NCBI GenBank assembly: GCA_943914475.1
Contig: CALUCE010000005.1
Location: forward strand, 41,450-105,449
Source: an uncultured Anaerococcus sp.
Lineage (GTDB): Bacteria; Bacillota; Clostridia; Tissierellales; Peptoniphilaceae
Direction of reading: 5' to 3'
Length of the DNA: 64,000 nt
The translations under genes were made by a program, and so were the position numbers. Positions 1 to 64,000 of this stretch are shown piece by piece (positions within the stretch are counted from its first letter, which is position 1; each line of letters begins with the position of its first letter). The notes under the pieces are model-generated. The model saw only the letters and a program-made list of their open reading frames with translations, did no database searches and was not told the origin of the DNA.

Positions 1-2578
1 AGTCCTGTGGTTGGTTCGTCCAAGAGGTAGATAGTGTTGCCTGTGGATCTTTTGGAAAGTTCTGAGGCAAGTTTTACTCTTTGGGCTTCTCCTCCGGAAA
101 GCTCTGTGGATGGTTGGCCGATTTTAATATAGCCTAGACCTACATCATAGAGGGTTTGGAGTTTTCTAACTATTGGAGGGTGGTTTTCGAAAAACTCTAT
201 CCCTTCTTCTACAGTCATATTTAGGACATCTGATATATCTTTGCCCTTATATTTTACTTCCAAGGTTTCTCTATTATATCTTTTGCCGTGGCATACTTCA
301 CATGGTACATAAATATCTGGCAAGAACATCATATCTACTTTTATAGTTCCATCTCCAGAACAAGCCTCGCACCTGCCTCCTTTTACGTTAAAGGAGAATC
401 TTCCCTTGTCAAAACCACGAATCTTAGCTTCGTTGGTCATGGCAAAGACTTCACGAATATTGTCAAAGACCTTGGTGTAGGTTGCTGGGTTGGATCTTGG
501 AGTCCTACCTATTGGGGATTGGTCTATGGAGATAATCTTATCAACTTGATCAGCTCCTATAATCTCATCATGCTTACCTACTTTTATTTTTGTCTTGTTG
601 ATTTTTCTGGCTAGTCCCTTGTAAAGTATTTCGTTTACTAGAGATGATTTGCCTGATCCTGAAACTCCGGTAACTGTGGTAAACACCCCTAGAGGAAATT
701 TAACATCTATGTCTTTTAGGTTATTTTCCCTGGCTCCTTTTACTTCTATTAACCTATCTGAAGTCCTTCTTTTTTCTGGAACGGGAATCTTAACCCTGCC
801 TGCTAGATAATCTCCCGTTATGGAATTTTTGCAAGATTTAATATCGGCAAGACTTCCTTGGGCTACCACTTCTCCACCGTGGATTCCAGCCAAGGGGCCT
901 ATATCTACTATATAATCAGCTTCCTTGATGGTATCTTCATCGTGTTCCACAATAATCAAAGTATTGCCCACATCTGTTAGGTTTCTTAAGGATTTTATGA
1001 GTTTATCATTATCCCTTTGGTGCAGACCTATGGATGGCTCATCAAGTACATAGCAAACTCCCACAAGTCCTGACCCTATTTGGGTAGCAAGTCTTATTCT
1101 TTGGCTTTCTCCACCTGAAAGTGTTGAGGCAGACCTTGCTAAGGTCAAGTAGCCAAGTCCAACGTCTTGGAGGAATTTAAGCCTTCCTCTGATTTCTTTT
1201 ATGATAAGCTCTGCTATCTTGGCCTTCATTGGTTCTAGTTCTAAATCTCTAAAGAATATTATGGAATCATCCACACTCATCCTAGCCACTTGGGATATAT
1301 TTTTATCTCCTACCTTGATAGCAAGAACTTCAGGTTTTAGCCTGTCTCCATGGCAGGTTCCGCATTCTTCCTCTGCCATATAGTCCCTAAACTTCTTTTT
1401 CATGTTTTCAGAGTTGGTTCTATGATACCTATCTTGGATGTTCTTTATAACTCCTTCAAAGTGACCCTTGTATTTTTTTACTCCTGAAAAATGTGAGTCA
1501 AAAACAAAGGAAATCTCTTCCTTGGTTCCATAAAGAATCTCATCTATCATTTCCTTAGGAGCTTCTTTTATTGCCTTGTCTGTTGGGAAGTCATACTTTT
1601 TGGCTATGGCTCTTACTACTTGGTAATAATAGGTACCTTTGGCTGAAGTCGCATAAGGCTCTATGGCTCCTTGGTCTATGGTCAAGTCCTTGTCTGGTAT
1701 AACTAGGTCAGGATCAACTTGGATATGAAAACCTAGCCCATTACAGTCTGGACACATACCTATAGGGGCATTGAAGGAGAACATATTTGGTGTAATCTCT
1801 GGTAGGGATATGTGGCCATCTGGACAAGCAAGGTTTGCTGACATCAAAAAGCCTTCCCCACCTATCACATCAATCTCAACCAAGTCTTCTGCCAAGTCAA
1901 GGGCAGTTTCTAGAGATTCTGTAAGTCTGGCGTTTATATTTTCCTTTATAATAATCCTGTCTACTATAACTGAAATATCATGTTTTTTATTTTTATCAAG
2001 TTCTATTTCTTCTTCTAGGTCATATCTTTCCCCGTCAATCATCACCCTTACATAACCTTGTTTTTGGATATTTTCTAGGGCTCTTTTGTGTTGGCCTTTT
2101 TTGCCTCTGATAACTGGGGCAAGAATTTGAATCCTGGTTCTTTCCTCCAGGGTCAAGACCTTGTCCACCATTTGGTCTATGGTTTGGGCTTCAATCTTTT
2201 TGCCACAAACTGGACAATAGGCATCTCCTATTCTTGCAAAGAGCAAACGGTAGTAGTCATAAATTTCTGTTACTGTCGCAACTGTTGATCTAGGGTTACG
2301 GTTGGTCGTCTTTTGGTCAATAGAAATAGAAGGAGAAAGTCCTTCTATTGAATCTACTTCTGGTTTGTCTAGGTTGCCTAAAAACTGCCTAGCATATGAG
2401 GAAAGACTTTCCACATACCTTCTTTGACCCTCTGCATATATGGTGTCAAAGGCAAGAGTTGATTTTCCAGAACCTGAAAGTCCTGTAAAAACAATCATCT
2501 TGTCCCTTGGTAGGGTCAGGTCTATGTTTTTTAGGTTGTTGGTCCTAGCACCCTTTATAATAATCTTATTTTCTGTCA
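1..2578 (-). CDS. uvrA: Excinuclease ABC subunit A (UvrA), 5' part present; 3' end runs off the window
   Basis: Reverse translation from the ATG at 2578 gives MTENKIIIKGARTNNLKNIDL...[36 protein letters not shown]. Two ABC ATPase modules and CxxC zinc-finger motifs are present, with no stop codon before position 1. The RBS-ATG sits 1 bp after the uvrB stop, the usual uvrBA arrangement. Confidence 0.93.
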
Positions 2579-2579
2579 T

Positions 2580-4547
2580 TTAAGCTCCTACAAATGTGCT
2601 TTTCATCTTGGAAATTTGGTCACGAATGGCTGCTGCTCTTTCAAAGTCAAGCTCTTCTGCAGCCTTGTACATCTCTGCTTCCATATTTATTAGTATATCT
2701 TTAACATCATCCTTGGAGAATTCTTCAATCTCTGCATCTTCTGCCACCTTGGTAACTTGGATAATTTCTGAAATATCCTTCTTGATGGTAGTAGGAATAA
2801 TGTTGTGGTCTTCGTTGTATTTTTCTTGGATGGCCCTTCTTCTGTTGGTTTCATCTATGGCCTTTTGCATGGAGCCGGTTATGGTATCTCCATACATGAT
2901 TACATGGCCCTGGCTGTTTCTCGCGGCACGGCCTATGGTTTGGATAAGAGAAGTTTCTGACCTTAAGAAACCTTCCTTGTCTGCATCAAGAATAGTGATA
3001 AGGGAAACTTCTGGTATATCAAGTCCCTCTCTCAAAAGGTTGATACCAACAAGAACATCAAACTTTCCAAGTCTTAAATCTCTAATAATTTCTGACCTTT
3101 CTATGGTTTTTATATCTGAGTGAAGGTATCTTACCTTGATGCCATTTTCTTCCAAATATGTGGTCAAATCTTCTGCCATCCTCTTGGTAAGGGTTGTTAC
3201 AAGCACCCTATCGCCTTTTTCTATGGTCTTGTGAACTTCTTCTATTAAATCATCGATTTGGTTTTCTGTTGGTCTTACCTCAACCAAAGGATCCAAAAGT
3301 CCGGTAGGTCTTATGATTTGTTCTACAACATCCTTAGATTTGCCAAGTTCATAAGGTCCTGGCGTTGCAGAAACATAGAGAGCTTGGTTAATCAACGATT
3401 CAAATTCGTTAAACTTCAAAGGCCTATTATCAAGGGCAGAAGGTAGTCTAAAACCATAGTCTACCAAGTTTTGCTTCCTGGACCTGTCTCCCTCATACAT
3501 ACCTCCAACTTGGGGGATGGATACGTGGGACTCATCTACAAAAAGCAAGAAGTCTTCTGGAAAATAATCTATCAAAGTATAGGGTCTTGAGCCAGCAGGC
3601 CTTTGGGACATATGTCTGGAGTAGTTTTCTATACCAGAACAAAATCCTATTTCTTGGAGCATTTCTATATCATAATTTGTTCTTTGCTCAAGCCTTTGGG
3701 CTTCAACCAGCTTGTTTTGGTCTTCAAGCTCTTTTATCCTTTCCTTAAGCTCTGCCCTTATAGATTCTACTGCCTTTTCTGCCTTCTCCTTGGTTGTAGC
3801 ATAGTGGGAAGCCGGATAGATATAGGCATGGGAAATCTTTGCTGTAACCTTGCCGGTCAAGGCATCAAATTCCTTAATTTCGTCTATTTCATCTCCAAAA
3901 AACTCTATCCTAATGGCCTTCTCGTCGTTGGATGCAGGGAAAATATCTAGGACATCTCCCCTCCTTCTAAAGGTTCCACGTTGGAAATCCAAATCATTTC
4001 TTACAAATTGAACTTCAACCAAGCGTTTCATAACATCTTCTGGAGATATTTCTTGACCTGGTCTTAAGGAAACCACTAGTTTCTTGTACTCAATCGGATC
4101 TCCCAAACCATAGATACAAGAAACTGAAGCCACTATTATAACATCCCTTCTTTCAAATAAGGACATGGTAGCCGAATGCCTTAGCTTATCTATCTCATCG
4201 TTGATGGATGAGTCCTTGGCTATGTAGGTATCTGTAGCTGCCACATAGGCTTCTGGTTGGTAGTAGTCGTAGTAGGAAACAAAGTATTCTACAGCATTGT
4301 CTGGGAAAAATTCCTTAAATTCTGTAAAAAGTTGGTAGGCCAAAGTCTTGTTGTGGGCCAAAACCAGAGTTGGTCTTTGTACTTCCTGGATTATGTTTGC
4401 CATGGTAAAGGTCTTTCCACTTCCTGTAACACCCTTAAGAATTTGGTGTTTCTCACCTTTTTTGATACCATTGGCAAGTTTTTTTATAGCGTCAGGTTGG
4501 TCACCTGTTGGTTTATAAGCTGAATGTAATTTAAACTTTTCTCGCAT
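2580..4547 (-). CDS. uvrB: Excinuclease ABC subunit B (UvrB)
   Basis: 655 aa with a helicase-like Walker A motif (GVTGSGKTF), a DEAD-like DESH motif, and the C-terminal UvrB/UvrC interaction region ([10 protein letters not shown]). A good RBS lies upstream. Confidence 0.95.
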
Positions 4548-4675
4548 AATTCACTTCCTTTTAAAATATTTTATGCTTCAAGCTTGCCATGATAATATAC
4601 ACTTTTTTCCCATGATTTCAATGTTTATAAATTATAGTTGACAACTTGAAATTCTTTTTATATATGATATAATAC

Positions 4676-4699
4676 TCATATGAATAGTTGTTCATATGA
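4676..4699. promoter_or_regulatory. Candidate ArsR/SmtB-family operator: two copies of the self-complementary octamer TCATATGA separated by 8 bp, overlapping an extended -10 (TGaTATAAT, 4665-4673)
   Basis: The sequence is TCATATGAatagttgtTCATATGA. It forms a 24-bp imperfect palindrome immediately upstream of the czrA-like start at 4716, and the same octamer recurs at 6524-6563. Confidence 0.55.
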
Positions 4700-4715
4700 T
4701 TTTGAAAGGGTTTCT

Positions 4716-5018
4716 ATGGAAAAAAGTTTAAAAAATATATCAGAAAATGATCTCTTTGACCTAGCAGACTTGTTCAAGGTTTTTGGAGATTCTACCAGGA
4801 TAAGGATAATGTATGCCTTATTCTATGAAGAAAAATCTGTAACAGAAATTTCTTCAGACCTTGATATGAGCCAATCGGCCATCAGCCACCAGCTCAAGTA
4901 CCTCAAGGATAACAACCTTGTAAAGTCAAGAAGGTCAGGCAAGAGTGTCTACTATTCACTTGCTGATGATCATGTAAAAATAATAGTGAAAACTGCCCTT
5001 GAGCACGTTTGGGAATAG
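4716..5018 (+). CDS. ArsR/SmtB-family metal-responsive repressor of the CzrA type, with an alpha5 DxH-x10-H-x2-E site and no Cys
   Basis: The HTH reads FGDSTRIRIMYALFYEEKSVTEISSDLDMSQSAISHQLKYLKDNNLV. The C-terminal motif is D-D-H-VKIIVKTALE-H-VW-E. The ORF track begins at the ATG at 4680, but I prefer 4716, which is preceded by GAAAGGG and leaves the operator upstream of the gene. Confidence 0.8.
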   Translation: MEKSLKNISENDLFDLADLFKVFGDSTRIRIMYALFYEEKSVTEISSDLDMSQSAISHQLKYLKDNNLVKSRRSGKSVYYSLADDHVKIIVKTALEHVWE

Positions 5019-5028
5019 GAGGAATATT

Positions 5029-5250
5029 ATGAAAAAGAAATTTAAACTTGAAAATCTTGGTTGCGCAAACTGTGCAGCACAAATGGAAGAAAAAATAAAT
5101 AAACTAGACGGAGTGAAAAACGCTTCTGTATCATTTATGACAGAAAACTTAAAGATAGAAGTAGAAAATGAAGAAGATTTAGATGACATTTTGAACAAAT
5201 CTCAAGAAATTATCTCTTCCCTAGAACCCGATGCAAGAATAAAAAGATAA
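5029..5250 (+). CDS. Free-standing heavy-metal-associated (HMA) domain protein resembling the N-terminal metal-binding domain of CadA (GCANC motif)
   Basis: The 73-aa product reads MKKKFKLENLGCANCAAQMEEKINKLDGVKNASVSFMTENLKIEV. It has a ferredoxin-like HMA fold signature and a CANC metal-binding motif as in the S. aureus CadA N-terminus. The RBS is AGGAGGA at 5018-5024. The track ORF 4999..5250 starts earlier in the same frame. Confidence 0.75.
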   Translation: MKKKFKLENLGCANCAAQMEEKINKLDGVKNASVSFMTENLKIEVENEEDLDDILNKSQEIISSLEPDARIKR

Positions 5251-5266
5251 GAAGACAAAAATTTAG

Positions 5267-5309
5267 CCAAGCCATATTGTAGGACACAATAAGGCTTGGC
5301 GTTTTTTTT
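5267..5309. terminator. Bidirectional Rho-independent terminator between the HMA gene (+) and ald (-)
   Basis: The stem is GCCAAGCC (5267-5274) ... GGCTTGGC (5293-5300), followed by T9. An A-rich run on the other side serves the minus strand. Confidence 0.7.
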
Positions 5310-5311
5310 AC

Positions 5312-6421
5312 TTAAAATTCTAATTTTTCATAAGGAAGGTCAAGAGCTTCTGCTACACCTTCATATCTGATTTTTCCACCTTGGACATTGACTCCTTGGT
5401 AAAGTTCTGGATATTTTTTAACTGCTTCTTCCCAGCCTAGATTAGCTAGGGCTAGGGCATAATTGGTTGTGGCGTTTGATAGAGCTTGGCTTGATGTTCT
5501 TGGAACTGCTCCTGGGATATTTCCTACAGCGTAGTGGATTACATCATGGGCTACAAAGATTGGGTCTGTGTGGCTTGTAGAGTGTCCTACTGTTAGGTCG
5601 GTTGATCCACCTTGGTCTATGGCAACGTCAACTATAACTGATCCCTTGCTCATGTGTTTTACCATTTCTTCTGAAATAAGTTGTGGAGTCTTGTGACCTG
5701 GGATTAGGACTGTAGATATAACTAGGTCCGCAGATTCTACTGCATCTGCTATATTGTAGTTGTTAGAATATCTTGTTTCTATAGTATTGGAGAAGATTTC
5801 TAATAGTTCTCCTAGTCTTTCTAAGTTTACATCAAGAACTGTAACCCTGGCTCCCATACCAACTGCCATTCTTGTTGCTGCCGTTCCTACAGTACCAGCT
5901 CCAATGATTACTATGTGGGCTGGGGCTACTCCTGGTACACCTTCGATCAATTTACCTTTTCCGCCTTCTGTAGAGGTTAAATATCTAGCCCCTTCTTGGA
6001 CAGACATCCTACCTGCTACTTCTGACATTGGTTTTAGAAGTGGTAGAGTATGACCAACTTGGACAGTTTCATATCCTATAGCTATGGTCTTTGTTTCCAT
6101 AAGTTTTTCTGTAAGTTCTTTAGCTGAAGCCAAGTGTAGGTAGGTAAAGATTATAAGCCCTTCCCTAAAATATTTGTACTCTGGCTCTAGTGGCTCTTTT
6201 ACCTTATATATTAATTCTGATTTTGTCCAAACTTCTTCTGCAGTAGAAACTACATTTGCTCCTGCTTTTTTGTATTGTTCATCAGTAAAGCCTGAGTTTT
6301 CTCCTGCTGTTGATTCAATATAAACAGTGTGACCTGCTTTAACAAATTGTTGTACTGCTGCTGGTGTTGCAGATACACGACCTTCACGGTCTTTTATTTC
6401 TTTAGGTATTCCAATAATCAT
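5312..6421 (-). CDS. ald: Alanine dehydrogenase
   Basis: 369 aa reading MIIGIPKEIKDREGRVSATPAAV...IIGAGTVGTAATRMAVGMGARVTVLD. This is the AlaDH/PNT N- and C-terminal domain pair with a Rossmann GxGxxG. Confidence 0.9.
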   Translation of the reverse strand: MIIGIPKEIKDREGRVSATPAAVQQFVKAGHTVYIESTAGENSGFTDEQYKKAGANVVSTAEEVWTKSELIYKVKEPLEPEYKYFREGLIIFTYLHLASAKELTEKLMETKTIAIGYETVQVGHTLPLLKPMSEVAGRMSVQEGARYLTSTEGGKGKLIEGVPGVAPAHIVIIGAGTVGTAATRMAVGMGARVTVLDVNLERLGELLEIFSNTIETRYSNNYNIADAVESADLVISTVLIPGHKTPQLISEEMVKHMSKGSVIVDVAIDQGGSTDLTVGHSTSHTDPIFVAHDVIHYAVGNIPGAVPRTSSQALSNATTNYALALANLGWEEAVKKYPELYQGVNVQGGKIRYEGVAEALDLPYEKLEF

Positions 6422-6523
6422 ATATATCTCCTATTTCTATTATCTCATAATAATTTTACAAACATACGCTATAGAATTATACCGCTTCATAAAAATAAAT
6501 AAAGAATGCTTTACTTTTTGAAA

Positions 6524-6563
6524 TCATATGATATAATGTTCATATGAACGATTGCTCATATGA
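6524..6563. promoter_or_regulatory. Three tandem TCATATGA octamers at 16-bp periodicity (two overlapping operators) with TATAAT (6532-6537) between the first two; the putative promoter/operator of the P1B-ATPase
   Basis: TCATATGA occurs at 6524-6531, 6540-6547 and 6556-6563, with 8-bp spacers. The motif is identical to the czrA-like operator at 4676-4699. The region ends 23 bp before the ATPase ATG at 6587 (RBS AAGGAGAG). Confidence 0.55.
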
Positions 6564-6586
6564 TAAAGATATGATAAGGAGAGATT

Positions 6587-8428
6587 ATGTTTAAGAATAT
6601 AAGAGAAGAAGATAAGGACAGGCTGAAATATCTAGTCCTTTTGGGACTTGTGACTTTCTTGCTTTCTATAGCAGAGCACACCTGGTCTTCTAACATTGTA
6701 ATAAAAGTTTTATTTATAATCTTATACATCCTAGCAGGTAAGGATGTCATAAGACTAGCCTTTTTGGGGATAAAAAATAAACAACCCATGGACGAAAACT
6801 TCCTTATGACCCTGGCAACCATAGCAGCCATAGTTATAGGTCAATACCATGAAGCTATTTTCGTTATGTTGTTTTATAGCTTTGGAGAGCTCTTTGAAGA
6901 TATAGCGACAAACTCTTCCAGAGAATCTATCAAGTCTTTGATGGATATAGTTCCTGAAATGTCAGTAAGGATTAAGGAAGATGGGTCCAGAGAAAAAGTA
7001 GATATAGACGATATAGAAGTTGGCGATATACTTGAAATCACAGACGGGGACAAGGTCCCAGTAGATGGAGTGGTTTTAAGCGGAAATGCCAGCCTTGATA
7101 CCTCTTCTTTGACAGGAGAATCCCTCCCAGTAGAGGTTGAAGAAGGAGAAGAAGTCCTATCTTCATCCATAGTTACAGACGGAATAATCAGGATGAAAAC
7201 CACCAAGGCCTTTGATGATTCCATAGCTTCAAAAATTATAGATTTAATTGAAGAAAGTGTGGAAAACAAATCATCCAGCGAGAAATTTATTACAAGATTT
7301 GCAAGAATCTACACCCCTATAGTAGTTGGGGCAGCAGTCCTTCTTGCAGTAATCCCTCCACTTCTAGGAGGAGACTGGCGAGATTATTTACTAAGAGCTG
7401 CAACCTTCTTGGTTTTATCTTGTCCATGTGCCCTGGTACTTTCTGTCCCTCTTTCCTTTATATCAGGTTTGGGACTAGCTTCCAAAAACGGAATCTTAAT
7501 AAAGGGATCAGAATACTTGGAAGCTCTTGACAAGGCTAAGGTTCTTTTAACAGATAAGACAGGAACCCTAACCAAGGGAGAATTTAAGATAAAAGATATA
7601 GAATACTATACAGACTATGACAAGGAAAAAATCCTAGACTATATCTATAACTTAGAAAAAACTTCCTCCCACCCTATAGCAATGTCTATAGTCCAAGGTC
7701 TGGATAGGAAAGAAAACCACGATCTTTTCAAAGAAGTTAAAAACGTCAAGGGACTTGGAGTTTCAGCTATAAGTGCTGACGGAGAAGAAATCCTTCTTGG
7801 ATCTAAAAAGTTTGTTGACCATGAAGGAGACGACGACAAAGCAGTATATCTTGCAATAGATGGCAAAGTTTCTGCCAAGATATCAATAGAAGATGAAGTC
7901 AAGGATCAGTCCAAGGAAACCATAGACTTCTTGAAAAACTACTATGACCACCTAGCCATAGTTTCTGGAGACAATGAAAAGTCTGTTGCAGAAACAGCAA
8001 ATAGCCTAGGCATGAGCGAGTACTATGCGAGCCTTATGCCAGATCAAAAGATGGAAATTTTAAAAACTTACAAGGATAAGGATATGACAACAGTCTTTGT
8101 AGGAGATGGAATCAACGATGCCCCAGTTTTAAAACAAGCTGACGTTGGTATATCCATGGGAGAAACCGCCTCAGACCTTGCCATAGAATCATCAGATATA
8201 ATGGTGACCAATGGCGAATTCTCACAAATGCAAAAGCTAATGGAGATAGCCAAACTTTCAGTAAGAACTGTAAGACAAAATGTAATCTTTATTATGGCAG
8301 TAAAATTATTCATCCTAATTTTGGGACTTTTTGGTAGGGCTACCATGTGGATGGCAATTTTCGGAGACGTTGGAGTATCTATCATAACCATTCTTTGGGC
8401 TATGAGAATTTTAAACAAGAAAATTTAA
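6587..8428 (+). CDS. P1B-type heavy-metal-translocating ATPase (Zn/Cd/Co CPC type, CadA/ZntA-like) lacking an N-terminal HMA domain
   Basis: 613 aa carrying TGES (SLTGESLPVEV), CPC in the TM6 region (LSCPCALV), the DKTGTLT phosphorylation site, and the GDGINDAP hinge. It is about 110 aa shorter than a canonical CadA, which is the size of the HMA domain plus linker. Confidence 0.9.
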   Translation: MFKNIREEDKDRLKYLVLLGLVTFLLSIAEHTWSSNIVIKVLFIILYILAGKDVIRLAFLGIKNKQPMDENFLMTLATIAAIVIGQYHEAIFVMLFYSFGELFEDIATNSSRESIKSLMDIVPEMSVRIKEDGSREKVDIDDIEVGDILEITDGDKVPVDGVVLSGNASLDTSSLTGESLPVEVEEGEEVLSSSIVTDGIIRMKTTKAFDDSIASKIIDLIEESVENKSSSEKFITRFARIYTPIVVGAAVLLAVIPPLLGGDWRDYLLRAATFLVLSCPCALVLSVPLSFISGLGLASKNGILIKGSEYLEALDKAKVLLTDKTGTLTKGEFKIKDIEYYTDYDKEKILDYIYNLEKTSSHPIAMSIVQGLDRKENHDLFKEVKNVKGLGVSAISADGEEILLGSKKFVDHEGDDDKAVYLAIDGKVSAKISIEDEVKDQSKETIDFLKNYYDHLAIVSGDNEKSVAETANSLGMSEYYASLMPDQKMEILKTYKDKDMTTVFVGDGINDAPVLKQADVGISMGETASDLAIESSDIMVTNGEFSQMQKLMEIAKLSVRTVRQNVIFIMAVKLFILILGLFGRATMWMAIFGDVGVSIITILWAMRILNKKI

Positions 8429-8437
8429 GGGACTTAA

Positions 8438-8468
8438 AAAGCGAGCCTATGGCAGACTCGCTTTTTGT
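8438..8468. terminator. Bidirectional Rho-independent terminator
   Basis: GCGAG(8441-8445)cctatggcagaCTCGC(8457-8461) followed by TTTTTGTTT. It sits between the convergent ATPase gene and a membrane-protein gene. Confidence 0.6.
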
Positions 8469-8492
8469 TTAGAAAATTTTTCTTAAGAATCT

Positions 8493-9383
8493 TTACAAGG
8501 ATGAATCATCTTTGTCATCGAATTCATCATCTCCTGAATTGTCAAATACATTGTTTTTTGGTTCATAATCATATTCATCATCTTCTGGGTTACTTTCTAC
8601 TTCTCTGGTGAGTTTGAACGGTTCTTCATGGTCATCATCATAAGCATAATCACCATCATAGTCCCCATAAAGATTCAAATAATGGTCTGAAATCTCAGCC
8701 TTATATTTAACTATCAAATAAACAATAGCTACAAGAAATACTAGGCCAACTATAGCAAGGAGTAGTCCAGTAGCAAGGCCAGGTCCGTTGCTAGAAGCTT
8801 TTGCTATAATAGCCATAACGATTATGAAAACTACAAGAGGTAGAAGAGTATATTTTAATAAACTTACAAAGGTCTTTCCAAGTAGGGCAAAGCCTGTAGA
8901 AAATACCTTTTTAAAAGCATCTACAACTGTTAGGTCTTCATTTCTAGGATCTGCTACAACAAAGTTAGCATAGGCCCTAACCAATGAAAGCACTACTGTT
9001 AAAATTAAGGTAAGAATAATCATCCCAAAACCTGCTGATAAGGAAGCAGCAAAGTTAGATCTCATCATACCCATACCAGCACCTGCTATAGATCCTGCAG
9101 ATATTAGGGTTATCAAAAATTCTAGAACTACAAATAGGAGGTTTACCAAAAAGAAGTTTAGGTTAACACTCTTAACCTCTTCTAAATACTCTCCAAAATC
9201 TCCCATCCTATTAACTATAAGTCCTCTAGAAACTGCAAATTCAAAAAGTGCAGTTACAAGTCCAGCTATCAAAGTTCCCCAGCCACTATCTGATTTAAAA
9301 ATAGATAATATTAGAAAACTGGCAAGAAAAGAAATAAGATAAACTAGAACTATTGATTTAAAATTAAAGTCTCTTTTTCTCAT
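8493..9383 (-). CDS. Polytopic membrane protein with a poly-acidic C-terminal tail, uncharacterised family (paralog A)
   Basis: 296 aa with about 6 predicted TM helices. Conserved blocks FAVSRGLIVNRMG and YANFVVADPRNEDLTVVDAFKKVFSTG are present. The tail reads GDYDGDYAYDDDHEE...DDEFDDKDDSSL. Confidence 0.6.
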   Translation of the reverse strand: MRKRDFNFKSIVLVYLISFLASFLILSIFKSDSGWGTLIAGLVTALFEFAVSRGLIVNRMGDFGEYLEEVKSVNLNFFLVNLLFVVLEFLITLISAGSIAGAGMGMMRSNFAASLSAGFGMIILTLILTVVLSLVRAYANFVVADPRNEDLTVVDAFKKVFSTGFALLGKTFVSLLKYTLLPLVVFIIVMAIIAKASSNGPGLATGLLLAIVGLVFLVAIVYLIVKYKAEISDHYLNLYGDYDGDYAYDDDHEEPFKLTREVESNPEDDEYDYEPKNNVFDNSGDDEFDDKDDSSL

Positions 9384-9540
9384 TATAATTCCTTTCGTGT
9401 TTTAGACAAATTTTCCTTATAAAACATATACCCAAATATATAAAAAGTTAAATAAAGCCTATATCAAGCTAATATATAAAAAAAGTAAAATAAAAAAAGC
9501 GAGTCTTGAAAAACTCACTTTTATATAAAGTCCTATAAAT

Positions 9541-10353
9541 TTAATCTTCTATATCATCTGGACTGACTTCTACTTTCCTATTTAAATAAAAAGTTTGGTC
9601 TTCATAATTATCATCTAAATCACTAGAACTTTCAATATCTCCATAAAGGTTTAAATAATGATCAGAAACAACTCCCTTAAATTTGATAGCAAAGTATATA
9701 ATACATACTACTAGGGCAAATAATAATATGAAACCAAGAGCAACAGTTCCTACCCCTGGACTTCTTGCAAGAAAAACTACAAAAATAATATATAGAAAAA
9801 TAAGTGCCAATATAGGCAAAAGCAAATATATCAACATACTTTTTAAGGTCTTTCCTAATAGTTTAATACCTGTGGAGAATACTTTTTTGAAAGCCTCTAG
9901 AACTGATAGATCCTTGTTTCTAGGATCTCCCACAACAAAGTTGGCATAGTTAGTAATTAAAGAAAAGCCAATAGATAAGACTAGGGAAAGTATATAAAAT
10001 CCATAGGCATCCTTAGAAATATTTAAATTTCCACTTGCACTAGCAAGGCTAGGATCTCCAGCAAGACCTGCTATCTTGTTAATTAAAAATCCAACCACTC
10101 CCAAGAAAATATTTACAAGGACAAAGTTTAAACCTATGTGCTTAATTTGACCAAAATAATCTCCCACACTTCCCATCCTCTTTACCAATAGTCCCCTGCA
10201 GACAGCAAAGTCTATCAAGGCTGTACATATGGCCACAATTATAAATGCAGGATTTTGATAATTTATAAAAGCTATATAGATCCCTGCGGATACTAGGGCA
10301 AATAATAAGTAAAGTATAAAAATTGACGAAGCTTTAAAATCTCTCTTTTTCAT
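9541..10353 (-). CDS. Polytopic membrane protein, paralog B of 8493..9383
   Basis: 270 aa with the same blocks (FAVCRGLLVKRMG, YANFVVGDPRNKDLSVLEAFKKVFSTG, SDHYLNLYGD). An acidic tail and its own RBS are present. A hairpin plus T-run lies between the two paralogs at about 9505-9535. Confidence 0.6.
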   Translation of the reverse strand: MKKRDFKASSIFILYLLFALVSAGIYIAFINYQNPAFIIVAICTALIDFAVCRGLLVKRMGSVGDYFGQIKHIGLNFVLVNIFLGVVGFLINKIAGLAGDPSLASASGNLNISKDAYGFYILSLVLSIGFSLITNYANFVVGDPRNKDLSVLEAFKKVFSTGIKLLGKTLKSMLIYLLLPILALIFLYIIFVVFLARSPGVGTVALGFILLFALVVCIIYFAIKFKGVVSDHYLNLYGDIESSSDLDDNYEDQTFYLNRKVEVSPDDIED

Positions 10354-10455
10354 AATTAATCCTTTCTGTTTTAAATATAGAATCTTACTTTAAAAATATA
10401 TTCTAATTATTAAAATTTGTCAATAAAGGGTATATGAACAATGAGGTGAAAATAA

Positions 10456-10734
10456 ATGGATGTTAAATTAAATTTAGATCAATGCGAATCCCAAGCCTTT
10501 GATGGAGATGAAAAAGTTGGTTACTGCCAATACCAAGTCAAAGAAGATAAACTTTGGGATATACAACACACAGTAGTAAACAAGGCCTATGGCGGCAAAG
10601 GACTTGCAGGCAAGCTCCTTGATGCAGTAGTGGATTATGCCAAAGAAAACGAAATAAAACTAATCCCAACCTGCTCCTACGCCAAAAAGAAATTAGACGA
10701 AAATCCTGATAAATATGGAGATGTAGCCTATTAA
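10456..10734 (+). CDS. Small GNAT-fold N-acetyltransferase-like protein (YjdJ-like)
   Basis: 92 aa containing HTVVNKAYGGKGLAGKLLDAVVDYAKENEIKLIPTCSYAKKKL, which resembles the single-domain GNAT family. Confidence 0.55.
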   Translation: MDVKLNLDQCESQAFDGDEKVGYCQYQVKEDKLWDIQHTVVNKAYGGKGLAGKLLDAVVDYAKENEIKLIPTCSYAKKKLDENPDKYGDVAY

Positions 10735-10736
10735 AA

Positions 10737-10767
10737 AATAGTCCCAGCCAGGGACTATTTTTTTGCC
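10737..10767. terminator. Bidirectional Rho-independent terminator
   Basis: AAATAGTCCCagccaGGGACTATTTTTTT. Confidence 0.75.
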
Positions 10768-10772
10768 AACCA

Positions 10773-11039
10773 TTAATGTAGGTCCTTAATAGACATTTTT
10801 TCTATTTCATGGTTTATTTTTATTTTTTCTCTTATTCCAAAATGAATGGCAAGAAGGATTATGGTTGGGATATTGGAAATGAACATGGCTATACTTATTC
10901 CAACAAAAACTTGGACTCCTCCTGCATTTGGATCATAGGCGTATGAGGCCAAAACCGTGAAGAGAGAAAGGATAAAGCTTAATATTGGCAAAATTAAGCC
11001 TAGCTTTTTGCTTTCTCTTTTGGATAAAAACACTTGCAA
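10773..11039 (-). CDS. Small membrane protein (2 TM), downstream partner of the DUF2089-like gene
   Basis: 88 aa with a hydrophobic core, translationally adjacent to 11104..11394. Confidence 0.45.
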   Translation of the reverse strand: MQVFLSKRESKKLGLILPILSFILSLFTVLASYAYDPNAGGVQVFVGISIAMFISNIPTIILLAIHFGIREKIKINHEIEKMSIKDLH

Positions 11040-11103
11040 GCTTATTACTAAGGCAAATATGGCCAGGATAATAAATAAAGATATGATTGTTTTTTCATTT
11101 CTA

Positions 11104-11394
11104 TTACCTTTCTTTTTTGTATTCTTCTATAAGAATTTTTGCTGTTTGAAAATCAAACTTATCATCCAAGGCCAGTCTTTTAACAAGCTGGATGTAGGGT
11201 TCTTTGGCTGTTGACTCACTTATCTCAATTTTCTGGATTAGCTTATCAAGCCTTAGCCTTACTGTTGGATAGGTGACCTCGTAGGTTTTTGCTATTTCTT
11301 TTAGGGAACCTGAAGCTAGGATAAAATTTTTTATAAAATTCAGGTCCTCATCTTCCAGATTTTCCATCCATTCTGGTAAAATTTCTATTCCCAT
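11104..11394 (-). CDS. DUF2089-like small HTH protein
   Basis: 96 aa reading ...LNFIKNFILASGSLKEIAKTYEVTYPTVRLRLDKLIQKI, the pattern of the DUF2089 family. Confidence 0.5.
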   Translation of the reverse strand: MGIEILPEWMENLEDEDLNFIKNFILASGSLKEIAKTYEVTYPTVRLRLDKLIQKIEISESTAKEPYIQLVKRLALDDKFDFQTAKILIEEYKKER

Positions 11395-11597
11395 ATCTAT
11401 CTCCTTTAATTATATTAAGGATACGCCTTAACTTTATTTATGTCAATAACAGATTTTACTTTAATTATATTAAAAATTCCTCTTAAAAAAAGAAATATAC
11501 GCTTGCAATTCTTAGCCACATATAAAAAGATCTACTCAAGCCAAGACCTGGTATTTATGATAGAATATTTTTATAAAGAGGAAAGTGAGTTTATGTA

Positions 11598-12728
11598 ATG
11601 GATAAAAATTTTAAGAGAAAAATATCTATCTTGGCCATTGCCCTGGTCCTAACTTCGACCTATGCAGTGTCAGCCATTGTTACCCATATGGAAAGTGATT
11701 TTGGAATTTCTAGGACTTTTTCTGAAAATCTAATCAGCCTTCCTTCACTTTTTATACTAATAATGACCCTGTTTTCTGAAAGTATCACTAGAAAGATCGG
11801 TATGAGAGCCTGTGTGCTTTTTGGACTTAGCCTGGTATTTCTTTCGGGAATCCTACCTATTATTTTTAAAAGTCTTATATCGGTTGTAAGTTCCAGGGTT
11901 TTTCTGGGCCTAGGAATCGGCTTTTTCTGCTCTCATTCTGCTAACTATATAAATTTTTTCTACAAGGATTATGAAAAAGAAAGGCTCCAAGGTATAAGAA
12001 ATTCTATGGAGTTTACAGGACAAATCCTCCTCCTTCTTATAGCAGGCCTTTTAATCAAGATAAACTGGATCTATTCTTTTGCTATCTACACACTTGCTAT
12101 CCTTATCCTAATTCTTTTTTATAGGAATGTTGAGGATGTAGGTTTTGAAAAAAGCCAGGATAAAATCAGGATAAATTCTAGGGTAGTCTTGTTTATGGCG
12201 ATATCTGCCTTTTGTATTATGGATATAACTGCCATGACCATAAGGTTTGCTCCCATAGCGGAGATGAATCTGGGAGCTAATACAAATGTATCTGCCTATC
12301 TTGCCCTTATTCCCTTGGTTGGTATGGCTTGTGGTTTCTTTTATGGGAAAGTTTATGAACGTTTTAAAAACAATACAGTTATAATTGGACTAGTAATCTA
12401 TACTATTACAAATATAGTAATTTCCTTTTCAGAAAAAAACTTCCCCCTCTTCCTTATATCAACCCTATTAGTTACAATAGCTCAGTCCATGGTCATGCCC
12501 TATATGTTCTCCAACGCATCAAAACTTGTGGACAAGTCTTCTGCAAGATTTGCTACCAATATGATGTTTGTAGCCTGTAACCTGGGTGCCTTTTCCGCAG
12601 CCCTAGTGATAAATTCCTTCTCATCCTTGATTGGGACTAAGTCCTTGAGTTTGGGCTTTTTAATTTTTTCTATCTTCTCTTTTATCTTGTGTCTTCTATT
12701 TAAAAAATTTGCAAGCAAAAAATCCTAG
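11598..12728 (+). CDS. MFS-type transporter
   Basis: 376 aa with about 11-12 TM helices and a good RBS (GAGGAAAGTGAG). Confidence 0.6.
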   Translation: MDKNFKRKISILAIALVLTSTYAVSAIVTHMESDFGISRTFSENLISLPSLFILIMTLFSESITRKIGMRACVLFGLSLVFLSGILPIIFKSLISVVSSRVFLGLGIGFFCSHSANYINFFYKDYEKERLQGIRNSMEFTGQILLLLIAGLLIKINWIYSFAIYTLAILILILFYRNVEDVGFEKSQDKIRINSRVVLFMAISAFCIMDITAMTIRFAPIAEMNLGANTNVSAYLALIPLVGMACGFFYGKVYERFKNNTVIIGLVIYTITNIVISFSEKNFPLFLISTLLVTIAQSMVMPYMFSNASKLVDKSSARFATNMMFVACNLGAFSAALVINSFSSLIGTKSLSLGFLIFSIFSFILCLLFKKFASKKS

Positions 12729-12748
12729 AAAACTCTAGGATTTTTCTT
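12719..12748. terminator. Bidirectional terminator hairpin
   Basis: AATCCTAGaaaactCTAGGATTTTTCTTTT, between the convergent MFS and GntP genes. Confidence 0.6.
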
Positions 12749-14020
12749 TTAGATTAAGTAGATTATTACAGCTACCAGGGTAGATGTTAAACCTACCAAG
12801 GCCTCATATGGTATAAGTTTTAATCTTTGTTTTATGTTCATTTTTACTGATCCACCTGTCGCATGGAAGAAAGATCCATGAGGTAGGGAATCTAGGACTG
12901 TGGCTCCTGCATGAACCATGGCTCCTGCATTTAAACTACTTACATTTGCTTTTATTAAAGATTCAGCAAAGGTACTTGAAGCTATGGTTGCCCCTGCTGT
13001 AGTGGATGCTGTTGCTGCGCCCATTAGGATACCTGAAAGTGGGGCTAGTATAAAGGCTGGTAGATTAAACCTGTCTATTAGATCTAAGATATCTGTTTGT
13101 AGGTTGGAGTTTGTGATTATTCCTGAAAGTGTTCCTGTACCTATCAATAGTGCGCAAACTCCCAAGACTTTTGAAAAGCCATATTTAGAATATTCTGTAA
13201 GGTTTGATAGCTCTCCTGTCGCCAAAAGACAAACTACACCACCCAAAGGTAGGGCTATCAAAGGATCTATGGTAATATCCAAAGTTGGTCTTAAGGCCAA
13301 TAAGATTATAACTACAAGAGGTCCACATATAGCCTTAAAGAATGAAGGCAAGTCTTTTTCACTAAGCTCATCTAAGGCCTGGTCTGTTACATAATCTGTG
13401 GCTTTTTTGGAAAGCTTTATACTTAAAATTACAGTAACTATAAGGGCAAAGATAGCAGGGATTATATTTATATACATAAGTGAATTTAGGTTAAGCCCAA
13501 AGGCTTCACTGGTTGCTATGGTGTTTGGGTTTGGACTTATGATATTTCCTGCCTTACCTCCGCCAATCAAGGCTAAGAGTAGGGCTGACTTACTAAGCTT
13601 GGACTTTTTAGCTACGGCAAGTCCTATTGGAGCTGCTGTGATTACTGCTATATCGATAAATACACCAACTGCACAGATAACCATGGTAGAAACTGCTACT
13701 GCAAAAAGTGCCCTCTTGTCTCCAAGCTTTTTAACAATACTATCTGCAATCTTTTCGGCAGAACCTGTCTTTACCAAACATCCTGCAAGGATTCCTGAAG
13801 TCATAATCCTTAGGACTGGACTCATCATTCCTGCTGATCCAGAAATCATAACCTTTACCGTATCGGCAAGACCTACACCACCTATAAGTCCTCCCACAAG
13901 GGCTCCAAAGATTAGTGAATATGTGGGGTGGAAGTTTTTTACTATCAATATTATAGCTAGGGCAAGGCCTATAAGGGCTCCCCAGGTTGAAATTACTACA
14001 TTTTCCATTATTTCCTCCAT
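12749..14020 (-). CDS. GntP-family permease (gluconate/glycerate:H+ symporter family)
   Basis: 423 aa with typical GntP N-terminal blocks (LIGLALAIILIVKNFHPTYSLIFGALVGGLIGG). It overlaps glycerate kinase by 13 bp. Confidence 0.8.
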   Translation of the reverse strand: MEEIMENVVISTWGALIGLALAIILIVKNFHPTYSLIFGALVGGLIGGVGLADTVKVMISGSAGMMSPVLRIMTSGILAGCLVKTGSAEKIADSIVKKLGDKRALFAVAVSTMVICAVGVFIDIAVITAAPIGLAVAKKSKLSKSALLLALIGGGKAGNIISPNPNTIATSEAFGLNLNSLMYINIIPAIFALIVTVILSIKLSKKATDYVTDQALDELSEKDLPSFFKAICGPLVVIILLALRPTLDITIDPLIALPLGGVVCLLATGELSNLTEYSKYGFSKVLGVCALLIGTGTLSGIITNSNLQTDILDLIDRFNLPAFILAPLSGILMGAATASTTAGATIASSTFAESLIKANVSSLNAGAMVHAGATVLDSLPHGSFFHATGGSVKMNIKQRLKLIPYEALVGLTSTLVAVIIYLI

Positions 14021-15147
14021 AGGTTAATAAGATTTATGACCTGGCTTACAGACCTTTGTAGGTTTTCCTTGGCCACTTCCTTGCTTAAGGCTTGGTCCAA
14101 GGGTCTAAGCTGGTCTATGATTGGGAAGAAGGCATCTATACCTTCCTTGTTTACAGCCACTGCATCATTGTCCACAACTCCTGCAAAGGCTAGGACTTTT
14201 TTACCATGCTTTTTGGCAAGTTTGGCTACCCCTACTGGAGTCTTGCCCATGGATGTTTGAAAGTCCATCTTACCTTCTCCTGTTATAACAAGATCTGCTT
14301 CTTTTATATATTTTTCTGCTTCTATCTTATCAAGTATTAGCTTGATGCCTGATTCTAAGGTCGCTCCTAGATAGTTTTTAAAGGCATAGCCCAAGCCTCC
14401 AGCTGCTCCTACTCCTGGATAGGTTGAGTCAGGATCCTCTAGAATATTTTTTGTAAGCTGGTGGTATTTTTCTAGGTACTTATCTATTTCTTTTACTTGA
14501 TTTTCATCTGCTCCTTTTTGAGGACCGTAGACATGGGCTGCTCCTCTTTGACCGCACAAAGGATTGTCCACATCACAGGCTATGGAAAACTTAGCTTCAA
14601 AAACTCTAGGATCGACACCAGATTTTTCTATCTTAGAAAGTTTTTCCACACCTATAATTCCTTTTGGGATCTCTTGTCCCTTCTCATCTAAGAACTTATA
14701 GCCCAAGGCCTCAAGCATGCCTATGCCGCCGTCATTGGTGGCAGAGCCTCCTATGCCTATGATAAAATCTCTGGCTCCCTTATCAAGGGCATGGATTATC
14801 ATTTGGCCCAGACCATAAGTCGTTGCCTCCATGGGACTTAGCCTGTCTTCTATGAGGGTAAGGCCAGAACATTCTGACATTTCCATTATGGCAAGCTTTT
14901 CTTCTTGGGAAAAAGCATATCTTGCTTCTATATCTTCCATCAAAGGATTTTTCACTTTAACCCTTACTTCATCAAGCCCAGCTAGGCTAGTCATAGCATC
15001 TAGGGTTCCTTCTCCCCCATCTCCTATGGGTAGGACCCTTACTTGGTCATCCTTGTTTATATTTTCTATAGTTTCCTTTATTATGGACCCTGCCTCAAAG
15101 GATGAAAGCGAGCCCTTAAAGGAATCAATCATAACTAATATCTTCAT
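14008..15147 (-). CDS. glxK: Glycerate kinase (GlxK/GarK family)
   Basis: 379 aa reading MKILVMIDSFKGSLSSFEAGSIIKE...GGGSATNDGGIGMLEALG...ITGEGKMDFQTSMGKTPVGVAKLA. Confidence 0.88.
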   Translation of the reverse strand: MKILVMIDSFKGSLSSFEAGSIIKETIENINKDDQVRVLPIGDGGEGTLDAMTSLAGLDEVRVKVKNPLMEDIEARYAFSQEEKLAIMEMSECSGLTLIEDRLSPMEATTYGLGQMIIHALDKGARDFIIGIGGSATNDGGIGMLEALGYKFLDEKGQEIPKGIIGVEKLSKIEKSGVDPRVFEAKFSIACDVDNPLCGQRGAAHVYGPQKGADENQVKEIDKYLEKYHQLTKNILEDPDSTYPGVGAAGGLGYAFKNYLGATLESGIKLILDKIEAEKYIKEADLVITGEGKMDFQTSMGKTPVGVAKLAKKHGKKVLAFAGVVDNDAVAVNKEGIDAFFPIIDQLRPLDQALSKEVAKENLQRSVSQVINLINLWRK

Positions 15148-15159
15148 AAGACCTCCATT

Positions 15160-16113
15160 TTATACTTGGTTAATAAGCTTGCCTTGTAAAAAAGACCTAA
15201 AGTTTTCTACAGCTTGGTCCAAAAGTCTCTTCCTACTTTCGTAAGGAGCCCGAGCCAAGTGGTGTGTAATAATACAGTTATCAAACTTATACAAGGGATT
15301 GTCTACTCCTGGTGGCTCTGGGTCAAGAACATCAAGACCTGCCCCAGCTATCAATCCCTCTTCCAAGGCCCAGGCAAGGTCGTCTTCCTTTACCAAGCCT
15401 CCCCTGGAATTATTGATAAGGATGGGTTTTCTTTCCATCTTTTTAATATTTTCCTTATTAATTATCCCCCTATTTTCTTCGGTTAAATTACAGTGAAGGC
15501 AGATCACATCGGACTTTTTAAAAATTTCATCAAGGTCCACATACTTATAGCCTTGGTCAATTTTTTCCTGGCTCTTGCTTGGATTGTTGGCAAGTACTTC
15601 CATACCAAAAGCTCTGGCTATTTGGCCAGTTTTTTGACCTATTCTCCCAAAGCCTATAATGCCCATAGTTTTTCCTGCAAGCTCTGTTAAGGGATAGTCC
15701 CAAAAGGTCCAATCCTTATTCTTGGCCCATCTTCCTTTTTTGACTTCCAAATCGTGGTGACCGACCCTGGTTGTAAGCTCTAGCAAGAGTGCAAAGGCAT
15801 GCTGGGCAACAGAATCCGTCCCATAGCTTGGGATATTTGTTACTACAATGCCTGATTTTTTTGCATAGTCCACGTCTATATTATTGTAACCTGTGGCAAG
15901 TTCTCCTATATATTTTAAATTTTTATTGGCATCCATTATTTCCTTGGAAATATGTACTTTATTTACAAAGATTGCCTCTGCATCTTTAATGCGAGATTTT
16001 ACTTGGTCCTCATCACTTCTATCATAAATGTCTAGGGAGCCAAATTCTCTTAGGCCATCCCAGGATAGGTCTCCTGGATTTAGGCTATATCCATCCAATA
16101 CTACTATTTTCAT
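15160..16113 (-). CDS. D-isomer-specific 2-hydroxyacid dehydrogenase (glycerate dehydrogenase / hydroxypyruvate reductase-like)
   Basis: 317 aa with an NAD-binding GIIGFGRIGQ motif and the catalytic R/E/H triad context (NSRGGLV, HHLARAP). Confidence 0.85.
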   Translation of the reverse strand: MKIVVLDGYSLNPGDLSWDGLREFGSLDIYDRSDEDQVKSRIKDAEAIFVNKVHISKEIMDANKNLKYIGELATGYNNIDVDYAKKSGIVVTNIPSYGTDSVAQHAFALLLELTTRVGHHDLEVKKGRWAKNKDWTFWDYPLTELAGKTMGIIGFGRIGQKTGQIARAFGMEVLANNPSKSQEKIDQGYKYVDLDEIFKKSDVICLHCNLTEENRGIINKENIKKMERKPILINNSRGGLVKEDDLAWALEEGLIAGAGLDVLDPEPPGVDNPLYKFDNCIITHHLARAPYESRKRLLDQAVENFRSFLQGKLINQV

Positions 16114-16194
16114 GAAACCTCCTTTGTATAATATATACCACCAAGCCTATGAAAATTAATCTCAAACTTTTTTATCTCTTAAATAATAAAGAAT

Positions 16195-16237
16195 AAAAAA
16201 GACTATTGCCATATTTTTGACAATAGTCTACTTTAAT
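16195..16237 (-). terminator. Rho-independent terminator of glnN
   Basis: On the minus strand the hairpin AGACTATTGtcaaaaatatggCAATAGTCT is followed by TTTTTTATT. Confidence 0.7.
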
Positions 16238-18307
16238 TTATAAAGATTTTAACATTTCTTGGTAGGTTGGTAGGGAGAAGTTTCTTTTTGATATTATTTT
16301 TTCCATCTCATCAGCCAAAACCCTTACTGCACTGATAAGGTCCCTGGTCTTTTTTTGGATATAGATGGCTCTTTGGGTCAAATCTTCCATGGCTTGGGCC
16401 TTGGCTAAAATTGGATCTATTTCCTCTTCATAGCTTAAGATTTGCTCAAGTCCTTGGTTTATTTCTTGAGCCTTGGCTTCTAGTTGTTTATTTGGCATAA
16501 AGGCTAGGTACTTGGACAAGTCTTCCATCTCCTTGATGGCTGAAGAAACCAAATCTTGATCCAAGAGATTTTTTAAAGTCTTAAGTTGGATACTAGCATA
16601 GTCTACAATTTCTTTTATCTTTATGGAATGAATAGCCCCAATTTCTGTTCTACTAAAGATCTCCTCTCTTTCATAGAGGTCATAGGCATCGGATTTTTCT
16701 GCATCTATAAGTCCATCAAGAAGGCTTGGTAGGTTTTTAAGCCCCCTATTTTCTGCCTCTTTAACCCAGTCTTCAGAGTAACCATCTCCTGAGAAGAGAA
16801 TTTTAGCATGGTCTAGGTAGATTTTTCTTATAATTTCATTTACCTTGGCATCTAGGTCTTCTTCCCTGGTATTTTCCAAGACATCTGCCATCTTTCTGAA
16901 GGATTCTGCAAGGCCTAGGTTTATTAAAATATTTAGGTCTGCAGCAGAATTTGAAGAACCCAGCATCCTAAATTCAAACTTGTTTCCTGTATAGGCTATA
17001 GGGCTGGTCCTGTTTCTATCGGAAGAATCTGTCAAGATATCTCCCATATTTGGAACCTTTAGCTTGTTTATAACCTCGTGGAAGGTGTAGTCTTCATAGG
17101 CTATGGACTTTAGGGTTTCTTCTAGGTTTTGCCCTAAGAATATGGATATGATAGAAGGTGGAGCTTCGCTTCCTCCAAGCCTATAGTCATTGGTTACAGA
17201 AGATGAGGCTATCCTTATAAGGTTTTGGTATTTGTGGCAAGTTTCTATCATGGCTCCTATGGAAAGCATGAAAATTTGCTTATGGCCCTTGGTCTTTCCT
17301 TGGGAGAAAAAGTTTAGGCCATAGTTGGTTACCAAGGAATAGTTGTTGTGCTTACCTGAACCATTTATTCCCTTGAAAGGTTTTTCCTTTAATAGGCAGA
17401 CCATATCATGTTTGAGGGCTGTTCTTTGCAAGATATGCATCAAAAGTTGGTTGTAGTCTATAGATATATTGCAGTTTTCAAAGGTTGTTGCTATTTCAAA
17501 TTGGTTGGGAGCTGCCTCATTGTGTTGGGCCTCAACATAGATACCCAGGTCAAAAAAGGTCTTGTTAAGGTCTTTAAAGAAGGCATCTACCCTTTCTGGT
17601 ATGGAGCCCAAGTAGTGGCCCAAGATTTCTTGTTCTATAAGGTCATCTGACCCAATCATGGTCATGCCTGTATTGATTAGGTCAACTCTCTTGTCAAAAT
17701 ATTTCTTTTCAATAAGGAAGAATTCTTGCTCAAGACCAAGTTTAGGTCTTACCCTATAGGTGTGTTGGTCCTTGGCAAAAATATTGGCTATCCTAGTAGC
17801 CTCCTTGCTTACTATATTCATAGATTCCAAAACTGGAAATTTCTTATCTAGCTTTTCTCCTCTATAGGATACAAAAACTGAAGGAATATACAAGACCTCA
17901 TCCAGGATAAAGGAATTGGAGGTAAGGTCCCAGTAGGTGTAGCCTCTAGCTTCAAAGGTAGATCTCATTCCACCATTGGGAAAAGATGAAGCATCTGGCT
18001 CTCCCTTGATAAGTTCCTTTCCAGAAAACCTATTTATAGGATTATTCTTTGTATCTCTTTTTAGAAAATTAAGCCTTTTGTTGGCTGTAAGTCCATTTAA
18101 GGGTTGGAACCAATGGGTGTAGGAAGTGGCTCCATTTCTAAGTGCCCATTCTTTCATACCATGGGCTATGGAATCTGCTGTTTCTAGGTCAAGTGGAAGG
18201 TTGTTTCTTGCTGCTTCCTTCCATTTTATGTAGATAGGATAGGGCAGGTTTTCTTTCATGGCTCTTTTATTAAAGGAAAGCCTACCGAAGTCTTTTAAGT
18301 CTTTCAT
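16238..18307 (-). CDS. glnN: Glutamine synthetase type III (GlnN)
   Basis: 689 aa with the GSIII-length architecture. The N-terminus reads ...PIYIKWKEAARNNLPLDLETADSIAHGMKEWALRNGATSYTHWFQPL and a central GS catalytic domain is present. Confidence 0.85.
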   Translation of the reverse strand: MKDLKDFGRLSFNKRAMKENLPYPIYIKWKEAARNNLPLDLETADSIAHGMKEWALRNGATSYTHWFQPLNGLTANKRLNFLKRDTKNNPINRFSGKELIKGEPDASSFPNGGMRSTFEARGYTYWDLTSNSFILDEVLYIPSVFVSYRGEKLDKKFPVLESMNIVSKEATRIANIFAKDQHTYRVRPKLGLEQEFFLIEKKYFDKRVDLINTGMTMIGSDDLIEQEILGHYLGSIPERVDAFFKDLNKTFFDLGIYVEAQHNEAAPNQFEIATTFENCNISIDYNQLLMHILQRTALKHDMVCLLKEKPFKGINGSGKHNNYSLVTNYGLNFFSQGKTKGHKQIFMLSIGAMIETCHKYQNLIRIASSSVTNDYRLGGSEAPPSIISIFLGQNLEETLKSIAYEDYTFHEVINKLKVPNMGDILTDSSDRNRTSPIAYTGNKFEFRMLGSSNSAADLNILINLGLAESFRKMADVLENTREEDLDAKVNEIIRKIYLDHAKILFSGDGYSEDWVKEAENRGLKNLPSLLDGLIDAEKSDAYDLYEREEIFSRTEIGAIHSIKIKEIVDYASIQLKTLKNLLDQDLVSSAIKEMEDLSKYLAFMPNKQLEAKAQEINQGLEQILSYEEEIDPILAKAQAMEDLTQRAIYIQKKTRDLISAVRVLADEMEKIISKRNFSLPTYQEMLKSL

Positions 18308-18471
18308 ATTTTACTCCTAAGTTTTTGCATAATTTCGTTTTTTATTATACTCGCCCTGGTAAAGCTTGTAAATTTCATCTTTGTTATATATAATTTCCCA
18401 GCAAAAGGGTATATACTATGTATACGAAAAAATTTACAAGTAAATAATAATTTATATATAGAGGTGACTTT

Positions 18472-19065
18472 ATGAGAATACTAAGGATACTAGACGTAGA
18501 AAGTTGGTTAGATGATTACGACTTCTACAGAGACTTTAAAGAATCAGACTACTATGGACTTTTACTAGAAACCTATAAAAATTTAAATACAGATATCTTG
18601 TTTGCTTCCCAAATCCACGGCCAAGGCCATATAGAAAGGGTTATATTTTATGCCATGGTTCTAGCCTGGAAATACGATCTTGATAGGGCTGATACAGATA
18701 TTTTAAGATATGCAGCAAGCCTACACGATACCAGAAGGGAAAATGATGGCTATGATACAGAACACGGTCACAGGGCTGCTATAGAATCAACCAAGTATGC
18801 CTATGACCTATCCGATGATGATAAGGAAATCCTAAAGGGAATTATGGCTGCCCACTCTAGGCATGATGGCAAGATGGAAGAATCCCTCAAAGAATTCGAT
18901 ATCAAGGACTATGACAGGGCCCTAAGGCTTGCCAAGCTCTTTAAGGATTCTGATGGCCTTGACAGGGTAAGGCTTGGCGACCTTAAGACCAAGTTTTTGA
19001 GAAATGATTTCTCCCACCAGCTAGTGGACTTTGCTCAAGACCTCTTTGATGCTTATAATAAGTAG
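18472..19065 (+). CDS. HD-domain phosphohydrolase
   Basis: 197 aa with the HD motif (HGQGHIERV...LHDTRR). Confidence 0.7.
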   Translation: MRILRILDVESWLDDYDFYRDFKESDYYGLLLETYKNLNTDILFASQIHGQGHIERVIFYAMVLAWKYDLDRADTDILRYAASLHDTRRENDGYDTEHGHRAAIESTKYAYDLSDDDKEILKGIMAAHSRHDGKMEESLKEFDIKDYDRALRLAKLFKDSDGLDRVRLGDLKTKFLRNDFSHQLVDFAQDLFDAYNK

Positions 19066-19073
19066 TTTTTAAG

Positions 19074-19112
19074 AAAGCTTTAGTTATATTTATGTAGCTA
19101 AAGCTTTTTTCA
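19074..19112 (+). terminator. Rho-independent terminator
   Basis: AAAGCTTTAGttatatttatgtagCTAAAGCTTTTTTCAT. Confidence 0.7.
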
Positions 19113-19276
19113 TATTTTAAACACAATCTATGTGTATACTTCTAACGTGGCAGGAATTGTTACATCTTTGTAACCTTGGTAACAATCTTGCCTATTATAA
19201 TGGAATTTTTGTAACAATATTTACATATTATATATTACGGCTAATAATAAAGGCCAAGGAAAGGAAGTTTACACAT

Positions 19277-20365
19277 ATGAAAAATATAAGGAAGTATGCT
19301 CTATCACTTGCGCTTCTTGCTCCCTCTATCTTTAGTCTTGGAATGAAAAAATCTGAGGCAGCCAGGGCAATCAAAAACTCTGACAAGGCTCAAGTAATAA
19401 GCGTTAGAAAAGAAGCTCACGAAGATAGTGATGTTCTAGGAAAAATAAAGGATAAGACTGAATACAAGATTACAGGAGCCAAAGACTCTTGGTTAGAAAT
19501 AGATTTTGAAGGCGAAAAAGGCTTTGTTCACTCCTATTGGTTTGACCAAGTAGAAGATACAAAAACTCTAAGCCCTGCAAACTTTAGGCAAAAGCCATCT
19601 CTTGACTCTAAAGTTTTCAAGGTACTTAAGGGTGGAGAAAAAGTAACTGTTCTTGATATAAAAGACAATGGCTTTGTTAAGGTTAAGTATAAGGGAAAGA
19701 CAGGCTACATAAGCCTTGATCTTTTGGAAATCTACAGGGATATCCTACAAGCCCAAGCTGATCTTATCAACAACCAAGCCCAAGTTAGACAATCAACAAG
19801 AACTCACCAAGCTAACAACTACCAAGCACCAAGAAGAAGCTACAATTCTTATTCTCAAGGATACAGTCCAAAGGTTAAGACAAGTTCAGGAAAGATAGTT
19901 TCAGCTTCAACCACAGGAATATATTCTTTTGCTTCCCAATTTGTTGGAAACAGATATGTTTGGGGTGGAAACTCTCTAACCAACGGAACAGACTGTTCAG
20001 GCTTTACCCAATCAGTATATTCTGAATATGGGGTAAAACTACCACACAATGCCCAAGCTCAATACGCCTATGGTAAGAATGTTGGAATCAATGACGCCAA
20101 AGAAGGAGACCTAGTTTTCTATGGCTCTAGCTCAAACAATATTACCCACGTAGCCATAGCTAATGGTAAGGGTGGTATAGTTCACGCAGCCAACCCATCC
20201 AAGGGTATAGTAACAGGATCCATAGGAAAACCACTTGGTATAAAAAGAGTTGCAGAAGAAAAAAAGGCTGAGAAAAAAGCCCAAGCTCCAAAAGAAAACC
20301 AAACTCCACCAAGCCAAACATCTACAAGCGAAAGTGCAGAAACTCCTGCAAGCGACAACGAATAA
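19277..20365 (+). CDS. Secreted SH3b-SH3b-NlpC/P60 cell-wall peptidase
   Basis: The signal peptide is MKNIRKYALSLALLAPSIFSLG. Two SH3b-like repeats are followed by a C-terminal NlpC/P60 domain with the Cys-His-His catalytic set (DCSGFTQSVY...ITHVAIANGKGGIVHA) and a K/E/P-rich tail. The track ORF starts at 19130, but I prefer the ATG at 19277, which gives the signal peptide. Confidence 0.8.
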   Translation: MKNIRKYALSLALLAPSIFSLGMKKSEAARAIKNSDKAQVISVRKEAHEDSDVLGKIKDKTEYKITGAKDSWLEIDFEGEKGFVHSYWFDQVEDTKTLSPANFRQKPSLDSKVFKVLKGGEKVTVLDIKDNGFVKVKYKGKTGYISLDLLEIYRDILQAQADLINNQAQVRQSTRTHQANNYQAPRRSYNSYSQGYSPKVKTSSGKIVSASTTGIYSFASQFVGNRYVWGGNSLTNGTDCSGFTQSVYSEYGVKLPHNAQAQYAYGKNVGINDAKEGDLVFYGSSSNNITHVAIANGKGGIVHAANPSKGIVTGSIGKPLGIKRVAEEKKAEKKAQAPKENQTPPSQTSTSESAETPASDNE

Positions 20366-20374
20366 TAAAGATAT

Positions 20375-20410
20375 AAAACTCCTCCTAGAATTTTCTAGAA
20401 GGAGTTTTTT
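20375..20410. terminator. Bidirectional terminator
   Basis: AAAACTCCTCCTAGAAttTTCTAGAAGGAGTTTTTT. Confidence 0.75.
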
Positions 20411-20414
20411 CTAT

Positions 20415-21332
20415 TTATATTATCTCATGACCTGCAGCCTTATAGATGTCATACCATTCTTTTCTTGAAAGCTCTATATCAGCTCCCTTTATTCCATCAA
20501 CAAGTCTTTCTGTATTTGTCGTACCAAGCACAGGATTGATATCATATGGAAGTCTTCTTATCCAAGCCACAACTATGGCATTTACCCCGACCTTGTATTT
20601 TTCAGCAAGCTCATTAAGCTTTTCATTTAGTTCTTTATAGTCATCATTTCCTATAAAAGTCCCTTCTATAAAGCCGTGTTGGAAGGGTGACCAGGCTTGG
20701 ATTTTGATATCATTTAACATACAATAATCAAAAACTTCCCCATCAGTATCAGCAGATCCTTCAAATTTTGTATTGGCAAGGGCTATATGCTCTAGGGAAA
20801 GGGCATGGACTGGTGAGAATTGCAACTGGTTAAAGACTAGCTTTTCATCAAGGCCTCTTTGTAAAAGCTCAATTCTTCTGGCAGGAAAGTTACTTACACC
20901 AAAGTTTAAGACCTTGCCTTCTTTTTTAAGGTCATTAAAGATCTCATTTACCTCCCCTTCATCCATCAACAAGTCTGGCCTATGGAGCAATAAGACATCC
21001 AGGTAGTCAGTTTTTAAGTCCTTTAGGGATTTTTCTACAGACTCTCTGATATGGTCCTTGGAAAAATCAAAGCGTCCATCTGTAATTCCACACTTGGATT
21101 GTAGGATCATGTCTTGGCGAAGAGCCTTATTTTTTTCTAAAAAATTTCCAAAAACTTCCTGACTCTTTCCCTTTCCGTAAATATCCGCATGGTCAAAAAA
21201 GTTCACCCCATGGTCAAGGGCCGTTTTGATATGCCTATCAAGGTCCTTTTCCTCCATAGAATCATATCTCATACAGCCTGCTATAACTTGGCTTACTTTT
21301 TTTCCCTCAAAATCAAAATATTTCATATCCAC
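20415..21332 (-). CDS. Aldo/keto reductase family oxidoreductase
   Basis: 305 aa with AKR blocks (GVNFFDHADIYGKGKSQEVFG, LLHRPD). Confidence 0.85.
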   Translation of the reverse strand: MDMKYFDFEGKKVSQVIAGCMRYDSMEEKDLDRHIKTALDHGVNFFDHADIYGKGKSQEVFGNFLEKNKALRQDMILQSKCGITDGRFDFSKDHIRESVEKSLKDLKTDYLDVLLLHRPDLLMDEGEVNEIFNDLKKEGKVLNFGVSNFPARRIELLQRGLDEKLVFNQLQFSPVHALSLEHIALANTKFEGSADTDGEVFDYCMLNDIKIQAWSPFQHGFIEGTFIGNDDYKELNEKLNELAEKYKVGVNAIVVAWIRRLPYDINPVLGTTNTERLVDGIKGADIELSRKEWYDIYKAAGHEII

Positions 21333-21515
21333 CTCTTTATTTATCTTTACTTCATTTTGCCTAATAAGTTCTTACCCTTCTTAAAGACTTCTTAAGAAAA
21401 TAAAAAAACAAAAATTTTCCATAATCCTATAAATTTTATAGGCAAGCTTAAAAATAAATTGACAATTCAAATATAAAAATGTTATATTTTAAATATAAAT
21501 ATAAAAGAGGCTATA

Positions 21516-22541
21516 ATGAAAAGTATAAAAAGAATTGTTTTAACCATAGCTCTTGCAGGTACAATATTTTCTTTTAACAAAATAGACTCAAGGGCAGAAA
21601 AAATTATTGTTAACCACGACCTAAGTCCAGGGGTAAATGTGAGGAGTGACAAATCCGACACAGCTGATATCCTTGGCGGCATAGACTACCAAGACATCTA
21701 TGATGTCAAGGACGAAGATGATAACTGGATTAAGATCAAATACCAGGGAAAAGATGCCTATGTAGGCAAACAATGGTTCTTTAAGCTTGAAGATTACAAG
21801 CTTATAAGAGATACCGAGCTTAAAAAGACCAGGTCAAAAAAATCCAAAAGCTTAAAAACCCTAAAAAAAGATAAGGATAAGGTTACTATCCTTGAGATAT
21901 ATTCCGATGACATGGCAAAGGTAATCTACAAGGACAGCCTGGGCTATGTAAAGCTAAGAGATATAGAACTTTATCAAGAAAAATACAAGGACCAAAAAAA
22001 AGCCAAGGAAAAGCTTAAGGAAACCAACAAAACCTTAAAAAAATATGAAGACTTTGGCAAATTTTCCGACTATAAGTGCAAGGACGGCAATTTTATAAAA
22101 ACAAGAAAAGAAGTTGACGACAATGACTACCAAGATATCCAATACATAGAGCAAAAAATTACCTATGAATATTTTGATGTCACTGGAGATGGAGCTGATA
22201 TCTATTGGTATGCAACAAACTTTTTGGGAAATCCCTATGTTTATGGAGGTAATGACCTTATAAACGGTATAGATTGTTCAGGTTTCACCCAACAAGTTTA
22301 TGGAGAATTTGGTATAGGTCTACCTAGGATTGCCCAAGACCAATACTCAGTGGGCTACAGTGTAAAGCTTGGCGAAGAAAAGGCAGGAGACCTTGTCTTT
22401 TATGGAACAAGTGCTGACCACATCACCCACGTTGCCATAGCAGATGGCAAGGGCGGTATTATCCATGCCTCTAGCCCAAAAACTGGAATTATAACTTCCT
22501 ATATAGGAAATCCCTATGGGATAAAAAGAATTATTGAATAA
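21516..22541 (+). CDS. Secreted SH3b-NlpC/P60 peptidase (paralog of 19277..20365)
   Basis: A signal peptide is followed by an SH3b domain and a lysine-rich linker. The C-terminal NlpC/P60 domain reads DCSGFTQQVYGEFGIGLP...ITHVAIADGKGGIIHA. Confidence 0.8.
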   Translation: MKSIKRIVLTIALAGTIFSFNKIDSRAEKIIVNHDLSPGVNVRSDKSDTADILGGIDYQDIYDVKDEDDNWIKIKYQGKDAYVGKQWFFKLEDYKLIRDTELKKTRSKKSKSLKTLKKDKDKVTILEIYSDDMAKVIYKDSLGYVKLRDIELYQEKYKDQKKAKEKLKETNKTLKKYEDFGKFSDYKCKDGNFIKTRKEVDDNDYQDIQYIEQKITYEYFDVTGDGADIYWYATNFLGNPYVYGGNDLINGIDCSGFTQQVYGEFGIGLPRIAQDQYSVGYSVKLGEEKAGDLVFYGTSADHITHVAIADGKGGIIHASSPKTGIITSYIGNPYGIKRIIE

Positions 22542-22550
22542 AATTTATAC

Positions 22551-22589
22551 AAGACTTATGAGCAAATACTAGCTTATAAGTCTTTTTTG
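22551..22589 (+). terminator. Rho-independent terminator
   Basis: AAGACTTATgagcaaatactagctTATAAGTCTTTTTTG. Confidence 0.7.
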
Positions 22590-22669
22590 CAAGCTAATTT
22601 ATTGCTTTATAGTAGTCACTAGTGATATAATTAAAAACACTATAAAAACCTTTTTATAAGGAGAAAATT

Positions 22670-23941
22670 ATGACAGAAACACTAAGTATATTGGAATCAG
22701 CAAGGTTACAAATCAAAAAAGCTTGCGAACTTTTAGACCTAGATGAAGGCTCCTACCAAATCTTAAAAGATCCACTAAGGGTTATAGAAACATCCCTGCC
22801 TGTAAAAATGGACGATGGATCTACCAAGGTTTTTAAGGCCTACAGGTCTAGTCACAACTGGGCTCTCGGCCCATCCAAGGGAGGGGTCAGGTTTCATGAA
22901 AATGTAAACCTAGATGAAGTAAAGGCACTTTCCATGTGGATGAGCCTTAAGGCAGGACTCTTAAATCTTCCCTATGGAGGCGGCAAGGGTGGAGTTTGCG
23001 TAAATCCCAAGGTTCTTTCAGACAGAGAAATAGAAAACTTATCAAGAGCCTATGTAAGGAGCATGCATAAGTATTTGGGAGAAAGAATCGACGTACCTGC
23101 TCCAGATGTAAATACATCTGGCAAGGTGATGGCTTATTTTTTGGATGAATATGAAAAATTAAATGGAGACAGACAAGATATTGGTACCTTTACAGGCAAA
23201 CCCCTTATCCTGGGCGGATCTCAAGGTAGAAACGAGGCAACAGGTTTTGGAGTGGTGGTTAACACCATCTATGCTTGCCAAAAACTTGGCCTGGACCTAA
23301 AAGATGCCAAGATTGGCCTCCAAGGTTTTGGAAATGTGGGTTCTTTCACCTTCAAATATCTGACAGATGCAGGAGCCAAAATCCAATACCTATCCATCCA
23401 CGATTCTACTAGTCCAAACGGCCAATCAGCCCTCTATAATGAAGAAGGTTTTTCCTACGAAGGCCTAAGAGACTACTATGAAAGTCACAGGACCCTGGTT
23501 GGTTTTCCTGATGCCGTAAAGATTTCCGACCAAGAATTCTGGTCAGAAAAATTTGATATCCTTATACCTGCAGCCATAGAAAATGCTATCACAGAAAAAA
23601 TCGCCCAAAAACTTCAAGTAAAACTTATAGTTGAAGCAGCCAACGGTCCTATAACTCCAGAGGCTGACAAAATCTTAAGAGACAAGTGTGTGCTTATCAT
23701 TCCTGATGTTTTGGCAAATTCTGGTGGAGTTTTGGTCTCCTATTATGAATGGGTCCAAAACCAATATGGCTATTATTGGGATATAAAAGAAGTACAAGAA
23801 AAACAAGAAAAAGATATGCTAAAGGCCATAGACAAGGTCTTTGAAACAGCTGAAAAGTACAAGGTATCAATCAGAGATGGAGCCTATATGGTCGCTATCA
23901 AGAGAATTGATGAAGCTATGAAACTTAGGGGCTGGTACTAA
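22670..23941 (+). CDS. gdhA: Glutamate dehydrogenase (Glu/Leu/Phe/Val dehydrogenase family)
   Basis: 423 aa with KAGLLNLPYGGGKGGV (catalytic Lys region) and an NAD(P)-binding GFGNVGS motif. Confidence 0.9.
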   Translation: MTETLSILESARLQIKKACELLDLDEGSYQILKDPLRVIETSLPVKMDDGSTKVFKAYRSSHNWALGPSKGGVRFHENVNLDEVKALSMWMSLKAGLLNLPYGGGKGGVCVNPKVLSDREIENLSRAYVRSMHKYLGERIDVPAPDVNTSGKVMAYFLDEYEKLNGDRQDIGTFTGKPLILGGSQGRNEATGFGVVVNTIYACQKLGLDLKDAKIGLQGFGNVGSFTFKYLTDAGAKIQYLSIHDSTSPNGQSALYNEEGFSYEGLRDYYESHRTLVGFPDAVKISDQEFWSEKFDILIPAAIENAITEKIAQKLQVKLIVEAANGPITPEADKILRDKCVLIIPDVLANSGGVLVSYYEWVQNQYGYYWDIKEVQEKQEKDMLKAIDKVFETAEKYKVSIRDGAYMVAIKRIDEAMKLRGWY

Positions 23942-23956
23942 AATTTACTATAAAAA

Positions 23957-24000
23957 AGGAGAGACTCCTTGGCTAAGCCATAAGGTCTCTCCTTATTTTT
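23957..24000. terminator. Bidirectional terminator
   Basis: GGAGAGAC(23958-23965)...GTCTCTCC(23985-23992) followed by TTATTTTTATT. Confidence 0.75.
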
Positions 24001-24976
24001 ATTGGTCTGATGATGAGAACATGGAAGCTATGGATGAAAAGATAGACTTAAAGAAGTCCACTATTTGGTCCCATAGGCCAGACTCTTTGGCATCTTCTGC
24101 CATTTGGTCGATTTGTTCCTTGTTATCATCGTAGATTTTTGAAGCTCCATCCTTTATTTGTCCTGCAAGCTTCTTTAGGTTTTCTTCTACTTCCTTGGAA
24201 TCTATAGCTGATGTATTTTGGTATTTTTCAAAATAGTTTACCAAAATTTGGATGTTGTTGTTGGATAGGACATCGCCCATATTTACATTATTTAGGGCAT
24301 CTTGGATATAGGCTTGGATTTGTTCCTTATCTGCCACTTGTCCATCATTGTTCTTTTTGTAGTCTGCTAGGTCTTGCTTTACATCAATGACAACTTGGTC
24401 AAGCTTGTCCTTATCAAACTTATCATCACTTTGATTGTCTTCAGAAACTTCCTTTAGGGTAGCTATCTCGTCTTGGGCTACCTTGGTTCTTTCTGTATCA
24501 ACACTTGCTCCATTTAGTTCTACAGCCTTGTAAACTCCTGCCAAGGCAGATTCTCCTGTAACTTCTACTGGAGATGCTATATTTATCTCTGCATCATTTA
24601 TACCTGCAGTTATGGCGGCGTTGGTATATTGGCCAGCTGTAACACTTTGTATTTTTTCAGGTGTTAGGATATTGATCTTTATACCTGAACCATCATCAAG
24701 TTTTTTAACTGAAACTGATGAAATCATATTTGAATCTTGGGTTGCATATCCTATATATTTTTCTAAGTCTTGTCCATTTACAGAAGCTGAATTTACTTCA
24801 TTTAAATCAAGTCCCAAGGTATTGGCTACACTTTGGATTTGATCTTGGCTTAAGGCAACCCCGTATATATAGGTGGTCTTTTCCCATGACCAATTTTGGC
24901 TAGCATGGGCCAGGGATGGTAAAAATACCACCAAGGCCATAAGCCCTGCTAGGATTTTTTTCATAAATTTTTTCAT
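23999..24976 (-). CDS. Secreted protein of unknown function (DUF1002/YpuA-like pattern)
   Basis: The signal peptide is MKKFMKKILAGLMALVVFLPSLAHA. The mature part is acidic and rich in Q/D/K repeats. The family assignment comes from memory only. Confidence 0.4.
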   Translation of the reverse strand: MKKFMKKILAGLMALVVFLPSLAHASQNWSWEKTTYIYGVALSQDQIQSVANTLGLDLNEVNSASVNGQDLEKYIGYATQDSNMISSVSVKKLDDGSGIKINILTPEKIQSVTAGQYTNAAITAGINDAEINIASPVEVTGESALAGVYKAVELNGASVDTERTKVAQDEIATLKEVSEDNQSDDKFDKDKLDQVVIDVKQDLADYKKNNDGQVADKEQIQAYIQDALNNVNMGDVLSNNNIQILVNYFEKYQNTSAIDSKEVEENLKKLAGQIKDGASKIYDDNKEQIDQMAEDAKESGLWDQIVDFFKSIFSSIASMFSSSDQ

Positions 24977-25035
24977 GTTTTACTCCTTTTTAAGGCAAAT
25001 CCTAAGAGTAAATTAACTTCTTAAAATTTCCCCTC

Positions 25036-25833
25036 TTACAAAGACTCGATAGAAGCAATGATATCTTTTAGTGCTTCTCCGTCGATTTCTTCTATTTTTC
25101 CTTGGTCTATAAGTTTGGTTATTTCAGGGTTGATTGGCATCTTGGCTACAGCAGGTATGGCAAATTTTTCTACTATCTTATCTACTGAACCTTCCCCAAA
25201 AATATTGTATTTCTTTCCTGTATCAGGTGCTACAAAGTAGGACATATTTTCAACTATACCCAAAACTTTTTTGCCCATCATTTTTGCCATGTTTAAAGAT
25301 TTTTCTACAACCATACCTACCAAGTCTTGAGGTGTGGTAACTGCAACAACCCCATCTATAGGCAAGGATTGGAAAACAGTTAGGGGAACATCTGATGTTC
25401 CTGGAGGCATATCCACTATCATATAGTCGATCTCTCCCCAATCCACATCTGTCCAAAATTGCTTTAAGATGTTGGTAACTATGGATGATCTCCAAATAAC
25501 TGGAGCTGTCTTATCTTCCAAGATTAGGTTTATGGAAACAACCTTGATACCTGTTTCGGTTTCTTGAGGTTTCATAATACCTTCTCTGGTGGCTCTGATG
25601 TTTTCATTAAGGCCAAAAGACTTTGGTATGGAAGGTCCTGTAATATCTGCATCCAAAACTGCTACCTTGTAGCCTTTTTTGCTTAACTCTGAAGCAAGGA
25701 TTGTAGATACAGAGGACTTTCCAACTCCTCCCTTACCAGACATAACTGCTATGGTCTTTCCTACTGAAGAGCCTTCTCTTAAATCTATATGAAACTTATT
25801 TAAATCAAGTTTTCTTTCTCTATTTTCGCTCAT
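25036..25833 (-). CDS. Mrp/NBP35 (ApbC) family Fe-S cluster carrier ATPase
   Basis: It has a deviant Walker A (SGKGGVGKSS) and a CxxC pair. The preferred start is the ATG at 25833 (MSENRE), preceded by AAGGAGAG. The track ORF begins 30 nt upstream. Confidence 0.8.
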   Translation of the reverse strand: MSENRERKLDLNKFHIDLREGSSVGKTIAVMSGKGGVGKSSVSTILASELSKKGYKVAVLDADITGPSIPKSFGLNENIRATREGIMKPQETETGIKVVSINLILEDKTAPVIWRSSIVTNILKQFWTDVDWGEIDYMIVDMPPGTSDVPLTVFQSLPIDGVVAVTTPQDLVGMVVEKSLNMAKMMGKKVLGIVENMSYFVAPDTGKKYNIFGEGSVDKIVEKFAIPAVAKMPINPEITKLIDQGKIEEIDGEALKDIIASIESL

Positions 25834-25962
25834 TCTTCTCTCCTTATGTTTATTTATATACATATAAGATTATATGGGTTTTCCCTGTAATTTCTAGCAA
25901 GAGTCTTTAATTTTTAGAAAAATCAAGCCTCATGTCCCCATCTTTGATTAGGGATTTTTTCC

Positions 25963-26895
25963 TCATAAAAGAATAAAGTGACTTAGAAAAATTTGACCAA
26001 GTAGTCCCATAGAAAAGCCCATTTCATTTAGGGTAGAAATTTGTCCTACAAGTCCACAAGTTCCCATACCTGAACCCAAGGGTGAATTTTCCATTTTAAA
26101 TACCAGGGTTGATACCGGGCCTAGGATTGCCCCTGTAAGGGTTGGCGGTAGCCAAATCCATGGATTTTTTATGGTGTTGGTTATCTGTAACATGGAAGTT
26201 CCAAGTCCTTGGGCAACAAAGCCTTCAAAACCATTATCCCTGTAAGAGATAACTGCAAAACCAATCATCTGACTACAACATCCTATGGTTGCAGCTCCTC
26301 CTGCAAGTCCAGAAAGACCCAACATCATGCATATGGCAGCAGATGAGATTGGAAGGGTTAGGGCAACTCCCACCAAGACGGAAACTACTATACCCATTAG
26401 GAAGGGTTGAAGTTCAGTCGCAGACATGATTACACTTCCTAAAAAACTCATAAAGTTTGCCACATAAGGTCCTACAAAATCTCCAACCAAGATTCCTACT
26501 AGGATGGTAATAGATGGAGTGATTATAATATCAAGCCTGGTAGATTTTGAAACAAGCTTACCAAACTCTACAGCAAATATAGTTGCTACATAAACTCCAA
26601 CAGGTCCTCCAAGTTCATAGGCCCCTATACCAACTATGGTTGAGGCAAAAAGAACAAGATTGGGTGCCTTTAAACTCTTTGCTATGGCTACTGCTATGGC
26701 AGCTCCTGTGGCCTGGCCTATTAGAGGCCATATTCTTTCTGACAAAAGGCTTATCTTAAATTCTGTTCCCAGAGTATTTAAGATAGTTCCAACTAATAGG
26801 GAGGCAAATAACCCAAAGGCCATGGCTCCCAAGGCATCAATAAAATAGGTTTTGGCTGATAAGTCTATACCTTTTTTCCTAAGATATTCTTTCAC
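25963..26895 (-). CDS. PTS EIIC-like integral membrane protein (PF13303-type)
   Basis: 310 aa, with MKEYLRKKGIDLSAKTYFIDALGAMAFGLFASLLVGTIL typical of that family. No EIIA/EIIB partner is adjacent. Confidence 0.45.
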   Translation of the reverse strand: MKEYLRKKGIDLSAKTYFIDALGAMAFGLFASLLVGTILNTLGTEFKISLLSERIWPLIGQATGAAIAVAIAKSLKAPNLVLFASTIVGIGAYELGGPVGVYVATIFAVEFGKLVSKSTRLDIIITPSITILVGILVGDFVGPYVANFMSFLGSVIMSATELQPFLMGIVVSVLVGVALTLPISSAAICMMLGLSGLAGGAATIGCCSQMIGFAVISYRDNGFEGFVAQGLGTSMLQITNTIKNPWIWLPPTLTGAILGPVSTLVFKMENSPLGSGMGTCGLVGQISTLNEMGFSMGLLGQIFLSHFILL

Positions 26896-26964
26896 GTCTA
26901 CTCCTTAATGAATTCATCACTTGTATTCTACCATAGGTATTATCCCTTGTTACTTACAATATTT

Positions 26965-27561
26965 TTAATTATCTATTTTCAAAAAACAGTTTATTTCATA
27001 GTCTATTCCCTGAGCCTTGCCCAATTGATTTATATAGTTTGCTATAAGTTTTTGGGCCCTGGTTTGGGCATTTATTAAAAGGCTCTTGTTATTCATTATT
27101 TCTTCTTTCATATCATCTTGGGCCTTTTTTATAGCTTGGGTCTGGTCTGCCGCACTTATCTTATTTCTATTAATCCCGTCCTGAGAAACAATATAGGAGT
27201 CTTCATTTAAAGAATCTTCGTCTATGGATATGCTTAAAACCTGGGCTGGTGGCAGGCTTATATTGACTTGGTTACCATCAAGGTTCATGGTCACATCTGC
27301 CATGTCTATGCCAAGCCTTGCAAGTCCCCTATACTCTATCCAAAACTTCCTATCATTTTCTCCAAGGTGGATCAGGCCCACTCCTGCTGGTTTTTCAGAT
27401 TTGGCAACATTGTGGTAGTAGCAATCCAGAGTCGCAAGATTACATATATTTCTTACCTGGTTTATATCTGGCTTGGTCTGAATCTTTTCTCCTCCCGTGC
27501 AGGAAGTAAAGCCTACGATAGCAAAAAGGCTTAAAATTATAAGTCTCATCCTATTTTTCAT
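26965..27561 (-). CDS. Lipoprotein, DUF4230-like
   Basis: A lipobox is present (IVGFTSC). It overlaps the upstream paralogous gene by 11 bp. Confidence 0.45.
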   Translation of the reverse strand: MKNRMRLIILSLFAIVGFTSCTGGEKIQTKPDINQVRNICNLATLDCYYHNVAKSEKPAGVGLIHLGENDRKFWIEYRGLARLGIDMADVTMNLDGNQVNISLPPAQVLSISIDEDSLNEDSYIVSQDGINRNKISAADQTQAIKKAQDDMKEEIMNNKSLLINAQTRAQKLIANYINQLGKAQGIDYEINCFLKIDN

Positions 27562-28192
27562 CGCTTACTACCTCCACTTCATAGGCCTGGTCAACTTCTT
27601 TAACCCAGGGTTCTATCAGTGCCCTTACAGTACTTAGGGCATTTTCATCAGCCATTTCCAAAAGACTTTCTTCCTTTTCTGCCCTATTTTTCAAATCTTC
27701 AAGGCAGGCCTTGTAGGCTTCATGGCTTACACTTTCTGTTTCATATCTTCTTTTTTCAAAAATATAGTCCATAGTCCCTGTATCAACTCTCAAATCTAGG
27801 ATAGAAGCTTTTGGGACTTTTAGAGAGATTTTCTTGGCTTCTTCATCTATGCCTATATCAATATTTGAAAAATCTATACCAGCTGTCACCACTCCGTCAT
27901 AGGCAACGTGGTATTTTAACCTGTCTTCTTCATCCCTTACATCTGTTACCGCATTGTAGGTATAGTCTAGGGTTTCTAGGTCATTTATCTCTATTACCTT
28001 CTCTAGTGAAGACTTGGTAATAGTAGATACCTCCCCTGGCTTAGATCTAAAGACCTTGGGGACAAAAACTTTAACTATCAAAATCACCAAAATAGCTAGC
28101 ACTAGGATTCGCCCTAGAAACTTTTTTGGCAATTTAAAGCTAGGCTTTTTTTCCTCTGCCAGCTTTTCTTTTTTCTCTTCTTTTTTATCCAA
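27551..28192 (-). CDS. N-terminally TM-anchored DUF4230-like protein
   Basis: A lysine-rich N-terminus is followed by one TM helix and a domain resembling the downstream lipoprotein (LETLDYTYNAVTDV). Confidence 0.45.
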   Translation of the reverse strand: MDKKEEKKEKLAEEKKPSFKLPKKFLGRILVLAILVILIVKVFVPKVFRSKPGEVSTITKSSLEKVIEINDLETLDYTYNAVTDVRDEEDRLKYHVAYDGVVTAGIDFSNIDIGIDEEAKKISLKVPKASILDLRVDTGTMDYIFEKRRYETESVSHEAYKACLEDLKNRAEKEESLLEMADENALSTVRALIEPWVKEVDQAYEVEVVSDEK

Positions 28193-28307
28193 TATTTTCT
28201 CCTTACTATTAGTAAATTATATAGTCTTTCTAAACATTAGATATATTATAACAAAATTTTTCAAAAAATATAAGACGAGATCTACTGACCTCGTCTTAAA
28301 AATTGTC

Positions 28308-29771
28308 TTATTTACTTGTTTCTAAAAGCTTGGCATCTTCTCTTTTTCTAATGATTGGGAAGATTAGTCCAAGTCCTACCAAGATAACTGGTGTGATTAC
28401 GTTTAGGGCAAAGGTAACCTTGTTTTCTGAATACATACCAAGGATACAGCAAGCAAGGGTTAGGATAAAGCACCAAGCTCCCCAGAACATACCTGCACCC
28501 TTTGACTTGGTAAATTTGAAGGCTCCATCGTCCATTTCATTTTTCTTCATAAAGAAGTAGGCAACAAATACCCAAAGATACCTAAGTGGCATGGTTACAG
28601 AGTTAAGTTTGGTAATTTGTTGAAGAACTGATGCGGCAGATGGTAATAAGATTTGGATAGCAAGAATTGCTCCTGATAGGATTACTACCATTTTTATACC
28701 GTTTATATAAGCACCGTATTTGTTCTTTTTAAGTAGTTTTCTTGGAATGTATTGAGAAGTGTTGTCATCTTCTAAAAGCATTCTTAAAGGTGCATCTATA
28801 GATAGTACAAGGATAGAAAGTTGTCCAATAGCATTACACAAAGCATAAAGGATTAAGAACAAGTTTCCAAGTCCATAGTATTCTCCAAGTTTTTGGAATG
28901 ACCAGTAAGCACCGTTTGCTACATAAGAATCAAAAGCTTCTGGTGAAGCGTTGAAGATTTCTGGGTCAAACATTCTTGACATAGCAACTGTTCCAAGTAG
29001 GGCTGAAATAACAACCATAGCTGCAGCAAAAATCATTGACTTAGGAAATTCCTTAGAAGAATCTCCTTCCATCTTGTTAATGTATGGAGAAATCTTTTCT
29101 ACACCACCTACAGCAAAGACCAAGATAGACAAGCTTGTTATATATTTAATATTTATGGTTGGCACAAGCTCACTCATCTTCCAGTTAAAGGATAAGTATT
29201 CATGGTTTGGATTGATAGCTGGTGCTGCAAGAGCCAAAATAATATAAAGAATACCCATAACAAACATGGTTGATCCTGCTAGGGAAGTCATTTTCTTTAA
29301 TGGATTAAGTCCTCTTGATGCAATAAATGCAAATAAGAATAAAATAACTAAGGTTACTATTTGTACATGCATAGTTTTAAAACTATCATAAGTCTCAGCG
29401 TTTTTGAAGATCATCCAGGATATAGCCTTAAGTCCACCAGAACCCTTTGATGCTATATAGGTAATGTGCACTGCCCAATAAGTCCATCCTGCATAATATG
29501 CAAGTTTTGATCCATTGGTACCTTGGATCCAGGATGTAACTCCACCACCTTCGTCCTTAAATTTAGAGCCAAGCTCTCCTACGATCATGGCATAAGGGAT
29601 AAAATAAAGGGCAAACATCAAGATCCAGGAGAATATTACCTTTGGTCCATCAAAGTAAAAATATCCATTGGTAACATTTCCAAAGCCCCAAAGAGTTGCA
29701 AATGCCATGAAAACTAAGGATTTCCATGAAATCAAGGTTTTGTCCCTAGTTTTACTAGAATCTTTTTTCAT
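28308..29771 (-). CDS. APC-superfamily amino-acid permease (YjeM / Glu:GABA antiporter-like family)
   Basis: 487 aa with 12-13 TM helices. The N-terminal block reads LISWKSLVFMAFATLWGFGNV. Confidence 0.8.
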   Translation of the reverse strand: MKKDSSKTRDKTLISWKSLVFMAFATLWGFGNVTNGYFYFDGPKVIFSWILMFALYFIPYAMIVGELGSKFKDEGGGVTSWIQGTNGSKLAYYAGWTYWAVHITYIASKGSGGLKAISWMIFKNAETYDSFKTMHVQIVTLVILFLFAFIASRGLNPLKKMTSLAGSTMFVMGILYIILALAAPAINPNHEYLSFNWKMSELVPTINIKYITSLSILVFAVGGVEKISPYINKMEGDSSKEFPKSMIFAAAMVVISALLGTVAMSRMFDPEIFNASPEAFDSYVANGAYWSFQKLGEYYGLGNLFLILYALCNAIGQLSILVLSIDAPLRMLLEDDNTSQYIPRKLLKKNKYGAYINGIKMVVILSGAILAIQILLPSAASVLQQITKLNSVTMPLRYLWVFVAYFFMKKNEMDDGAFKFTKSKGAGMFWGAWCFILTLACCILGMYSENKVTFALNVITPVILVGLGLIFPIIRKREDAKLLETSK

Positions 29772-29879
29772 TTTTCCTCCTTTGAAAACCTCTCTTTTTT
29801 ATGTTTTCATATGTTATTATAGGACATTATGCATAAAATGTATAGTATTTATTCATCGTTAAAATCCACAAAAATATTG

Positions 29880-29908
29880 TTGACATTTACATATTAACAT
29901 GCTAAAAT
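29880..29908 (+). promoter_or_regulatory. Sigma-A type promoter of the T-box leader
   Basis: TTGACA (29880-29885), a 17-bp spacer, then TAAAAT (29903-29908). Confidence 0.7.
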
Positions 29909-29914
29909 ATGGAA

Positions 29915-30165
29915 AAGCGTTGAAAAGAAGAGTAGTTATAAGCCAGGTAAGTACAGAGAGCTCCAGCAGGTGAAAGGGAGCCTTACATCCTATAACAAAT
30001 AAAGACTTTGAGCTTTGCTAAAATTAATCTATAGCAACGGGTAGGCCCGTTATAGCCAAAGAGTATGATAGTACTTAGTAAGTTATATATTGTGAAATAT
30101 ATATGAATTTGGGTGGTAACACGGACTTCGTCCCATGGGAAGAAGTGGCGTGTATTTTTTTTAAA
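29915..30165 (+). promoter_or_regulatory. T-box riboswitch leader (tRNA-sensing transcription antiterminator) with candidate specifier AAG (Lys)
   Basis: The Stem I elements are all present: a GCGTTGA K-turn (29917-29923), the AGAGTA motif (29929-29934), the AG bulge ACAGAGAG (29953-29960), and a GGTGA distal loop (29969-29973). The specifier loop AAAUA-AAG-A (codon 30002-30004) is followed by CUUUGAGC, which aligns with B. subtilis glyQS ...GAA-GGC-A-CUUCGAGC. The T-box sequence AATTTGGGTGGTAACACGG lies at 30106-30124. The terminator is ACACG(30119-30123)...CGTGT(30149-30153) followed by T8. Confidence 0.8.
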
Positions 30166-30221
30166 TATTTTTACTAAATTTTCTACTATCATCAAGAAAA
30201 AATACAACGGAGGATAAGAAA

Positions 30222-31805
30222 ATGAAGAAAAATTTGAAGAGACTTTTAAGTCTAGTCCTGGTATTTGTCCTTTTGATCCCAGCAAATATAGGTCTAGCAA
30301 GCGATGATACCGACTCGGATGTCTTAAGAGTTGGTATGGAGGTTAATTATGCACCCTTTAACTACTCCCAAGTTAATGATGCCAATGGAGCAGTTCCTGT
30401 AGTTAACTCCAACAACGAATATGCCAATGGTTATGATGTCCAAATAGCCAAACTTATAGCAGACAAGCTAGGAAAAAAATTAGAAATTTATAAAATCGAG
30501 TGGGATGGACTTCCACCAGCCTTAACCAGTGGAAAAATTGATGCCATAATAGCTGGTATGAGTCCTACAGAAGAAAGAAAAAAAGAAATTGACTTTACCA
30601 AAAACTACTACACTTCTGACTTGGTTGTAGTTTTGAAGAAAGATTCCAAATATAAGGATGCCAAGAGTATAGCAGACTTTAAGGGGGCAAAGATAACAGG
30701 CCAACTTAATACCTTCCACTATACAGTTATAGACCAAATAGATGGGGTCCAAAAGATGACCGCCATGGAGTCCTTCCCTTCTATGATTTCTGCCACCAAG
30801 GCAGGTAATATTGACGGCTATGTTTCAGAAAAACCTGGGGCCATGGCAGCTGTTACAAGTAACAAAGACCTAGCTTATGTAGAATTCGACAAGGACAAGG
30901 GCTTTGAAACTTCATCAGAAGATACATCCATAGCAGTAGGAGTTAGAAAAAACTCAGAACTTACAGAGCCAATCAACGATATTTTATCTGACCTTTCCCA
31001 AGAAGACCAAGATAAAATTATGAAACAAGTAATAACCAGCGAAAACCAAGAAGACATGGGCTTTTTTGATCAAATGAAAGCCATCTGGTCAGAATATTCT
31101 AGCCTGTTTTTATCAGGTATAAGAAACACCATGCTAATAGCAATATTCTCAACCATAGTCGGCTTTATTATAGGACTTTTGGTAGCTGTTATTAGAAAGA
31201 TTGAGGTTAACAAAGACAAAAATATTATAGGCTATTTATTACAAAGACTAGTTAACCTCATCCTTACAGTATATGTAGAAATCTTTAGAGGAACCCCAAT
31301 GATGGTTCAATCCATGCTGATCTTCTATGGTGCAAAACAATACCTGGGTATAGATATGTCAACCATGACCGCAGCACTCTTTATAGTATCTATAAACACA
31401 GGTGCCTACCTATCAGAAGTAGTAAGAGGTGGTATCAACTCAGTTGATAAGGGACAGTTTGAAGCTTGTAAGGCCTTAGGTATGACCCACTCCCAAACTA
31501 TGTTTAATGTAGTCCTACCACAAACCATCAAGGCCATCCTACCTTCTATAGCCAACGAGTTTGTAATAAACATCAAGGATACTTCTGTACTTAACGTAAT
31601 ATCAGTAACAGAACTATTCTTCGTATCAAAGTCCATAGCAGGTTCAACTTACCAAATCTTCCAAACATATTTGATAACCGCTATAATCTACTTTGTACTA
31701 ACATTTGTAGTAACAAGGATCATTTCCTTATTCGAAAGAAAGTTTGATTCCAAGGAATTTATCCTAGAATCATCAACAGGAGGTCGCCATGCAAGAAATA
31801 ATTAA
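30222..31805 (+). CDS. Polar amino-acid ABC transporter, fused substrate-binding domain plus permease (GlnP-like)
   Basis: A signal peptide is followed by a family-3 SBP domain. The C-terminal TMD carries an EAA-like loop ([17 protein letters not shown]). The RBS is GGAGGA. Confidence 0.85.
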
Positions 31806-32526
31806 AGTTGAAAACTTAGAAAAGAAGTTTGGAGACAACTTAGTTTTAAAAAATATAGACTTTTCAGTTACACCTGGAGAAGTAGTAACCATAATAGGTT
31901 CTTCAGGTTCAGGTAAATCAACCCTACTCAGGTGTTTAAATCTTTTGGAAAAGCCTACTAGTGGGAAAATCCTCTACAAGGGAGATAACATTTTGGATAA
32001 GTCTTTTGACGAGAGAAGATACAGATCCAAGGTGGGCATGGTTTTCCAAAACTTTAACCTATTTGAAAACAAAACCGTCCTAGAAAACTGCACCCTAGGC
32101 CAAGAACTTGTCCTAGGAGTCGACAAAAAAGAAGCTGAAAAAACTGCCAGGGAATTTTTAAACCTAGTAGGCATGGAAGAATATGTAAATGCCAAACCAG
32201 CCCAAATCTCTGGTGGTCAAAAACAAAGGGTGGCCATAGCCCGTGCTCTTTGCATGAAGCCTGAAGCCCTACTCTTTGATGAGCCAACCTCAGCCCTTGA
32301 CCCAGAAACAGTAGGAGAAGTTTTAGATGTAATGGCAAAACTTGCCCAAAGAGGCATGACCATGATAGTGGTAACCCACGAGATGGACTTTGCCAGAGAA
32401 GTTTCAACCAGGGTTCTTTTTATGAACCAAGGGGTAATCCTAGAAGAAGGAAGCCCAGAAAAAATCTTCGAGCATCCTGAACACAATAGGACAAGAGAGT
32501 TCTTAAAAAGATTTATGGAAAACTAA
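31789..32526 (+). CDS. Polar amino-acid ABC transporter ATP-binding protein (GlnQ-like)
   Basis: Walker A is GSSGSGKST, the signature is [15 protein letters not shown], and Walker B is [11 protein letters not shown]. It overlaps the permease by 17 bp. Confidence 0.9.
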
Positions 32527-32540
32527 TAAAATAAAGTATA

Positions 32541-32582
32541 GACTAGCCTTTAGGAAAATCTTCCTCAGGGCTAGTTTTTTTA
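32541..32582 (+). terminator. Rho-independent terminator
   Basis: ACTAGCC...GGCTAGT followed by T7. Confidence 0.7.
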
Positions 32583-32713
32583 TCCTTTTTACAGATTAAA
32601 ATACGAAACGAATCTTTTCTGTCAATGTTCTTTGTCATTTGTTAAGTGCCTGTCTTTTTCAAGTATAAATAAACCAAAGCGACACTCGATGAAAATACAA
32701 GGAGTTATCTATA

Positions 32714-34414
32714 ATGAAAGATCCAAGAGATAAAAATAAGATAGAAAATCCACTTGATTCAAGAAACGCCAGTGTTCACAGCAAAGAGCTTAGAAGAGCT
32801 GGTGGACAAAGGGTTGCAAACAACGAAGATTCCCTTACAGCAGGAAAAAGAGGCCATATTTCTGTCCAAAATCTTTGGCTATTCGAAAAACATGCCCACT
32901 TTAATAGAGAAGTTATCCCAGAAAGAAGGATGCATGCCAAGGGCTGGGGAGCTTGGGGAGAATTTACTGTAACCAATGATATTAGTAAATACACCAGGGC
33001 CAAAATTTTCCAAGAAGTTGGCAAGAAGACTAAGATCTTCTCCCGTATGTCAACTGTTGCCGGAGAACGTGGTGCAGCAGATGCAGAAAGAGATATCCGT
33101 GGCTTTGCCCTTAGGTTTTATACAGAAGATGGAAATTGGGATATAGTAGGAAACAATACCCCAGTATTCTTCTTTAGAGATCCTATGAAATTTATAGACC
33201 TAAACCACGCTATAAAAAGAGATCCTCACACTCACCTAAGAAGCCCAAATTCAAACTGGGACTTTTGGACTTCCCTACCAGAATCACTCTCGCAAGTAAC
33301 CATAACCATGTCTGACAGGGGTATACCATCATCCTTTAGGTATATGCACGGATTTGGTTCCCATACCTATTCCATGATAAACAAAGATGGAGTCCGCCAT
33401 TGGGTAAAATACCACTTTAGAAGTCAACAAGGTATACAAAACTGGACCGACCAAGAAGCAGAATATATAGTTTCAAAAGACAGAGAATCATCCGGTCGTG
33501 ACCTTTATTCAGCCATAGAAACAGGAGACTATCCAAAATGGAAGATGTATAGCCAAGTTATGACCGAAGAAGAAGCAGAAAAAACTTCCTTCAACCCATT
33601 TGACTTAACCAAGATGTGGCCAAAAAAAGACTTTCCACTTATAGAAGTTGGAGAATATGAACTAAACAAGGTTCCAGACAACTTCTTCCAAGATGTGGAA
33701 CAAGCAGCCTTCTCCCCTGCCAATATAGTAGACGGTGTAGGCCTATCCCCTGACAGAATGCTCCAACTAAGACCCTTTGCCTATGGAGATGCCCAAAGAT
33801 ATAGGCTGGGTGTAAACCACCACCAAATCCCTGTAAACAAGCCTTTGGGAGTTGAAAATCCTCATGACTTCCATAGGGATGGACAAATGAGAGTTGACGG
33901 TAACAAGGGAGATGAAATCCACTATGGACCAAACTCCTATGGAGCCTGGCAAGATGATACATCTTTGGAAGCTGTGGTAGATAAGGGCGGAGATGTAAAA
34001 AGATATGACTTTAGAAAAGACGACCACGATTACTTCTCCCAAGTAGGCGATCTTTTCAGAAACATGACCGAGGACCAACAATTGGTTCTTTGTGAAAACA
34101 CTGCAAGAAATATGGAAGATTCAACCATGCAAATCAAACACCGCCACATAGCCAATACCTACCAAGCAGACCCAGAGTACGGAAAAGGTGTTGCCAAGGC
34201 CCTAGGCATAGATATAGATACAGTAGATCTCGAAAGAAATTACGATTCTAGAGAAGAATGGGAAAAATCCTTAGCCAAGGACAAAGACTTAGACTACCCA
34301 ACAGAAAAAGCCATGCCAGAAAGTGCCAAGGACCTTCCAGAAGAAGGAAGAGACACAAACGTAGACGATCCAAAAACTTTGTCAGATCCTTATGATGATC
34401 CTTATCTTCTATAG
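32714..34414 (+). CDS. katA: Monofunctional heme catalase
   Basis: 566 aa containing [22 protein letters not shown] (distal His region) and [12 protein letters not shown]. The size matches a typical clade-3-like core with a C-terminal extension. Confidence 0.9.
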
Positions 34415-34446
34415 GATGATAAATAAACTTAATAAATACTAGTAAA

Positions 34447-34471
34447 AAAAGCGGGCCTTCCCGCTTTTTTC
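34447..34471 (+). terminator. Rho-independent terminator
   Basis: GCGGGccttCCCGC followed by T7. Confidence 0.85.
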
Positions 34472-34664
34472 TTGTTTATTTTTCTAAAAAAGAATAAGAA
34501 AATCTTAACAAAGCCCGTGATATGATCTTCAGTCATGTCACAATTTCATTAAAAACGAGCATTCCACCATTCTTTTTACTAAACTTAGAAAAACAAACTT
34601 TACTTTGGATTTTTTCTGATCTTGTGCTAATATATTCCTATAAATTACAAAAGGAGCAATATAA

Positions 34665-35180
34665 ATGAAAAAGAATCAGTTGGTCGAAATTTACTCATCA
34701 TCCGAAGATTCCTTTACAGTAGGTTATATAATCTATGAGGATAAAAAAAGAATCCTCGTAAATTCAATCGATGACCAAGGAAGAAAAGACGGCTACCTTT
34801 TATTAAAAAAGAGCCTTATTGAAAAGATTGAAAGAGGGACAGACTACCTGGAAAAAATAGAAAAATATAGGAGCTTTTGGGGCAAGACCAAACTTGGAAC
34901 TAGCGATAACCCAGTTTTTACAGAAAAACCAGACTTCTATGACCTAATCAAATACGCCCACAAATACAAAAAAGTTATAACACTAGCCACATCCTTCGAC
35001 TACTACGACTACTCCACAGGCTACGTTGACTATTTTGATGAAGATATAGTCGCCATCAAAGCCCTAGACCAAAACACAGGAGAGCTTTACGAAGACTTTG
35101 AAATAGAAATAAAAGATATAATCCTTGCAGAAGTAGAAAATATAGATAACCTACTTTTGGAATATGTAAATAAAAGATAA
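34665..35180 (+). CDS. Hypothetical cytoplasmic protein with no recognisable domain
   Basis: 171 aa, Tyr/Asp/Glu-rich, with its own RBS (AAAGGAG) and terminator. Confidence 0.5.
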   Translation: MKKNQLVEIYSSSEDSFTVGYIIYEDKKRILVNSIDDQGRKDGYLLLKKSLIEKIERGTDYLEKIEKYRSFWGKTKLGTSDNPVFTEKPDFYDLIKYAHKYKKVITLATSFDYYDYSTGYVDYFDEDIVAIKALDQNTGELYEDFEIEIKDIILAEVENIDNLLLEYVNKR

Positions 35181-35191
35181 AATCACTTAAA

Positions 35192-35240
35192 AATAGCTCT
35201 AAGTACAAAGTAAGATACTTTTCTTAGAGCTATTTTTCTA
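35192..35240. terminator. Bidirectional terminator
   Basis: ATAGCTCTAAG...CTTAGAGCTAT followed by TTTTCT. Confidence 0.7.
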
Positions 35241-35251
35241 AACTTTAGTAC

Positions 35252-35602
35252 TTAAAAAGTTATAAGTCCAAAGCTTAATACCATAAGATACCATTGTAGG
35301 ATATCAACAAAGCTATTAGAAAATCCGACAAGCACCATAATATTTATAATATGAGGAATGGCACAAATCACTATGATAGAATTTACTATCCAATCTTTTT
35401 TCACAAAGATTAATCCTATTATTATAAGCCAAGCCCAAAGGCAAAAAGGTAGGGCCATAGTAACATATGTAAAAGTATCAGAGTAAAACAAGCCATTAAA
35501 ACCATCAAATCCACCAAGTATAAGCCCTATAACAAAGACTAAAACAGATACAAGAAAAACTGTACAATATATTTTTCTTATTTTTTTATCCTTTTTCTTC
35601 AT
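35252..35602 (-). CDS. Small membrane protein (3-4 TM), hypothetical
   Basis: 116 aa, hydrophobic. Confidence 0.4.
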   Translation of the reverse strand: MKKKDKKIRKIYCTVFLVSVLVFVIGLILGGFDGFNGLFYSDTFTYVTMALPFCLWAWLIIIGLIFVKKDWIVNSIIVICAIPHIINIMVLVGFSNSFVDILQWYLMVLSFGLITF

Positions 35603-35820
35603 CCATATAACCTCCCCTATTATTCTTACTTAAGAAGCACTCCCTAACTAAGCCCTTATAAAAGCAATCAAAAAGCCTATAGTTAGAACCATTTCCAAAA
35701 TCAAATAAAAGTTTTTTCTTTAAGATTCTCTCTCATCAAATATACTACAAAACACAGATTCGGTAAATCATATTGTTAATTATTGTTTACCAACACTATT
35801 TGACAAAGAACCATTTTAAA

Positions 35821-35862
35821 ATGAGCTGTTTTAGAAAAATCTTCTAAAACAGCTCATTTATT
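35821..35862 (-). terminator. Terminator of the OYE-family gene
   Basis: ATGAGCTGTTTTAGAAaaatcTTCTAAAACAGCTCAT, a 16-bp stem. Confidence 0.7.
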
Positions 35863-35876
35863 TTACCAAACTATTT

Positions 35877-37835
35877 TTAGTAAGCCCAAGCAGCAAAGCG
35901 TGCGTCTCTTAGGGCTTCTAGGAGTGTAGCTATTTTTACGGAGTCGCCGTAGGTTCTTACTACTTTTCCTAGACCTTTGAATTCTTCGGTGCAGTCTTTT
36001 TGTGGTCTGCTTCCTAAAGCTAGGACTACTGTATCAAATTCCATTTCTTTTTCTACTGGATCTTTGCCTTCTTCTGTGACTTTTACTTTGATGCCTTTAT
36101 CGTTTACTCCTACTAGGGTGTGAAGTGGTAGAAGTTCTACTCCCTTATTTTCTAGTCTTTTTAGTACTACAACACGTACTCTTTGGATTTCGCTGGCACC
36201 TAGGGTTGAGGTCATTTCTATGACACTTACTTCTCTAGATGGATCCTTAGTTTTTAGGGTATCGGCTACTTCTAGTCCTGTAGCTCCTGATCCTATAACT
36301 GCAACTTTCTTGCCTGCATCTTTCATACCTTTTAGGTATTCTTCTGCCATTATTACCTTATCAGAGTCTATACCATCGATATTTGGTTTGATTGGTTTTC
36401 CTCCAACACATACAAAGACTGCTTCTGGGTTTAATTCTGCCACGTTTTCTCTTGTTGCCTTGGTGTTTAGTCTTAGGTCAACATTTTCGGCTTCCATTTC
36501 CTTGGTTTGGGTTTCTATAAACCACATTAGTTTTTCTTTGTCGTTACCTAGGGCTCCTGTGTAAAGGGCTCCTCCCAAGTGGTCTCTTTCTTCAAAGACG
36601 GTTACATCAAAGCCTCTCTTGGCCATGGTTATAGCTGTTTCTATACCAGCTGGTCCACCACCTACTACTACAACTTTTCTTCCGTCTCCGTCTTTCTTTA
36701 TTTTTTCTTGGCCAAAGTAAACTTCGTTTCCAAGCTCTGGATTTACTGAACATTCTACGTGACGTCCATTGGCTATAGAGTCTATACAACGGTTACAGCC
36801 TATACATTTTCTGATAAGGTCTTCTTTTCCTTCTTGAGCTTTTAGTCCCCAATGTGCATCGGCAAGTTGGCCCCTACCTACTGAAACAAAGTCACAAATT
36901 CCTTCATCAAGAAGCTCATCTGCTACTTGTGGTTCTTTGATTACGTTTATAGCTACAACTGGTATATTTACTGCTTCTTTTACAGCCTTAACCATGTCTT
37001 TTCTGCTAGCTTGTTTGCATGGATATGGAGGTATGATTTCATAGCCTGTTTCATAGATACCGCAGGATACGTGAACATAGGATACTCCCATTTGTTCCAT
37101 ATGTTGGGCTATCTTAACTCCTTCATCTAGGGTGATTCCCTTATCGCCTAAAAATTCTTCTACTGATAGACGAATACCTACAGGGAAGTTTGGTCCACAA
37201 ACTTTTTTGATACCCATAATTATTTCATCTATGTATCTCATTCTGTTTTCGAATGATCCGCCGTATTGGTCCTCTCTTCTATTTGAGAATGGTGATAACC
37301 ATTGGTTTAGGAAGTAACCGTGGGCTCCGTGTAATTCTACCCCATCCATGCCTGCTCTTTGTGCAAAGGCTGCTGCTCTTATGTAGTCTCCTTGGATTTT
37401 CTTTGCTTCTTCTATGGTAAGTTCGTGTGGTTCTTCCTTACACATGAAAGTAGTAAAGGATGATGGTGCAACGATTTCATTACCGTTTGGATTTAACATG
37501 GAAGAGCCTTCTCTACCTGGGTGGTGGAGTTGGAGGAAGATTTTACTTCCGTGGGCATGTACTCCGTCTGTAAGTCTTTGGAGTCCAGCTATATGACCAA
37601 ACTTGGTAGCTGCAAGTTGGCTTCCTGCTCCCCAACCGTGGTCTTCATCAACCCTGGTTATTTCTGTGATTATTAGTCCACATCCGCCCTTGGCTCTTTC
37701 TTCATAGTAACGTATTATCTTTTCTCCTGCCTCGCCAGAAATTTCAGCAAGACCAGTTCCCATAGGTGGCATTACTATTCTATTTTTTATAGTAAGGTCG
37801 CCTATCTTTCCTTCTTCAAAAAGCTTTTTATATTC
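35877..37835 (-). CDS. NADH:flavin oxidoreductase of the OYE-FAD/NAD(P) fusion type (2,4-dienoyl-CoA reductase / enoate reductase / NADH oxidase family) with a 4Fe-4S motif
   Basis: The N-terminus is an OYE TIM-barrel (IVMPPMGTGLAE...HHPGREG). A CIGCNRCID...C cluster motif is present. The C-terminus has two GxGxxG Rossmann motifs (VVVGGGPAGIE, VAVIGSGATGLE). The preferred start is MEYKK at 37835, preceded by GGAGGG. The track ORF starts at 37859. Confidence 0.85.
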   Translation of the reverse strand, partial: EYKKLFEEGKIGDLTIKNRIVMPPMGTGLAEISGEAGEKIIRYYEERAKGGCGLIITEITRVDEDHGWGAGSQLAATKFGHIAGLQRLTDGVHAHGSKIFLQLHHPGREGSSMLNPNGNEIVAPSSFTTFMCKEEPHELTIEEAKKIQGDYIRAAAFAQRAGMDGVELHGAHGYFLNQWLSPFSNRREDQYGGSFENRMRYIDEIIMGIKKVCGPNFPVGIRLSVEEFLGDKGITLDEGVKIAQHMEQMGVSYVHVSCGIYETGYEIIPPYPCKQASRKDMVKAVKEAVNIPVVAINVIKEPQVADELLDEGICDFVSVGRGQLADAHWGLKAQEGKEDLIRKCIGCNRCIDSIANGRHVECSVNPELGNEVYFGQEKIKKDGDGRKVVVVGGGPAGIETAITMAKRGFDVTVFEERDHLGGALYTGALGNDKEKLMWFIETQTKEMEAENVDLRLNTKATRENVAELNPEAVFVCVGGKPIKPNIDGIDSDKVIMAEEYLKGMKDAGKKVAVIGSGATGLEVADTLKTKDPSREVSVIEMTSTLGASEIQRVRVVVLKRLENKGVELLPLHTLVGVNDKGIKVKVTEEGKDPVEKEMEFDTVVLALGSRPQKDCTEEFKGLGKVVRTYGDSVKIATLLEALRDARFAAWAY

Positions 37836-38035
37836 CATAAGCCCTCCTATATTTTTCATGCTTTAAAGTAGCTTAAAATTATTTTTAATAATATTAGCAA
37901 CTTTAATAAAATTATATTTTAAGTCTTAAATTTGTCAATGATTCGGTCGAATATTTCATTTTAAAATATTTTAAATATTGACTATCGTAAAATAATTTAC
38001 TATATTTATTTTTAATTATCTTTAATATGTATTAA

Positions 38036-38066
38036 AAAGAGCCTATACAAAATCTGTATAAGCTCT
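38036..38066 (-). terminator. Terminator after the MarR gene
   Basis: On the minus strand the hairpin AGAGCtTATACAgattttgTATAgGCTCT is followed by TTTTT. Confidence 0.6.
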
Positions 38067-38071
38067 GTCTC

Positions 38072-38524
38072 TTACTTTATTCTTTCTGTTTCTTCATCCC
38101 ATTTTTCGGCGGATGCTACCATCTTATCGAGAATCTCCAAGAAGGTTTCTTGGTCTTTTTCGTCTACATTTTCTAGGCAAGTGTTTTTGAAGTCTTCTGC
38201 TATAGAGGTTAATTTTTCATTTACTTCCTTACCTGCCTGGGTAAGTCCTATGACCTTTCTTCTTTTATCTTCTTGGTCTTCTTTTCTTTCTATAAAATCC
38301 TGTTTTTCTAGCCTGTCCAAGATTCCTGTTATGGTTGGTTGGCTAGCTCCCATAAGTTCTGCCAGTTCTTTTTGGCTTAGGTATTCGTTCTTATTTATAT
38401 AGTACATGGCGAACCACTGAGATTTGGTTACATTATATATCATAAGCCTATTGTTTAAGCATTCTGCAAGTCTTTTTGCCGCTACGTTGGTCACAAAGGC
38501 TACACATTTCTCTAAATCAAACAA
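38072..38524 (-). CDS. MarR-family transcriptional regulator, candidate OhrR-like peroxide sensor
   Basis: 150 aa with a winged HTH (SQKELAELMGASQPTITGILDRLEKQDFIERKED). An N-terminal helix Cys (LEKCVAFV) sits where the OhrR sensing Cys would be. Confidence 0.7.
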   Translation of the reverse strand: MFDLEKCVAFVTNVAAKRLAECLNNRLMIYNVTKSQWFAMYYINKNEYLSQKELAELMGASQPTITGILDRLEKQDFIERKEDQEDKRRKVIGLTQAGKEVNEKLTSIAEDFKNTCLENVDEKDQETFLEILDKMVASAEKWDEETERIK

Positions 38525-38537
38525 GTATCATCCCACC

Positions 38538-39458
38538 TTATTTCATATATTTATTGATTTTTTCTTCAATATGAATTTGAGAGTATCTTTCTCCTTCAAG
38601 ACTTGATTTTAAGCCATCTAGGGCTTTAAGGTCAAGACTGTCTGAGTATACTTCTATAGCTTTAATTATATCATTTTCTATCCAAAATTTAAAATCAAGG
38701 GGTTTGTTCTTGTGGTAGTATCTTCTTTCTATATGGGCCTTTTCATTTTTTCCATAAATCCATTCATCTTCTGATATTTTTTTGTAGCTAGCTAGCTCTC
38801 CATCTTGATCTTGGTGGGTTTCTTCTTGGGATGAAGGATAAAAATCTTTAAAAGATTCTACCAAATTTTCCTTAAGGGCTTCTATATCCAAGTCCTTGTC
38901 CAGATCCTTAAGATTGCATACCCTAGACCTTACAGACTTAATACCCTTGCCTGTAAATTTGCTAATATCTGGTGTCAGACACTTTTCCAAAACGCTAAGA
39001 TCAAGGTCTACCATCAAGGTTCCATGGACCATAAATTTTTCCTCATCTTCTATAAAGGCCATACCGGAAAACTTCTTCCCATCAACGGTTAGGTCATTTC
39101 TCCCATCAAGTTTTCCTCTAATCTTGGATTTTTCCAAGGCCTTTAAGACTATAGCCATCCACTTGTCCATGTCCTTATTTTTTTGACTTGAAATAAAGGT
39201 AAAGTTTAGGTTACCCAAATCGTGGTAGACTGCTCCTCCTCCAGTAAATCTTCTTACAGGGAGGATATTTTCCTTGTTTATAAATTCTAGGTCAAGCTCT
39301 TGGTAGGCATTTTGGTTTCTTCCCATAACCACACAGGGTGAATTTTGCCAAAGTAGAAAGATTACTTCGTCTTTATCTAGGTTTGTGTAATAGGCATATT
39401 CACTGGCTACGTTTTTATATGGATTAGTAGATTTTAGGTCAATTATTCTGGCTTTCAT
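38538..39458 (-). CDS. lplA: Lipoate-protein ligase A
   Basis: 306 aa with the BPL/LPL catalytic domain (RRFTGGGAVYHDLGNLNFTFI) and the C-terminal LplA domain. Confidence 0.85.
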   Translation of the reverse strand: MKARIIDLKSTNPYKNVASEYAYYTNLDKDEVIFLLWQNSPCVVMGRNQNAYQELDLEFINKENILPVRRFTGGGAVYHDLGNLNFTFISSQKNKDMDKWMAIVLKALEKSKIRGKLDGRNDLTVDGKKFSGMAFIEDEEKFMVHGTLMVDLDLSVLEKCLTPDISKFTGKGIKSVRSRVCNLKDLDKDLDIEALKENLVESFKDFYPSSQEETHQDQDGELASYKKISEDEWIYGKNEKAHIERRYYHKNKPLDFKFWIENDIIKAIEVYSDSLDLKALDGLKSSLEGERYSQIHIEEKINKYMK

Positions 39459-41389
39459 TATTGGTGAATACCTCTATCATGGATATCTAGGGCAGCCTCA
39501 TGGATGACTTCTGAAGTCGTAGGGTGGGCAAAGACTGTATGCATGATGTCTTTTGCTCTAAGCTTATTTTTTATGGCAAGGCTTAGGCATGCTATCAGAT
39601 TTGATGCATCTGGTCCTATAATCACACAACCCAAAATCTCATCATCATCTCCTGCCAGCAACTTGATAAAGCCCTTGTTTTCTCCCATGGTCATGGCCTT
39701 GCCATTGGCTGCAAAATCAAAGATTGACTTCTTGTAGGAAATATTTTTTTCCTTAAGTTCTTCTTCCCTGTAGCCAATGCTTGCTATTTCAGGTCTTGTA
39801 TAAACAACCGAAGGAATTTCCTTATCCAAAAGACTTCTTTCATCTCCCAAGATATAGTCCACAGCAAGGATTGCTTCGTGGGAGGCTAGGTGAGCAAGTT
39901 TTAATCTATTTGAAACATCTCCTATGGCAAAGATATGGTCAACTGTAGTCTTTCTGTTTTCATCAACAAGGATATTGCCATTTTTCTCATCAACCATAAC
40001 CCTTGTCTTTTCAAGTCCAAGTCCTTGTGTATTGGCTCTTCTTCCTGTTGCCATAAGGACCTTATCTCCTATGCTTGATAAGACTTTGCCGTCTTTTTCA
40101 TAGGTAACTATATATTTTCCTTCTATACTTTCTTTTATAGAGGTAACCTTGGCAGAAGTTGAAACTCTAATATCCTTTTCTTCACAAATTCTTTCCATTT
40201 CACTTCCACAGTCCTTATCAAACATAGGAAGTAGCGAGTCTTGGTATTCTATGATATGAACTTGGGATCCAAAGGTTTTAAAGATTGAGGCAAATTCAAG
40301 TCCTATTACCCCTCCACCTATAACTAGGAGAGTCTCTGGAATCTCCTTTAAATCAAGGGCTTCTGTAGAAGTAATGACCCCTTTAAGGTCATGGCCCTCA
40401 ATTTTTAGGACGTTTTCATTTGAGCCAGTTGCTATAATAATATTTTTGGCTTCTATTATAGTAGAACCAACCTTAACTCTTTTATCATCCAAAAATGATG
40501 CCTGACTCCTTAGCAAGTCGACCTCGTTTTTCTTAAGAAGATGGTCTATACCGGAAACTAGGTTTTCTACTATGCCGTCTTTTCTCTCTACAATCTTAGG
40601 CATATTTGGGGCAAATTCTCTTGGTCCGTCTATGCCAAAGTCTGAAAGCTCTCTTGCCATATCCAAACGGTGGGCTGACTCTACCAGGCTCTTGGTTGGT
40701 ATACAACCAACATTGAGGCAGGTTCCCCCAAGCCTATCTTTTTCTACAAGGGCCACATCAAGTCCGCACTTGGCTCCGTAGATAGCTCCAACATAGCCAC
40801 CTGGGCCTGCTCCTATTACCAGGAGATCTTTTTTGATTATTTTTTCATCTCCTGTCTCTTCCAAAGAAGACTCTTCTGAATTTTCTGAAGCTTGGTTTTC
40901 CCTTGGAGTTTTTAAAATAATGAGTGTTTCTCCAGCGTCCACATCATCTCCTTCTTCATAGAGGATTCTATCAACAAGGCCTGACTCACTTGCCTTTATT
41001 TCCCTATTGCCCTTGGCTGTTTCCACATGGCAAAGGACCTGACCTTTTTCTACCTTTTGGCCTACTTCTATTTCAATTTTCCCCAAGCTGTGGGTTTTCT
41101 TGCCAGGAATTATAGGCACCTTGATTTCTACTAGGTCAAAGTCTAAAGTTTGTTTTTCTACTTCCTCTAAGATAAGAAGAGTATCTCCAACCAAAATCTG
41201 GTCTCCTTCTTCTACAAGGATTTTCTCTACTATACCATCTCCACTTGCCTTTATTTCTCTATTGCCCTTGGCTGTTTCCACATGGCAAAGCAGGTCTCCC
41301 TCTGCCACTTTTTGGCCTACTTCTACTTCAATTTTCCCCATCAAATGATTTTTTTTACCTGGTATAACAGGCACTTTTATTTCAATCAT
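39458..41389 (-). CDS. Dihydrolipoyl dehydrogenase (E3) fused to two N-terminal lipoyl domains
   Basis: There are two lipoyl-domain repeats of about 75 aa, each carrying the candidate lipoyl-lysine motif CHVETAKGNREIKAS. Then come an FAD GxGxxG (VIGAGPGGYVGA), the redox-active CxxxxC (GGTCLNVGCIP), an NAD-binding domain and the dimerisation HPT motif (AHPTTSEV). Confidence 0.88.
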   Translation of the reverse strand: MIEIKVPVIPGKKNHLMGKIEVEVGQKVAEGDLLCHVETAKGNREIKASGDGIVEKILVEEGDQILVGDTLLILEEVEKQTLDFDLVEIKVPIIPGKKTHSLGKIEIEVGQKVEKGQVLCHVETAKGNREIKASESGLVDRILYEEGDDVDAGETLIILKTPRENQASENSEESSLEETGDEKIIKKDLLVIGAGPGGYVGAIYGAKCGLDVALVEKDRLGGTCLNVGCIPTKSLVESAHRLDMARELSDFGIDGPREFAPNMPKIVERKDGIVENLVSGIDHLLKKNEVDLLRSQASFLDDKRVKVGSTIIEAKNIIIATGSNENVLKIEGHDLKGVITSTEALDLKEIPETLLVIGGGVIGLEFASIFKTFGSQVHIIEYQDSLLPMFDKDCGSEMERICEEKDIRVSTSAKVTSIKESIEGKYIVTYEKDGKVLSSIGDKVLMATGRRANTQGLGLEKTRVMVDEKNGNILVDENRKTTVDHIFAIGDVSNRLKLAHLASHEAILAVDYILGDERSLLDKEIPSVVYTRPEIASIGYREEELKEKNISYKKSIFDFAANGKAMTMGENKGFIKLLAGDDDEILGCVIIGPDASNLIACLSLAIKNKLRAKDIMHTVFAHPTTSEVIHEAALDIHDRGIHQ

Positions 41390-41411
41390 CCCTCATCCTT
41401 TCCAAAACAAA

Positions 41412-41440
41412 AGCCTGTCTTTCAACAGGCCGTAGTAAGT
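41412..41440 (-). terminator. Intercistronic hairpin plus U-run (terminator or attenuator) between osmC and the lpd fusion
   Basis: On the minus strand GCCTGTtgaaagACAGGC is followed by TTTTGTTTTGG. Confidence 0.5.
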
Positions 41441-41446
41441 AAATGT

Positions 41447-41890
41447 CTATTCAGCAACTACTTTTGATAATTTTAGTGGAACACCATTAGATAGGCAGTC
41501 ACCTACTGGACATCTTGTTTCTATAAATTCAGCAAATTTTTCTAGTTCTTCTTGGCTGTTGTCTGCTTTGAAGTGCATAGAATAACGAATTTCTTGGAAA
41601 CCGTTTCTTACTCCATCTGCTAGTCCCATAAATCCATCTGGATCTAGGTCACCTTCTAGTTCTACGTGGAAACCTTCTAGGTTTATTCCGTTAGCTTCTG
41701 CAAAAGCAAAGGCTACTATAGTTTGGCAAGAACCAAGAGCACAAAGTAGAGCTTCTACTGGGTTCATACCAGTGTCTGTTCCACCCATTTCAGCTGGTTC
41801 GTCCATGGTTATCTTGAAGTTTCTAGCTGAAGATTCTACTTGTAATCCTTGTGGTGTCTTTTTTGCAATAGCTTTAAATGTTTGTTTCAT
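41447..41890 (-). CDS. OsmC/Ohr-family thiol peroxidase
   Basis: 147 aa with the two conserved Cys of the family (CALGSCQ and ETRCPV). Confidence 0.8.
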   Translation of the reverse strand: MKQTFKAIAKKTPQGLQVESSARNFKITMDEPAEMGGTDTGMNPVEALLCALGSCQTIVAFAFAEANGINLEGFHVELEGDLDPDGFMGLADGVRNGFQEIRYSMHFKADNSQEELEKFAEFIETRCPVGDCLSNGVPLKLSKVVAE

Positions 41891-42039
41891 CTGATCCTCC
41901 TATGTAATCTTTCTAGAAATACTTAGCGTACTATCTATTCTGTTACCAGTATACTAGGACTTTTATTCTTTGTCAAGAATATAACTACCGAAACGTTTTT
42001 CTTTTCAAAACTTTTACTTATCTCTTACTTTAAATAAAA

Positions 42040-42063
42040 AAACCAGGAGGACATCCTGGTAAA
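42040..42063 (-). terminator. Terminator of proC
   Basis: ACCAGGAggacaTCCTGGT with T-runs on both strands. Confidence 0.7.
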
Positions 42064-42065
42064 AA

Positions 42066-42845
42066 TTATTTTTCTTCTTTCATCTTAAGAGACTTTTGAT
42101 AGGCTGCAAGGATAGCATCCATGATAGCTCCCCTGAAGGCCTTTTCTTCCAAAACTTTTAGTCCTTCTATGGTAGTTCCCTTGGGAGATGTTACCATATC
42201 CTTTAGAAGGCCTGGATGTTCTCCCGATTCTAGGAGCATTTGGGCTGAGCCTTTTAGGGTTTGGGCCACAAATTTATAGGCATCAGCTCTTTTTACTCCC
42301 GTAAGAACTGCTGCATCGGCTGCTGCTTCCATAAAGATAAAAGCATAGGCTGGAAGGCATCCCACTGCAGCTCCAAAACCATCAAACAAATCTTCTTCTA
42401 TAAGGCTAGCTTGGCCAAAAGATTCAAATATTTTCATAACTTGGCTGACCTCTTCCTGGCTTACTCTTTTGTTGGGACAAATAGCAGACATGGCAGAACC
42501 AACCTTTGCCGGTGTGTTAGGCATGGTCATGACAATCTTCTTAGGACCAAGCATATCTTCTAAGCCCTTTAGGCTTTGGCCTGCTGCTATAGATATAAGG
42601 ACCTGGTCGTCTATATAGTCCTTTATTTCCTCTATAAGAGCTGGATAGATGTGGGGTTTTACTGCAAGTATTATATAGTCTGAATTTTTTGCCACTTCTA
42701 TATTGGAAGAAACCTGAACCTTGCTTTGGTCAAAGTCTTTTAGATTTTTTCCTCTTTGTGAAAGTATAAGGTCATAGCCCTCATCAAGTAGGGCTTTGCC
42801 TATGATGGATCCCATAGATCCTATTCCTATTATTCCTATTTTCAT
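42066..42845 (-). CDS. proC: Pyrroline-5-carboxylate reductase
   Basis: 259 aa with the N-terminal GIIGIGSMGSIIG Rossmann motif and a C-terminal P5CR dimerisation domain. Confidence 0.88.
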   Translation of the reverse strand: MKIGIIGIGSMGSIIGKALLDEGYDLILSQRGKNLKDFDQSKVQVSSNIEVAKNSDYIILAVKPHIYPALIEEIKDYIDDQVLISIAAGQSLKGLEDMLGPKKIVMTMPNTPAKVGSAMSAICPNKRVSQEEVSQVMKIFESFGQASLIEEDLFDGFGAAVGCLPAYAFIFMEAAADAAVLTGVKRADAYKFVAQTLKGSAQMLLESGEHPGLLKDMVTSPKGTTIEGLKVLEEKAFRGAIMDAILAAYQKSLKMKEEK

Positions 42846-42866
42846 TTTTCTACCTCCACCTATATC

Positions 42867-43805
42867 TTACCTGTCTTTTAGTTTTGTATAGTCTTTTAGC
42901 ACACTTATGGACTTATAGGCAGGTCTTATAATCTTCTTATCTTGAATTTGCTCAAGTCTGTGGGCACACCAGCCACTCATCCTTGACACGGAAAAAAGTG
43001 GTGTGTAGAGTTCTTCTGGAATTTTAAGCATCTTATAAACAAAGCCTGAATACATATCGACATTGGCACAGGCTGGATAGGCCTTATCAAACCTTTCTTG
43101 AACAAGCCTTCCTCCAATTTTTTCTACCCTTTCTATAAAGGCAAATTCCTCTACTTTTCCAGTTTTCTCTGCAAGGATTTTGGCTTGTTTTTTTAATAAA
43201 ATCGCCCTAGGATCTGATAGGGTATAGACAGCATGACCCAGGCCATATATCAAGCCCTTTTGGTCAAAGGCCTTGGCATCTAATATTTTTACTAGATAGT
43301 CTGTAAGCTTTTCATCATCATTTATATCACCGATATTTTCTTCTATGTTCCTTAGCATTTGGGCAACTTTTAAATTGGCACCACCGTGGCGGGGTCCCTT
43401 AAGAGAAGCAAGGCCTGCTGCTATGGAAGAGTAGGTATCGGTGCCTGAGGATGAAACCACATGGGTGGCAAAGGCTGAGTTATTTCCTCCACCATGCTCT
43501 GCATGGACTATCAAAAGTAGGTCTAGTATCTTCGCCTCAAGGTCTGAAAAATCATCCTCATCCCTAATCAGGTGGAGTATATTTTCTGCTATGGACTTAT
43601 CTTCATAGGGATAGTGAATATATAGAGACTTGCCATCTATATAGTGTTTTTTAGCTTGGTAGGAGTAGGCCATAGTTCCTGTAGAATCTTGAGTAAGAGT
43701 TTGGTCTATTTTTATTGCAATTTCACTACCAGCCTTTAAATCGCCCTTTAAAAGATGGTCTTGTAAAATTTTCATAGCTAGTGATTTTCCCATAAAAACC
43801 TCCAT
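42867..43805 (-). CDS. Citrate-synthase-family protein, unusually short (312 aa)
   Basis: The C-terminal two-thirds align with citrate synthase catalytic blocks: HAEHGGGNNSAF, LKGPRHGGANLKV, GLGHAVYTLSDPRA, ANVDMYSGFVY and FSVSRMSGWCAHRLEQ. The N-terminal region is about 90 aa shorter than in CitZ-type enzymes. Confidence 0.7.
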   Translation of the reverse strand: MEVFMGKSLAMKILQDHLLKGDLKAGSEIAIKIDQTLTQDSTGTMAYSYQAKKHYIDGKSLYIHYPYEDKSIAENILHLIRDEDDFSDLEAKILDLLLIVHAEHGGGNNSAFATHVVSSSGTDTYSSIAAGLASLKGPRHGGANLKVAQMLRNIEENIGDINDDEKLTDYLVKILDAKAFDQKGLIYGLGHAVYTLSDPRAILLKKQAKILAEKTGKVEEFAFIERVEKIGGRLVQERFDKAYPACANVDMYSGFVYKMLKIPEELYTPLFSVSRMSGWCAHRLEQIQDKKIIRPAYKSISVLKDYTKLKDR

Positions 43806-43904
43806 TTAGTAACTTAATGCTTTAATACGTTATAATGTAATATTATATTACATTTATTCTCTATACTCAAGCTCAAGGTTCAGTCCCTTTCCTAAAATTG
43901 CTAT

Positions 43905-43940
43905 CAAAAAAACTGAAAGCCTAAACTTTCAGTTTTTTAA
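43905..43940 (-). terminator. Terminator of the nrfA-ccsBA operon
   Basis: ACTGAAAG...CTTTCAGT with T-runs on both strands, immediately after the ccsA stop. Confidence 0.7.
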
Positions 43941-43942
43941 AT

Positions 43943-44755
43943 CTATACATATGAATGCAAGCTTGGTAGGAAGGTATTTACTCCTATGTAGGTAAAGAGA
44001 ACTGCTATAAAGCCAATGATACAAAACCAAGCTGACTTTTTATCGGCAAGTCCCTTAGATCTTCTAAGGTGAAGGTAAAGAGTATAAATTATCCAGGTTA
44101 CTAAGGACCAGGTTTCCTTAGGATCCCAGGCCCAGTATCTTCCCCAAGATTTTTTAGCCCAAAGGGCTCCTGTAACTATGGTCATGGATAGGAATAAAAA
44201 TCCTACAAGTACTGCCCTGTAAGTTATCTCATCTAATTTTTCCTTGGAAGGAAGTCTAGCGTCCTTGGATTCTTTCTTATCTTGGATAAGAAACATAAGA
44301 GATGTTCCTGTGGCAACTGCAAAAGATCCATAGGAAAGGATGGCAAGACTAACGTGGATTACCAGCCACCAAGATTTTAAAGCTGGCATCAAGGGTTGGA
44401 TTTCTTTATTTCTTAAGGCTGCATAGCCTATAACTATTAAGAGTAAGGGAACTACAAAGGTACCCATGGAATAGTACTTGTACTTTTTTTCAAAAATTAT
44501 TAAAAATAAGGCTATGCCCCAGGCAAAGGCTGTTGCAAACTCATATTGGTTGGTTAAGGGTACTCTTTTTGATGCTATACCCCTAACAATAATGGCGATG
44601 GTATGGATAATAAAGGCAACCATCAAAACATTTTGAGCCCTTGTCCCTATTTTTTCGCTCTTATTTATATAGGAAAAAAAGTAGAGGACCATAGTTAGGG
44701 CATAAATAAGTACAGCAAACAAAAACAACTTATCTTCTACTTGCACTAAATTCAT
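43943..44755 (-). CDS. ccsA: Cytochrome c biogenesis protein CcsA/ResC (System II heme handling)
   Basis: 270 aa with the WWD domain (WGRYWAWDPKETWSLVTW) and conserved His residues. Confidence 0.85.
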   Translation of the reverse strand: MNLVQVEDKLFLFAVLIYALTMVLYFFSYINKSEKIGTRAQNVLMVAFIIHTIAIIVRGIASKRVPLTNQYEFATAFAWGIALFLIIFEKKYKYYSMGTFVVPLLLIVIGYAALRNKEIQPLMPALKSWWLVIHVSLAILSYGSFAVATGTSLMFLIQDKKESKDARLPSKEKLDEITYRAVLVGFLFLSMTIVTGALWAKKSWGRYWAWDPKETWSLVTWIIYTLYLHLRRSKGLADKKSAWFCIIGFIAVLFTYIGVNTFLPSLHSYV

Positions 44756-45780
44756 TTACTAACCTCTTTTCTTTTTGGACCTAAAAATACTATAAAGGTC
44801 CCTAGCATAAAGACTAAGGCTCCAAGTCCTGTAAGGAGCTCAAATCTGTCATTTCTAATATCTATAATTGTGTAGTAGTCAGGCTTGGTAAACTCAACTT
44901 GGTAGAGTCCTACCCTTACCTTATCACCTACTTCAGCAAGGTCGGTTTTGACAGGCATGGTTCCAAGATAGGCTGTATATTCTATAAGTGGATTTTTTAT
45001 TATCTTAGAATTATTAACTTTTTCCCCGTCTTTTTCTACTACATCAGGATAAAACTTGTTTAGCTTTATGGTTACCTTGGCATCATCTGCAGAAATATAT
45101 TCATTTTCCAAAAGTGCAGCCTGGCCTATTTCTTCATCTGCCTTATAAACCTTGGCATCTACATAGTAACCATAAGAGCTTTGAGAAAATTGATAGCCAT
45201 TTACAGTCATAGGATGGTTTACAGAAATTTCTCCCTGGTCGATGAGGTTTTTGTCATCATCATAAAACTTTACCTTACTTTGGTATTGGTCTACGTGCCC
45301 ATCTTCTGTAAGGAGGATATCAAAATCCAAGATTTCTATATTTAAATCTGTATCCTCAACCTTATTTATAGTATTTTTTACATTATAAACTCGACTTTGA
45401 TATGCTGTAGCATTGCCAATAACAAAAAATAAAATAATCAATATCAAGCCCAAATGCAAAAGCCACAAACCTATGTAATATGAACCTTCTTTAAATCTTT
45501 TTTCCTTAAAGATTTTTATCAGTGGCTTTACTTTTACAACTATACAAAAAAAGATTGATAGGGATAAGAAAATCGCTATTAATAAATACCACCAAGAAGT
45601 ATATACCTGGTCAAACTTCAAAAAAGTAATCACATTTCCAAAGTTTTGGTAGGCTTTTTGGTAAAATTCTGGGTCTTGGTTTTGGGGTATAAGACTTCCT
45701 ATAATAGAAGCTAGCATCAAGACAATAAGAATTATTATAGCAAACTTCATTGATGATAAAACTTTTTTTATCTTCTTCAA
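44752..45780 (-). CDS. ccsB: Cytochrome c biogenesis protein CcsB/ResB (short form)
   Basis: 342 aa with N-terminal TM helices in the ResB pattern (FAIIILIVLMLASIIGSLIPQ) and a large extracytoplasmic domain. It overlaps ccsA by 4 bp. Confidence 0.7.
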   Translation of the reverse strand: MKKIKKVLSSMKFAIIILIVLMLASIIGSLIPQNQDPEFYQKAYQNFGNVITFLKFDQVYTSWWYLLIAIFLSLSIFFCIVVKVKPLIKIFKEKRFKEGSYYIGLWLLHLGLILIILFFVIGNATAYQSRVYNVKNTINKVEDTDLNIEILDFDILLTEDGHVDQYQSKVKFYDDDKNLIDQGEISVNHPMTVNGYQFSQSSYGYYVDAKVYKADEEIGQAALLENEYISADDAKVTIKLNKFYPDVVEKDGEKVNNSKIIKNPLIEYTAYLGTMPVKTDLAEVGDKVRVGLYQVEFTKPDYYTIIDIRNDRFELLTGLGALVFMLGTFIVFLGPKRKEVSK

Positions 45781-45851
45781 ATATTTCTCCTAATCTTAAA
45801 AGGGCTGTGAAGCCCTCATACTTATAAGTATTTAGTCACAGCCCCTCACTT

Positions 45852-47150
45852 TTAAAGATCTTTTATAATATCATTTCCCTTGTTGATTAGCTCTTCTGAG
45901 TGGTCTAGGTATTTTAGAGCTTTCTTTTGGTTGTGGAAACCTTCAGAGTTCTCTACAAATACATAATCCCAGTAGAATTGAGCTTCTCTTTGGATATCTT
46001 GTAGGTCTTCCTTGGTCTTTTGATCCAAGTTACCTTCTTCAATCAAGATTTGTAGGTCCTTGATATAGGCTTCTAAAGCCTCTCCTACTGAATCTGTTTT
46101 TTCTACAACTGGCTTTTGGATACTTTCTGCAAGTTTTACTATTTCTTCTGCAGTTTGATCCTTGTGGCATTGTAGGCAGGATTCTTCAGGAGTCTTCAAA
46201 GGACTTGTCCAGTGGTGAGATGAGATCTTTTCTCCATCTTCTTCAACTTGTGGCATATGGCATGTTAGACAATCAAGGCCTGCGATTTGGTGAACTGAAC
46301 CATAGTAGGTTTCTGTCTCTGGGTGTTGGGCCTTTAAGACCTTGGCACCTGTAAGCTCGTGTTCCCAATCATAGAAGCCATCTTTTTGGTAATAAGCATA
46401 GGCTTCGTCAGCTCCAAGTCCCTCAGTCCATGGAAGTTTGACTGTTTTTTCATCAGGAGTCATGTAATATTCAACGTGACATTGGGCACAAGCTAGCATA
46501 GACCCATCAAGGTAGTCTTCAGCTGGATTGTTTTCTAGATGATCTTTCAAGTGTTGTCTGTTAATTTGAACCTTGCCTGGTGTATCCCCATGACAGTCGT
46601 AGCAAGTAAAGCCAACTATATCATGGCTTTTTACATACTCATCAAAGTCCATAGCAGAAAGACTAGGATCATCTACAAGCTCTTCGTTGAAGATTGAAAC
46701 CTTACAAGCAAGACAAGATGCACCAGCCTTAGGCCTTTTGGTGTTTATAACATCATCCAAGGCATAAACGTGACCCCTTGCTCTGTCGTATTGTTTTTCA
46801 AAACCGTAACCCTTATAGAAGGTCTTAAGGTATGGGTATTCTTTCAAATAATCTACTTGAACAGACCCTCCATATGTAGTTTTTTCCATTTCGCTATTTT
46901 TTTCAAAAGAATGAACATGTTCTGGGAAAGCTTCCTCATAGTCTTCCACAGGAGCTATGTCCTTAGGAAAGTCCTTAGTAGCAACAACCTTATTGTCTTC
47001 ATCGCTTGAAGTAACTTCGCTTGATGTAACTTCTGTAGAAGCTTCATTTGAAGGTTGATTTTCCGGAGCTTTATCTTGATTTCCACATCCATTCACTAAG
47101 AAAATAGCCAAAGCTAAAGTAAGTAAAGGAAATTGTTTTCTTATTTTCAT
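45852..47150 (-). CDS. nrfA: Pentaheme cytochrome c nitrite reductase NrfA (cytochrome c552), lipoprotein form
   Basis: It has one CxxCK (CLACK) and four CxxCH motifs (CYDCH, CAQCHVEYY, CLTCH, CLQCH). The N-terminal lipobox reads LVNGC. Confidence 0.88.
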   Translation of the reverse strand: MKIRKQFPLLTLALAIFLVNGCGNQDKAPENQPSNEASTEVTSSEVTSSDEDNKVVATKDFPKDIAPVEDYEEAFPEHVHSFEKNSEMEKTTYGGSVQVDYLKEYPYLKTFYKGYGFEKQYDRARGHVYALDDVINTKRPKAGASCLACKVSIFNEELVDDPSLSAMDFDEYVKSHDIVGFTCYDCHGDTPGKVQINRQHLKDHLENNPAEDYLDGSMLACAQCHVEYYMTPDEKTVKLPWTEGLGADEAYAYYQKDGFYDWEHELTGAKVLKAQHPETETYYGSVHQIAGLDCLTCHMPQVEEDGEKISSHHWTSPLKTPEESCLQCHKDQTAEEIVKLAESIQKPVVEKTDSVGEALEAYIKDLQILIEEGNLDQKTKEDLQDIQREAQFYWDYVFVENSEGFHNQKKALKYLDHSEELINKGNDIIKDL

Positions 47151-47338
47151 TTTTCCACCCCGCTTTCTCTTTATTATTCTTACATCTTCATTATAGCATA
47201 ATTTTTTTATATATTGGCAAAATATTTACAAGTTATTGTGACTATTTATTTTATTCTAATGAAATATATGGTAAAAATCTTTAACTTAGATAGCTTTATT
47301 GGCTTATTTCATTTATAATAAGTAAAAGAGGAGGACCT

Positions 47339-47635
47339 ATGGCCAATAGTATAGAAAAAAAGAAAAAAATCCTATCAGCTATGTTTGATATTTATATAAA
47401 AAAACACCAAGAAGAAAAAGAAAACATTTGCTCCCTCAGGGACTATGCCTTCCAAAGGATAGAAAAATGTCCCAACAATGGCAAAAAAATCTACTGTTCT
47501 TCTTGTACCATCCATTGTTTTGCAGACAATGAAAGAGCCTACATAAAAAAAGTCATGCGTTTTTCTGGTCCCAGGATGATGGTCTACCATCCTCTTATGG
47601 CCTTGGACCATGCTTTTAGCTCTATTAGAGGATAA
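47339..47635 (+). CDS. YgbA-like nitrous-oxide-stimulated-promoter family protein (small Cys-rich)
   Basis: 98 aa reading ...CPNNGKKIYCSSCTIHCFADNERAYIKKVMRFSGPRMMVYHPLMALDH, which matches the family pattern (C..C..HC ... YIK.VM...GPRMM.HP). The RBS is AGGAGGA. It is transcribed divergently from nrfA. Confidence 0.6.
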   Translation: MANSIEKKKKILSAMFDIYIKKHQEEKENICSLRDYAFQRIEKCPNNGKKIYCSSCTIHCFADNERAYIKKVMRFSGPRMMVYHPLMALDHAFSSIRG

Positions 47636-47665
47636 AAATAAGCCCCGACCGGGGCTATTTTTTTG
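47636..47665. terminator. Bidirectional terminator
   Basis: AGCCCCGaccGGGGCT followed by ATTTTTTTG. Confidence 0.8.
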
Positions 47666-47672
47666 AAAATTT

Positions 47673-48839
47673 TTATAGGCACATTTTATAAATTTCTTTT
47701 ACATCTTCTGGTTTTAATTCCTTGTAACCCTTGATAGATGAGTTTGAGCAAGCTTTTTGGGCCATAAGGTCAAACTTTGATTCGTCTATACCAATTTTGG
47801 TCAAAGTGTCATCAAGACCTAGGGTTTCAAAGAAGAATTCTGCAGTCTTGTCTATGGCTTTTTTAGCTATGGCAAATTCATTATCACTCTTATCAAGCCC
47901 AAAAACATTTACTCCATAGTCGACAAACTTTCCTACAGTGTCTTCATCTAAGATATATTCCATCCACCTTGGTGTAAGGATGGCAAGGCCTAGGCCGTGG
48001 GTTATATCATAGAAGGCCGAAAGTTCGTGTTCCATAGGGTGGCAGGACCAAGCTTTTGGTGAAGTCTTTGATAAAAATCCATTGATAGCCCAAGATGAGG
48101 CCCACATTAGGTTGGCTCTTGCTTCATAGTCTTCTGGATTTTCTATGGCTCTTGGAGCATATTTTATAACGGTTTTCATCAAGGCTTCCATCATTTGATC
48201 AAGCATATACATGGAATCATTGTTATTAAAGTAGATTTCAAACAAGTGACTTAGGATATCTGCAGATCCGCAAGCTGTTTGATAGGCTGAAACTGAGTAG
48301 GTAAATTCTGGGTTAAGGAAGGAAACTTTTGGTCTCATAACTTCTGCACCAGCTGCACGTTTTTCATTTGTTTCAAGATTGGTAATAACTCCGCCTGTAT
48401 CCATTTCTGAACCTGTAGCTGCAAGGGTAAGCACTGCAAAAATTGGAAGGGCATCTGGAATTTCCCTATCTTCGCTAATAAATAACCATGGGTCAAAATC
48501 AACCTTGGCACCTGCTGCTATAAACTTAGTAGCATCTATGGTAGAACCACCACCTATGGCTATGATTAGGTCTATGCCTTCTTTTTTACATATATCTACA
48601 CCTTCTCTTACAGACTCTATCCTAGGATTTGGCTCGATACCTGGAAGTTCAAAGATTTCCATCTCGGCATTTTTTAATTCCTCTACTACCTTGTCATAGA
48701 TTCCATTTTTCTTAATAGAACCTCCACCATAGGTTAAGAGAACTTTTTTACCATAATTTACTGCCTCACTTCCCAAGTGGTCAAGGGCGTCCTTACCAAA
48801 GTGAATTTTGGTTGGTATATAATAAGTAAAGTCATTCAT
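47673..48839 (-). CDS. Iron-containing (group III) alcohol dehydrogenase
   Basis: 388 aa with GGGSTIDATK and the His-rich metal site of the Fe-ADH family. Confidence 0.85.
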   Translation of the reverse strand: MNDFTYYIPTKIHFGKDALDHLGSEAVNYGKKVLLTYGGGSIKKNGIYDKVVEELKNAEMEIFELPGIEPNPRIESVREGVDICKKEGIDLIIAIGGGSTIDATKFIAAGAKVDFDPWLFISEDREIPDALPIFAVLTLAATGSEMDTGGVITNLETNEKRAAGAEVMRPKVSFLNPEFTYSVSAYQTACGSADILSHLFEIYFNNNDSMYMLDQMMEALMKTVIKYAPRAIENPEDYEARANLMWASSWAINGFLSKTSPKAWSCHPMEHELSAFYDITHGLGLAILTPRWMEYILDEDTVGKFVDYGVNVFGLDKSDNEFAIAKKAIDKTAEFFFETLGLDDTLTKIGIDESKFDLMAQKACSNSSIKGYKELKPEDVKEIYKMCL

Positions 48840-48954
48840 TTTTTCTTTCTCCTTTTCCTATATATAAGTAAGCTTTCTACCTATTACTTACCCAAACTTT
48901 GTAAATAGACAAAAAAAGATGCGCGAAAGAGATCACACATCCTTTAAAAAAGCT

Positions 48955-50304
48955 CTAGGCTGATTGTAAAACTCCTATGGAGCTTAAGAAAATCAAGACC
49001 ATGGCTACCGGTGCTATATATTTGAGCGCCAAATAATAAGCTTTGAAGGCCTTTTGCTCTATAGTGTTGTGGTTGGTTAGTTCATCAAAAATAGCATTCT
49101 TATCATAAAACCAGCCCAAGAATATTATTTCTATAAAGGCCGCTATGGTTAGCATGTAGTTGGCAGTCAACTTATCCAAGAAATCAAAGAAAGTTAGACC
49201 CCCTATTTGAAGGACTGAATTTTCTCCATTTGACAAGGAACTTAGGATAGAAAGTAAAAATACTCCCAAGGCTGCTATGGTAGAAGCTTTTTTCCTGGTT
49301 AATTTCAATGAATCTATACCAAAGGCAACTGATGATTCCAAAAGTGATATGGTGGAAGTCAAAGCTGCCAAGGCCAAAAGCACAAAGAAGGCTATACCAA
49401 ACAAGTATCCACCAGGCATAAGCGGAAATACATTTGGCAAGGTCACAAAGACCAGTCCTGCACCTTGACTTGGGTCAAGTCCAAAAGAAAATACTGATGT
49501 GAAGATGGCTATACCAGCAAGGATAGCTATAAGTGTATCAAAAAATGCCACTGTAAAGGCTGATTTTACTATATCATCCTCATCATTTACATAGGAACCA
49601 TAGGTAGTCATTATGGCCATACCCAAGGATAGGGTGAAGAAAGAGTGGCCAAGAGCCGCCAAAAATCCTTCCATGGTAAACTTAGAAAAGTCTGGATAAA
49701 ATAAAAACTTTAGACCTTCTTTTCCACCTGCAAGGGTAGCTCCCCTTATTCCTAAAAGTATTACTATTACCAAAAGCAAAGGTATAAGTACCTTAGATAC
49801 TTTTTCTATTCCTTCTGCTACTCCAGTTTTAACTATAACCATAGTTATTACCATAAATATAAAGGTCCATACTATTGGTTTTATAGGTGAAGATATAAAG
49901 CCTGTAAATAGGCCAGCTATTTGATCAGGGCTTTTACCTGCAAACTCATTTCCTACAGATTTAACTATATATTCCAAGGACCAACCGGCTACAACCGAAT
50001 AAAAGCTTAGGATCAAAAATGATGCCAAAACTGCTATAATTCCAGAATAGTACCACTTCTTGCCAGGGGCAAGTACTTTAAAAGAATCTATAGCATCAGA
50101 TTTCGCCCTACGGCCAATTAGGATTTCACTCATGAGAATTGGAACACCAATAACAATACAAATAATGACATAAACTAATAAAAATGCTCCTCCCCCATTT
50201 GTTCCTACAATATAAGGAAATCTCCATATATTGCCAAGGCCAACAGCCGATCCTACAGCTGCCATTATCATCCCGAAGCTCGAGTTAAAGCCTTTCCTTT
50301 CCAT
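48955..50304 (-). CDS. Sodium-dependent transporter, NSS (SNF) family
   Basis: 449 aa with the NSS N-terminal signature (AVGSAVGLGNIWRFPY). Confidence 0.85.
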   Translation of the reverse strand: MERKGFNSSFGMIMAAVGSAVGLGNIWRFPYIVGTNGGGAFLLVYVIICIVIGVPILMSEILIGRRAKSDAIDSFKVLAPGKKWYYSGIIAVLASFLILSFYSVVAGWSLEYIVKSVGNEFAGKSPDQIAGLFTGFISSPIKPIVWTFIFMVITMVIVKTGVAEGIEKVSKVLIPLLLVIVILLGIRGATLAGGKEGLKFLFYPDFSKFTMEGFLAALGHSFFTLSLGMAIMTTYGSYVNDEDDIVKSAFTVAFFDTLIAILAGIAIFTSVFSFGLDPSQGAGLVFVTLPNVFPLMPGGYLFGIAFFVLLALAALTSTISLLESSVAFGIDSLKLTRKKASTIAALGVFLLSILSSLSNGENSVLQIGGLTFFDFLDKLTANYMLTIAAFIEIIFLGWFYDKNAIFDELTNHNTIEQKAFKAYYLALKYIAPVAMVLIFLSSIGVLQSA

Positions 50305-50622
50305 TTCTTCCTCCTTTAGTCTAATAAATTAATGGAAAAAGTTCAATAATAATTTATATTTTTCCATCGGAGTTAACGGTATTATACCACCTTAGATTTC
50401 TAATGTAAACCATATTTGAAAAATTTATTTCATTTTTTAAAGTATTTTTAAAAAACATGGGTATATTTGACTTTTAAAAGGAAAAATCTTGGCCACAAGC
50501 ATTTTTATGCCCAAGATTTTTATATAAAGAAAAGTATATTTAATTATTATATAAAGCTAAACTTTAAGTGTTATTTATAAATATTCGTAAAAAATACGCC
50601 AAGATTTACTTGACGCATTTTC

Positions 50623-52032
50623 TTAGTTACTTCTTAAAGTTTCTATAGCAGAAAGTTTGGTTGCTCTCTTGGCTGGTAGGTAACCTGCCAAAACTCCCAC
50701 TAGGGCAGAGAAGGTAACTCCTGCCACCGCTAACCAGGCTGGTATAGAAAATAGGTTGGTTGGTTCTGCTCCCATCATTTGTGGATCTGTCGAAGCTAAA
50801 AATAGTTGGTTTAAAAATCCTGATAGGCCAAGGGATATTAAAAGCCCCAAAACTCCACCAAAGAATCCTATAAAACCTGATTCTAAGAGGAACATGGACC
50901 TAATATCGGCTATGGAGGCTCCTATAACCTTCATAACACCAATTTCTTTTTGTCTTTCATAGATAGACATAAGCATGGTGTTGATTATACCAATAGCAGA
51001 AACTATAAAGGCAATAGATCCTATACCTCCCAAGATCATCATAATCTTATTGGTGGAATCATTTATGGAATCTATCATTTCTGTATTGGACTGGGTTTGG
51101 TAGCCCATGGCTTGGATTTCATCTTCTACATTTCTTACATCCTTATAGTCCTTACAAACTACTGAAATTCCATTGTAAAGGTATTTTGAATTGTTGTTAA
51201 TAGGATTTCCCATCATATCAAAGCCTTGGTCTAGTTGGGAAGATTGTAGTTTCTTGTCTTCTTTCTCCAAGGTCTTGTAAGTAGTTTCATTCATATAGGC
51301 ATAAAAACCAGTCAAGAAAGAAGTTTTGGAAAGTTGTCCCTTTACCTTTACAGGTATATCGGCATAGGTTGGCTTGTTCATAATAGACTCCCCACCGTCT
51401 TCGCCTACCTCTATATCTTCAAAGTCCATTTGGTCTGTGCCAAAGTTTGGTCCAGCCTCATCATCCTTATAGCCCAATCTTATATAAAAGTTTGCTCCTA
51501 GGATATCAAAGTCCTCAACTGGTTCTTCGGAAAACCAACCCTGGCCCCCATCTTCTACTTCTTCTGTTACCTTTACTTGGGATGAAAGAAGGAGGGCATT
51601 TTTATCTGAAGCTGTTACATTTCCCCCAAGGTCAAAGTCTTCCTGGCTTAATTTTTGAAAGACCTCATTGGGCATAACCCTAAGCCCTTGGTAGGCTTGG
51701 GCTGAATACTTGTCCTTGCCCTTAACCTTTATCTCTGCAAATATATCCTTGTGGGGAATAACCACCCTTACTCCTTGGATATTTTTAAATTTATTGGCTG
51801 TATTTTTGTCAATCTTGCTTGACGAAGAAGGATCTTGAATTATTTCTATAGTCTCAAGGCCTCCAAAGGATTCAATCATTTGCTTTTGTTGCTCTTGCAT
51901 ACCAAGCCCCAGGGATAGCATCATGATTATAGAAATAGTTCCTATAACAACTGAAAGTATGGTAAGAATTGTCCTAGATTTCCTTCGCCAAAGATTTCTA
52001 AAGGCCATTATTAGCCTATCTTTAGTCCTCAT
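50623..52032 (-). CDS. ABC transporter permease, FtsX/MacB type, with a large extracytoplasmic domain
   Basis: 469 aa with one N-terminal TM helix, a roughly 280-aa loop, and three C-terminal TM helices. Confidence 0.8.
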   Translation of the reverse strand: MRTKDRLIMAFRNLWRRKSRTILTILSVVIGTISIIMMLSLGLGMQEQQKQMIESFGGLETIEIIQDPSSSSKIDKNTANKFKNIQGVRVVIPHKDIFAEIKVKGKDKYSAQAYQGLRVMPNEVFQKLSQEDFDLGGNVTASDKNALLLSSQVKVTEEVEDGGQGWFSEEPVEDFDILGANFYIRLGYKDDEAGPNFGTDQMDFEDIEVGEDGGESIMNKPTYADIPVKVKGQLSKTSFLTGFYAYMNETTYKTLEKEDKKLQSSQLDQGFDMMGNPINNNSKYLYNGISVVCKDYKDVRNVEDEIQAMGYQTQSNTEMIDSINDSTNKIMMILGGIGSIAFIVSAIGIINTMLMSIYERQKEIGVMKVIGASIADIRSMFLLESGFIGFFGGVLGLLISLGLSGFLNQLFLASTDPQMMGAEPTNLFSIPAWLAVAGVTFSALVGVLAGYLPAKRATKLSAIETLRSN

Positions 52033-53080
52033 CTATGGTCAATTCCTCCTCATTTTTCTTTTTCTTCTTGCGTTTTACCACAACTATTATTATCACAATC
52101 AAGGCTATAAGTCCTATCCAAGTAAATGGAGAGGTCAAAAAGCCCATGGATCCATCTGCCGGTTCTTCTGTAATAGGCTCCCCAGTATTTGGATCTACTG
52201 ATATAGGATTACCCTCTTCATCAAAGGCTTCTCCCGTTTGGTCTGCTTCAACTTCCTTAGAAAATTTCTTTTCTTCCTTGTGTTCCTTGCCTGTGGAATC
52301 TTCATAGGTCATTATTACCTTGCCGTTTATTTCCCCTTCTTCGGTTGGGGTTATGGTAAAGGAATAATTTTCGGTAGCTCCTGATGCAAAATTTCCTATA
52401 AAGTGTGTATCTTCATCAACTGTAAAGCCATCTCCTACAACCTTCATCATAAAGGTTGAAAGATTGTCCTTACCAGTATTGTAAACATTCATGGATACTG
52501 ATGTTGGCATGCCAACTCCAAGGCCCTCATCTATATTTATTTCTCCAGATGTTATTTGAGCCTTTTGGACAACTGGTATACCTATAGATTCTGTGGTCCT
52601 ATATTGGTTACCTAGGTAGTCTTCATACTCTAGGGTCACTCCCAAGACATAGGATCCTGCCTTGGCATTTGGTAGGACATTCATCTTTATATTTTTGGTA
52701 ACATAGTTCCAAGGATAGATGGCTGCTGTGTAGAAGGTGTTGGATGAGTTTACAGGGGAGAAAACTGATCCATCGCTAACTAGGGCATTGTTATCTCCAC
52801 TTGGTCCTCCTGGTTGAGATTGGAGGTTTTGGTCGATGCTTACCTTGAGGTTGTAGATTGTGTTGGTATTGTTGGTGTTATAAAGAGTTAGTCCAAGGTC
52901 AAAATTATTTCCTGCCTCTACCATCTTTGGGTTTAGGCTGTAGGAAGATATTATTAACTTGGGTTGGTTTTTCATTTGAGCTGGTGCTACATCTTCCATA
53001 CCTCCATCAAAGCCTTCCGCCCCTTGGGTCATCATTTCATCGCCCGCCATTGCTACTAATAAATCATTATCTTTCATCAT
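52022..53080 (-). CDS. CARDB/DUF11-like beta-sandwich protein with a C-terminal TM anchor and poly-Lys stop-transfer; no N-terminal signal peptide
   Basis: 352 aa with repeats of the pattern YNTGKDNLSTFMMKVVGDGF...YSFTITP. The C-terminus reads FTWIGLIALIVIIIVVVKRKKKKKNEE. Start and stop overlap the flanking ABC genes by 14 and 11 bp. Confidence 0.55.
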   Translation of the reverse strand: MMKDNDLLVAMAGDEMMTQGAEGFDGGMEDVAPAQMKNQPKLIISSYSLNPKMVEAGNNFDLGLTLYNTNNTNTIYNLKVSIDQNLQSQPGGPSGDNNALVSDGSVFSPVNSSNTFYTAAIYPWNYVTKNIKMNVLPNAKAGSYVLGVTLEYEDYLGNQYRTTESIGIPVVQKAQITSGEINIDEGLGVGMPTSVSMNVYNTGKDNLSTFMMKVVGDGFTVDEDTHFIGNFASGATENYSFTITPTEEGEINGKVIMTYEDSTGKEHKEEKKFSKEVEADQTGEAFDEEGNPISVDPNTGEPITEEPADGSMGFLTSPFTWIGLIALIVIIIVVVKRKKKKKNEEELTIDED

Positions 53081-53786
53081 CTTTTAAAACCTCATCTATA
53101 GTTAATTTTTCGTGAATCTTATCTATTTTTCCATCTCTCATATAAAGAGTCCTATCAGCAAACTCTGTCATTTCATCATCGTGGGTTACCATTATTAGGG
53201 TTTGCTTGTTTTCTGTGATTATCTTTTTTATCATGGACATGACCTCAAAGGAAGTCCTGGTATCAAGGTTTCCTGTAGGCTCATCTGCAAAGATAATCTT
53301 TGGCTTACCAACAAAGGCCCTGGCTATGGACACTCTTTGCTGCTGGCCTCCGGACATCTCGTTGGGTTTGTTGTTGACCCTATCTCCCAGGCCAACTTCA
53401 TTTAAAATTTCTGTGGCCATCCTCTTTCTTTCCTTGGCACTGATTCCCTTAAAGGTCAAGGGAAGGGCCACATTTTCCATGGCCGTCAAATAAGGAAGAA
53501 GGTTATAGGATTGGAAAACAAAACCTACGTTGATATTTCTAAACTTGGTAATTTCTTCTTCGCTAAGGTCGGTTAGCCTTATTTTTCCATAGTCTATAGT
53601 TCCCTTGGTCGGTCTTTCAAGGCCTGCAAGCATATTTAAAAGAGTTGATTTTCCTGAACCTGAAGCCCCCAAAAGAGCTACAAACTCTCCCTTTTCTATG
53701 TTAAGGTCTATCCCATCCAGGGCCTTTATCAAGGACCCACCAACCTTATAATATTTTTTTAAATTTCTAATCTCTATCTGTGACAT
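53067..53786 (-). CDS. ABC transporter ATP-binding protein (MacB/LolD-like)
   Basis: The motifs are [27 protein letters not shown] and IIFADEPTGNLD. Confidence 0.9.
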   Translation of the reverse strand: MSQIEIRNLKKYYKVGGSLIKALDGIDLNIEKGEFVALLGASGSGKSTLLNMLAGLERPTKGTIDYGKIRLTDLSEEEITKFRNINVGFVFQSYNLLPYLTAMENVALPLTFKGISAKERKRMATEILNEVGLGDRVNNKPNEMSGGQQQRVSIARAFVGKPKIIFADEPTGNLDTRTSFEVMSMIKKIITENKQTLIMVTHDDEMTEFADRTLYMRDGKIDKIHEKLTIDEVLKDDER

Positions 53787-54006
53787 ACATCTTCCATCTT
53801 TCTAAAGCTAGGACTTATCGTTTACTTTTTTTCATTTTTCTTTATATAAGTTTAAAGCCGTCTTGGTAACCACCATACATTGTTAAATATTTTATAACAT
53901 TGTTTATATACATACAATTAAAATTTTTGTAATATTTGATAAAGCTAAGTCAAAAACCCAAAAGAAAAAAACACAAGCCTTAAACTTATGGTTCTTTCTT
54001 CATATT

Positions 54007-54891
54007 TTATTTTCCGTAGTCTTTCAAATCTTCTATGGAGTCTATGTCCATATAGGCTGGTACTACAAAACCTATGGATGCTCCTTCTAGGTTTGGCCCC
54101 AAATCTTCAATCATATGGCCATATTTTTCCATATAGTTTTTATGGGTTTTAGGCAGCCATGCTGATACGGTCGCATCACAAGACCCATAGGCAAGGGCAG
54201 CAAATAAGGGACCTGGTTCTACAGCCATCATGATTACATCATAGCCTTTTTCTTCAAGCACTGTCATAACCACATGGGCAGATGAATATTCAGAATCCCA
54301 GATAGTATAGCCTAGCTTTACCTTTTGACCATTTCCATCAGGAACTCCTTCTGTCCATTCTTCTACCAAGTCTCTGTGCTTGTCCACCCATTTTTTGGCA
54401 GCAACCTTTACTTCTTCTCCATCATGGATATCCATCAAAACTGATTCCATATCTTCCGGAGTCCAGTAAAAATTATCCAAAATTTCATAGGCACCTGGAT
54501 TATCTTCTTTGAAACCCTTCCTGGTCAAGGTTTCTATTTTTTCTGGTTCTCCAAAGGCAACTTTGGGATCTTCCAGATACTTAAGATCATACTTACCGAA
54601 AATCCAGTGGGGTGTCCAGCCTGTTACCACTATAGGATCTTTTTTCTTGTAGGCATCTCCCAGCATTTGGGTCATAACTGCAGAAGAGTTTGCAGTCATA
54701 TGTTGGCTAAGGCCATAGGCTTCTATTACCTCTTCTGCTGTTTGGGCTGTACCTGATCCTGGTTCTATACCTATGATATAGTCCTTGGGTGAATAGTCTG
54801 TCTGAACTTCTTCTTCACTTTCACTAGCCCCAGACCCACATCCTGTAAGGATTAGGCCAAGAGCTAAAAGTGCTCCTAAAACTTTTTTCAA
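54007..54891 (-). CDS. opuAC: Glycine betaine ABC transporter substrate-binding lipoprotein
   Basis: The lipobox is LILTGCGS, with an OpuAC-type SBP domain. Confidence 0.8.
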   Translation of the reverse strand: MKKVLGALLALGLILTGCGSGASESEEEVQTDYSPKDYIIGIEPGSGTAQTAEEVIEAYGLSQHMTANSSAVMTQMLGDAYKKKDPIVVTGWTPHWIFGKYDLKYLEDPKVAFGEPEKIETLTRKGFKEDNPGAYEILDNFYWTPEDMESVLMDIHDGEEVKVAAKKWVDKHRDLVEEWTEGVPDGNGQKVKLGYTIWDSEYSSAHVVMTVLEEKGYDVIMMAVEPGPLFAALAYGSCDATVSAWLPKTHKNYMEKYGHMIEDLGPNLEGASIGFVVPAYMDIDSIEDLKDYGK

Positions 54892-54901
54892 ATCCTAGCA
54901 C

Positions 54902-55759
54902 CTACTTCCTATCTTTCTTATCTTTTTCTTGGGATATGGCTTGGGTTAGTCTATCAAGGATTATAGCTAAGATTACTATGGCTATACCTGAAGTGAAGCC
55001 CATACCCACATCGTTTCTAGAAACTGCAGTATAGATTATATTTCCAAGTCCTGGCGCACCAATCATTGAAGCTACTACTACCATTGATAGGGTTAGCATC
55101 AGAGTTTGGTTGATACCTGCCATGATAGATAGCTTGGCAAGGGGTAATTCCAAATCAAAAAGTATTTGCTTTGGTGTTGATCCAAAGGAAACTGCTACTT
55201 CCTTTAAGTCCTTTGGCACTTCTCTTATACCTAAATTTGTCATCCTAACAACCGGAGGCATGGCAAAGATTACAGAAGATACAACTCCTGGCGCCATCCC
55301 TATACCAAAGAAGGATACAGCAGGTATTAGGTAGACAAAGGCAGGCATGGTCTGCATAAAGTCAAGTATTGGCATAAGGAAGTTTCTCGCCCCATCCTTC
55401 TTTGATGCCAAAATTCCCAAAGGAATTCCTATAATGACAGAAATAAGGGCTGAGGTTACTACCAAGGCCAAAGATACTATCATCTCATTCCACAAGTCCA
55501 AATTCCACAAAAGTAAGAGGGATATTAGAGAAAATAAGGTAATTCCCTTAATCCTTCTTGTGTAGTAATAGGCAAGTCCAACCACTATTATTATAAATAA
55601 GAGGGGTGGCAAAAATCCTAATACTGTATCAAATAATTCTACCAAAAAGTTAAGTCCATTGGATATAGGCTTAAATATAAAGTCTAGGTGAACCCTAAGC
55701 CATTCTACTGCCACATCTATCCAATGCACCAAGGGTATAGTAGGTATCTTATCCATCAT
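54902..55759 (-). CDS. opuAB: Glycine betaine ABC transporter permease
   Basis: 285 aa, a TMD with the EAA loop (TLFSLISLLLLWNL ... GIREVPKDLKEVAVSFG). Confidence 0.85.
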   Translation of the reverse strand: MMDKIPTIPLVHWIDVAVEWLRVHLDFIFKPISNGLNFLVELFDTVLGFLPPLLFIIIVVGLAYYYTRRIKGITLFSLISLLLLWNLDLWNEMIVSLALVVTSALISVIIGIPLGILASKKDGARNFLMPILDFMQTMPAFVYLIPAVSFFGIGMAPGVVSSVIFAMPPVVRMTNLGIREVPKDLKEVAVSFGSTPKQILFDLELPLAKLSIMAGINQTLMLTLSMVVVASMIGAPGLGNIIYTAVSRNDVGMGFTSGIAIVILAIILDRLTQAISQEKDKKDRK

Positions 55760-56942
55760 ACGAAACTCCTTTCCCAGCCAAGGCTGCTAAAACTGTTCCC
55801 TTTATCATGATTCCCTTGAGGACATTTCCCTCAAGAACTACCATAGGAACCTTGATATCGGTAATTTCTGAAACTATATTATCCAAGGGCTCATCAGGTG
55901 AGACTGCCTTGACATCTGTCCTTAGTATCTGGTCAAGGTAGGTCTTTCCTTGGTCAACGTATTTTGCAGCATCTTCTGCTGTCACATAGCCTTGGAGCTC
56001 TCTTCTATTGTTAACCACAAAAATAGAAGAGTTGCCTGATCTTTGCATCTTTGAAAGGGCAGCTCTAGGACCGTGCTTGGTGATATTTATAGTATCTGGT
56101 CTTATCATTACATTTTCTGCAGTAAGAACCTTGGACCTATCCACATCTTGGACAAACTCCCTAACAAAGTCATTGGCAGGGTGGGATAGAAGATTTTCTG
56201 GTGTATCAACTTGGATAAGCTCACCGTCTTTCATAAGGGCTATCTTATCCCCAAGCTTTAAGGCCTCGTTTAAATCGTGGGTAATAAACAAGACTGTCTT
56301 TTGCATTTCTGATTGCAAAAGCAAAAGCTCATCTTGCATTTCTTTTCTAATAAGTGGATCAAGTGCAGAAAAAGCCTCGTCCATGATAAGTATGTCTGTA
56401 TCTGTTGCCAAAGCACGAGCAAGGCCCACTCTTTGTTGCATACCACCGGATAATTGGTCAGGGTATTGGTCAAGATAGCCTTTCAAGTTAACCATATCCA
56501 AGGCTTCCATGGCCCTCTTGTTGGCTTCTTCTTGGGGCACACCCTTGGTAGTCAGACCATAGGCTGTATTTTCTAGGATGGTATAGTGAGGAAAGAGCCC
56601 AAAGTTTTGAAAGACCATGGACATCTTATCCCTTCTCGCCTTCCTAAGTTCTTCCTCACCCATGGCAGATAATTCCACATCATCTATAAAGATATCTCCA
56701 CTGGTTGGTTCTATCATCCTGTTTATCAGTCTAATCAAAGTTGATTTACCTGAACCTGAAAGTCCCATTATAACAAAAAGTTCCCCTTCTTCAACTTCAA
56801 AGGAAACTTGGTTTACTCCGACTGTCAGTCCAGTTTTTTGTAAAATTTCATCCTTGGTTTTTCCTTCTTCCAAAAGCTTCATCCCAGCCTTGGGATTTTT
56901 ACCGAAGATTTTGGTCAAACCATTAACCTTAATTTTAGGCAA
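55749..56942 (-). CDS. opuAA: Glycine betaine ABC transporter ATPase with tandem CBS domains
   Basis: 397 aa with Walker A GLSGSGKST, the LSGGMQQRV signature, and a C-terminal CBS pair. Confidence 0.88.
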   Translation of the reverse strand: MPKIKVNGLTKIFGKNPKAGMKLLEEGKTKDEILQKTGLTVGVNQVSFEVEEGELFVIMGLSGSGKSTLIRLINRMIEPTSGDIFIDDVELSAMGEEELRKARRDKMSMVFQNFGLFPHYTILENTAYGLTTKGVPQEEANKRAMEALDMVNLKGYLDQYPDQLSGGMQQRVGLARALATDTDILIMDEAFSALDPLIRKEMQDELLLLQSEMQKTVLFITHDLNEALKLGDKIALMKDGELIQVDTPENLLSHPANDFVREFVQDVDRSKVLTAENVMIRPDTINITKHGPRAALSKMQRSGNSSIFVVNNRRELQGYVTAEDAAKYVDQGKTYLDQILRTDVKAVSPDEPLDNIVSEITDIKVPMVVLEGNVLKGIMIKGTVLAALAGKGVSYDG

Positions 56943-57154
56943 TATTGTCTCCTCCTTTATTAATTAATATATAAATAAATCAATATCTTTTTAAAAAATA
57001 AATTAGTAATCTATATATATTATATTACAAAGTCCTATCGTATGCAAACGGGAAAATGTGTATTTCAAGCCATTTACCCCTGGACTTTCCTAGGATTTCA
57101 AGGATGGAAACATTTGTATTTTTTTGTCAAATTTCTTAAAATTTCATGATTTTT

Positions 57155-57195
57155 TGCCAAAAAAACAAGAACTTTTCTAAATCAGTTCCTGTTTT
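57155..57195 (-). terminator. Terminator of the ABC exporter operon
   Basis: On the minus strand AACAGGAACtgatttagaaaaGTTCTTGTT is followed by TTTTTTTGGC. Confidence 0.6.
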
Positions 57196-57206
57196 CTAAC
57201 TTAGTT

Positions 57207-59000
57207 TTATGAATTTTCTTGGGCGAAGTACTTGGCCTGGGTTTGGTAAAGTTTCCTATACAAGTTATTAGTTTTCATCAAATCCTTGTGACTAGCAAAG
57301 GCCACTATCTTTCCTCCATCCAAAAGCAAGATCTTATCACAAAACTTGGATGAGCTCATCCTGTGGGATATATAGATGGCTGTCTTATTTTGGGTAAGGG
57401 AGTGGAAGTTTTCATATATGCTAGCTTCTGCCAGAGGATCAAGGGCTGCTGTTGGTTCATCAAGGATAACCAAGTCTCCCCTTCTGTAAAGGGCACGAGC
57501 TATGGCTATTTTTTGCTTTTGACCTCCTGACAAGTCTACTGCTCCCTCGTATATATCCTTGTAAAGTTTGGTTTGGTAGCCCCTATTTAATCCTTCTATA
57601 AACTTGTCTATGGATAAGTCTTGGCAAATAGCTTTCATTTTATCCTTATCCCTAGGAAAATCCGCCTCTATATTATCTTCTATGGTCATAGGAAAGAGGG
57701 AGAAGTCTTGGAATACTGCCGAAATAAGCTTATAATAAGAAGATTTTTTGTAGGATGAGATATCTTTTCCATTCATAAGTATCCTGCCAGTATCTGGCCT
57801 AAAGAACCTATAAATGAGCTTAATTATGGTAGTCTTTCCTGCGTTGTTTAATCCAACTATGGAAATTTTCTCCCCTTTCTTTATGGTAAAGGAAATATCA
57901 TCTAAGATTTTCCTGTCTGTATTAGGATAGGAAAAAGAAACATGGTCAAAACTTAAAGACTTAAATTCATTTATATCTTCTTCTCCATCATGAAAATCTG
58001 TCTCTTCCAAAAGCATAAACTCGGAGAAGGGTCTTAGGTGCCCTATTTCTATTTTCAAGTCTAGGTAGGATGAAAATATATCCTTAAATGATGAAACAAA
58101 GTTTTCATTGGCAGAGACCAAGAGGGCAAATTGACCAATAGCAATCCTTGGCCCAAACTTATCAGTAAAGGCCCTAAGTCCCACATAGGAATAGGTAAGA
58201 AATCTTACCAAAGTTTGTAAGGCCATGGACATAGAACTGGCATTGGCTATATCTATATAAACATCCTCAGTCCTAGAAAAAACTTGGTCTATATAGGTGT
58301 CTGCCTTATTTAAAAGCAGTTTATTCATGGAAAATAGTCTTATTTCTTTTTGGTAGGTTGGACTGGACATAAGGTTAAGATAGTAACCATACTTCCTATT
58401 GATGGGTATAAGGTCTTGTTGGAAAATCAGTTGTTTTTGACTCATCTTCCTATCAATGACCACGGTAAGACTTGATATGGCCAAGGATATGAGGACCAAA
58501 ATTTTTGAAAAGGCAAAGATTATGGAAAAGGAAGCTATAATAGTAAAGACTCCCCTCATAACCCTGCTTGCCTTATAAAAGGTGTTGTAGACTGCTCCAT
58601 AGGATGTAATTGGAAAAAGGGCTCTTTCCTTTAGGTCTAAGATTTCAGGATCCTCTAGGTTTTGATAGGGCATAGCCATGGTTTTTTCTGCCAAAACTTG
58701 GGGAAATCTATTATTTATGGCCTCTGTTTGGACATTTCTCCATCTTTCCATAATATTGCCCAAGCTTTTTAAAACCAACTTTATCAAGACCAAGCCTATG
58801 ATAAGCTTAATTATTTTCTTATTTGACCAGGATTTTTCTATGGCTGATATCAAAAGCATGGGTAGGTAGATATTGACCACAGTTTCCAAGGCCGTGAGTA
58901 GGTCAGACAAGAGAAAGGCTGGTATATAAAGCTTGTTAATGGATGATACAGTCTTAATTAAAATTTTTATATTGTCAAAATCAGATAGGGTCTTTTTCAT
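57207..59000 (-). CDS. ABC exporter, fused TMD-NBD half-transporter (heterodimer subunit)
   Basis: 597 aa with six TM helices plus an NBD (GLNNAGKTT, LSGGQKQKIAIARAL, ILDEPTAALD). Confidence 0.88.
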   Translation of the reverse strand: MKKTLSDFDNIKILIKTVSSINKLYIPAFLLSDLLTALETVVNIYLPMLLISAIEKSWSNKKIIKLIIGLVLIKLVLKSLGNIMERWRNVQTEAINNRFPQVLAEKTMAMPYQNLEDPEILDLKERALFPITSYGAVYNTFYKASRVMRGVFTIIASFSIIFAFSKILVLISLAISSLTVVIDRKMSQKQLIFQQDLIPINRKYGYYLNLMSSPTYQKEIRLFSMNKLLLNKADTYIDQVFSRTEDVYIDIANASSMSMALQTLVRFLTYSYVGLRAFTDKFGPRIAIGQFALLVSANENFVSSFKDIFSSYLDLKIEIGHLRPFSEFMLLEETDFHDGEEDINEFKSLSFDHVSFSYPNTDRKILDDISFTIKKGEKISIVGLNNAGKTTIIKLIYRFFRPDTGRILMNGKDISSYKKSSYYKLISAVFQDFSLFPMTIEDNIEADFPRDKDKMKAICQDLSIDKFIEGLNRGYQTKLYKDIYEGAVDLSGGQKQKIAIARALYRRGDLVILDEPTAALDPLAEASIYENFHSLTQNKTAIYISHRMSSSKFCDKILLLDGGKIVAFASHKDLMKTNNLYRKLYQTQAKYFAQENS

Positions 59001-59003
59001 AAG

Positions 59004-60869
59004 CTACTCCTTATAGTACTTGGCTTGGGTGGTAAACATCTTTTTGTAAAGTCCATCCTTAGCCATAAGCTCTCGGTGAGATCCGTATTCTACAATCCTG
59101 CCCTCATCAAGCAGGGCAATCTTGTCACAAAAACTAGTTGAGGCTAGCCTGTGGGAGATAAAGATCAAGGTTTTATTTCCTACTATTTGATCAAGCTCCT
59201 TGTAAATTTTCTCCTCTGCCAGAGCATCTAGGCTTGCTGTCGGCTCATCTAGGATAAGGGCCTTGTAGTCTTTTTTATAAAGGGCACGGGCTATATCAAG
59301 TTTTTGATTTTCGCCCCCAGAAAACAAGGTTCCTTCTTCATCTATTATCTTGGTCATTTGGGTGTCTATGCCCTGAGGAAGAAGGTCTATTTTCTCCTTA
59401 AGACCAGCCTTTACTAGGCTTTCGTAAACTCTTTTCCTGTCTATATGAAAGTTTGATGCAGATACATTTTCTGCTATGCTTAAGGCTAGGGGTTCTGTTT
59501 CTTGCAAGACTGCAGAAAACGCCTTAAACCTTTCCTTTATATCAAGCTTATCTGAATCAACTCCATTAATGTAAATCTTCCCACTTGTAGGCTTATAAAG
59601 TCCCAAGACAAGTTTCACAAAGGTCGTCTTTCCTGCACCATTTACCCCAACCAGGGCCAGTCTTTGACCCTTATCTATCCTAAAAGAAAGATTTTCAAAA
59701 ACCTTTTTATCAGATCCTGGATAGGAAAAACTGACCTGGTCAAAAACTATGTCCAAATTTTCTGAGTCATCTAAAGTTTCTTTGCCAGAAAAAGAAACAA
59801 GGTCTGCTTTCATCATGTCCAAGCCATCCGCAAAGAATTTGATTTGGTCTCTGATAAAATCAAGGTTTTTGCCTACCTGATCAAGTTCTCTGGCAAATAG
59901 TATGACAGATGAGGCAAAGAGCGAAACTTGAGCCAGGCTTAGCTCTCCCTTTATAATCTTTTGACCCATATAGTAAAGTCCCAAACCCTCTATAAGCACA
60001 ATAGCCAAGGCAAGGGGTAGGGCAAAGACCACTTGGGGTCTAGTTATAAACTTATAAAAATCCATATACAGAGAAAAGTTCTCTCTCAAGATTTCCTTTA
60101 ATTTCTCTGTGAAACCATAAAGTCTAGTGTCTTTACCGTGTTTAAAGTCAACTGCAAGCTCTGTCACTGTCATTGACCTTCTTTTATAAAGGTTTAGTTT
60201 TTCTATTCTTTGGTGTTTATAGGCTGAGATTTTCTCCTTGATAAATACATAAAAGACTATGGCAAGTATAGATAGGATAAGGACCAAGGGTGATAAGTAT
60301 GTAAGTATAAGCCCCAGGGCTATAAAGGCTACCAGGTGGCCACCAAGTTCAAAGACATGGTTGTAAACTCCTTCTATGCCCGAATCATTGGAAGCAAAGG
60401 CATAAATATATCTTTGAGCCTCATCTATAAAGTCAGGATTTTCTCCTAGACCAAAATCCATGGTCATTATCTTATCAGAGCATATATTAAGCATCTTCAT
60501 CCTAATTCTGGTAAAGCTTACCTTTACCCTATAATTTAGCTGGGTAGAAAGTATATTTAGCCCGACAAAGACAAGGGCAAAAATTCCACTCATCTTTATA
60601 ATAGCCTGAGCATCAGCCTTGCCACTTGAAATCATGTCAACCAAGTAGTAAAGGATAAAGGCATCAAGGATGGGTATAAGGCCTGTACTTAAGGAATAGC
60701 ATAAAAGTTGAAACTTTATTTTTCTATTATCCTTAAAAGGCTTAAGGCCCTCCTTTAAAAGTTCTAGCTTGGAATATTTCTTCCTATGAAGATAGGCCTT
60801 GATAGTTTCCATATCGGATAAATTTTCTACCAAATTTTCCCTTAGCTTTTCATAATAGATCTTATTCAT
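59004..60869 (-). CDS. ABC exporter, fused TMD-NBD half-transporter (heterodimer partner)
   Basis: 621 aa with an NBD carrying GVNGAGKTT, FSGGENQKLDIARAL and ILDEPTASLD. Confidence 0.88.
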   Translation of the reverse strand: MNKIYYEKLRENLVENLSDMETIKAYLHRKKYSKLELLKEGLKPFKDNRKIKFQLLCYSLSTGLIPILDAFILYYLVDMISSGKADAQAIIKMSGIFALVFVGLNILSTQLNYRVKVSFTRIRMKMLNICSDKIMTMDFGLGENPDFIDEAQRYIYAFASNDSGIEGVYNHVFELGGHLVAFIALGLILTYLSPLVLILSILAIVFYVFIKEKISAYKHQRIEKLNLYKRRSMTVTELAVDFKHGKDTRLYGFTEKLKEILRENFSLYMDFYKFITRPQVVFALPLALAIVLIEGLGLYYMGQKIIKGELSLAQVSLFASSVILFARELDQVGKNLDFIRDQIKFFADGLDMMKADLVSFSGKETLDDSENLDIVFDQVSFSYPGSDKKVFENLSFRIDKGQRLALVGVNGAGKTTFVKLVLGLYKPTSGKIYINGVDSDKLDIKERFKAFSAVLQETEPLALSIAENVSASNFHIDRKRVYESLVKAGLKEKIDLLPQGIDTQMTKIIDEEGTLFSGGENQKLDIARALYKKDYKALILDEPTASLDALAEEKIYKELDQIVGNKTLIFISHRLASTSFCDKIALLDEGRIVEYGSHRELMAKDGLYKKMFTTQAKYYKE

Positions 60870-62070
60870 TTCCCCCTCCCTCTTCTATATTGTCTGCAAA
60901 GTTATGGAGATAGTCGCCAAGATTTCTTATAGTGTCTTCTCTTAAATAGTAGTAGGATTTTCTGCCCTCATAGTAAAGGCCAATAAAACCTGCTATTTGT
61001 AGTTGGTTTAAATGATAAGATAGGGTCGCAGGAGTCAGATATAGTATATCTGCCATTTCCTTTACATAATAATTCTTTTTTTGTAAAAGTTTGATTATCT
61101 CAAACCTGGTCGGGTCAGAAAAGGCTCTGAGCCTATCTTGGTTAAGAGAATCAGAAAACTTATCTTCTTCATTTTCATAGTAGTCATCTATCATCAGACC
61201 AAAAGACATCTCTACCATGCTAGTATCTAGAAAAATCGACCTTATGGTAACAGAATTTGGATTAAATAGATTTATATGGAAAAATCCTACAAATTGATTT
61301 TTAATCTTCATATCATTAAAACCAACATCTTCCAAGAGCTTATAAGCAAAGTCAAAGTCACTATCTGCATATTCTTTAATTTTGTTCATATACCTTTCTT
61401 CAACCATAGGAAAATTTTTCTCTATAATTTCTTCAAGTTTTCTAAGCAAAGGTTTTAGCCTATCATATATATCCTCCCAACCATATAAGGCCTTAAAAAG
61501 CGCCATGGATTCTTCCGCTGTATTGGTAGACTTAAGCATGAGGTCAACAAGGTCATAGGTCGCAAATTCTTTTTCCATCATAAACCTTGAAATATCAGCC
61601 ACAGCATAAGGGTCAAGAAGACTAGTATCCACGAACATCAAAAAGATCATCTTTGTTTGAAAGTGGAAATCTTCCTTAGAAATTTCTTCAAACTTATCTA
61701 TCCCAAAGGAAGTTAAGAGACTTAGCAGGAAGGAAAACTCGTTTTTATTATCATTTCTATGGATCCTGTATAAGTCCTTAAGATCTTCATTACCCCTTGC
61801 AAAAAACTCATCCAGGTAAGGCTTGGAGTCTTTCCTAACCTCTATAATGAAATTGACATAGTCTTCCATTTTGGGATACCTGTCTACCAAATAGGCAAAA
61901 GATACCTTGCCTTTTTTATTGGTGGTAAAAGACCTGTCATAAAAGGAAAAATTCTTTTTCTCTCCCTCATCCTTCCAAGTTAAATAACCTACTAAAATAT
62001 TTGCAGCCTCGGTTAAATATGAGGGCTCCTTTCTTACTTCTATGTTTTTTATTATTTTGGACCTAGTCAT
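60862..62070 (-). CDS. 402-aa protein with a C-terminal ArsR-type winged-HTH and an uncharacterised roughly 300-aa N-terminal domain
   Basis: The C-terminus reads LRAFSDPTRFEIIKLLQKKNYYVKEMADILYLTPATLSYHLNQLQIAGFIGLYYEGRKSYYYL, an ArsR/SmtB HTH. The stop overlaps the ABC exporter start by 8 bp. Confidence 0.6.
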   Translation of the reverse strand: MTRSKIIKNIEVRKEPSYLTEAANILVGYLTWKDEGEKKNFSFYDRSFTTNKKGKVSFAYLVDRYPKMEDYVNFIIEVRKDSKPYLDEFFARGNEDLKDLYRIHRNDNKNEFSFLLSLLTSFGIDKFEEISKEDFHFQTKMIFLMFVDTSLLDPYAVADISRFMMEKEFATYDLVDLMLKSTNTAEESMALFKALYGWEDIYDRLKPLLRKLEEIIEKNFPMVEERYMNKIKEYADSDFDFAYKLLEDVGFNDMKIKNQFVGFFHINLFNPNSVTIRSIFLDTSMVEMSFGLMIDDYYENEEDKFSDSLNQDRLRAFSDPTRFEIIKLLQKKNYYVKEMADILYLTPATLSYHLNQLQIAGFIGLYYEGRKSYYYLREDTIRNLGDYLHNFADNIEEGGGNE

Positions 62071-62244
62071 AGCTTCTCCTATCTTAGATTTATATCTAAT
62101 ATATCTTTATCTATCTTTGATTAACTTTAGTATATCAGCTAAGCGTCTAAGTTCAATAGTTTTATATTAGATTTTTATCTAATATAATGGAAATAAAAAA
62201 GCTTATATTTATTAAGAGGCCGGTAATAAATATAAGCATAAAAA

Positions 62245-63042
62245 TTAATCAAGTTTTCTTTTGTTTTTTGAGTAGAAGTATAACATAAAAGCAATGTTAA
62301 GTATTGTAACAAGTATACTAGCTTCAATCTTGTAAGCTCCTCCTGAAATCAAAACACTTCCATATGCTTTTACATTTATAAGACTTGGATAATCACTAGC
62401 TAAGCTTACAACATTTAAAAATATAGCACCTATAACATTCCAAATAGTATGAGCTAAAATTGGTCCAATAAGATTATCTTCATATTCATAAAGACAATTT
62501 ATAAATAGATTCATAGTTATCACATTAATTATAGCGACAAAACCCGCTTCTATAGCAGCCCCATGTAATAAGGTGAACAATATTGTGGTAGCAAGTATAG
62601 CTAGATTTTTACTATAGTTTATTTTTAGAAGTTCGTATATGTACCCTCTTATTAGAATTTCTTGCATTATCACATTAATAACTGCTGATATAATCCAGAG
62701 ACTCAAGTTTTCTACTTGATTCTTTCCTAGAACATGTAAATTTTTGCTTGAAAATAAAATAAGGCTTGGTAATATTATCCAAATCAAGCCAAGAACAATA
62801 CCAGTTCCTAAAGATTTCCTTACATTTTTTGTGAATCTATTGAGAAAACTAACTTTTTCTATTCTAGTAAAAATAATAGTTAATATTATGATTGCAACAA
62901 AGGGAATAAGTTCTGCAAAAAATCTCCACCATGCTGGATCATCAATATTTATTTCTGGATAAACTGATAAAAATAACCATAAGCATAGAAAAAATAATAT
63001 CTTTCCAATATTTTTAAGATTGAAAGAAACTTTATTTTTCAT
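62245..63042 (-). CDS. CPBP-family intramembrane metalloprotease (CAAX protease / Abi domain)
   Basis: The motifs are EExxxR (QEILIRGYIY) and FxxxH (LFTLLHG). The preferred start is MKNKVSF at 63042, preceded by GGAGG. The track ORF starts 18 nt upstream. Confidence 0.75.
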   Translation of the reverse strand: MKNKVSFNLKNIGKILFFLCLWLFLSVYPEINIDDPAWWRFFAELIPFVAIIILTIIFTRIEKVSFLNRFTKNVRKSLGTGIVLGLIWIILPSLILFSSKNLHVLGKNQVENLSLWIISAVINVIMQEILIRGYIYELLKINYSKNLAILATTILFTLLHGAAIEAGFVAIINVITMNLFINCLYEYEDNLIGPILAHTIWNVIGAIFLNVVSLASDYPSLINVKAYGSVLISGGAYKIEASILVTILNIAFMLYFYSKNKRKLD

Positions 63043-63223
63043 ATAACCTCCATGAAACACAATTGTTTTAAATATATAATTTAAACTATTGTACTTTAAT
63101 CATTATATTATTTATTAATCTTTATGTAAAGTTTGTAAATATCAATTTCAATATTAAATTTTACATCCTATATGTGTGCGAATAAAAAAACTCCTGCAAA
63201 GTTTTACTCTGCAAGAGCGTATT

Positions 63224-63679
63224 TTAATAGTAGCTTTTCTCTCCTGTGTCCACATTCCAAAATATTTCACTATACTTTCCTTCGTAGATAGTTAAGATAT
63301 CATCCATGGAGTCAGATTTTTCTTTTTCATTTTTAAATTCTTGGTAGTCTTGCCAGTAAAGCCTTCCTTCCCTATTTTCTCCTACAAGATTTCCGTTATA
63401 TTGGTCAGTTTCATAAAGTAGGCCCACATCCTTGCAAGTCTCTCCATTTTTCTTAAAATACCAGGTGATTATTCCTACAAAGATAGGATTTATTATATCA
63501 AGGTTGGTCTCTTCCTTGGCTTCTCTTATGACAGATTCGATGAAGGACTCCTTTTCTTCAAGCTTACCTCCAGGAAAGGTCAAGCCTTCCCAGCCTTCTT
63601 TTTTGACCTTATCTAGGACTAGGACTTGTCCAGTCTTTGGATTTTTTATCTTTACCATATTCATTAGTCTTATTCTCAT
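63224..63679 (-). CDS. NUDIX hydrolase
   Basis: The Nudix box is GGKLEEKESFIESVIREAKEETNL. Confidence 0.75.
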   Translation of the reverse strand: MRIRLMNMVKIKNPKTGQVLVLDKVKKEGWEGLTFPGGKLEEKESFIESVIREAKEETNLDIINPIFVGIITWYFKKNGETCKDVGLLYETDQYNGNLVGENREGRLYWQDYQEFKNEKEKSDSMDDILTIYEGKYSEIFWNVDTGEKSYY

Positions 63680-63695
63680 AGCCTATCCTTTAAAA

Positions 63696-63722
63696 AAAGA
63701 AGTGACCTTGGGCCACTTCTCC
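63696..63722 (-). terminator. Terminator downstream of ileS
   Basis: On the minus strand GGAGAAGTGGCCcaaGGTCACTTC is followed by TTTTTTTAAAGG. Confidence 0.6.
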
Positions 63723-63727
63723 TATTT

Positions 63728-64000
63728 TTATTTTCTTTCTAGTTCTAGCTTGGCCATCTTATCATTGATTTCCAAGTCTTCTGTTGAAAGGTCTTTTTCT
63801 AGTAAATTATCTGCCAAAGTTTCTTTTTTGATTTGATCTTCAAAGTTTGTAAGGGCAGCCTTTAGTTCCTCATCTCCTTGGTAGAAAATATCGATCCTGT
63901 CAGTTACTTCATATCCCTTGTCTTTTCTCATATTTTGAACCTTGGAAATAAATTCTCTAGCATAACCTTCTTCTTTTAATTCCTTGGTAATATCTGTGTC
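63728..64000 (-). CDS. ileS: Isoleucyl-tRNA synthetase, C-terminal end; the start lies beyond the window
   Basis: The reading frame is open to the window edge. The product ...DTDITKELKEEGYAREFISKVQNMRKDKGYEVTDRIDIFYQGDEELKAALTNFEDQIKKETLADNLL matches the conserved IleRS C-terminal block (L.REL...IQ..RK..G..VTDRI). Confidence 0.65.
   Translation of the reverse strand, partial: DTDITKELKEEGYAREFISKVQNMRKDKGYEVTDRIDIFYQGDEELKAALTNFEDQIKKETLADNLLEKDLSTEDLEINDKMAKLELERK

Follow-up and report, generated by a model that had tools for sequence, protein, structure and literature searches.

The locus lies on the forward strand of a 64 kb stretch of Anaerococcus DNA, all of which was analysed and which is referred to here as the window. 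It contains a promoter, a long leader, two genes and a terminator. The first gene, lysX (30222..31805), encodes a 527 amino acid protein in which a substrate-binding domain is fused to a permease; the corresponding Pfam domains, SBP_bac_3 and BPD_transp_1, are found at residues 35–268 and 338–508. The second gene, lysY (31789..32526), overlaps lysX by 17 nt and encodes an ABC ATPase of 245 amino acids (ABC_tran). The Pfam matches confirm both genes of the two-gene ABC system, a fusion of binding and transmembrane domains plus an ATPase, proposed in the initial annotation of this DNA. The operon ends with a terminator (32540..32581), a hairpin at 32540–32574 followed by seven uridines at 32575–81. 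The terminator folds at −21.5 kcal/mol (z = −4.3) and none of 200 shuffled sequences folds as well.

A sigma-A promoter (29880..29908) precedes the leader. It comprises a −35 element TTGACA at 29880–29885, a 17-nt spacer and a −10 element TAAAAT at 29903–29908, which is extended by TG at 29900–29901 (TGcTAAAAT, 29900–08). In a promoter scan this near-consensus site scored 11/12, the top promoter-like site within 29600–32800, in keeping with the strong promoter originally described; the region contains no excess of promoter-like sites overall, nine being observed against 9.2 expected. Transcription would start near 29915. From this putative start the leader runs for about 248 nt to the end of a U-tract, close to the 250 nt first estimated, and for about 307 nt to the ATG at 30222. 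The leader contains an intrinsic terminator (30119..30162), composed of a hairpin at 30119–30153, an A, and eight uridines at 30155–62. The initial annotation gave this terminator a stem of 14 bp and placed it about 55 nt before the ribosome-binding site. The U8 tract is present, but the stem is not continuous; folding gives 13 pairs in three segments (5+5+3). A simple terminator scan missed it because the stem is interrupted, and it was recovered by folding. The distance also required correction, as 46 nt separate the end of the U-tract from the ribosome-binding site GGAGG (30209..30213), which lies 8 nt 5' of the ATG.

The leader matches the T-box family (RF00230) from Stem I through the antiterminator (29911..30138). 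A search with this covariance model had been proposed as a check, and it gives 103.2 bits against a curated gathering score of 93 (E = 1.1e-21), covering positions 1–219 of the 219 in the model. This is the sole Rfam match within the 64 kb window and, at 103.2 bits, is therefore far beyond chance. The lysine riboswitch (RF00168) has no match anywhere in the window, the leader being a T-box instead. Judged on its sequence, the leader is a genuine T-box of RF00230. Minimum free energy folding of the whole leader adds no support to this, the fold being marginally better than those of shuffles (z = −1.8) and not T-box-like in structure. Such weak whole-leader z-scores are usual for AT-rich T-boxes.

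Every Stem I motif listed in the initial annotation was found, within a few bases of where it had been placed: the K-turn, AGAGUA, the AG bulge and the GGUGA distal loop. Stem I (29917..30013) was delimited from the covariance-model alignment and a comparison of related leaders. The K-turn is formed by GC at 29917–18 and GUUGA at 29919–23 with GAGC at 30010–13. In the lower stem AAAG at 29924–27 pairs with CUUU at 30006–09, and in the upper helix GUUAUA at 29935–40 pairs with UAUAAC at 29991–96. The specifier loop has the 5' strand AAGAGUA (29928–34) and the 3' strand AAAUAAAGA (29997..30005). The AG bulge is AGAGA at 29955–59, and the distal helix and loop occupy 29960–81, with GGUGAAA inside (within 29965–75). 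Stem I is followed in the covariance-model alignment by Stem II, Stem IIA/B, a linker and Stem III (30014..30105). Stem II is formed by UGCUA at 30016–20 and UAGCA at 30032–36, the Stem IIA/B region consists of CGG...CCG at 30038–49 and then GUUAUAGC, and Stem III lies at about 30084–30103. The conserved T-box sequence AAUUUGGGUGGUAACACGG (30106..30124) is present as had been reported, with UGGU at 30114–17. In the antiterminator (30110..30135) UGGG at 30110–13 pairs with CCCA at 30132–35 and there is a short inner helix; the bulge that carries UGGU is 7 nt long. The antiterminator shares 30119–30135 with the 5' arm of the terminator, and the two structures are therefore mutually exclusive.

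We compared 14 leaders, those of the window, of 12 other Anaerococcus and of one Peptoniphilus MAG. The 13 other leaders occupy an equivalent position relative to the gene and score 87–108 bits, four of them (87–90 bits) falling just under the Rfam gathering score. Compensatory (double) changes are found in 24 of the 41 consensus pairs and in all six pairs of the upper helix, and the pairs of Stem II and Stem III show many. Around the specifier loop, the flanking helices have 82% of their cells paired, compared with 25–43% for slid controls; none of 500 shuffles reaches the observed value, a control that overstates the significance because the 14 leaders are related. The covariation of helices across 14 species indicates purifying selection on the structure. 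UGGU is kept in all 14 leaders, and also in the lysK and asd T-boxes described below. UGGU implies A73 in the tRNA, which fits bacterial tRNA-Lys and also most other tRNAs. The argument from A73 made in the initial annotation therefore agrees with tRNA-Lys but carries little weight.

In the window the specifier loop has a 3' strand of 9 nt, compared with 7 nt in glyQS. It reads (G/A)AA-N-AAA-G-N in 13 of the 14 leaders and GAAUAAGGA in leader L051. The S-turn GAA at its start is kept in most relatives and reads AAA (G29997A) in the window and L004. Lysine is the only amino acid with a codon conserved at the specifier site in all 14 leaders. Neighbouring frames vary (AUA/UAA/AAA at positions 3–6, AGA/AGC/AGU/AGG/AAA/GGA at positions 7–9) and none that specifies another amino acid is conserved, so the frames AUA, UAA and AGA were rejected. 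The leader is very probably specific for tRNA-Lys, as its conserved codon, a T-box with a matching loop that is linked to a lysyl-tRNA synthetase, and riboswitch-controlled homologs of the transporter all suggest; the lysine type assigned at the outset is thus supported. T-boxes specific for lysine form one of the rarest classes (TBDB; Foy et al. 2010), and lysK is the sole one tested. A scan of the window and of the 18 closest loci found no tRNA genes.

When plasmid records were searched with the leader by BLAST, Stem I was matched only twice, in L082 and L081, each time by a T-box that shares the loop architecture and is linked to lysine. The L082 T-box precedes the gene for a class I lysine-tRNA ligase (414 bits to TIGR00467, which has a cutoff of 148) and has the loop GAAAAAAGA, and the L081 T-box is upstream of asd and has the loop GAAUAAAGC. 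The loop GAAAAAAGA is also that of the Bacillus cereus lysK T-box, for which experiments have demonstrated a response to uncharged tRNA-Lys (PMC2916919, Foy et al. 2010). The lysK T-box of B. cereus and B. thuringiensis belongs to the same RNA family as the window leader and shares its transcriptional antitermination design, its UGGU bulge and its 9-nt loop strand (GAAAAAAGA-CUUG-GAGC in lysK, AAAUAAAGA-CUUU-GAGC in the window). The loop of the window differs in having AAA for the S-turn GAA, and U for A at the spacer. Over 93 nt of Stem I the two are about 71% identical, and the lysK loop and lower stem are identical to those of Anaerococcus L008. When a 5.5 Mb Bacillus chromosome was searched with the leader, the lysK leader was the sole match. 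The lysK T-box controls an aminoacyl-tRNA synthetase in Bacillales, while that of the window would control a transporter in Tissierellia, and the lysK element is supported by experiment, that of the window by sequence comparison.

The transporter is supported as a member of the known LysXY lysine ABC transporter family, the evidence again being sequence comparison. This family was named lysX-lysY in PMC5584792 and in the RegPrecise supplements of PMC3766115, lysine-riboswitch control being the criterion by which it was defined. Among 80 homologous loci, a lysine riboswitch (RF00168, 71–124 bits) lies directly upstream in 36 and a T-box in 13, the other 31 having neither. Membership of this family, together with the 36 riboswitch-controlled loci, supports the earlier prediction that the operon encodes a probable importer of lysine or basic amino acids. 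The LysX binding domains are 50–78% identical across the set, and in a tree the Anaerococcus T-box clade is nested among lysine-riboswitch and unregulated members. In Streptococcus pneumoniae, strong negative genetic interactions link lysXY to the pathway of lysine biosynthesis (bioRxiv 10.1101/2024.09.24.614635); the streptococcal loci found here presumably correspond to spd_0411–0412. No NCBIfam equivalog reaches its cutoff for LysX or LysY, and a sequence search of the PDB gave no close structure, the best matches being generic amino-acid binding proteins (E = 1e-29 or weaker). The assignment of lysine as the substrate therefore draws on regulatory context and the literature.

The register in which the loop is read is uncertain by one base, since the structurally characterised Stem I of the glyQS type has a loop 2 nt shorter. 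The initial annotation aligned the loop with glyQS from its 3' end and read AAG; this alignment gives one possible register, and with loops of 9 and 7 nt it is not the sole one. The more likely reading from the comparison of leaders has the S-turn AAA at 29997–99, a spacer U30000, the specifier AAA at 30001–03, the conserved purine G30004 and a variable, unpaired A30005. Alternatively the T-box may sense lysine in the same way through the specifier AAG (30002–04) followed by A30005, decoded by tRNA-Lys(CUU) or by tRNA-Lys(UUU) via U-G wobble, and we consider this possible but somewhat unlikely. The default '+0' rule of TBDB takes as specifier bases 2–4 of the loop, counted from its 3' end, and gives AAG in the window; as the ninth loop base is unpaired in 13 of the 14 leaders, it gives AAG in 12 of them. 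A loop shortened to 8 nt by a pair between the ninth base (30005) and A29928 was rejected, since this pair holds in only one of the 14 leaders. In the window AAG is followed by A, which is the commonest conserved purine. Against this, loop positions 5–7 read AAA in 13 leaders and AAG in L051, with a purine next in 14/14, whereas the AAG register reads AAG in 12, AAA in one and AGG in one, with a purine next in only 11/14 (C in L005 and L012, U in L009). The AGG is that of L051, which would thereby specify arginine although its operon encodes a LysX homolog, and AGG accounts for 0.04 of Arg T-boxes. AAA, not AAG, stands at the consensus codon positions in all 12 of the Rfam alignments shown, Lys T-boxes use AAA and AAG in proportions of 0.87 and 0.13 (TBDB), and the specifier highlighting for lysK begins at loop position 5 (PMC2916919, supplementary Fig. 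S1). A covariance-model alignment with AAA in another register had been named in the initial annotation as evidence against its assignment. Such an alignment was found, and AAA is still a lysine codon. AAA and AAG both encode lysine, so the triplet changes and the conclusion of a lysine codon at the site stands. We think it very unlikely that the leader reads another frame and a different tRNA, such as AGA (Arg, 30003–05), AUA (Ile, 29999–30001) or a near-cognate tRNA-Asn. The A-rich 9-nt loop makes several triplets available, and uncharged tRNA-Asn induces lysK, whose T-box has the same loop (PMC2916919), but that response is only partial and secondary to the lysine response. The variation at positions 7–9 given above, together with that of position 4 between U and A, argues against these frames, and in the AGA frame the paired C30006 comes directly next with no purine between.

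It is also improbable that a T-box sensing tRNA-Lys controls a broad importer of polar or basic amino acids (Arg, Gln, His, ornithine). The lack of an equivalog match would fit such a transporter. Models for the LAO-type binding-protein subfamily and for permeases of arginine, cystine, ectoine and glutamine match best, but each match is partial and falls well short of its cutoff. An earlier listing gave the pneumococcal homolog as a glutamine system of the GlnHPQ type (PMC5807212), and some of the riboswitch-controlled relatives are annotated as glutamine transporters (PMC5584792). However, two independent lysine-specific RNA sensors occur on this one family in many genera (the riboswitch at 36 loci, the Lys T-box at 14), the binding domains keep the identity noted above over the whole set, and the genetic interactions of pneumococcal lysX are with lysine biosynthesis specifically. 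The change of the S-turn GAA to AAA in the window and L004, and the four related leaders just below the gathering score, could be taken as signs that the leader is a T-box relic, decaying or constitutively terminating and without regulation. The element in the window is above the threshold with every motif intact, the helices covary across the 14 species, and promoter, terminator and ribosome-binding site are all intact, and we regard a relic as exceedingly unlikely.

With high confidence, the best explanation of the locus is that a T-box sensing tRNA-Lys switches on the two-gene LysXY lysine importer. The comparisons show the RNA family with its parts, how these are conserved and covary, a lysine codon kept among the leaders, a loop identical to that of a T-box linked to LysRS, and transporter homologs under lysine riboswitches. 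We infer the tRNA response, the exact pairing register, the start of transcription and the transported substrate. Transcription would begin near 29915 from the strong extended −10 promoter. Stem I would then capture tRNA-Lys, its anticodon pairing with the specifier, most likely AAA at 30001–03 stacked on G30004, and the elbow of the tRNA would dock on the platform formed by the AG bulge and distal loop. With plentiful lysine the tRNA would be charged and its 3' end unable to pair with UGGU (30114–17); the terminator (30119–53 and U8) would form and transcription would stop near 30162. When lysine is scarce the ACCA of uncharged tRNA-Lys would pair with UGGU and stabilise the antiterminator (30110–35). 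RNA polymerase would read through, and production of LysX (binding domain and permease) and LysY (ATPase) would allow lysine to be imported.

The locus belongs to a rare specificity class with an ordinary mechanism, and the understanding of T-box function is unchanged by it. Its main interest is that the same transporter is under lysine riboswitch control in most other Firmicutes. LysXY is preceded by the lysine riboswitch (L-box, RF00168) in Enterococcus, Vagococcus, Clostridium, Lacticaseibacillus and Murdochiella, where the binding domain is 52–63% identical. The two-gene organisation is common to the window and the riboswitch-controlled LysXY of Lactobacillales and Peptoniphilaceae, whereas at many clostridial LysXY loci the binding protein and permease, fused in the window, are separate genes. 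The logic is alike, with expression predicted to be off at plentiful lysine via a leader terminator, but the sensors differ: the riboswitch binds free lysine directly and the T-box would read the charging state of tRNA-Lys. Within a single bacterial family, one transporter family is found with two unrelated lysine-sensing RNAs, a T-box in Anaerococcus and a lysine riboswitch in Murdochiella. Profiles built from the 36 L-boxes and 14 T-boxes were searched against the 31 homologous loci without an Rfam match and found nothing beyond a weak possible L-box remnant in L058 (2770–2818, E = 0.014). The 14 leaders add a well-conserved set from poorly studied human-associated anaerobic cocci, and they support lysine as the substrate of a transporter automatically annotated merely as 'ABC transporter permease subunit'. 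They are of use in annotation, and as a comparative system for asking why a cell should track the charging of a tRNA rather than the free amino acid.

The 9-nt loop is common to the lysK, asd and lysXY leaders of Bacillus, Paenibacillus and Peptoniphilaceae. A wider but unlikely reading is that GAA-N-AAA-G-N is a signature of a lineage of Lys T-boxes, with AAAG read in two registers, and that such a T-box was recruited to lysXY in place of the riboswitch. The conserved AAAG tetranucleotide contains two overlapping lysine codons. Two adjacent registers could then serve tRNA-Lys(UUU) and tRNA-Lys(CUU) respectively, integrating the charging of both isoacceptors; this would be comparable to the overlapping-codon T-box cited in TBDB, the sole experimentally studied case of alternative specifier frames. 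The Anaerococcus lineage, for its part, may have recruited a Lys T-box in place of the lysine riboswitch on lysXY. If so, the two would form a natural pair for comparing the sensing of free lysine with that of tRNA-Lys charging on one transporter.

T-boxes are found before other uptake systems, namely the importers of methionine (metNPQ), histidine (hisXYZ) and tryptophan (trpXYZ) (Wels et al. 2008, PMC2494555; Streptococcus suis TrpX, PMC9382623). In these the specifier codon predicts the substrate, as it would here, but the specificity is for Met, His or Trp and not Lys. RegPrecise lists a Lys-specific T-box on 'lysX' of B. amyloliquefaciens and B. pumilus, without lysY (supplements of PMC3766115), and the target of the Bacillus Lys T-box has been described as an MFS-type permease (Wels et al. 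2008, PMC2494555). The genome sets of RegPrecise and Wels et al. leave out Anaerococcus and its relatives, and our literature search found no paper describing the combination of a T-box with LysXY. In the summary given in PMC3766115, Met-specific T-boxes replaced the SAM riboswitch in Lactobacillales. There too homologous genes are preceded by a metabolite riboswitch in some lineages and by a T-box of the same specificity in others, as for LysXY, but that case concerns methionine and is an expansion across a whole regulon, while a single lysine transporter operon is seen here.

The operon encoding LysXY is preceded by a T-box leader (RF00230), which spans 29911-30138 on the forward strand. The match covers the full model with a score of 103.2 bits (E = 1.1e-21) against a gathering score of 93 bits, and is the sole above-threshold Rfam match in the whole 64 kb window. 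Directly 5' of the leader lies the region's best sigma-70-type site (29880-29908, +), with TTGACA, a 17 nt spacer and TAAAAT, matching at 11/12 positions and including a TG extended -10. Read against the model alignment, Stem I is textbook in form. The K-turn GC/GUUGA (29917-23, +) closes on GAGC at 30010-13 and is accompanied by the lower stem AAAG/CUUU, the AAGAGUA motif (29928-34, +), the upper helix GUUAUA/UAUAAC, the AG bulge AGAGA (29955-59, +) and a distal loop containing GGUGAAA. Next on the 3' side come Stem II, the IIA/B region and Stem III. The T-box sequence AAUUUGGGUGGUAACACGG occupies 30106-24 (+) and contains the UGGU bulge (30114-17).

Folding places the leader terminator in a hairpin at 30119-30153 (+), followed by an A and eight U residues (30155-62). 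The segment 30119-35 is common to the 5' arm of the terminator and the 3' half of the antiterminator, the two structures are therefore mutually exclusive. A ribosome-binding site, GGAGG (30209-13, +), lies before the start codon, ATG at 30222. The locus is as the initial annotation described it, with minor differences in two numbers: the terminator stem has 13 pairs interrupted into three segments rather than 14, and lies 46 nt from the ribosome-binding site rather than about 55 nt.

Twelve other Anaerococcus loci and one Peptoniphilus MAG carry the element in the corresponding position. Of these 13 leaders, nine exceed the Rfam threshold and the other four have scores of 87-90 bits. In an alignment of all 14 leaders, compensatory double changes occur in 24 of 41 consensus pairs. 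Pairs were also counted over explicitly written-out helices, namely the K-turn stem, the lower stem and the upper helix. In this count all six pairs of the upper helix have double changes, and standard pairs fill 82% of cells, compared with 25-43% after shifting the partner by 1-3 columns. No shuffle reached the observed pair values, a control that the relatedness of the sequences makes generous. The pair counts of the flanking helices thus fix the boundaries of the specifier loop, whose 3' strand comprises nine bases, the ninth pairing with the opposite base in just one of the 14 leaders. In five leaders (A. vaginalis, A. senegalensis, A. rubeinfantis, A. ihuae and A. porci; L001-L005) an insertion of about 40-45 nt separates the IIA/B region from Stem III (alignment A1 columns 165-204; about 2816-2856 in L001). 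It resembles a local duplication (GTATAATTTTGTACTT ... GTATATTTTGTACTT) and is absent from the window leader, although the window protein groups with that clade.

The nine-base strand of the window is AAAUAAAGA (29997-30005). Across the leaders the loop reads (G/A)AA, U or A, AAA, G (A in L007) and then any of A, C, U or G, the exception being one leader (L051), which has GAAUAAGGA. The outer frames, AUA/UAA and AGA/AGC/AGU/AGG, are without any conservation among the 14 leaders, so lysine is the only specifier reading that is conserved. At the conserved S-turn the window (29997) and A. ihuae (L004, 2753) depart from consensus, with AAA in place of GAA; GAA is kept in all other leaders and in the lysK and asd T-boxes described below.

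A lysine codon can be read in two registers. The initial annotation proposed AAG at loop positions 6-8 (30002-04), a choice which the default rule of the T-box database TBDB also makes, taking bases 2-4 from the loop end. In this register 12 leaders have AAG, one has AAA and L051 would have AGG, an arginine codon that accounts for just 0.04 of Arg T-box specifiers (TBDB). The following base is a purine in 11 of the 14 leaders, with C twice and U once, compared with 14 of 14 if the specifier is placed at loop positions 5-7 (30001-03), where 13 leaders have AAA and one has AAG. The Rfam model string GAAauuca is aligned to (G/A)AA-N-AAA-G in 12 of the 12 alignments shown, and AAA makes up 0.87 of Lys T-box specifiers compared with 0.13 for AAG (TBDB). 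The purine rule, the Rfam alignments and the codon usage lead us to favour AAA (30001-03) as the specifier, with some confidence. AAG is a possible but distinctly less likely specifier, and there is a small chance that both registers are usable. The lysine specificity proposed in the initial annotation is supported, while the evidence leans away from its choice of triplet.

We compared the leader with Lys T-boxes whose downstream genes are informative. In B. cereus the lysK leader has TTAATGAAAAAAGACTTGGAGC, its highlighted specifier starting at loop position 5. Uncharged tRNA-Lys induces this element, and tRNA-Asn does so in part (PMC2916919, supplementary Fig. S1 for the loop). The window loop shares the 9-nt architecture, with two positions differing, of the one Lys T-box to have been tested. 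A blast search of the leader against a plasmid collection, which includes some mislabelled chromosomes, gave only two matches covering Stem I (L081 and L082), both T-boxes above the Rfam threshold and sharing this loop architecture. In L082 the T-box (2990-3246; loop GAAAAAAGA) lies 5' of a lysK ORF (3329-4882) encoding a 517 aa class I lysine-tRNA ligase (TIGR00467, 414 bits, cutoff 148). The record, 'Bacillus sp. N5-665 plasmid p1', is 5.5 Mb long, evidently a chromosome deposited under a plasmid label. In L081, an 897 kb Paenibacillus cellulositrophicus replicon, the T-box (3000-3267; loop GAAUAAAGC) lies 5' of asd (3465-4550). The asd enzyme stands at the branch point leading to lysine. 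We found no description of a regulatory link between a Lys T-box and asd.

The first gene of the operon, lysX (30222-31805, +), encodes a 527 aa protein in which a family-3 solute-binding domain is fused to a binding-protein-dependent permease domain. Overlapping this gene by 17 nt, lysY (31789-32526, +) encodes a 245 aa ABC ATPase. A strong terminator (z = -4.3) follows at 32540-81 (+). An identical protein is present in MAGs labelled Anaerococcus sp. or Peptoniphilaceae, and the nearest relatives in the genome collection are Anaerococcus species with 63-75% identity. No NCBIfam equivalog reaches its cutoff for the window transporter proteins, and a PDB sequence search finds generic amino-acid binding proteins.

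The family models do not decide the substrate, and the prediction of lysine comes from genomic context. We collected 80 homologous loci from different species, whose binding domains are 50-78% identical. The lysine riboswitch (RF00168, 71-124 bits) is found directly 5' of the transporter in 36 of them, including Enterococcus, Vagococcus, Lapidilactobacillus, Aerococcus, many Clostridia, Schinkia (Bacillaceae) and Murdochiella. These homologs belong to the lysX-lysY family, which has been proposed as a lysine ABC transporter (PMC5584792; RegPrecise tables of PMC3766115) because of such upstream riboswitches (PMC5584792). In S. pneumoniae, strong negative genetic interactions link lysXY (spd_0411-0412) to the pathway of lysine biosynthesis (bioRxiv 10.1101/2024.09.24.614635); judging by taxonomy and architecture, the streptococcal loci of our set probably correspond to spd_0411. 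Annotation of the family is inconsistent across sources: a 2017 review lists spd_0411-0412 as a glutamine GlnHPQ-type system (PMC5807212), and the 2024 Dual Tn-seq preprint as the lysine transporter lysXY (bioRxiv 10.1101/2024.09.24.614635). The regulation of relatives and the genetics of this distant homolog suggest that the window transporter imports lysine.

T-boxes are found in 13 of the 80 loci. The remaining 31 have neither RF00168 nor a T-box, even with sensitive sequence profiles; these are from Finegoldia, Gallicola, Facklamia, Streptococcus and Pseudolactococcus, and include Peptoniphilaceae/Tissierellia loci (L006, L010, L013, L016 and L018) as well as the streptococcal loci L062-L080. 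The Finegoldia lysX homolog begins straight after the preceding ORF. The T-box loci of Anaerococcus make up a single clade of the neighbour-joining tree, and this clade is nested among members under riboswitch control and unregulated ones; Murdochiella, with the riboswitch, belongs to the same family as Anaerococcus. Regulation of the transporter turns over quickly, even inside one family. The Bacillus benzoevorans homolog (L058) is preceded by a weak, partial match to a lysine-riboswitch sequence profile (2770-2818; nhmmer E = 0.014) that may be a degenerate riboswitch remnant.

By analogy with the T-box family and the lysK precedent, the leader is expected to respond to tRNA-Lys through a mechanism that is standard for T-boxes. 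With ample lysine, charged Lys-tRNA would bind Stem I with an acylated 3' end unable to pair with UGGU, the terminator would form and transcription would stop near 30162. Under lysine limitation, the anticodon and the ACCA end of uncharged tRNA-Lys would both pair and so lock the antiterminator, LysXY would be made and lysine imported.

Lys T-boxes are among the least common classes (TBDB), yet they are already known, those on LysRS occurring in four species in 891 genomes (PMC2916919). ABC importers under T-box control are also known (PMC2494555). In RegPrecise, two Bacillus genomes have a Lys T-box entry for a gene named lysX (PMC3766115), a likeness in gene name to the window LysX rather than an established common protein family. 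Our literature search found no paper on the Anaerococcus element, or on LysXY alternating between control by the lysine riboswitch and by a Lys T-box; the sequences of these leaders are probably already in automatic databases. Of modest interest are the swap of sensors inside one bacterial family and the 9-nt AAAG loop common to Lys T-boxes.

The binding protein and permease are fused in Anaerococcus, Enterococcus, Streptococcus and relatives. They are separate ORFs, the first of about 270-340 aa, in many clostridial loci and the Peptoniphilus MAG (L031, L034, L036, L040, L042, L048, L051-L053, L057, L058, L060, L063, L065, L069 and L070), so the LysX family has undergone fusion or fission. 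Other Rfam matches at the homologous loci are a c-di-GMP-I riboswitch 3' of the Desulfitobacterium lysXY locus (L060, 7015-7097), a Clostridiales-1 RNA (L067, 2271-2352, -) and L13 leaders (L019, 109-165, -; L025, 763-819, -).

In the window, an APC-family amino-acid permease (28308-29771, -) is divergent from lysXY, and the T-box promoter lies in the intergenic region between the two. It is YjeM-like, far under the equivalog cutoff, and beyond it are two tandem DUF4230 genes (26965-28192, -). Directly 3' of lysXY this apparently anaerobic coccus carries a full-length catalase gene (32714-34414, +; Pfam Catalase, E = 8e-176).

Follow-up and report, generated by a model that had tools for sequence, protein, structure and literature searches.

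Can a peroxidase of the Ohr/OsmC superfamily be encoded together with an electron donor of its own, with the enzyme that matures this donor and with a sensor that controls the set? The question is raised by four genes in a 64 kb stretch of DNA (the window) from an Anaerococcus sp. recovered from human skin metagenomes. As the first-pass annotation of this DNA already noted, Ohr and OsmC depend on lipoylated proteins and dihydrolipoyl dehydrogenase (Lpd) for their recycling; neither thioredoxin nor glutathione takes this part (Cussiol, 2010, as relayed in PMC8945050). Structures of Ohr with bound dihydrolipoamide are available (PDB 6ebg and 6ebd). Our analysis suggests that the locus is probably an NADH-driven, lipoyl-dependent hydroperoxide reductase operon that also supplies a maturation enzyme and a sensor. 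In the direction of transcription, its elements are:

41948..41976, minus strand: promoter-like site of the operon (TTGACA, 17 nt, TATACT; 11 of 12 consensus matches)
41918..41939, minus strand: operator-like palindrome AATAGATAG-TACG-CTAAGTATT (9-N4-9), the proposed MarR site
41447..41890, minus strand: osmC, predicted OsmC-like two-cysteine thiol peroxidase of 147 aa with the candidate catalytic pair Cys55/Cys127 (PF02566, 85.7 bits against a cutoff of 27.5)
41402..41431, minus strand: stem-loop GGCCTGTT-GAAA-GACAGGCT and T-tract between osmC and the E3 gene
39458..41389, minus strand: lipoyl-lipoyl-E3 gene, 643 aa (TIGR01350, 505 bits against 408.8; two Biotin_lipoyl stretches)
38538..39458, minus strand: lplA, lipoate-protein ligase of the salvage type, 306 aa, with a GKKFSG lysine motif (TIGR00545, 310 bits against 280)
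38072..38524, minus strand: marR, MarR-family regulator of 150 aa with a TTG start (PF01047, 60 bits) and Cys7 at codon 38504-38506
38038..38066, minus strand: intrinsic terminator after marR, closing the operon (13-pair stem, then a T run)

The coordinates and strand of all four open reading frames match those given earlier, and the short gaps then described were verified as 57 nt between osmC and the E3 gene, a 1-nt overlap in which the lplA start codon shares a nucleotide with the E3 stop codon (TAATG), and 13 nt between lplA and marR. The family scores likewise support the earlier naming of an E3 with two N-terminal lipoyl domains, an LplA and a MarR protein. Judged by these sequence features, the four genes are one operon, bracketed by a predicted near-consensus promoter and a predicted strong terminator; a readable −35/−10-then-operator layout as in Anaerococcus is also present at a related locus (L005).

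A synteny scan covered 80 species-level genomes encoding this OsmC subfamily, and the counts include the 68 loci for which 3.7 kb or more of downstream sequence was available. The lipoyl-E3 gene adjoins osmC in 47 of these 68, with the order osmC-lipoylE3-lplA-marR in 32 and osmC-lipoylE3-marR in 8. The hosts are dozens of anaerobic and facultative bacteria of the Bacillota and Spirochaetota. Because the gene order is repeated across dozens of genomes although the flanking DNA is unrelated, chance falls far short of explaining the arrangement: osmC-lipoylE3-lplA-marR is a conserved module. That four unrelated genes happen to be neighbors could be argued from how common each family is, and from nothing further; the 1-nt overlap and the single promoter and terminator around the four genes speak against it, and the identical order in 32 genomes of two phyla effectively refutes it. 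The remark that the module sits in an oxidative-stress neighborhood fared less well, as the two genes on which it relied are present here but are specific to this species, the module being flanked differently elsewhere:

32714..34414, plus strand: catalase
35877..37859, minus strand: OYE-type reductase

The peroxidase had been described as an OsmC/Ohr thiol peroxidase. Membership in the OsmC family stood, but the protein is neither Ohr nor OsmC proper and was assigned instead to the third, "OsmC-like" group of the COG1765 type. The solved structures nearest to its AF2 model (pLDDT 83.8) are 1lql, 6mjn, 2opl and 2onf, with Ohr structures at a TM-score of about 0.7. The nearest, 1lql from M. pneumoniae, presumably represents an orthologue of M. 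genitalium MG_427. To our knowledge, two-Cys members of the superfamily have been shown to catalyze no reaction other than peroxide reduction. With the same relay from NADH through E3 and lipoyl arm to the OsmC-like protein, the terminal substrate could still be something other than a hydroperoxide; the OsmC-like protein would then reduce disulfides, persulfides or electrophiles in a lipoyl-dependent manner, or serve as a redox chaperone. The position of the protein outside the Ohr and OsmC subfamilies, the two best characterized biochemically, is compatible with this, its annotation in some sources reads [quoted passage not shown] and two further cysteines without a role in the classical mechanism (Cys50 and Cys132) are mostly conserved; the candidate catalytic residues Arg23 and Glu46 are, however, conserved alongside Cys55, as are Arg95 and Arg102. 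Another substrate would also fit one locus (L085) that pairs the OsmC-like protein with additional AhpD-like and DsbA-like proteins and a second OsmC. The Trichomonas vaginalis protein TvOsmC, the nearest third-group relative to have been characterized, was reported to be active when combined with its cognate H and L proteins (Nyvltova et al., 2016, via PMC5384416), but gave no activity in Meireles' assays, including a coupled assay with lipoamide and Xylella Lpd, so that its activity is disputed between laboratories; the suggestion that its own L and H proteins are required points to partner specificity (PMC5384416). Against a non-peroxide substrate, peroxide reduction has been reported for MG_427 (Zhang and Baseman, 2014, via PMC8945050) and for an M. 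gallisepticum protein of the superfamily (PMC11720521), and we regard such a substrate as unlikely. The lack of an adjacent E3 gene at 18 of the 68 loci implies that this OsmC subfamily can also use other reductants.

At the Anaerococcus locus, the candidate reductant is the product of the second gene, which is divided as follows:

41162..41389, minus strand: lipoyl domain 1 (residues 1-76), predicted lipoyl-lysine K41 at codon 41267-41269 in the motif VETAKGNRE
40904..41140, minus strand: lipoyl domain 2 (residues 84-162), predicted lipoyl-lysine K126 at codon 41012-41014
40850..40903, minus strand: acidic, Ser-rich flexible linker from the lipoyl domains to the E3 core (about residues 163-180), from sequence and the AF2 model
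39458..40849, minus strand: dihydrolipoyl dehydrogenase (E3) core (TIGR01350, 505 bits, above cutoff)

The two lipoyl domains are 69% identical to each other, and close relatives of the fusion have one or two. In the AF2 model, K41 occupies the turn of a beta-hairpin, and it aligns with the lipoyl-lysine of the E. coli E2p lipoyl domains. Residues 164-180 of the linker have a pLDDT below 50 in this model. The core superposes on solved E3 structures with a target-normalized TM-score of 0.93-0.95 and an rmsd of 1.5 Å (Foldseek), and its redox disulfide Cys224/Cys229, NAD-type Glu381 and His622-Glu627 dyad are invariant or nearly so. The module lipoyl signature is ET[AGS]KGN[RK]; because the canonical DKA is absent, the prediction of lipoylation draws only on the fold, on the alignment of the lysine and on the presence of a ligase gene in the operon.

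These features bear on whether the lipoyl-E3 and LplA serve metabolism in the first place, as parts of a glycine-cleavage (GCV), acetoin or 2-oxoacid dehydrogenase system with its other genes at a distant site, and OsmC is co-transcribed and draws on them opportunistically. Homologues of the lipoyl-E3 at about 40% identity do occur in canonical E1alpha-E1beta-E2-E3 operons, but these E1/E2-linked relatives carry E[ST]DK in their lipoyl domains, and in a neighbor-joining tree, which is without bootstrap values, module E3 cores form a single clade outside which all E1/E2-linked lipoyl-E3s and all lipoyl-less E3s fall. Tissierellia are amino-acid fermenters and could conceivably possess a GCV system; a tblastn search of the whole 64 kb window for E1alpha, E1beta, E2, GcvH and GcvT found none, which bears out the earlier statement that E1/E2 genes are absent nearby, and at 46 of the 47 E3-containing loci there is no E1, E2 or GCV gene within 6 kb. 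At one locus (L074), lplA-lipoylE3-osmC is divergent from gcvT-gcvH, so that the E3 may have a part in metabolism as well; "self-contained," as the module was called earlier, is a description that covers the 64 kb window and not the genome. Bacilli that certainly possess a housekeeping PDH E3 hold the module as an additional copy, of which Paenibacillus oralis has two (L048 and L057), and the regulator, with its invariant cysteine, is unlike metabolic regulators. Although the S. mutans acetoin dehydrogenase operon with its downstream lplA is peroxide-induced (PMC5700188), a primarily metabolic role appears unlikely. The ligase gene is in the operon at 38 of 38 loci from Clostridia, Tissierellia and Spirochaetes versus 2 of 13 from Bacilli, a distribution that fits a ligase required mainly where housekeeping lipoylation is absent.

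The regulator had been called OhrR-like, with a cysteine at the OhrR sensing position. Cys7 does lie in the helix-1 region and is kept in 49 of 50 orthologues, but it aligns two residues N-terminal of the sensing cysteine of OhrR, SarZ and MgrA; the score against the NCBIfam OhrR model is 50 for a cutoff of 200, Tyr29 and Tyr40 of OhrR were absent on comparison, and the protein shares 22-23% identity with OhrR from B. subtilis and X. campestris. Membership in the OhrR family was rejected on the score, the tyrosines and the cysteine offset, and the protein is best placed in a 1-Cys subfamily of MarR proteins distinct from OhrR. Like OhrR, it is a predicted MarR repressor with a helix-1 cysteine, linked to an OsmC-fold peroxidase and to a palindromic candidate operator that overlaps the promoter; unlike the separately transcribed OhrR gene, marR is the last gene of the peroxidase operon. 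A cysteine-sensing MarR suits an oxidant signal, which again argues against a non-peroxide substrate. A second cysteine, Cys116, is conserved only within the Tissierellia/Peptostreptococcus subclade. The 9-N4-9 palindrome begins 8 nt downstream of the −10 box, spans the predicted transcription start and has no second copy in the 64 kb window. It is perfect at three loci (L005, L018, and L019), has at most five mismatches in nearly all marR-containing loci and at least six in complete loci without marR; we propose this co-occurrence as marking a candidate MarR operator.

The hairpin noted earlier downstream of osmC proved real (41431..41412, 8 pairs, then TTTGTTTT). Of the 47 related loci, 44 have a stem-loop at this junction; its folding z-score against shuffles has a median of −4.1, and its position is kept while its sequence varies. 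It is proposed to be a partial terminator or attenuator that would set the OsmC:reductase ratio.

What has been demonstrated are sequence features, from which we infer the enzyme activities, lipoylation and DNA binding of the following scheme. At the expense of ATP, LplA would attach salvaged lipoate to Lys41 and Lys126 in the N-terminal domains of the fusion. The E3 core would run opposite to its metabolic direction, from NADH to FAD to the Cys224/Cys229 disulfide, and would reduce its own lipoyl arms as they swing on the disordered linker of about 17 residues. The dihydrolipoyl arm would in turn reduce the Cys55-Cys127 disulfide of the OsmC-like peroxidase, which would convert organic hydroperoxides, possibly also peroxynitrite or H2O2, to alcohols. 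At rest, a MarR dimer on the palindrome over the transcription start would repress the operon; oxidation of Cys7, perhaps to a Cys7-Cys116 disulfide in this subclade, would release it. Some transcripts would stop at the stem-loop, leaving OsmC in excess over reductase, ligase and repressor. The relay proposed by the first-pass annotation draws support from every comparative test that was run: the 47/68 synteny, the E3 clade and the lipoyl signature, and further the constancy of lplA outside Bacilli, the MarR cysteine, the candidate operator that accompanies marR and a variant (L016) in which an AhpD/CMD CxxC protein takes the place of OsmC. The additional genes of L085 are a further case of other lipoyl-dependent thiol proteins at this site.

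A functional analogue is AhpF-AhpC. AhpF is a pyridine-nucleotide disulfide flavoprotein with a fused N-terminal redox carrier on a flexible linker and recycles the separately encoded AhpC; under the proposed relay, lipoyl-E3 would be to OsmC what AhpF is to AhpC, and the peroxidase gene comes first in both operons. However, AhpF has a thioredoxin-reductase fold and a thioredoxin-like carrier with no attached cofactor, whereas the module has an E3 fold and a lipoyl carrier that needs LplA. In Mycobacterium tuberculosis, Bryk and colleagues are said to have described in 2002 an AhpC-AhpD-DlaT(SucB)-Lpd peroxidase relay. This relay and that of Corynebacterium (OsmC/AhpD/Lpd; Si, 2019, cited in PMC8945050) share with the module the path from NADH through Lpd, a lipoyl protein and a thiol oxidoreductase to peroxide, and may be compared with the AhpD of L016; in M. 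tuberculosis, the carrier is the PDH E2, AhpD is the adaptor to a peroxiredoxin, and the reductase is neither fused nor dedicated. Xylella fastidiosa Ohr (Cussiol et al., 2010, via PMC8945050) is likewise an OsmC-fold two-Cys peroxidase recycled by protein-bound dihydrolipoyl, Lpd and NADH, but its carriers are housekeeping E2 proteins (SucB/PDH E2) encoded elsewhere; the module instead has a KGN-type carrier fused to a dedicated E3 paralogue, predicted to be co-transcribed with a peroxidase of a different subfamily, a ligase and a regulator. TvOsmC, likened to the module protein by its third-group ("Ohr-like") label and not by sequence comparison, belongs to an anaerobe with a lipoyl carrier and E3 but no complete metabolic complex (PMC5384416); that system is eukaryotic and hydrogenosomal, with a separate GcvH-type carrier and no operon, dedicated ligase or regulator. 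Finally, PDH/acetoin E3 fusions (comparators: Neisseria P64k lipoyl domain, 1gjx; N. gonorrhoeae E3, 5u25) and S. aureus GcvH-L/LplA2 (PMC12440151) resemble the module in an N-terminal lipoyl domain, an adjacent lplA and a link between lipoate salvage and oxidative-stress tolerance (S. mutans adhABCD-lplA, PMC5700188; S. aureus, PMC12440151). The former differ in their DK-type motif and their position beside E1 and E2 genes, the latter in ADP-ribosylation and sirtuin control and in having no OsmC (PMC12440151).

Altogether, the operon most likely reduces organic peroxides with NADH via a lipoic-acid arm fused to the reductase. The biochemical principle is already known, but a dedicated fused system appears to be undescribed; if the proposal is true, OsmC-type peroxidases would gain a dedicated electron donor.

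The osmC, lipoyl-E3, lplA and marR genes were recovered as four minus-strand open reading frames, in agreement with the initial description of co-directional genes separated by short gaps.

Genes and signals of the osmC-lipoylE3-lplA-marR module, in window positions
41976-41948, minus strand: near-consensus promoter TTGACA-17-TATACT, 5′ of osmC
41939-41918, minus strand: operator-like palindrome AATAGATAG-TACG-CTAAGTATT (9-N4-9), eight bases 3′ of the -10 box, over the predicted transcription start near 41941
41890-41447, minus strand: osmC, 147 aa; PF02566, 85.7 bits against a cutoff of 27.5
41431-41412, minus strand: hairpin of 8 pairs followed by a T-tract, 3′ of osmC
41389-39458, minus strand: lipoyl-lipoyl-E3, 643 aa; two Biotin_lipoyl stretches; TIGR01350, 505.2 bits against 408.8
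39458-38538, minus strand: lplA, 306 aa; TIGR00545, 310.3 bits against 280
38524-38072, minus strand: marR, 150 aa, TTG start; PF01047
38066-38038, minus strand: 13-pair terminator, 3′ of marR

The intergenic distances are 57 nt between osmC and E3, a 1-nt overlap (TAATG) between E3 and lplA, and 13 nt between lplA and marR, the last gap containing a good ribosome-binding site. From the positions of the promoter, hairpin and terminator, the unit reads promoter-osmC-hairpin-E3-lplA-marR-terminator. The hairpin that the first-pass annotation had noticed after osmC is indeed present and belongs to a wider pattern, as the osmC-E3 spacer forms a stem-loop in 44/47 loci (median z-score -4.1 against shuffles), the sequence of which is not conserved across loci. 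Such a structure could act as a partial terminator, OsmC then being made in excess over its reductase. A search of the operon against Rfam returned sub-threshold chance matches only, and the operon is therefore considered to carry no riboswitch or known RNA. At the 3′ end of lplA (38606-38693, minus strand), promoter-like sites (TTTAAA-17-TATAAT with a TG extension, and TTGACC-18-TAAAAT) could drive basal transcription of marR apart from the operon promoter, consensus matches of this kind being frequent by chance in the AT-rich DNA found here. The osmC module locus is also present on human skin metagenome contigs, where near-identical proteins bear only the generic labels Anaerococcus sp. or Peptoniphilaceae. 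A tblastn search of the whole 64 kb window with E1alpha, E1beta, E2, GcvH and GcvT probes gave no match.

The E3 core of the fusion is complete as a dihydrolipoyl dehydrogenase: it passes the TIGR01350 equivalog cutoff and bears the Cys224/Cys229 redox disulfide, the His622-Glu627 dyad and the NAD-type Glu381, with C224, C229, H622 and E627 invariant. Its AlphaFold model (pLDDT 89.7 for the fusion) superimposes on solved E3s with target-normalised TM-scores of 0.93-0.95 and an rmsd of 1.5 Å. Residues 1-76 and 84-162 form two all-beta domains (pLDDT 80-90) that are 69% identical as protein, a duplication that Tandem Repeats Finder did not detect at the DNA level. In the same model, disordered segments lie between the two lipoyl domains (78-83) and ahead of the E3 core (164-180), and K41 and K126 are placed at beta-hairpin turns. 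The top PDB sequence matches of the lipoyl domains are E2p lipoyl domains, K41 being aligned with the lipoyl-lysine of E. coli E2p; the canonical D-K-A motif is absent, and VETAKGNRE stands in its place. With LplA co-encoded, K41 and K126 are predicted to be lipoylated. The ligase itself scores 195.7 bits with PF21948 (catalytic domain) and 30.5 bits with PF10437 (C-terminal accessory domain), passes the TIGR00545 equivalog cutoff, and has its lysine motif, GKKFSG, beginning at residue 127.

Across the module family the lipoyl signature is ET[AGS]KGN[RK] (KGN-type), as opposed to E[ST]DK in E1/E2-linked relatives. The lipoyl domain on its own gave no match in a word-index search. In an exhaustive search of representatives, multi-lipoyl E2 proteins predominated, most of the short KGN-type matches were truncated forms of E3 fusions, and no clear stand-alone or alternative architecture was revealed. 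Several separate branches of the module E3 family have double lipoyl domains (proteins P0022, from locus L015, P0004, P0137 and P0141), which points to tandem duplication of the carrier domain on more than one occasion, a feature also of E2p proteins. The acidic E3 residues that dock the peripheral subunit-binding domain (PSBD) of E2 are Asp344 and Glu431 in Geobacillus stearothermophilus. The column equivalent to Glu431 holds E in 79/84 lipoyl-less E3s, and module E3s rarely have E or D there (3/81; the window protein has Lys), but the E1/E2-linked lipoyl-E3s lack the acidic residue as well, with N in 8/9.

Gene context was read from the contigs that carry close and distant homologues of the E3 fusion, and an OsmC-alignment scan with one genome per species yielded 80 loci whose OsmC is 63-87% identical, 68 of which, having at least 3.7 kb downstream, were used to count arrangements.

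Gene arrangements at the osmC loci
osmC-lipoylE3-lplA-marR: 32 of 68 loci
osmC-lipoylE3-marR: 8 of 68 loci
other arrangements with E3 adjacent: 7 of 68 loci
osmC-marR: 3 of 68 loci
osmC alone: 18 of 68 loci

E3 adjoins osmC in 47/68 loci, and the carriers of the module belong to the Tissierellia, Clostridia, Bacilli and Spirochaetota, with Helcococcus kunzii, Peptoniphilus olsenii and Lacrimispora among the cultivable ones. The four-gene block recurs with other flanks in two loci (L005 and L011), and chance adjacency of the four genes is excluded. Among homologues with 41-45% E3 identity, the E3-lplA core is retained in altered settings: a cupin gene is inserted between osmC and E3 (L012), the fusion carries a double lipoyl domain beside a divergent SIR2 gene (L015), or an AhpD/CMD-family CxxC protein replaces OsmC before lipoylE3-lplA (L016:2-3186). 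At about 40% identity, the lipoyl-E3 is located in a canonical E1alpha-E1beta-E2-E3 operon instead. The lplA gene is in the operon at 38/38 non-Bacilli loci versus 2/13 Bacilli loci, a distribution consistent with a ligase needed mainly where the housekeeping lipoylation machinery is absent. Within the Bacilli, Paenibacillus oralis has two osmC-lipoylE3-marR copies (L048 and L057) about 0.7 Mb apart on NZ_RRCN01000001.1, and in Paenibacillus albidus (L085:3708-8721) osmC-lipoylE3-marR is immediately preceded by genes for a double-CMD protein, a DsbA-like protein and a second OsmC paralogue. The SIR2-family gene that diverges from the osmC/double-lipoyl-E3/lplA module at L015:585-1307 (minus strand) is reminiscent of the operon for sirtuin, GcvH-L and LplA2 that serves in oxidative stress in S. 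aureus and S. pyogenes, a single case that may be a coincidence.

Whether the fusion instead serves metabolism was weighed against these contexts and the phylogeny. In a neighbour-joining tree of 174 E3 cores, built without bootstrap, the 55 module E3s, the 24 further KGN-type proteins and the OsmC-linked P0022 all fall into a single clade, free of any E1/E2-linked or lipoyl-less E3, and the lipoyl signature splits the same groups. The E3 may still share a metabolic role in Anaerococcus. A related locus from a Thermoanaerobacteraceae MAG (L074:1103-6435) has lplA-lipoylE3-osmC divergently adjoining gcvT-gcvH; this is the only glycine-cleavage link among the 80 loci, and its lipoyl motif (…VNKM…) departs from KGN. 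The clade structure, the lipoyl signature and 46/47 contexts speak against metabolism as the primary role. The dedicated electron relay proposed at the outset finds support in its core, through clade structure, lipoyl signature and synteny. Three details attached to it had to be amended: the subfamily of OsmC, the OhrR membership and the neighbourhood, which does not move with the module.

The neighbourhood in question is the oxidative-stress grouping with catalase and OYE-type genes, which are present as claimed and are not linked to the module in other genomes. Genes for NrfA-type cytochrome c552, ResB/CcsA cytochrome c maturation, a YgbA_NO-family protein and catalase lie at 43943-47150 (minus strand) and 32714-34414 (plus strand), and at 4256-4552 of locus L001; such a heme/nitrite/NO-handling set is unusual in an obligate anaerobe, and it too is not module-linked in other species. 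The OYE gene downstream of marR (35877-37859, minus strand, 660 aa) encodes a fusion of OYE with a pyridine-nucleotide-disulfide reductase, OYE/2,4-dienoyl-CoA-reductase-like, with sub-threshold similarity to BaiCD, long-form bilirubin reductase and mycofactocin OYE. The citrate synthase profile is matched in its C-terminal part alone (positions 119-357 of 357) by a 312-aa open reading frame at 42867-43805 (minus strand), also found on skin-metagenome contigs. The opening ~45 residues of this frame (…IDQTLTQDSTGTMA) resemble an aconitase-family N-terminus, and the gene may be chimeric or truncated.

The product of osmC falls within the OsmC/Ohr superfamily, as first claimed, but, by sequence, neither within Ohr nor within OsmC sensu stricto. 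Its PF02566 score is far above the cutoff, and its AF2 model (pLDDT 83.8) has the OsmC fold, with a Foldseek probability of 1.00 to 1lql, 6mjn, 2opl, 2onf and Ohr structures; the closest solved structure is the M. pneumoniae OsmC-like protein 1lql, followed by 6mjn, 2opl and 2onf, and Ohr structures align at a TM of about 0.7. A phmmer search of the PDB at E ≤ 0.01 retrieved only 2opl, 1lql, 9wo1 and 2onf, neither Ohr nor E. coli OsmC being among the entries, and NCBIfam models gave sub-threshold matches only (OsmC_like_Se, 65 against 95; SACOL1771, 34 against 166). On sequence grounds, the protein is assigned to the third, “OsmC-like” group, named in some sources [quoted passage not shown] The two-Cys arrangement sought was a peroxidatic Cys on the long central helix and a resolving Cys in a C-P motif some 60-70 residues further on; Cys55 (helix 44-63) and Cys127 (RCPV) form this pair and are invariant in 85/85 orthologues. 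Among candidate catalytic residues, Arg23 is found in 81/85 and Glu46 in 84/85 orthologues, and Arg23, Glu46, Arg95, Arg102 and an EGDLDPDGF loop are kept in at least 95% of the 85. The protein is predicted to be a thiol-dependent hydroperoxide reductase acting on organic hydroperoxides. It may nevertheless act on a non-peroxide substrate, the third group being poorly characterised and the protein bearing two extra cysteines. These are Cys50 (codon 41741-41743) in 80/85 and Cys132 (codon 41495-41497) in 77/85 orthologues, which together with the catalytic pair make a C-x4-C … C-x4-C pattern; neither has a role in the classical Ohr/OsmC mechanism. Published data on this group diverge: the third-group “OsmC” of Trichomonas (XP_001323255) was reported to be active when combined with the native H and L proteins (Nyvltova 2016; PMC5384416), and was inactive in another laboratory, including in a lipoamide/Xylella Lpd coupled assay (PMC5384416).

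The regulator had been described as OhrR-like, with a Cys at the OhrR sensing position, and this description had to be revised. Its score with the NCBIfam OhrR model NF052638 is 50.3 bits against a cutoff of 200, its identity to the B. subtilis and X. campestris OhrR is 22-23%, its top NCBIfam match is BilQ (71 against 125, sub-threshold), and its top PDB match and nearest solved relative is MepR. Cys7, present within an MF(N/D)LDDC motif in 49/50 module-linked orthologues, falls two residues before the OhrR/SarZ/MgrA cysteine in the alignment, and the columns of the OhrR tyrosines Tyr29 and Tyr40 hold Leu and Lys. Given the low score and identity, the Cys offset and the missing tyrosines, MarR is best regarded as a separate 1-Cys subfamily, plausibly working like OhrR, with which it shares a conserved N-terminal Cys, a link to an OsmC-fold peroxidase and a promoter palindrome, traits of function and not of membership. 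That palindrome is the sole copy in the window; it is perfect in three other loci (L005, L018 and L019) and has at most 5 mismatches in nearly all marR-containing loci versus 6-9 in marR-less loci on complete contigs.

Other assignments for MarR were rejected. A 2-Cys OhrR using Cys7 and Cys116 was set aside, since Cys116 is conserved only in a Tissierellia/Peptostreptococcus subclade of the 50 orthologues (Cys22 is not conserved), and a Cys7-Cys116 pair would be at most a local elaboration. Regulation of the OYE gene was suggested by analogy with bilQ-bilR, the top match of MarR being BilQ and the OYE protein being like BilR and BaiCD, below cutoffs. In other genomes, however, MarR accompanies osmC beside unrelated downstream genes, the operator is found only upstream of osmC, and a strong terminator follows marR, the OYE gene having a perfect sigma-70 promoter of its own (TTGACA-16-TATAAT, 37938-37911).

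Taken as a whole, the operon probably works as follows, each step being inferred from intact catalytic residues, domain folds, operon structure and co-conservation. LplA would charge K41 and K126 with scavenged lipoate; the E3 core would reduce the tethered lipoyl groups with NADH; the dihydrolipoyl arm would reduce the Cys55-Cys127 disulfide of OsmC, which would in turn reduce organic hydroperoxides; and MarR would repress the operon from its operator for as long as Cys7 stays reduced. The identity of the lipoylated protein that reduces Ohr/OsmC in vivo has been a question since lipoyl dependence was found, and the donors known to us to date are housekeeping E2 or H proteins in a second role. 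Ohr/OsmC proteins are recycled by lipoylated proteins and Lpd, not by thioredoxin or glutathione (Cussiol 2010, via PMC8945050), and C. glutamicum OsmC works with AhpD and Lpd (PMC8945050); PDB entries 6ebg and 6ebd are Ohr-dihydrolipoamide complexes. Elsewhere, the S. mutans adhABCD-lplA operon is peroxide-induced and contributes to peroxide tolerance (PMC5700188), and lipoate salvage via GcvH-L aids oxidative-stress resistance in S. aureus (PMC12440151). Searches of full texts outside subscription journals found no description of an OsmC-lipoylE3-LplA-MarR operon, of the KGN lipoyl signature or of such a MarR subfamily, an absence that is not proof; a known biochemical principle is found here in a dedicated, widespread, fused and apparently undescribed form.

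A broader reading is advanced more tentatively. The KGN-type lipoyl-E3 fusion might constitute an unrecognised family of dedicated peroxidase reductases, a lipoate-based functional counterpart of AhpF, and form with third-group OsmC an NADH peroxide-reductase system that is widespread in anaerobic Bacillota and Spirochaetota; Anaerococcus and other strict anaerobes might then scavenge lipoate solely as an antioxidant cofactor, with no 2-oxoacid or glycine role, and MarR might stand for a new subfamily of 1-Cys peroxide sensors that has an operator of its own.

The operon would be a dedicated solution to the donor problem, in which a single polypeptide unites carrier and reductase and a ligase and a sensor are encoded alongside; three purified proteins would be enough to test the donor question directly. 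The operon would further give the third, poorly characterised OsmC-like group a function, supply a compact NADH-coupled peroxide-reducing cassette with a defined repressor/operator pair, and explain why obligate anaerobes without 2-oxoacid dehydrogenases keep a lipoate ligase. For skin and wound anaerobes such as Anaerococcus, Peptoniphilus and Helcococcus, it would add a defence system that bears on survival under oxygen and host lipid peroxides.

What the first reader, a model, noticed from the sequence alone, without database searches (positions are those of the whole stretch)
43943..47665. Lipoprotein pentaheme NrfA with dedicated CcsBA maturation genes but no NrfH/NrfBCD partner, divergent from a YgbA-like NO-stress gene
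The nrfA ORF has the diagnostic CxxCK active-site heme motif plus four CxxCH motifs and a lipobox (LVNGC). It would therefore be lipid-anchored on the outer face of the membrane of a Gram-positive cell. Immediately downstream, overlapping by 4 bp, are short-form ccsB (resB) and ccsA. These form a private System II cytochrome c maturation pathway for what may be the only c-type cytochrome here. No NrfH (tetraheme, about 150 aa) or NrfBCD genes flank it, and no other CxxCH-rich ORF exists in the window, so the physiological electron donor is unexplained. The YgbA-like (nitrous-oxide-stimulated-promoter family) gene, which is typically NsrR-controlled, is transcribed divergently from the same 190-bp intergenic region. 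This suggests the locus serves nitrite/NO detoxification rather than respiratory ammonification.
Basis: partly seen in the sequence, partly recalled or inferred. Interest (0 to 1): 0.6.

Follow-up and report, generated by a model that had tools for sequence, protein, structure and literature searches.

The report
Lipid-anchored nitrite reductase lacking known partner
A skin-associated Gram-positive anaerobe (family Peptoniphilaceae) carries a normal-looking ammonia-forming nitrite reductase tethered to the outside of its membrane, next to its own heme-attachment genes but without either known electron-donor partner; this layout is shared by its whole bacterial class, so how the enzyme gets its electrons is an open question.

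Summary
Window 45852-47150(-) encodes a genuine NrfA with CLACK plus four CxxCH motifs. All catalytic, calcium-binding and distal-histidine residues are invariant, and the predicted fold matches Desulfovibrio NrfA (TM 0.80). Downstream lie a short ResB/CcsB (44752-45780) and CcsA (43943-44755). A YgbA_NO gene (47339-47635) is divergent across 188 bp. No other multiheme ORF exists in the 64 kb.

The layout is typical of the clade. In 23 related loci (Peptoniphilaceae, Anaerococcus, Tissierella, Gudongella and others) no NrfH-like ORF lies within up to 10 kb. The nearest NrfH-using relatives (Syntrophomonadaceae) have nrfH-nrfA-ccsB-ccsA.

A dedicated maturation pair is well supported. "Detoxification, not respiration" and NsrR control are not shown: no NsrR or HcpR2 site lies in the intergenic region, although NO-stress-type neighbours recur near nrfA.

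Lipoprotein NrfA in Firmicutes and partner-less NrfA in other gut taxa were already noted in the literature. I rate this a new variant of a known kind, of moderate interest. Whether a donor is encoded elsewhere in the genome could not be tested.

New details: a terminator-like hairpin after nrfA recurs in the six other loci tested, and this strain's lipobox has an atypical Asn at position -2.

The parts
45852..47150 (-). nrfA: pentaheme cytochrome c nitrite reductase (432 aa), ammonia-forming, calcium-type active site
   Evidence: PF02335 E=8e-87. Best solved relative is D. vulgaris NrfA (2vr0/2j7a), E=5e-51. AlphaFold model has pLDDT 83; Foldseek TM 0.80 to 2j7a. C146, C149, K150, H127, Y228, Y229, K273, Q275, H276, H287, H312, H406 and four CxxCH motifs are invariant in 37 homologues; R125 and E227 are conserved in at least 90%.
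47085..47150 (-). Lipoprotein-type signal peptide (residues 1-22: MKIRK, hydrophobic core, LVNGC); Cys22 is the presumed lipidation site
   Evidence: Read directly from the sequence. A lipobox Cys occurs at the aligned position in 108 of 120 homologues. This strain has Asn at -2 where its closest relatives have Thr.
46953..47084 (-). Acidic, Ser/Thr-rich disordered tether (about residues 23-66) between the lipid anchor and the catalytic domain
   Evidence: pLDDT is below 50 for residues 18-58. Tether length ranges from about 5 to about 50 residues among homologues.
46701..46715 (-). Codons for the CLACK active-site heme motif (residues 146-150)
47190..47220 (-). Promoter-like elements for nrfA: extended -10 TGCTATAAT (47198-47190) and TTGCCA (47220-47215) with a 19-nt spacer
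   Evidence: Read from the sequence. The TATG[C/T]TATAATG..TGTAAGA block is conserved with L001. This is an inference only; no transcript data exist.
45799..45847 (-). Intercistronic GC-rich hairpin followed by UUUU, directly after the nrfA stop codon; partial-terminator or stabiliser candidate
   Evidence: Folding energy -23.2 kcal/mol, z=-4.3, 0 of 200 shuffles as stable. An analogous hairpin plus U-run sits after nrfA in L001, L002, L004, L006, L009 and L012.
44752..45780 (-). ccsB (ResB-like, short form, 342 aa): four predicted TM helices with a roughly 180-aa outward loop; His109 is invariant
   Evidence: PF05140 E=5e-40. H109 is invariant in 14 sequences. The N-terminal MKKIxKxLSSMxFA is conserved, which supports the TTG start over the ATG used by gene callers, 30 nt downstream.
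43943..44755 (-). ccsA (ResC-type heme-handling subunit, 270 aa) with the WWD domain (W199-T215) and His134, His229, His267
   Evidence: TIGR03144 scores 259 bits against cut-off 187.6. PF01578 E=9e-54. Invariant residues are listed. The 4-bp overlap with ccsB is shown.
43903..43942 (-). Intrinsic terminator after ccsA (A-run, 8-bp core stem, U7)
   Evidence: Folding energy -15.4 kcal/mol, z=-4.0, 0 of 200 shuffles as stable.
47339..47635 (+). ygbA-like gene (YgbA_NO family, 98 aa, Cys-rich), divergent from nrfA
   Evidence: PF11756 E=1.8e-28; NF007714 scores 93 bits against cut-off 88. The same divergent pairing occurs in L001, L012 and L030.
47641..47656 (.). Bidirectional terminator between ygbA and the convergent Fe-ADH gene; it isolates the nrfA promoter region from upstream transcription

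Best explanation
The locus is a three-gene module, nrfA-ccsB-ccsA, in an uncultured Peptoniphilaceae bacterium seen in human skin metagenomes.

Shown:
- NrfA has every sequence and fold feature of a calcium-type, Lys-ligated, ammonia-forming cytochrome c nitrite reductase.
- It has a lipoprotein-type signal peptide followed by a disordered tether.
- CcsB and CcsA carry the WWD domain and the conserved histidines of a System II cytochrome c synthase.
- The module is conserved across Tissierellia without any NrfH or NrfB nearby.
- A terminator-like hairpin follows nrfA in all seven loci tested.

Inferred:
- CcsBA exports heme and attaches it to all five sites of NrfA, including CxxCK, on the outer face of the membrane.
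- NrfA stays tethered there by its lipid anchor and reduces nitrite (and NO or hydroxylamine) to ammonium.
- The hairpin lets nrfA be expressed more strongly than ccsBA.
- Electrons come from a membrane donor that is not linked to nrfA and is probably not a classical adjacent NrfH or NrfBCD.
- In this fermentative organism the enzyme serves mainly as a nitrite/NO-removing electron sink. It is probably co-regulated with the divergent nitrosative-stress-family gene ygbA, by a regulator that was not identified.
For: - Identity of the parts.
- No second multiheme ORF in the window, nor in 23 related loci.
- The nearest NrfH-using relatives have nrfH immediately upstream of the same nrfA-ccsB-ccsA order (L017-L020). 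Adjacency is therefore the norm where NrfH is used, and nrfH is specifically missing here.
- Clade members anchored by a TM helix instead of a lipobox also lack nrfH.
- nrfA-ccsB-ccsA is the only conserved neighbourhood.
- NO/nitrite-type neighbours recur: ygbA in four species-level loci, DUF438-hemerythrin-PAS in L014, and a CRP/FNR regulator directly upstream in L002, L004, L005 and L011.
- Hairpins and terminators.
- Organism and habitat.
- Published reviews list only NrfH and NrfBCD as donor systems (PMC8840924, PMC12285233).
Against: - Absence of a NapC/NrfH/CymA-type donor was tested only within about 10 kb of nrfA, not genome-wide. Shewanellaceae nrfA lies apart from its membrane-component genes (noted in PMC4257093).
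- Nothing here distinguishes detoxification from energy-conserving respiration.
- No regulator site was found. Footprinting of three sequences showed only promoter-like blocks.
- The -2 Asn in this strain's lipobox is atypical.
- NrfA scores far below the NCBIfam equivalog cut-offs (197 against 595; 150 against 692). It is a divergent subfamily whose activity has never been measured.
- No CcdA or ResA thiol-reduction genes are in the window.
Confidence: 0.6

Rival explanations
1. This is classical quinol-linked respiratory ammonification. A NapC/NrfH/CymA-type tetraheme quinol dehydrogenase is encoded elsewhere in the genome and donates to the lipid-anchored NrfA, as reported for Shewanella.
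For: - There is precedent for an orphan nrfA whose membrane components are encoded at a distance (PMC4257093, discussing Shewanellaceae).
- The best structural and sequence match is the NrfH-dependent D. vulgaris NrfA.
- The Lys before the ISSH motif is conserved. From my own reading of the 2vr0 numbering, this Lys aligns with the D. vulgaris NrfA Lys that ligates NrfH heme 4.
- Genome-wide absence was not tested.
Against: - In all 8 NrfH-using loci sampled, nrfH sits directly upstream of nrfA. In all 24 loci of this clade, including the window, it is missing.
- Placing ccsBA beside nrfA suggests NrfA is the main client of the maturation system.
- No Tissierellia-labelled NrfH appeared in the protein search, although that search was weak.
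Confidence: 0.25
2. There is a third, quinone-independent electron-supply route. Electrons reach NrfA from an outward-facing flavin-based system: a PplA/FMN_bind lipoprotein of flavin-based extracellular electron transfer, an Rnf-type complex, or secreted flavin shuttles.
For: [quoted passage not shown]
- One related locus (L032) has FMN_bind proteins, a flavinylated-type reductase and CcdA/thioredoxin within 8 kb of nrfA.
- The flexible tether of variable length would suit a mobile acceptor.
- No NrfH is found in any locus of the clade.
Against: - No such gene is conserved near nrfA, and none is in the window.
- No biochemical precedent is known to me for flavoprotein-to-NrfA electron transfer.
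- The case is purely circumstantial.
Confidence: 0.12
3. The gene is a decaying or non-functional relic, or it has a main substrate other than nitrite (for example sulfite, or hydroxylamine/NO only).
For: - ccsB is split into two ORFs in L010, L012 and L032.
- An adjacent gene in the window is a deletion chimera.
- From my own knowledge, NrfA enzymes are known to turn over NO, hydroxylamine and sulfite.
Against: - All catalytic and heme-binding residues are invariant over sequences down to 44% identity.
- The identical locus is found on 23 contigs from many samples.
- ccsB and ccsA are intact here, with invariant functional residues.
Confidence: 0.03

Closest known systems
Desulfovibrio vulgaris NrfHA nitrite reductase (PDB 2j7a/2vr0)
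   Same: The catalytic subunit matches: same fold (TM 0.80), CxxCK heme 1, the Arg/Tyr/His catalytic residues, calcium ligands and four distal histidines.
   Different: Here there is no NrfH. NrfA carries its own lipoprotein anchor and tether, lacks about 65 C-terminal residues, and is only about 29% identical. Its own ccsBA lies directly downstream.
Syntrophomonadaceae/Syntrophaceticus nrfH-nrfA-ccsB-ccsA clusters (L017-L020)
   Same: The nrfA-ccsB-ccsA order is the same, with a split short-form System II pair, in Firmicutes.
   Different: Those clusters have a tetraheme NrfH directly upstream, and their NrfA has an uncleaved N-terminal TM helix instead of a lipobox. Identity to the window NrfA is 32-35%.
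Wolinella succinogenes nrfHAIJ, where NrfI is a dedicated CcsBA-type synthase
   Same: A System II heme synthase is encoded with nrfA (PMC12285233).
   Different: From my own knowledge, NrfI is a fused CcsBA specialised for the CxxCK site, alongside other CcsA isoenzymes. Here the pair is split and presumably serves all five sites. NrfH is absent here.
Predicted lipoprotein NrfA of Bacillus azotoformans, B. selenitireducens and Desulfitobacterium hafniense (Heylen & Keltjens 2012, PMC3475470)
   Same: NrfA in Firmicutes is predicted to be lipid-anchored on the outer membrane face.
   Different: B. azotoformans has nrfH adjacent and a System I (ccm) cluster nearby. Here there is no nrfH and the maturation system is System II.
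Partner-less nrfA in Shewanellaceae, and 'extracellular NrfA without membrane components' in Sutterella and Burkholderiales gut genomes (Ravcheev & Thiele 2014, PMC4257093)
   Same: nrfA has no co-located membrane electron-donor genes, and the same open question about the electron source applies.
   Different: These are Gram-negative periplasmic enzymes. From my own knowledge, Shewanella uses CymA. No lipid anchor or adjacent ccsBA is reported for them, and the lineage differs.
Enterobacterial ygbA (NsrR regulon)
   Same: Same protein family (PF11756, NF007714), and it is associated with NO/nitrite-related genes.
   Different: No NsrR-type operator is detectable here. The family's function is unknown in any organism.

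Membership tests
NrfA (ammonia-forming pentaheme cytochrome c nitrite reductase, PF02335) | One CxxCK (Lys-ligated catalytic heme) plus four CxxCH motifs | tested here: met
   CLACK at 146; CxxCH at 183, 221, 294 and 325. Invariant in 37 homologues.
NrfA (ammonia-forming pentaheme cytochrome c nitrite reductase, PF02335) | Catalytic Arg (RGH), Tyr (VEYY) and His (KAQHPE); calcium ligands Glu, Lys and Gln; four distal His residues | tested here: met
   H127, Y228, K273, Q275, H276, H287, H312 and H406 are invariant; R125 and E227 are conserved in at least 90% of sequences. They align to the D. vulgaris residues.
NrfA (ammonia-forming pentaheme cytochrome c nitrite reductase, PF02335) | Profile score above the curated threshold | tested here: met
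   Pfam scores 292 bits against a cut-off of 24.1. The narrower NCBIfam equivalog models are not reached (197 against 595; 150 against 692), so this is a divergent subfamily.
NrfA (ammonia-forming pentaheme cytochrome c nitrite reductase, PF02335) | NrfA fold | tested here: met
   Model pLDDT 83, pTM 0.82. Foldseek TM 0.80 and E=2e-24 to 2j7a. All top 34 hits are penta- or octaheme nitrite reductases.
NrfA (ammonia-forming pentaheme cytochrome c nitrite reductase, PF02335) | Nitrite-to-ammonium activity with covalently bound hemes | not testable with these tools
   Requires biochemistry.
NrfHA complex | A tetraheme NapC/NirT-family NrfH encoded with nrfA | tested here: not met
   No ORF with two or more CxxCH motifs lies near nrfA in the window or in 23 related loci. 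The genome-wide situation was not tested.
NrfABCD system | Pentaheme NrfB, Fe-S NrfC and membrane NrfD encoded with nrfA | tested here: not met
   No second multiheme ORF is present. No NrfC- or NrfD-type Pfam labels appear among the called genes covering most of the window.
System II cytochrome c synthase (CcsBA/ResBC) | CcsA with a WWD domain flanked by conserved His residues, and CcsB with a conserved TM His | tested here: met
   CcsA W199-T215 (WAKKSWGRYWAWDPKET), H134, H229 and H267, and CcsB H109, are invariant in 14-16 sequences. TIGR03144 is above its cut-off. PF05140 and PF01578 match.
System II cytochrome c synthase (CcsBA/ResBC) | Accompanying thiol-reduction arm (CcdA plus a ResA/CcsX thioredoxin) | tested here: not met
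   None is in the window. A CcdA and thioredoxin pair lies 7 kb from nrfA in L032 only. It may be encoded elsewhere or be dispensable.
Bacterial lipoprotein (Lgt/LspA substrate) | Signal peptide ending in a lipobox [LVI][ASTVI][GAS]C | tested here: inconclusive
   The n-region, h-region and Gly-Cys are present, but position -2 is Asn (LVNGC). The closest relatives have LVTGC, and 108 of 120 homologues have a lipobox-type Cys. Lipidation itself cannot be tested here.
YgbA_NO family (PF11756) | Profile match above the curated cut-offs | tested here: met
   PF11756 scores 99.5 bits against cut-off 25. NF007714 scores 93.2 bits against cut-off 88.
   No match with up to 3 mismatches falls in 47151-47338. 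Window-wide counts equal the chance expectation.

The most novel reading that the evidence does not exclude
Tissierellia (Peptoniphilaceae, Anaerococcus, Tissierella) may run their membrane-tethered NrfA without any NapC/NrfH/CymA or NrfBCD quinol dehydrogenase. That would be a third, quinone-independent way of feeding electrons to cytochrome c nitrite reductase. Candidate sources are an outward-facing flavin-based extracellular electron transfer chain or an Rnf-type complex. A single CcsBA pair would then mature both the CxxCH and the CxxCK sites. If so, fermentative Gram-positive skin and gut cocci would be unrecognised nitrite ammonifiers or detoxifiers.
Probability: 0.35. Interest if true: 0.65.

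Novelty: new variant of a known kind. Interest (0 to 1): 0.4.

Why it matters
NrfA biochemistry and the reviews I read recognise only two electron-input systems, NrfH and NrfBCD (PMC8840924, PMC12285233). Here a whole class of Gram-positive anaerobes, including common human skin, wound and gut cocci, keeps an intact NrfA with its own heme-attachment genes but neither partner nearby. If no distant partner exists, the electron-input path is unknown, and it can be tested directly in cultivable Tissierella or Anaerococcus. The finding also bears on how these bacteria might cope with nitrite and NO on skin and mucosa (my inference). It also matters for gene-based DNRA surveys, which may count such organisms from nrfA alone without knowing whether the enzyme is respiratory. 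The component families themselves are ordinary.

Tried and rejected
- NsrR operator and HcpR2 box scans of the window found no site in the intergenic region. NsrR-like matches occur at chance frequency. HcpR2-like matches are enriched window-wide, but none lies near nrfA.
- An inverted-repeat search of 47120-47360 found only AT-rich, 71%-complementary pairs.
- Footprinting of the ygbA-nrfA intergenic regions of the window, L001 and L012 showed only -10/TSS-like blocks shared with L001. Upstream regions of 17 loci share no obvious common operator.
- A protein search with a Syntrophomonadaceae NrfH, meant to find NrfH in Tissierellia, returned only 27 hits, none labelled Tissierellia. It is too insensitive to count as evidence of absence.
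- The idea that lipobox correlates with loss of NrfH was rejected as a rule. TM-anchored members of the same clade also lack NrfH, and B. azotoformans reportedly has both a lipoprotein NrfA and NrfH (PMC3475470).
- The ORF at 3-2579 with two CxxCH motifs is UvrA, not a cytochrome.
- Literature searches for nrfA in Anaerococcus, Tissierella or Peptoniphilaceae found nothing specific.

Full report
**1. What is in the sequence**

- nrfA is at 45852-47150(-) and encodes 432 aa. It hits Pfam Cytochrom_C552 at E=8e-87. It contains CLACK at residues 146-150 and CxxCH at 183, 221, 294 and 325.
- A ResB-like ORF is at 44752-45780(-), 342 aa, with PF05140 E=5e-40.
- A CcsA/ResC ORF is at 43943-44755(-), 270 aa. 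TIGR03144 scores 259 bits against a cut-off of 187.6.
- ccsB and ccsA overlap by 4 bp. nrfA and ccsB are 71 nt apart.
- A 98-aa YgbA_NO family gene is at 47339-47635(+), with PF11756 E=1.8e-28. It is divergent from nrfA across 188 bp.

A six-frame scan found only one other ORF with two or more CxxCH motifs, and it is UvrA. Pfam labels for the called genes of overlapping contigs, which together span most of the window, show no NrfB/C/D, NapC/NirT, Rrf2 or CcdA/ResA genes.

**2. Is it a real NrfA?**

Yes, by every test available here.

- The best solved relative is the NrfH-dependent D. vulgaris NrfA, at E=5e-51.
- In an alignment of 37 homologues down to 44% identity, the functional residues are conserved. 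These are the heme cysteines, Lys150, the RGH Arg/His (R125, at least 90% conserved; H127), the VEYY Glu/Tyr (E227, at least 90% conserved; Y228), the KAQH Lys/Gln/His (K273, Q275, H276) and the distal histidines H287, H312 and H406.
- The enzyme is therefore the calcium-type, not the Geobacter lovleyi Arg-type.
- An AlphaFold model (pLDDT 83) superposes on 2j7a with TM 0.80. Residues 18-58 are disordered.
- The protein scores far below the NCBIfam equivalog cut-offs, so it belongs to a divergent subfamily that has never been characterised.

**3. Anchor**

The N-terminus (MKIRK, hydrophobic stretch, LVNGC) looks like a lipoprotein signal peptide. However, this strain has Asn at position -2. 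The nine other full-length members of its 90%-identity cluster have the canonical LVTGC. Of the 120 nearest homologues, a pattern scan found a lipobox-type Cys in 108 and one further variant (PTGC) was seen by eye, about ten have an uncleaved TM helix instead, and one is an N-terminal truncation. After Cys22 comes an acidic Ser/Thr-rich tether. Its length varies from about 5 to about 50 residues across the clade.

**4. Maturation genes**

CcsA carries the WWD domain (W199-T215) and three invariant histidines (H134, H229, H267). CcsB has four predicted TM helices, a roughly 180-aa external loop, and an invariant TM histidine (H109). Assigning these to the P-His and TM-His roles rests on my knowledge of CcsBA, not on a test here. 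The conserved N-terminal MKKIxKxLSSMxFA supports the TTG start at 45780 rather than the ATG used by gene callers 30 nt downstream.

**5. Transcription anatomy (new)**

- An extended -10 element (TGCTATAAT, 47198-47190) precedes nrfA. It is conserved with L001.
- Directly after the nrfA stop codon is a GC-rich hairpin followed by UUUU. Its folding energy is -23.2 kcal/mol (z=-4.3).
- A comparable hairpin plus U-run sits at the same position in L001, L002, L004, L006, L009 and L012, although the sequences differ.
- A terminator with U7 follows ccsA.
- I infer a strong nrfA transcript with attenuated read-through into ccsBA. This has not been tested.

**6. Organism and distribution**

The exact proteins are on record for an uncultured Peptoniphilaceae MAG, also labelled Anaerococcus sp.. 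The locus occurs identically on 23 contigs read, including human skin metagenomes.

A genome scan found relatives in Peptoniphilaceae, Anaerococcus, Tissierella, Gudongella and unclassified Tissierellia or Bacillota MAGs at 41-74% identity, plus Anaerobacillus at 35%. In the window and 23 related loci (L001-L016, L030-L032, L036-L039) there is no second multiheme ORF within up to 10 kb. Nineteen of these 24 loci have nrfA-ccsB-ccsA.

The next most similar group (Syntrophomonadaceae and Syntrophaceticus, 32-35% identity) has nrfH-nrfA-ccsB-ccsA. More distant hits (Tannerella, Propionibacteriaceae, Campylobacter) also have nrfH immediately upstream wherever upstream sequence is available.

So where NrfH is used it is adjacent, and in this clade it is specifically missing. 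Anchoring type is not the correlate. TM-anchored members of the clade also lack nrfH. The literature reports a lipoprotein NrfA together with NrfH in Bacillus azotoformans (PMC3475470).

**7. Neighbours and regulation**

Apart from ccsBA, nothing is conserved around nrfA. NO- or nitrite-type neighbours do recur, however.

- A divergent ygbA occurs in this species, in L001 (74% NrfA identity), in Tissierella sp. P1 and in T. carlieri.
- A divergent DUF438-hemerythrin-PAS gene occurs in Gudongella.
- A CRP/FNR-family regulator lies directly upstream in L002, L004, L005 and L011.
- A Tll0287-type sensor kinase with a response regulator lies upstream in Anaerobacillus.

These fit nitrite/NO-responsive control. 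They do not separate detoxification from respiration, because respiratory nrf operons are also in HcpR and NsrR regulons (PMC1274295).

**8. The electron donor**

This is the real open point, and I could not resolve it. Three readings remain.

- A NapC/CymA-type gene lies elsewhere in the genome. There is a Shewanellaceae precedent, noted in PMC4257093.
- The route does not involve quinol. Tissierellaceae show flavin- or mediator-assisted extracellular reduction (PMC12501876). One related locus has FMN_bind flavoproteins and CcdA/thioredoxin near nrfA. This evidence is circumstantial.
- The gene is decaying. This is unlikely, given the invariant residues.

**9. Comparison with what is known, and novelty**

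- Every component family is known.
- Lipoprotein NrfA in Firmicutes was predicted in 2012 (PMC3475470).
- NrfA without membrane components was noted in other gut taxa in 2014, with the same unanswered question about the electron source (PMC4257093).
- Reviews still describe only the NrfH and NrfBCD routes (PMC8840924, PMC12285233).
- I found no paper that deals with nrfA in Peptoniphilaceae, Anaerococcus or Tissierella.

I therefore rate this a new variant of a known kind. It is a clade-wide, NrfH-less, self-anchored NrfA with its own split CcsBA and a terminator-like hairpin after nrfA, seen in all seven loci tested. Interest is moderate (0.4). It would rise if whole-genome scans confirm that no NapC-family donor or quinone pathway exists.

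Noticed in passing
window 42867-43805 (-): The ORF just downstream of ccsA is an in-frame chimera. Residues 5-47 match the aconitase N-terminus. The remainder, from about residue 44 on, matches positions 179-448 of the citrate synthase profile. It looks like a deletion scar joining two TCA-cycle genes. The same ORF occurs on other contigs of the species (L027-L029).
   Followed up: partly
window 47085-47096 (-), NrfA residues 19-22: There is a strain polymorphism in the lipobox. This window (and 20 contigs with the identical protein) has LVNGC, while the nine other full-length members of the 90%-identity cluster have LVTGC. Asn at position -2 is unusual for lipoproteins.
   Followed up: partly
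window 45799-47; also L001:11286-11330, L002, L004, L006, L009, L012 after nrfA: A terminator-like GC-rich hairpin plus U-run sits between nrfA and ccsB. It is conserved in position but not in sequence across the clade.
   Followed up: yes
window 32714-34414 (+): A 566-aa heme catalase gene is present in this anaerobic, skin-associated Peptoniphilaceae genome. It implies that the cell has a heme supply.
   Followed up: no
window 39458-41389 (-) and 38538-39458 (-): A dihydrolipoyl dehydrogenase with two N-terminal lipoyl domains is fused in one 643-aa protein. It is followed by a lipoate-protein ligase and a MarR-family regulator.
   Followed up: no
L010:11186-12440, L012:11170-12464, L032:11246-12546: ccsB is split into two ORFs in three related loci. 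This could be a frameshift or stop codon, an assembly error, or early decay. T. carlieri (L030) has it intact.
   Followed up: no
L014:8538-9767 (-): In Gudongella, nrfA has no ccsBA next to it. It is divergent from a DUF438-hemerythrin-PAS_10 protein.
   Followed up: partly
L016:9780-9900; window about 47170-47185; L001 about 9960-9975: The Anaerobacillus nrfA upstream region carries three to four direct repeats of AAAATGTAA(G/A)A. The window and L001 have TGTAAGA just downstream of the -10 box. This may be a shared regulator half-site, or it may be chance in AT-rich DNA.
   Followed up: no
L032:1665-7008: Within 8 kb upstream of an Anaerococcus-type nrfA lie a CcdA (DsbD_TM) and thioredoxin-like pair, a small FMN_bind protein, and a 601-aa FMN_bind plus FAD_binding_2 reductase. 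My reading is that these are an extracytoplasmic thiol-reduction arm and a flavinylated reductase.
   Followed up: no
L005:1263-1970, L002:8693-9559, L004:1570-2247, L011:9091-9765: A CRP/FNR-family regulator gene lies directly upstream of nrfA on the same strand in four Peptoniphilaceae or Tissierellia loci. L005 has a TAACA-N6-TGTTA palindrome and L011 a 7-1-7 palindrome upstream of nrfA. No common box was derived.
   Followed up: partly
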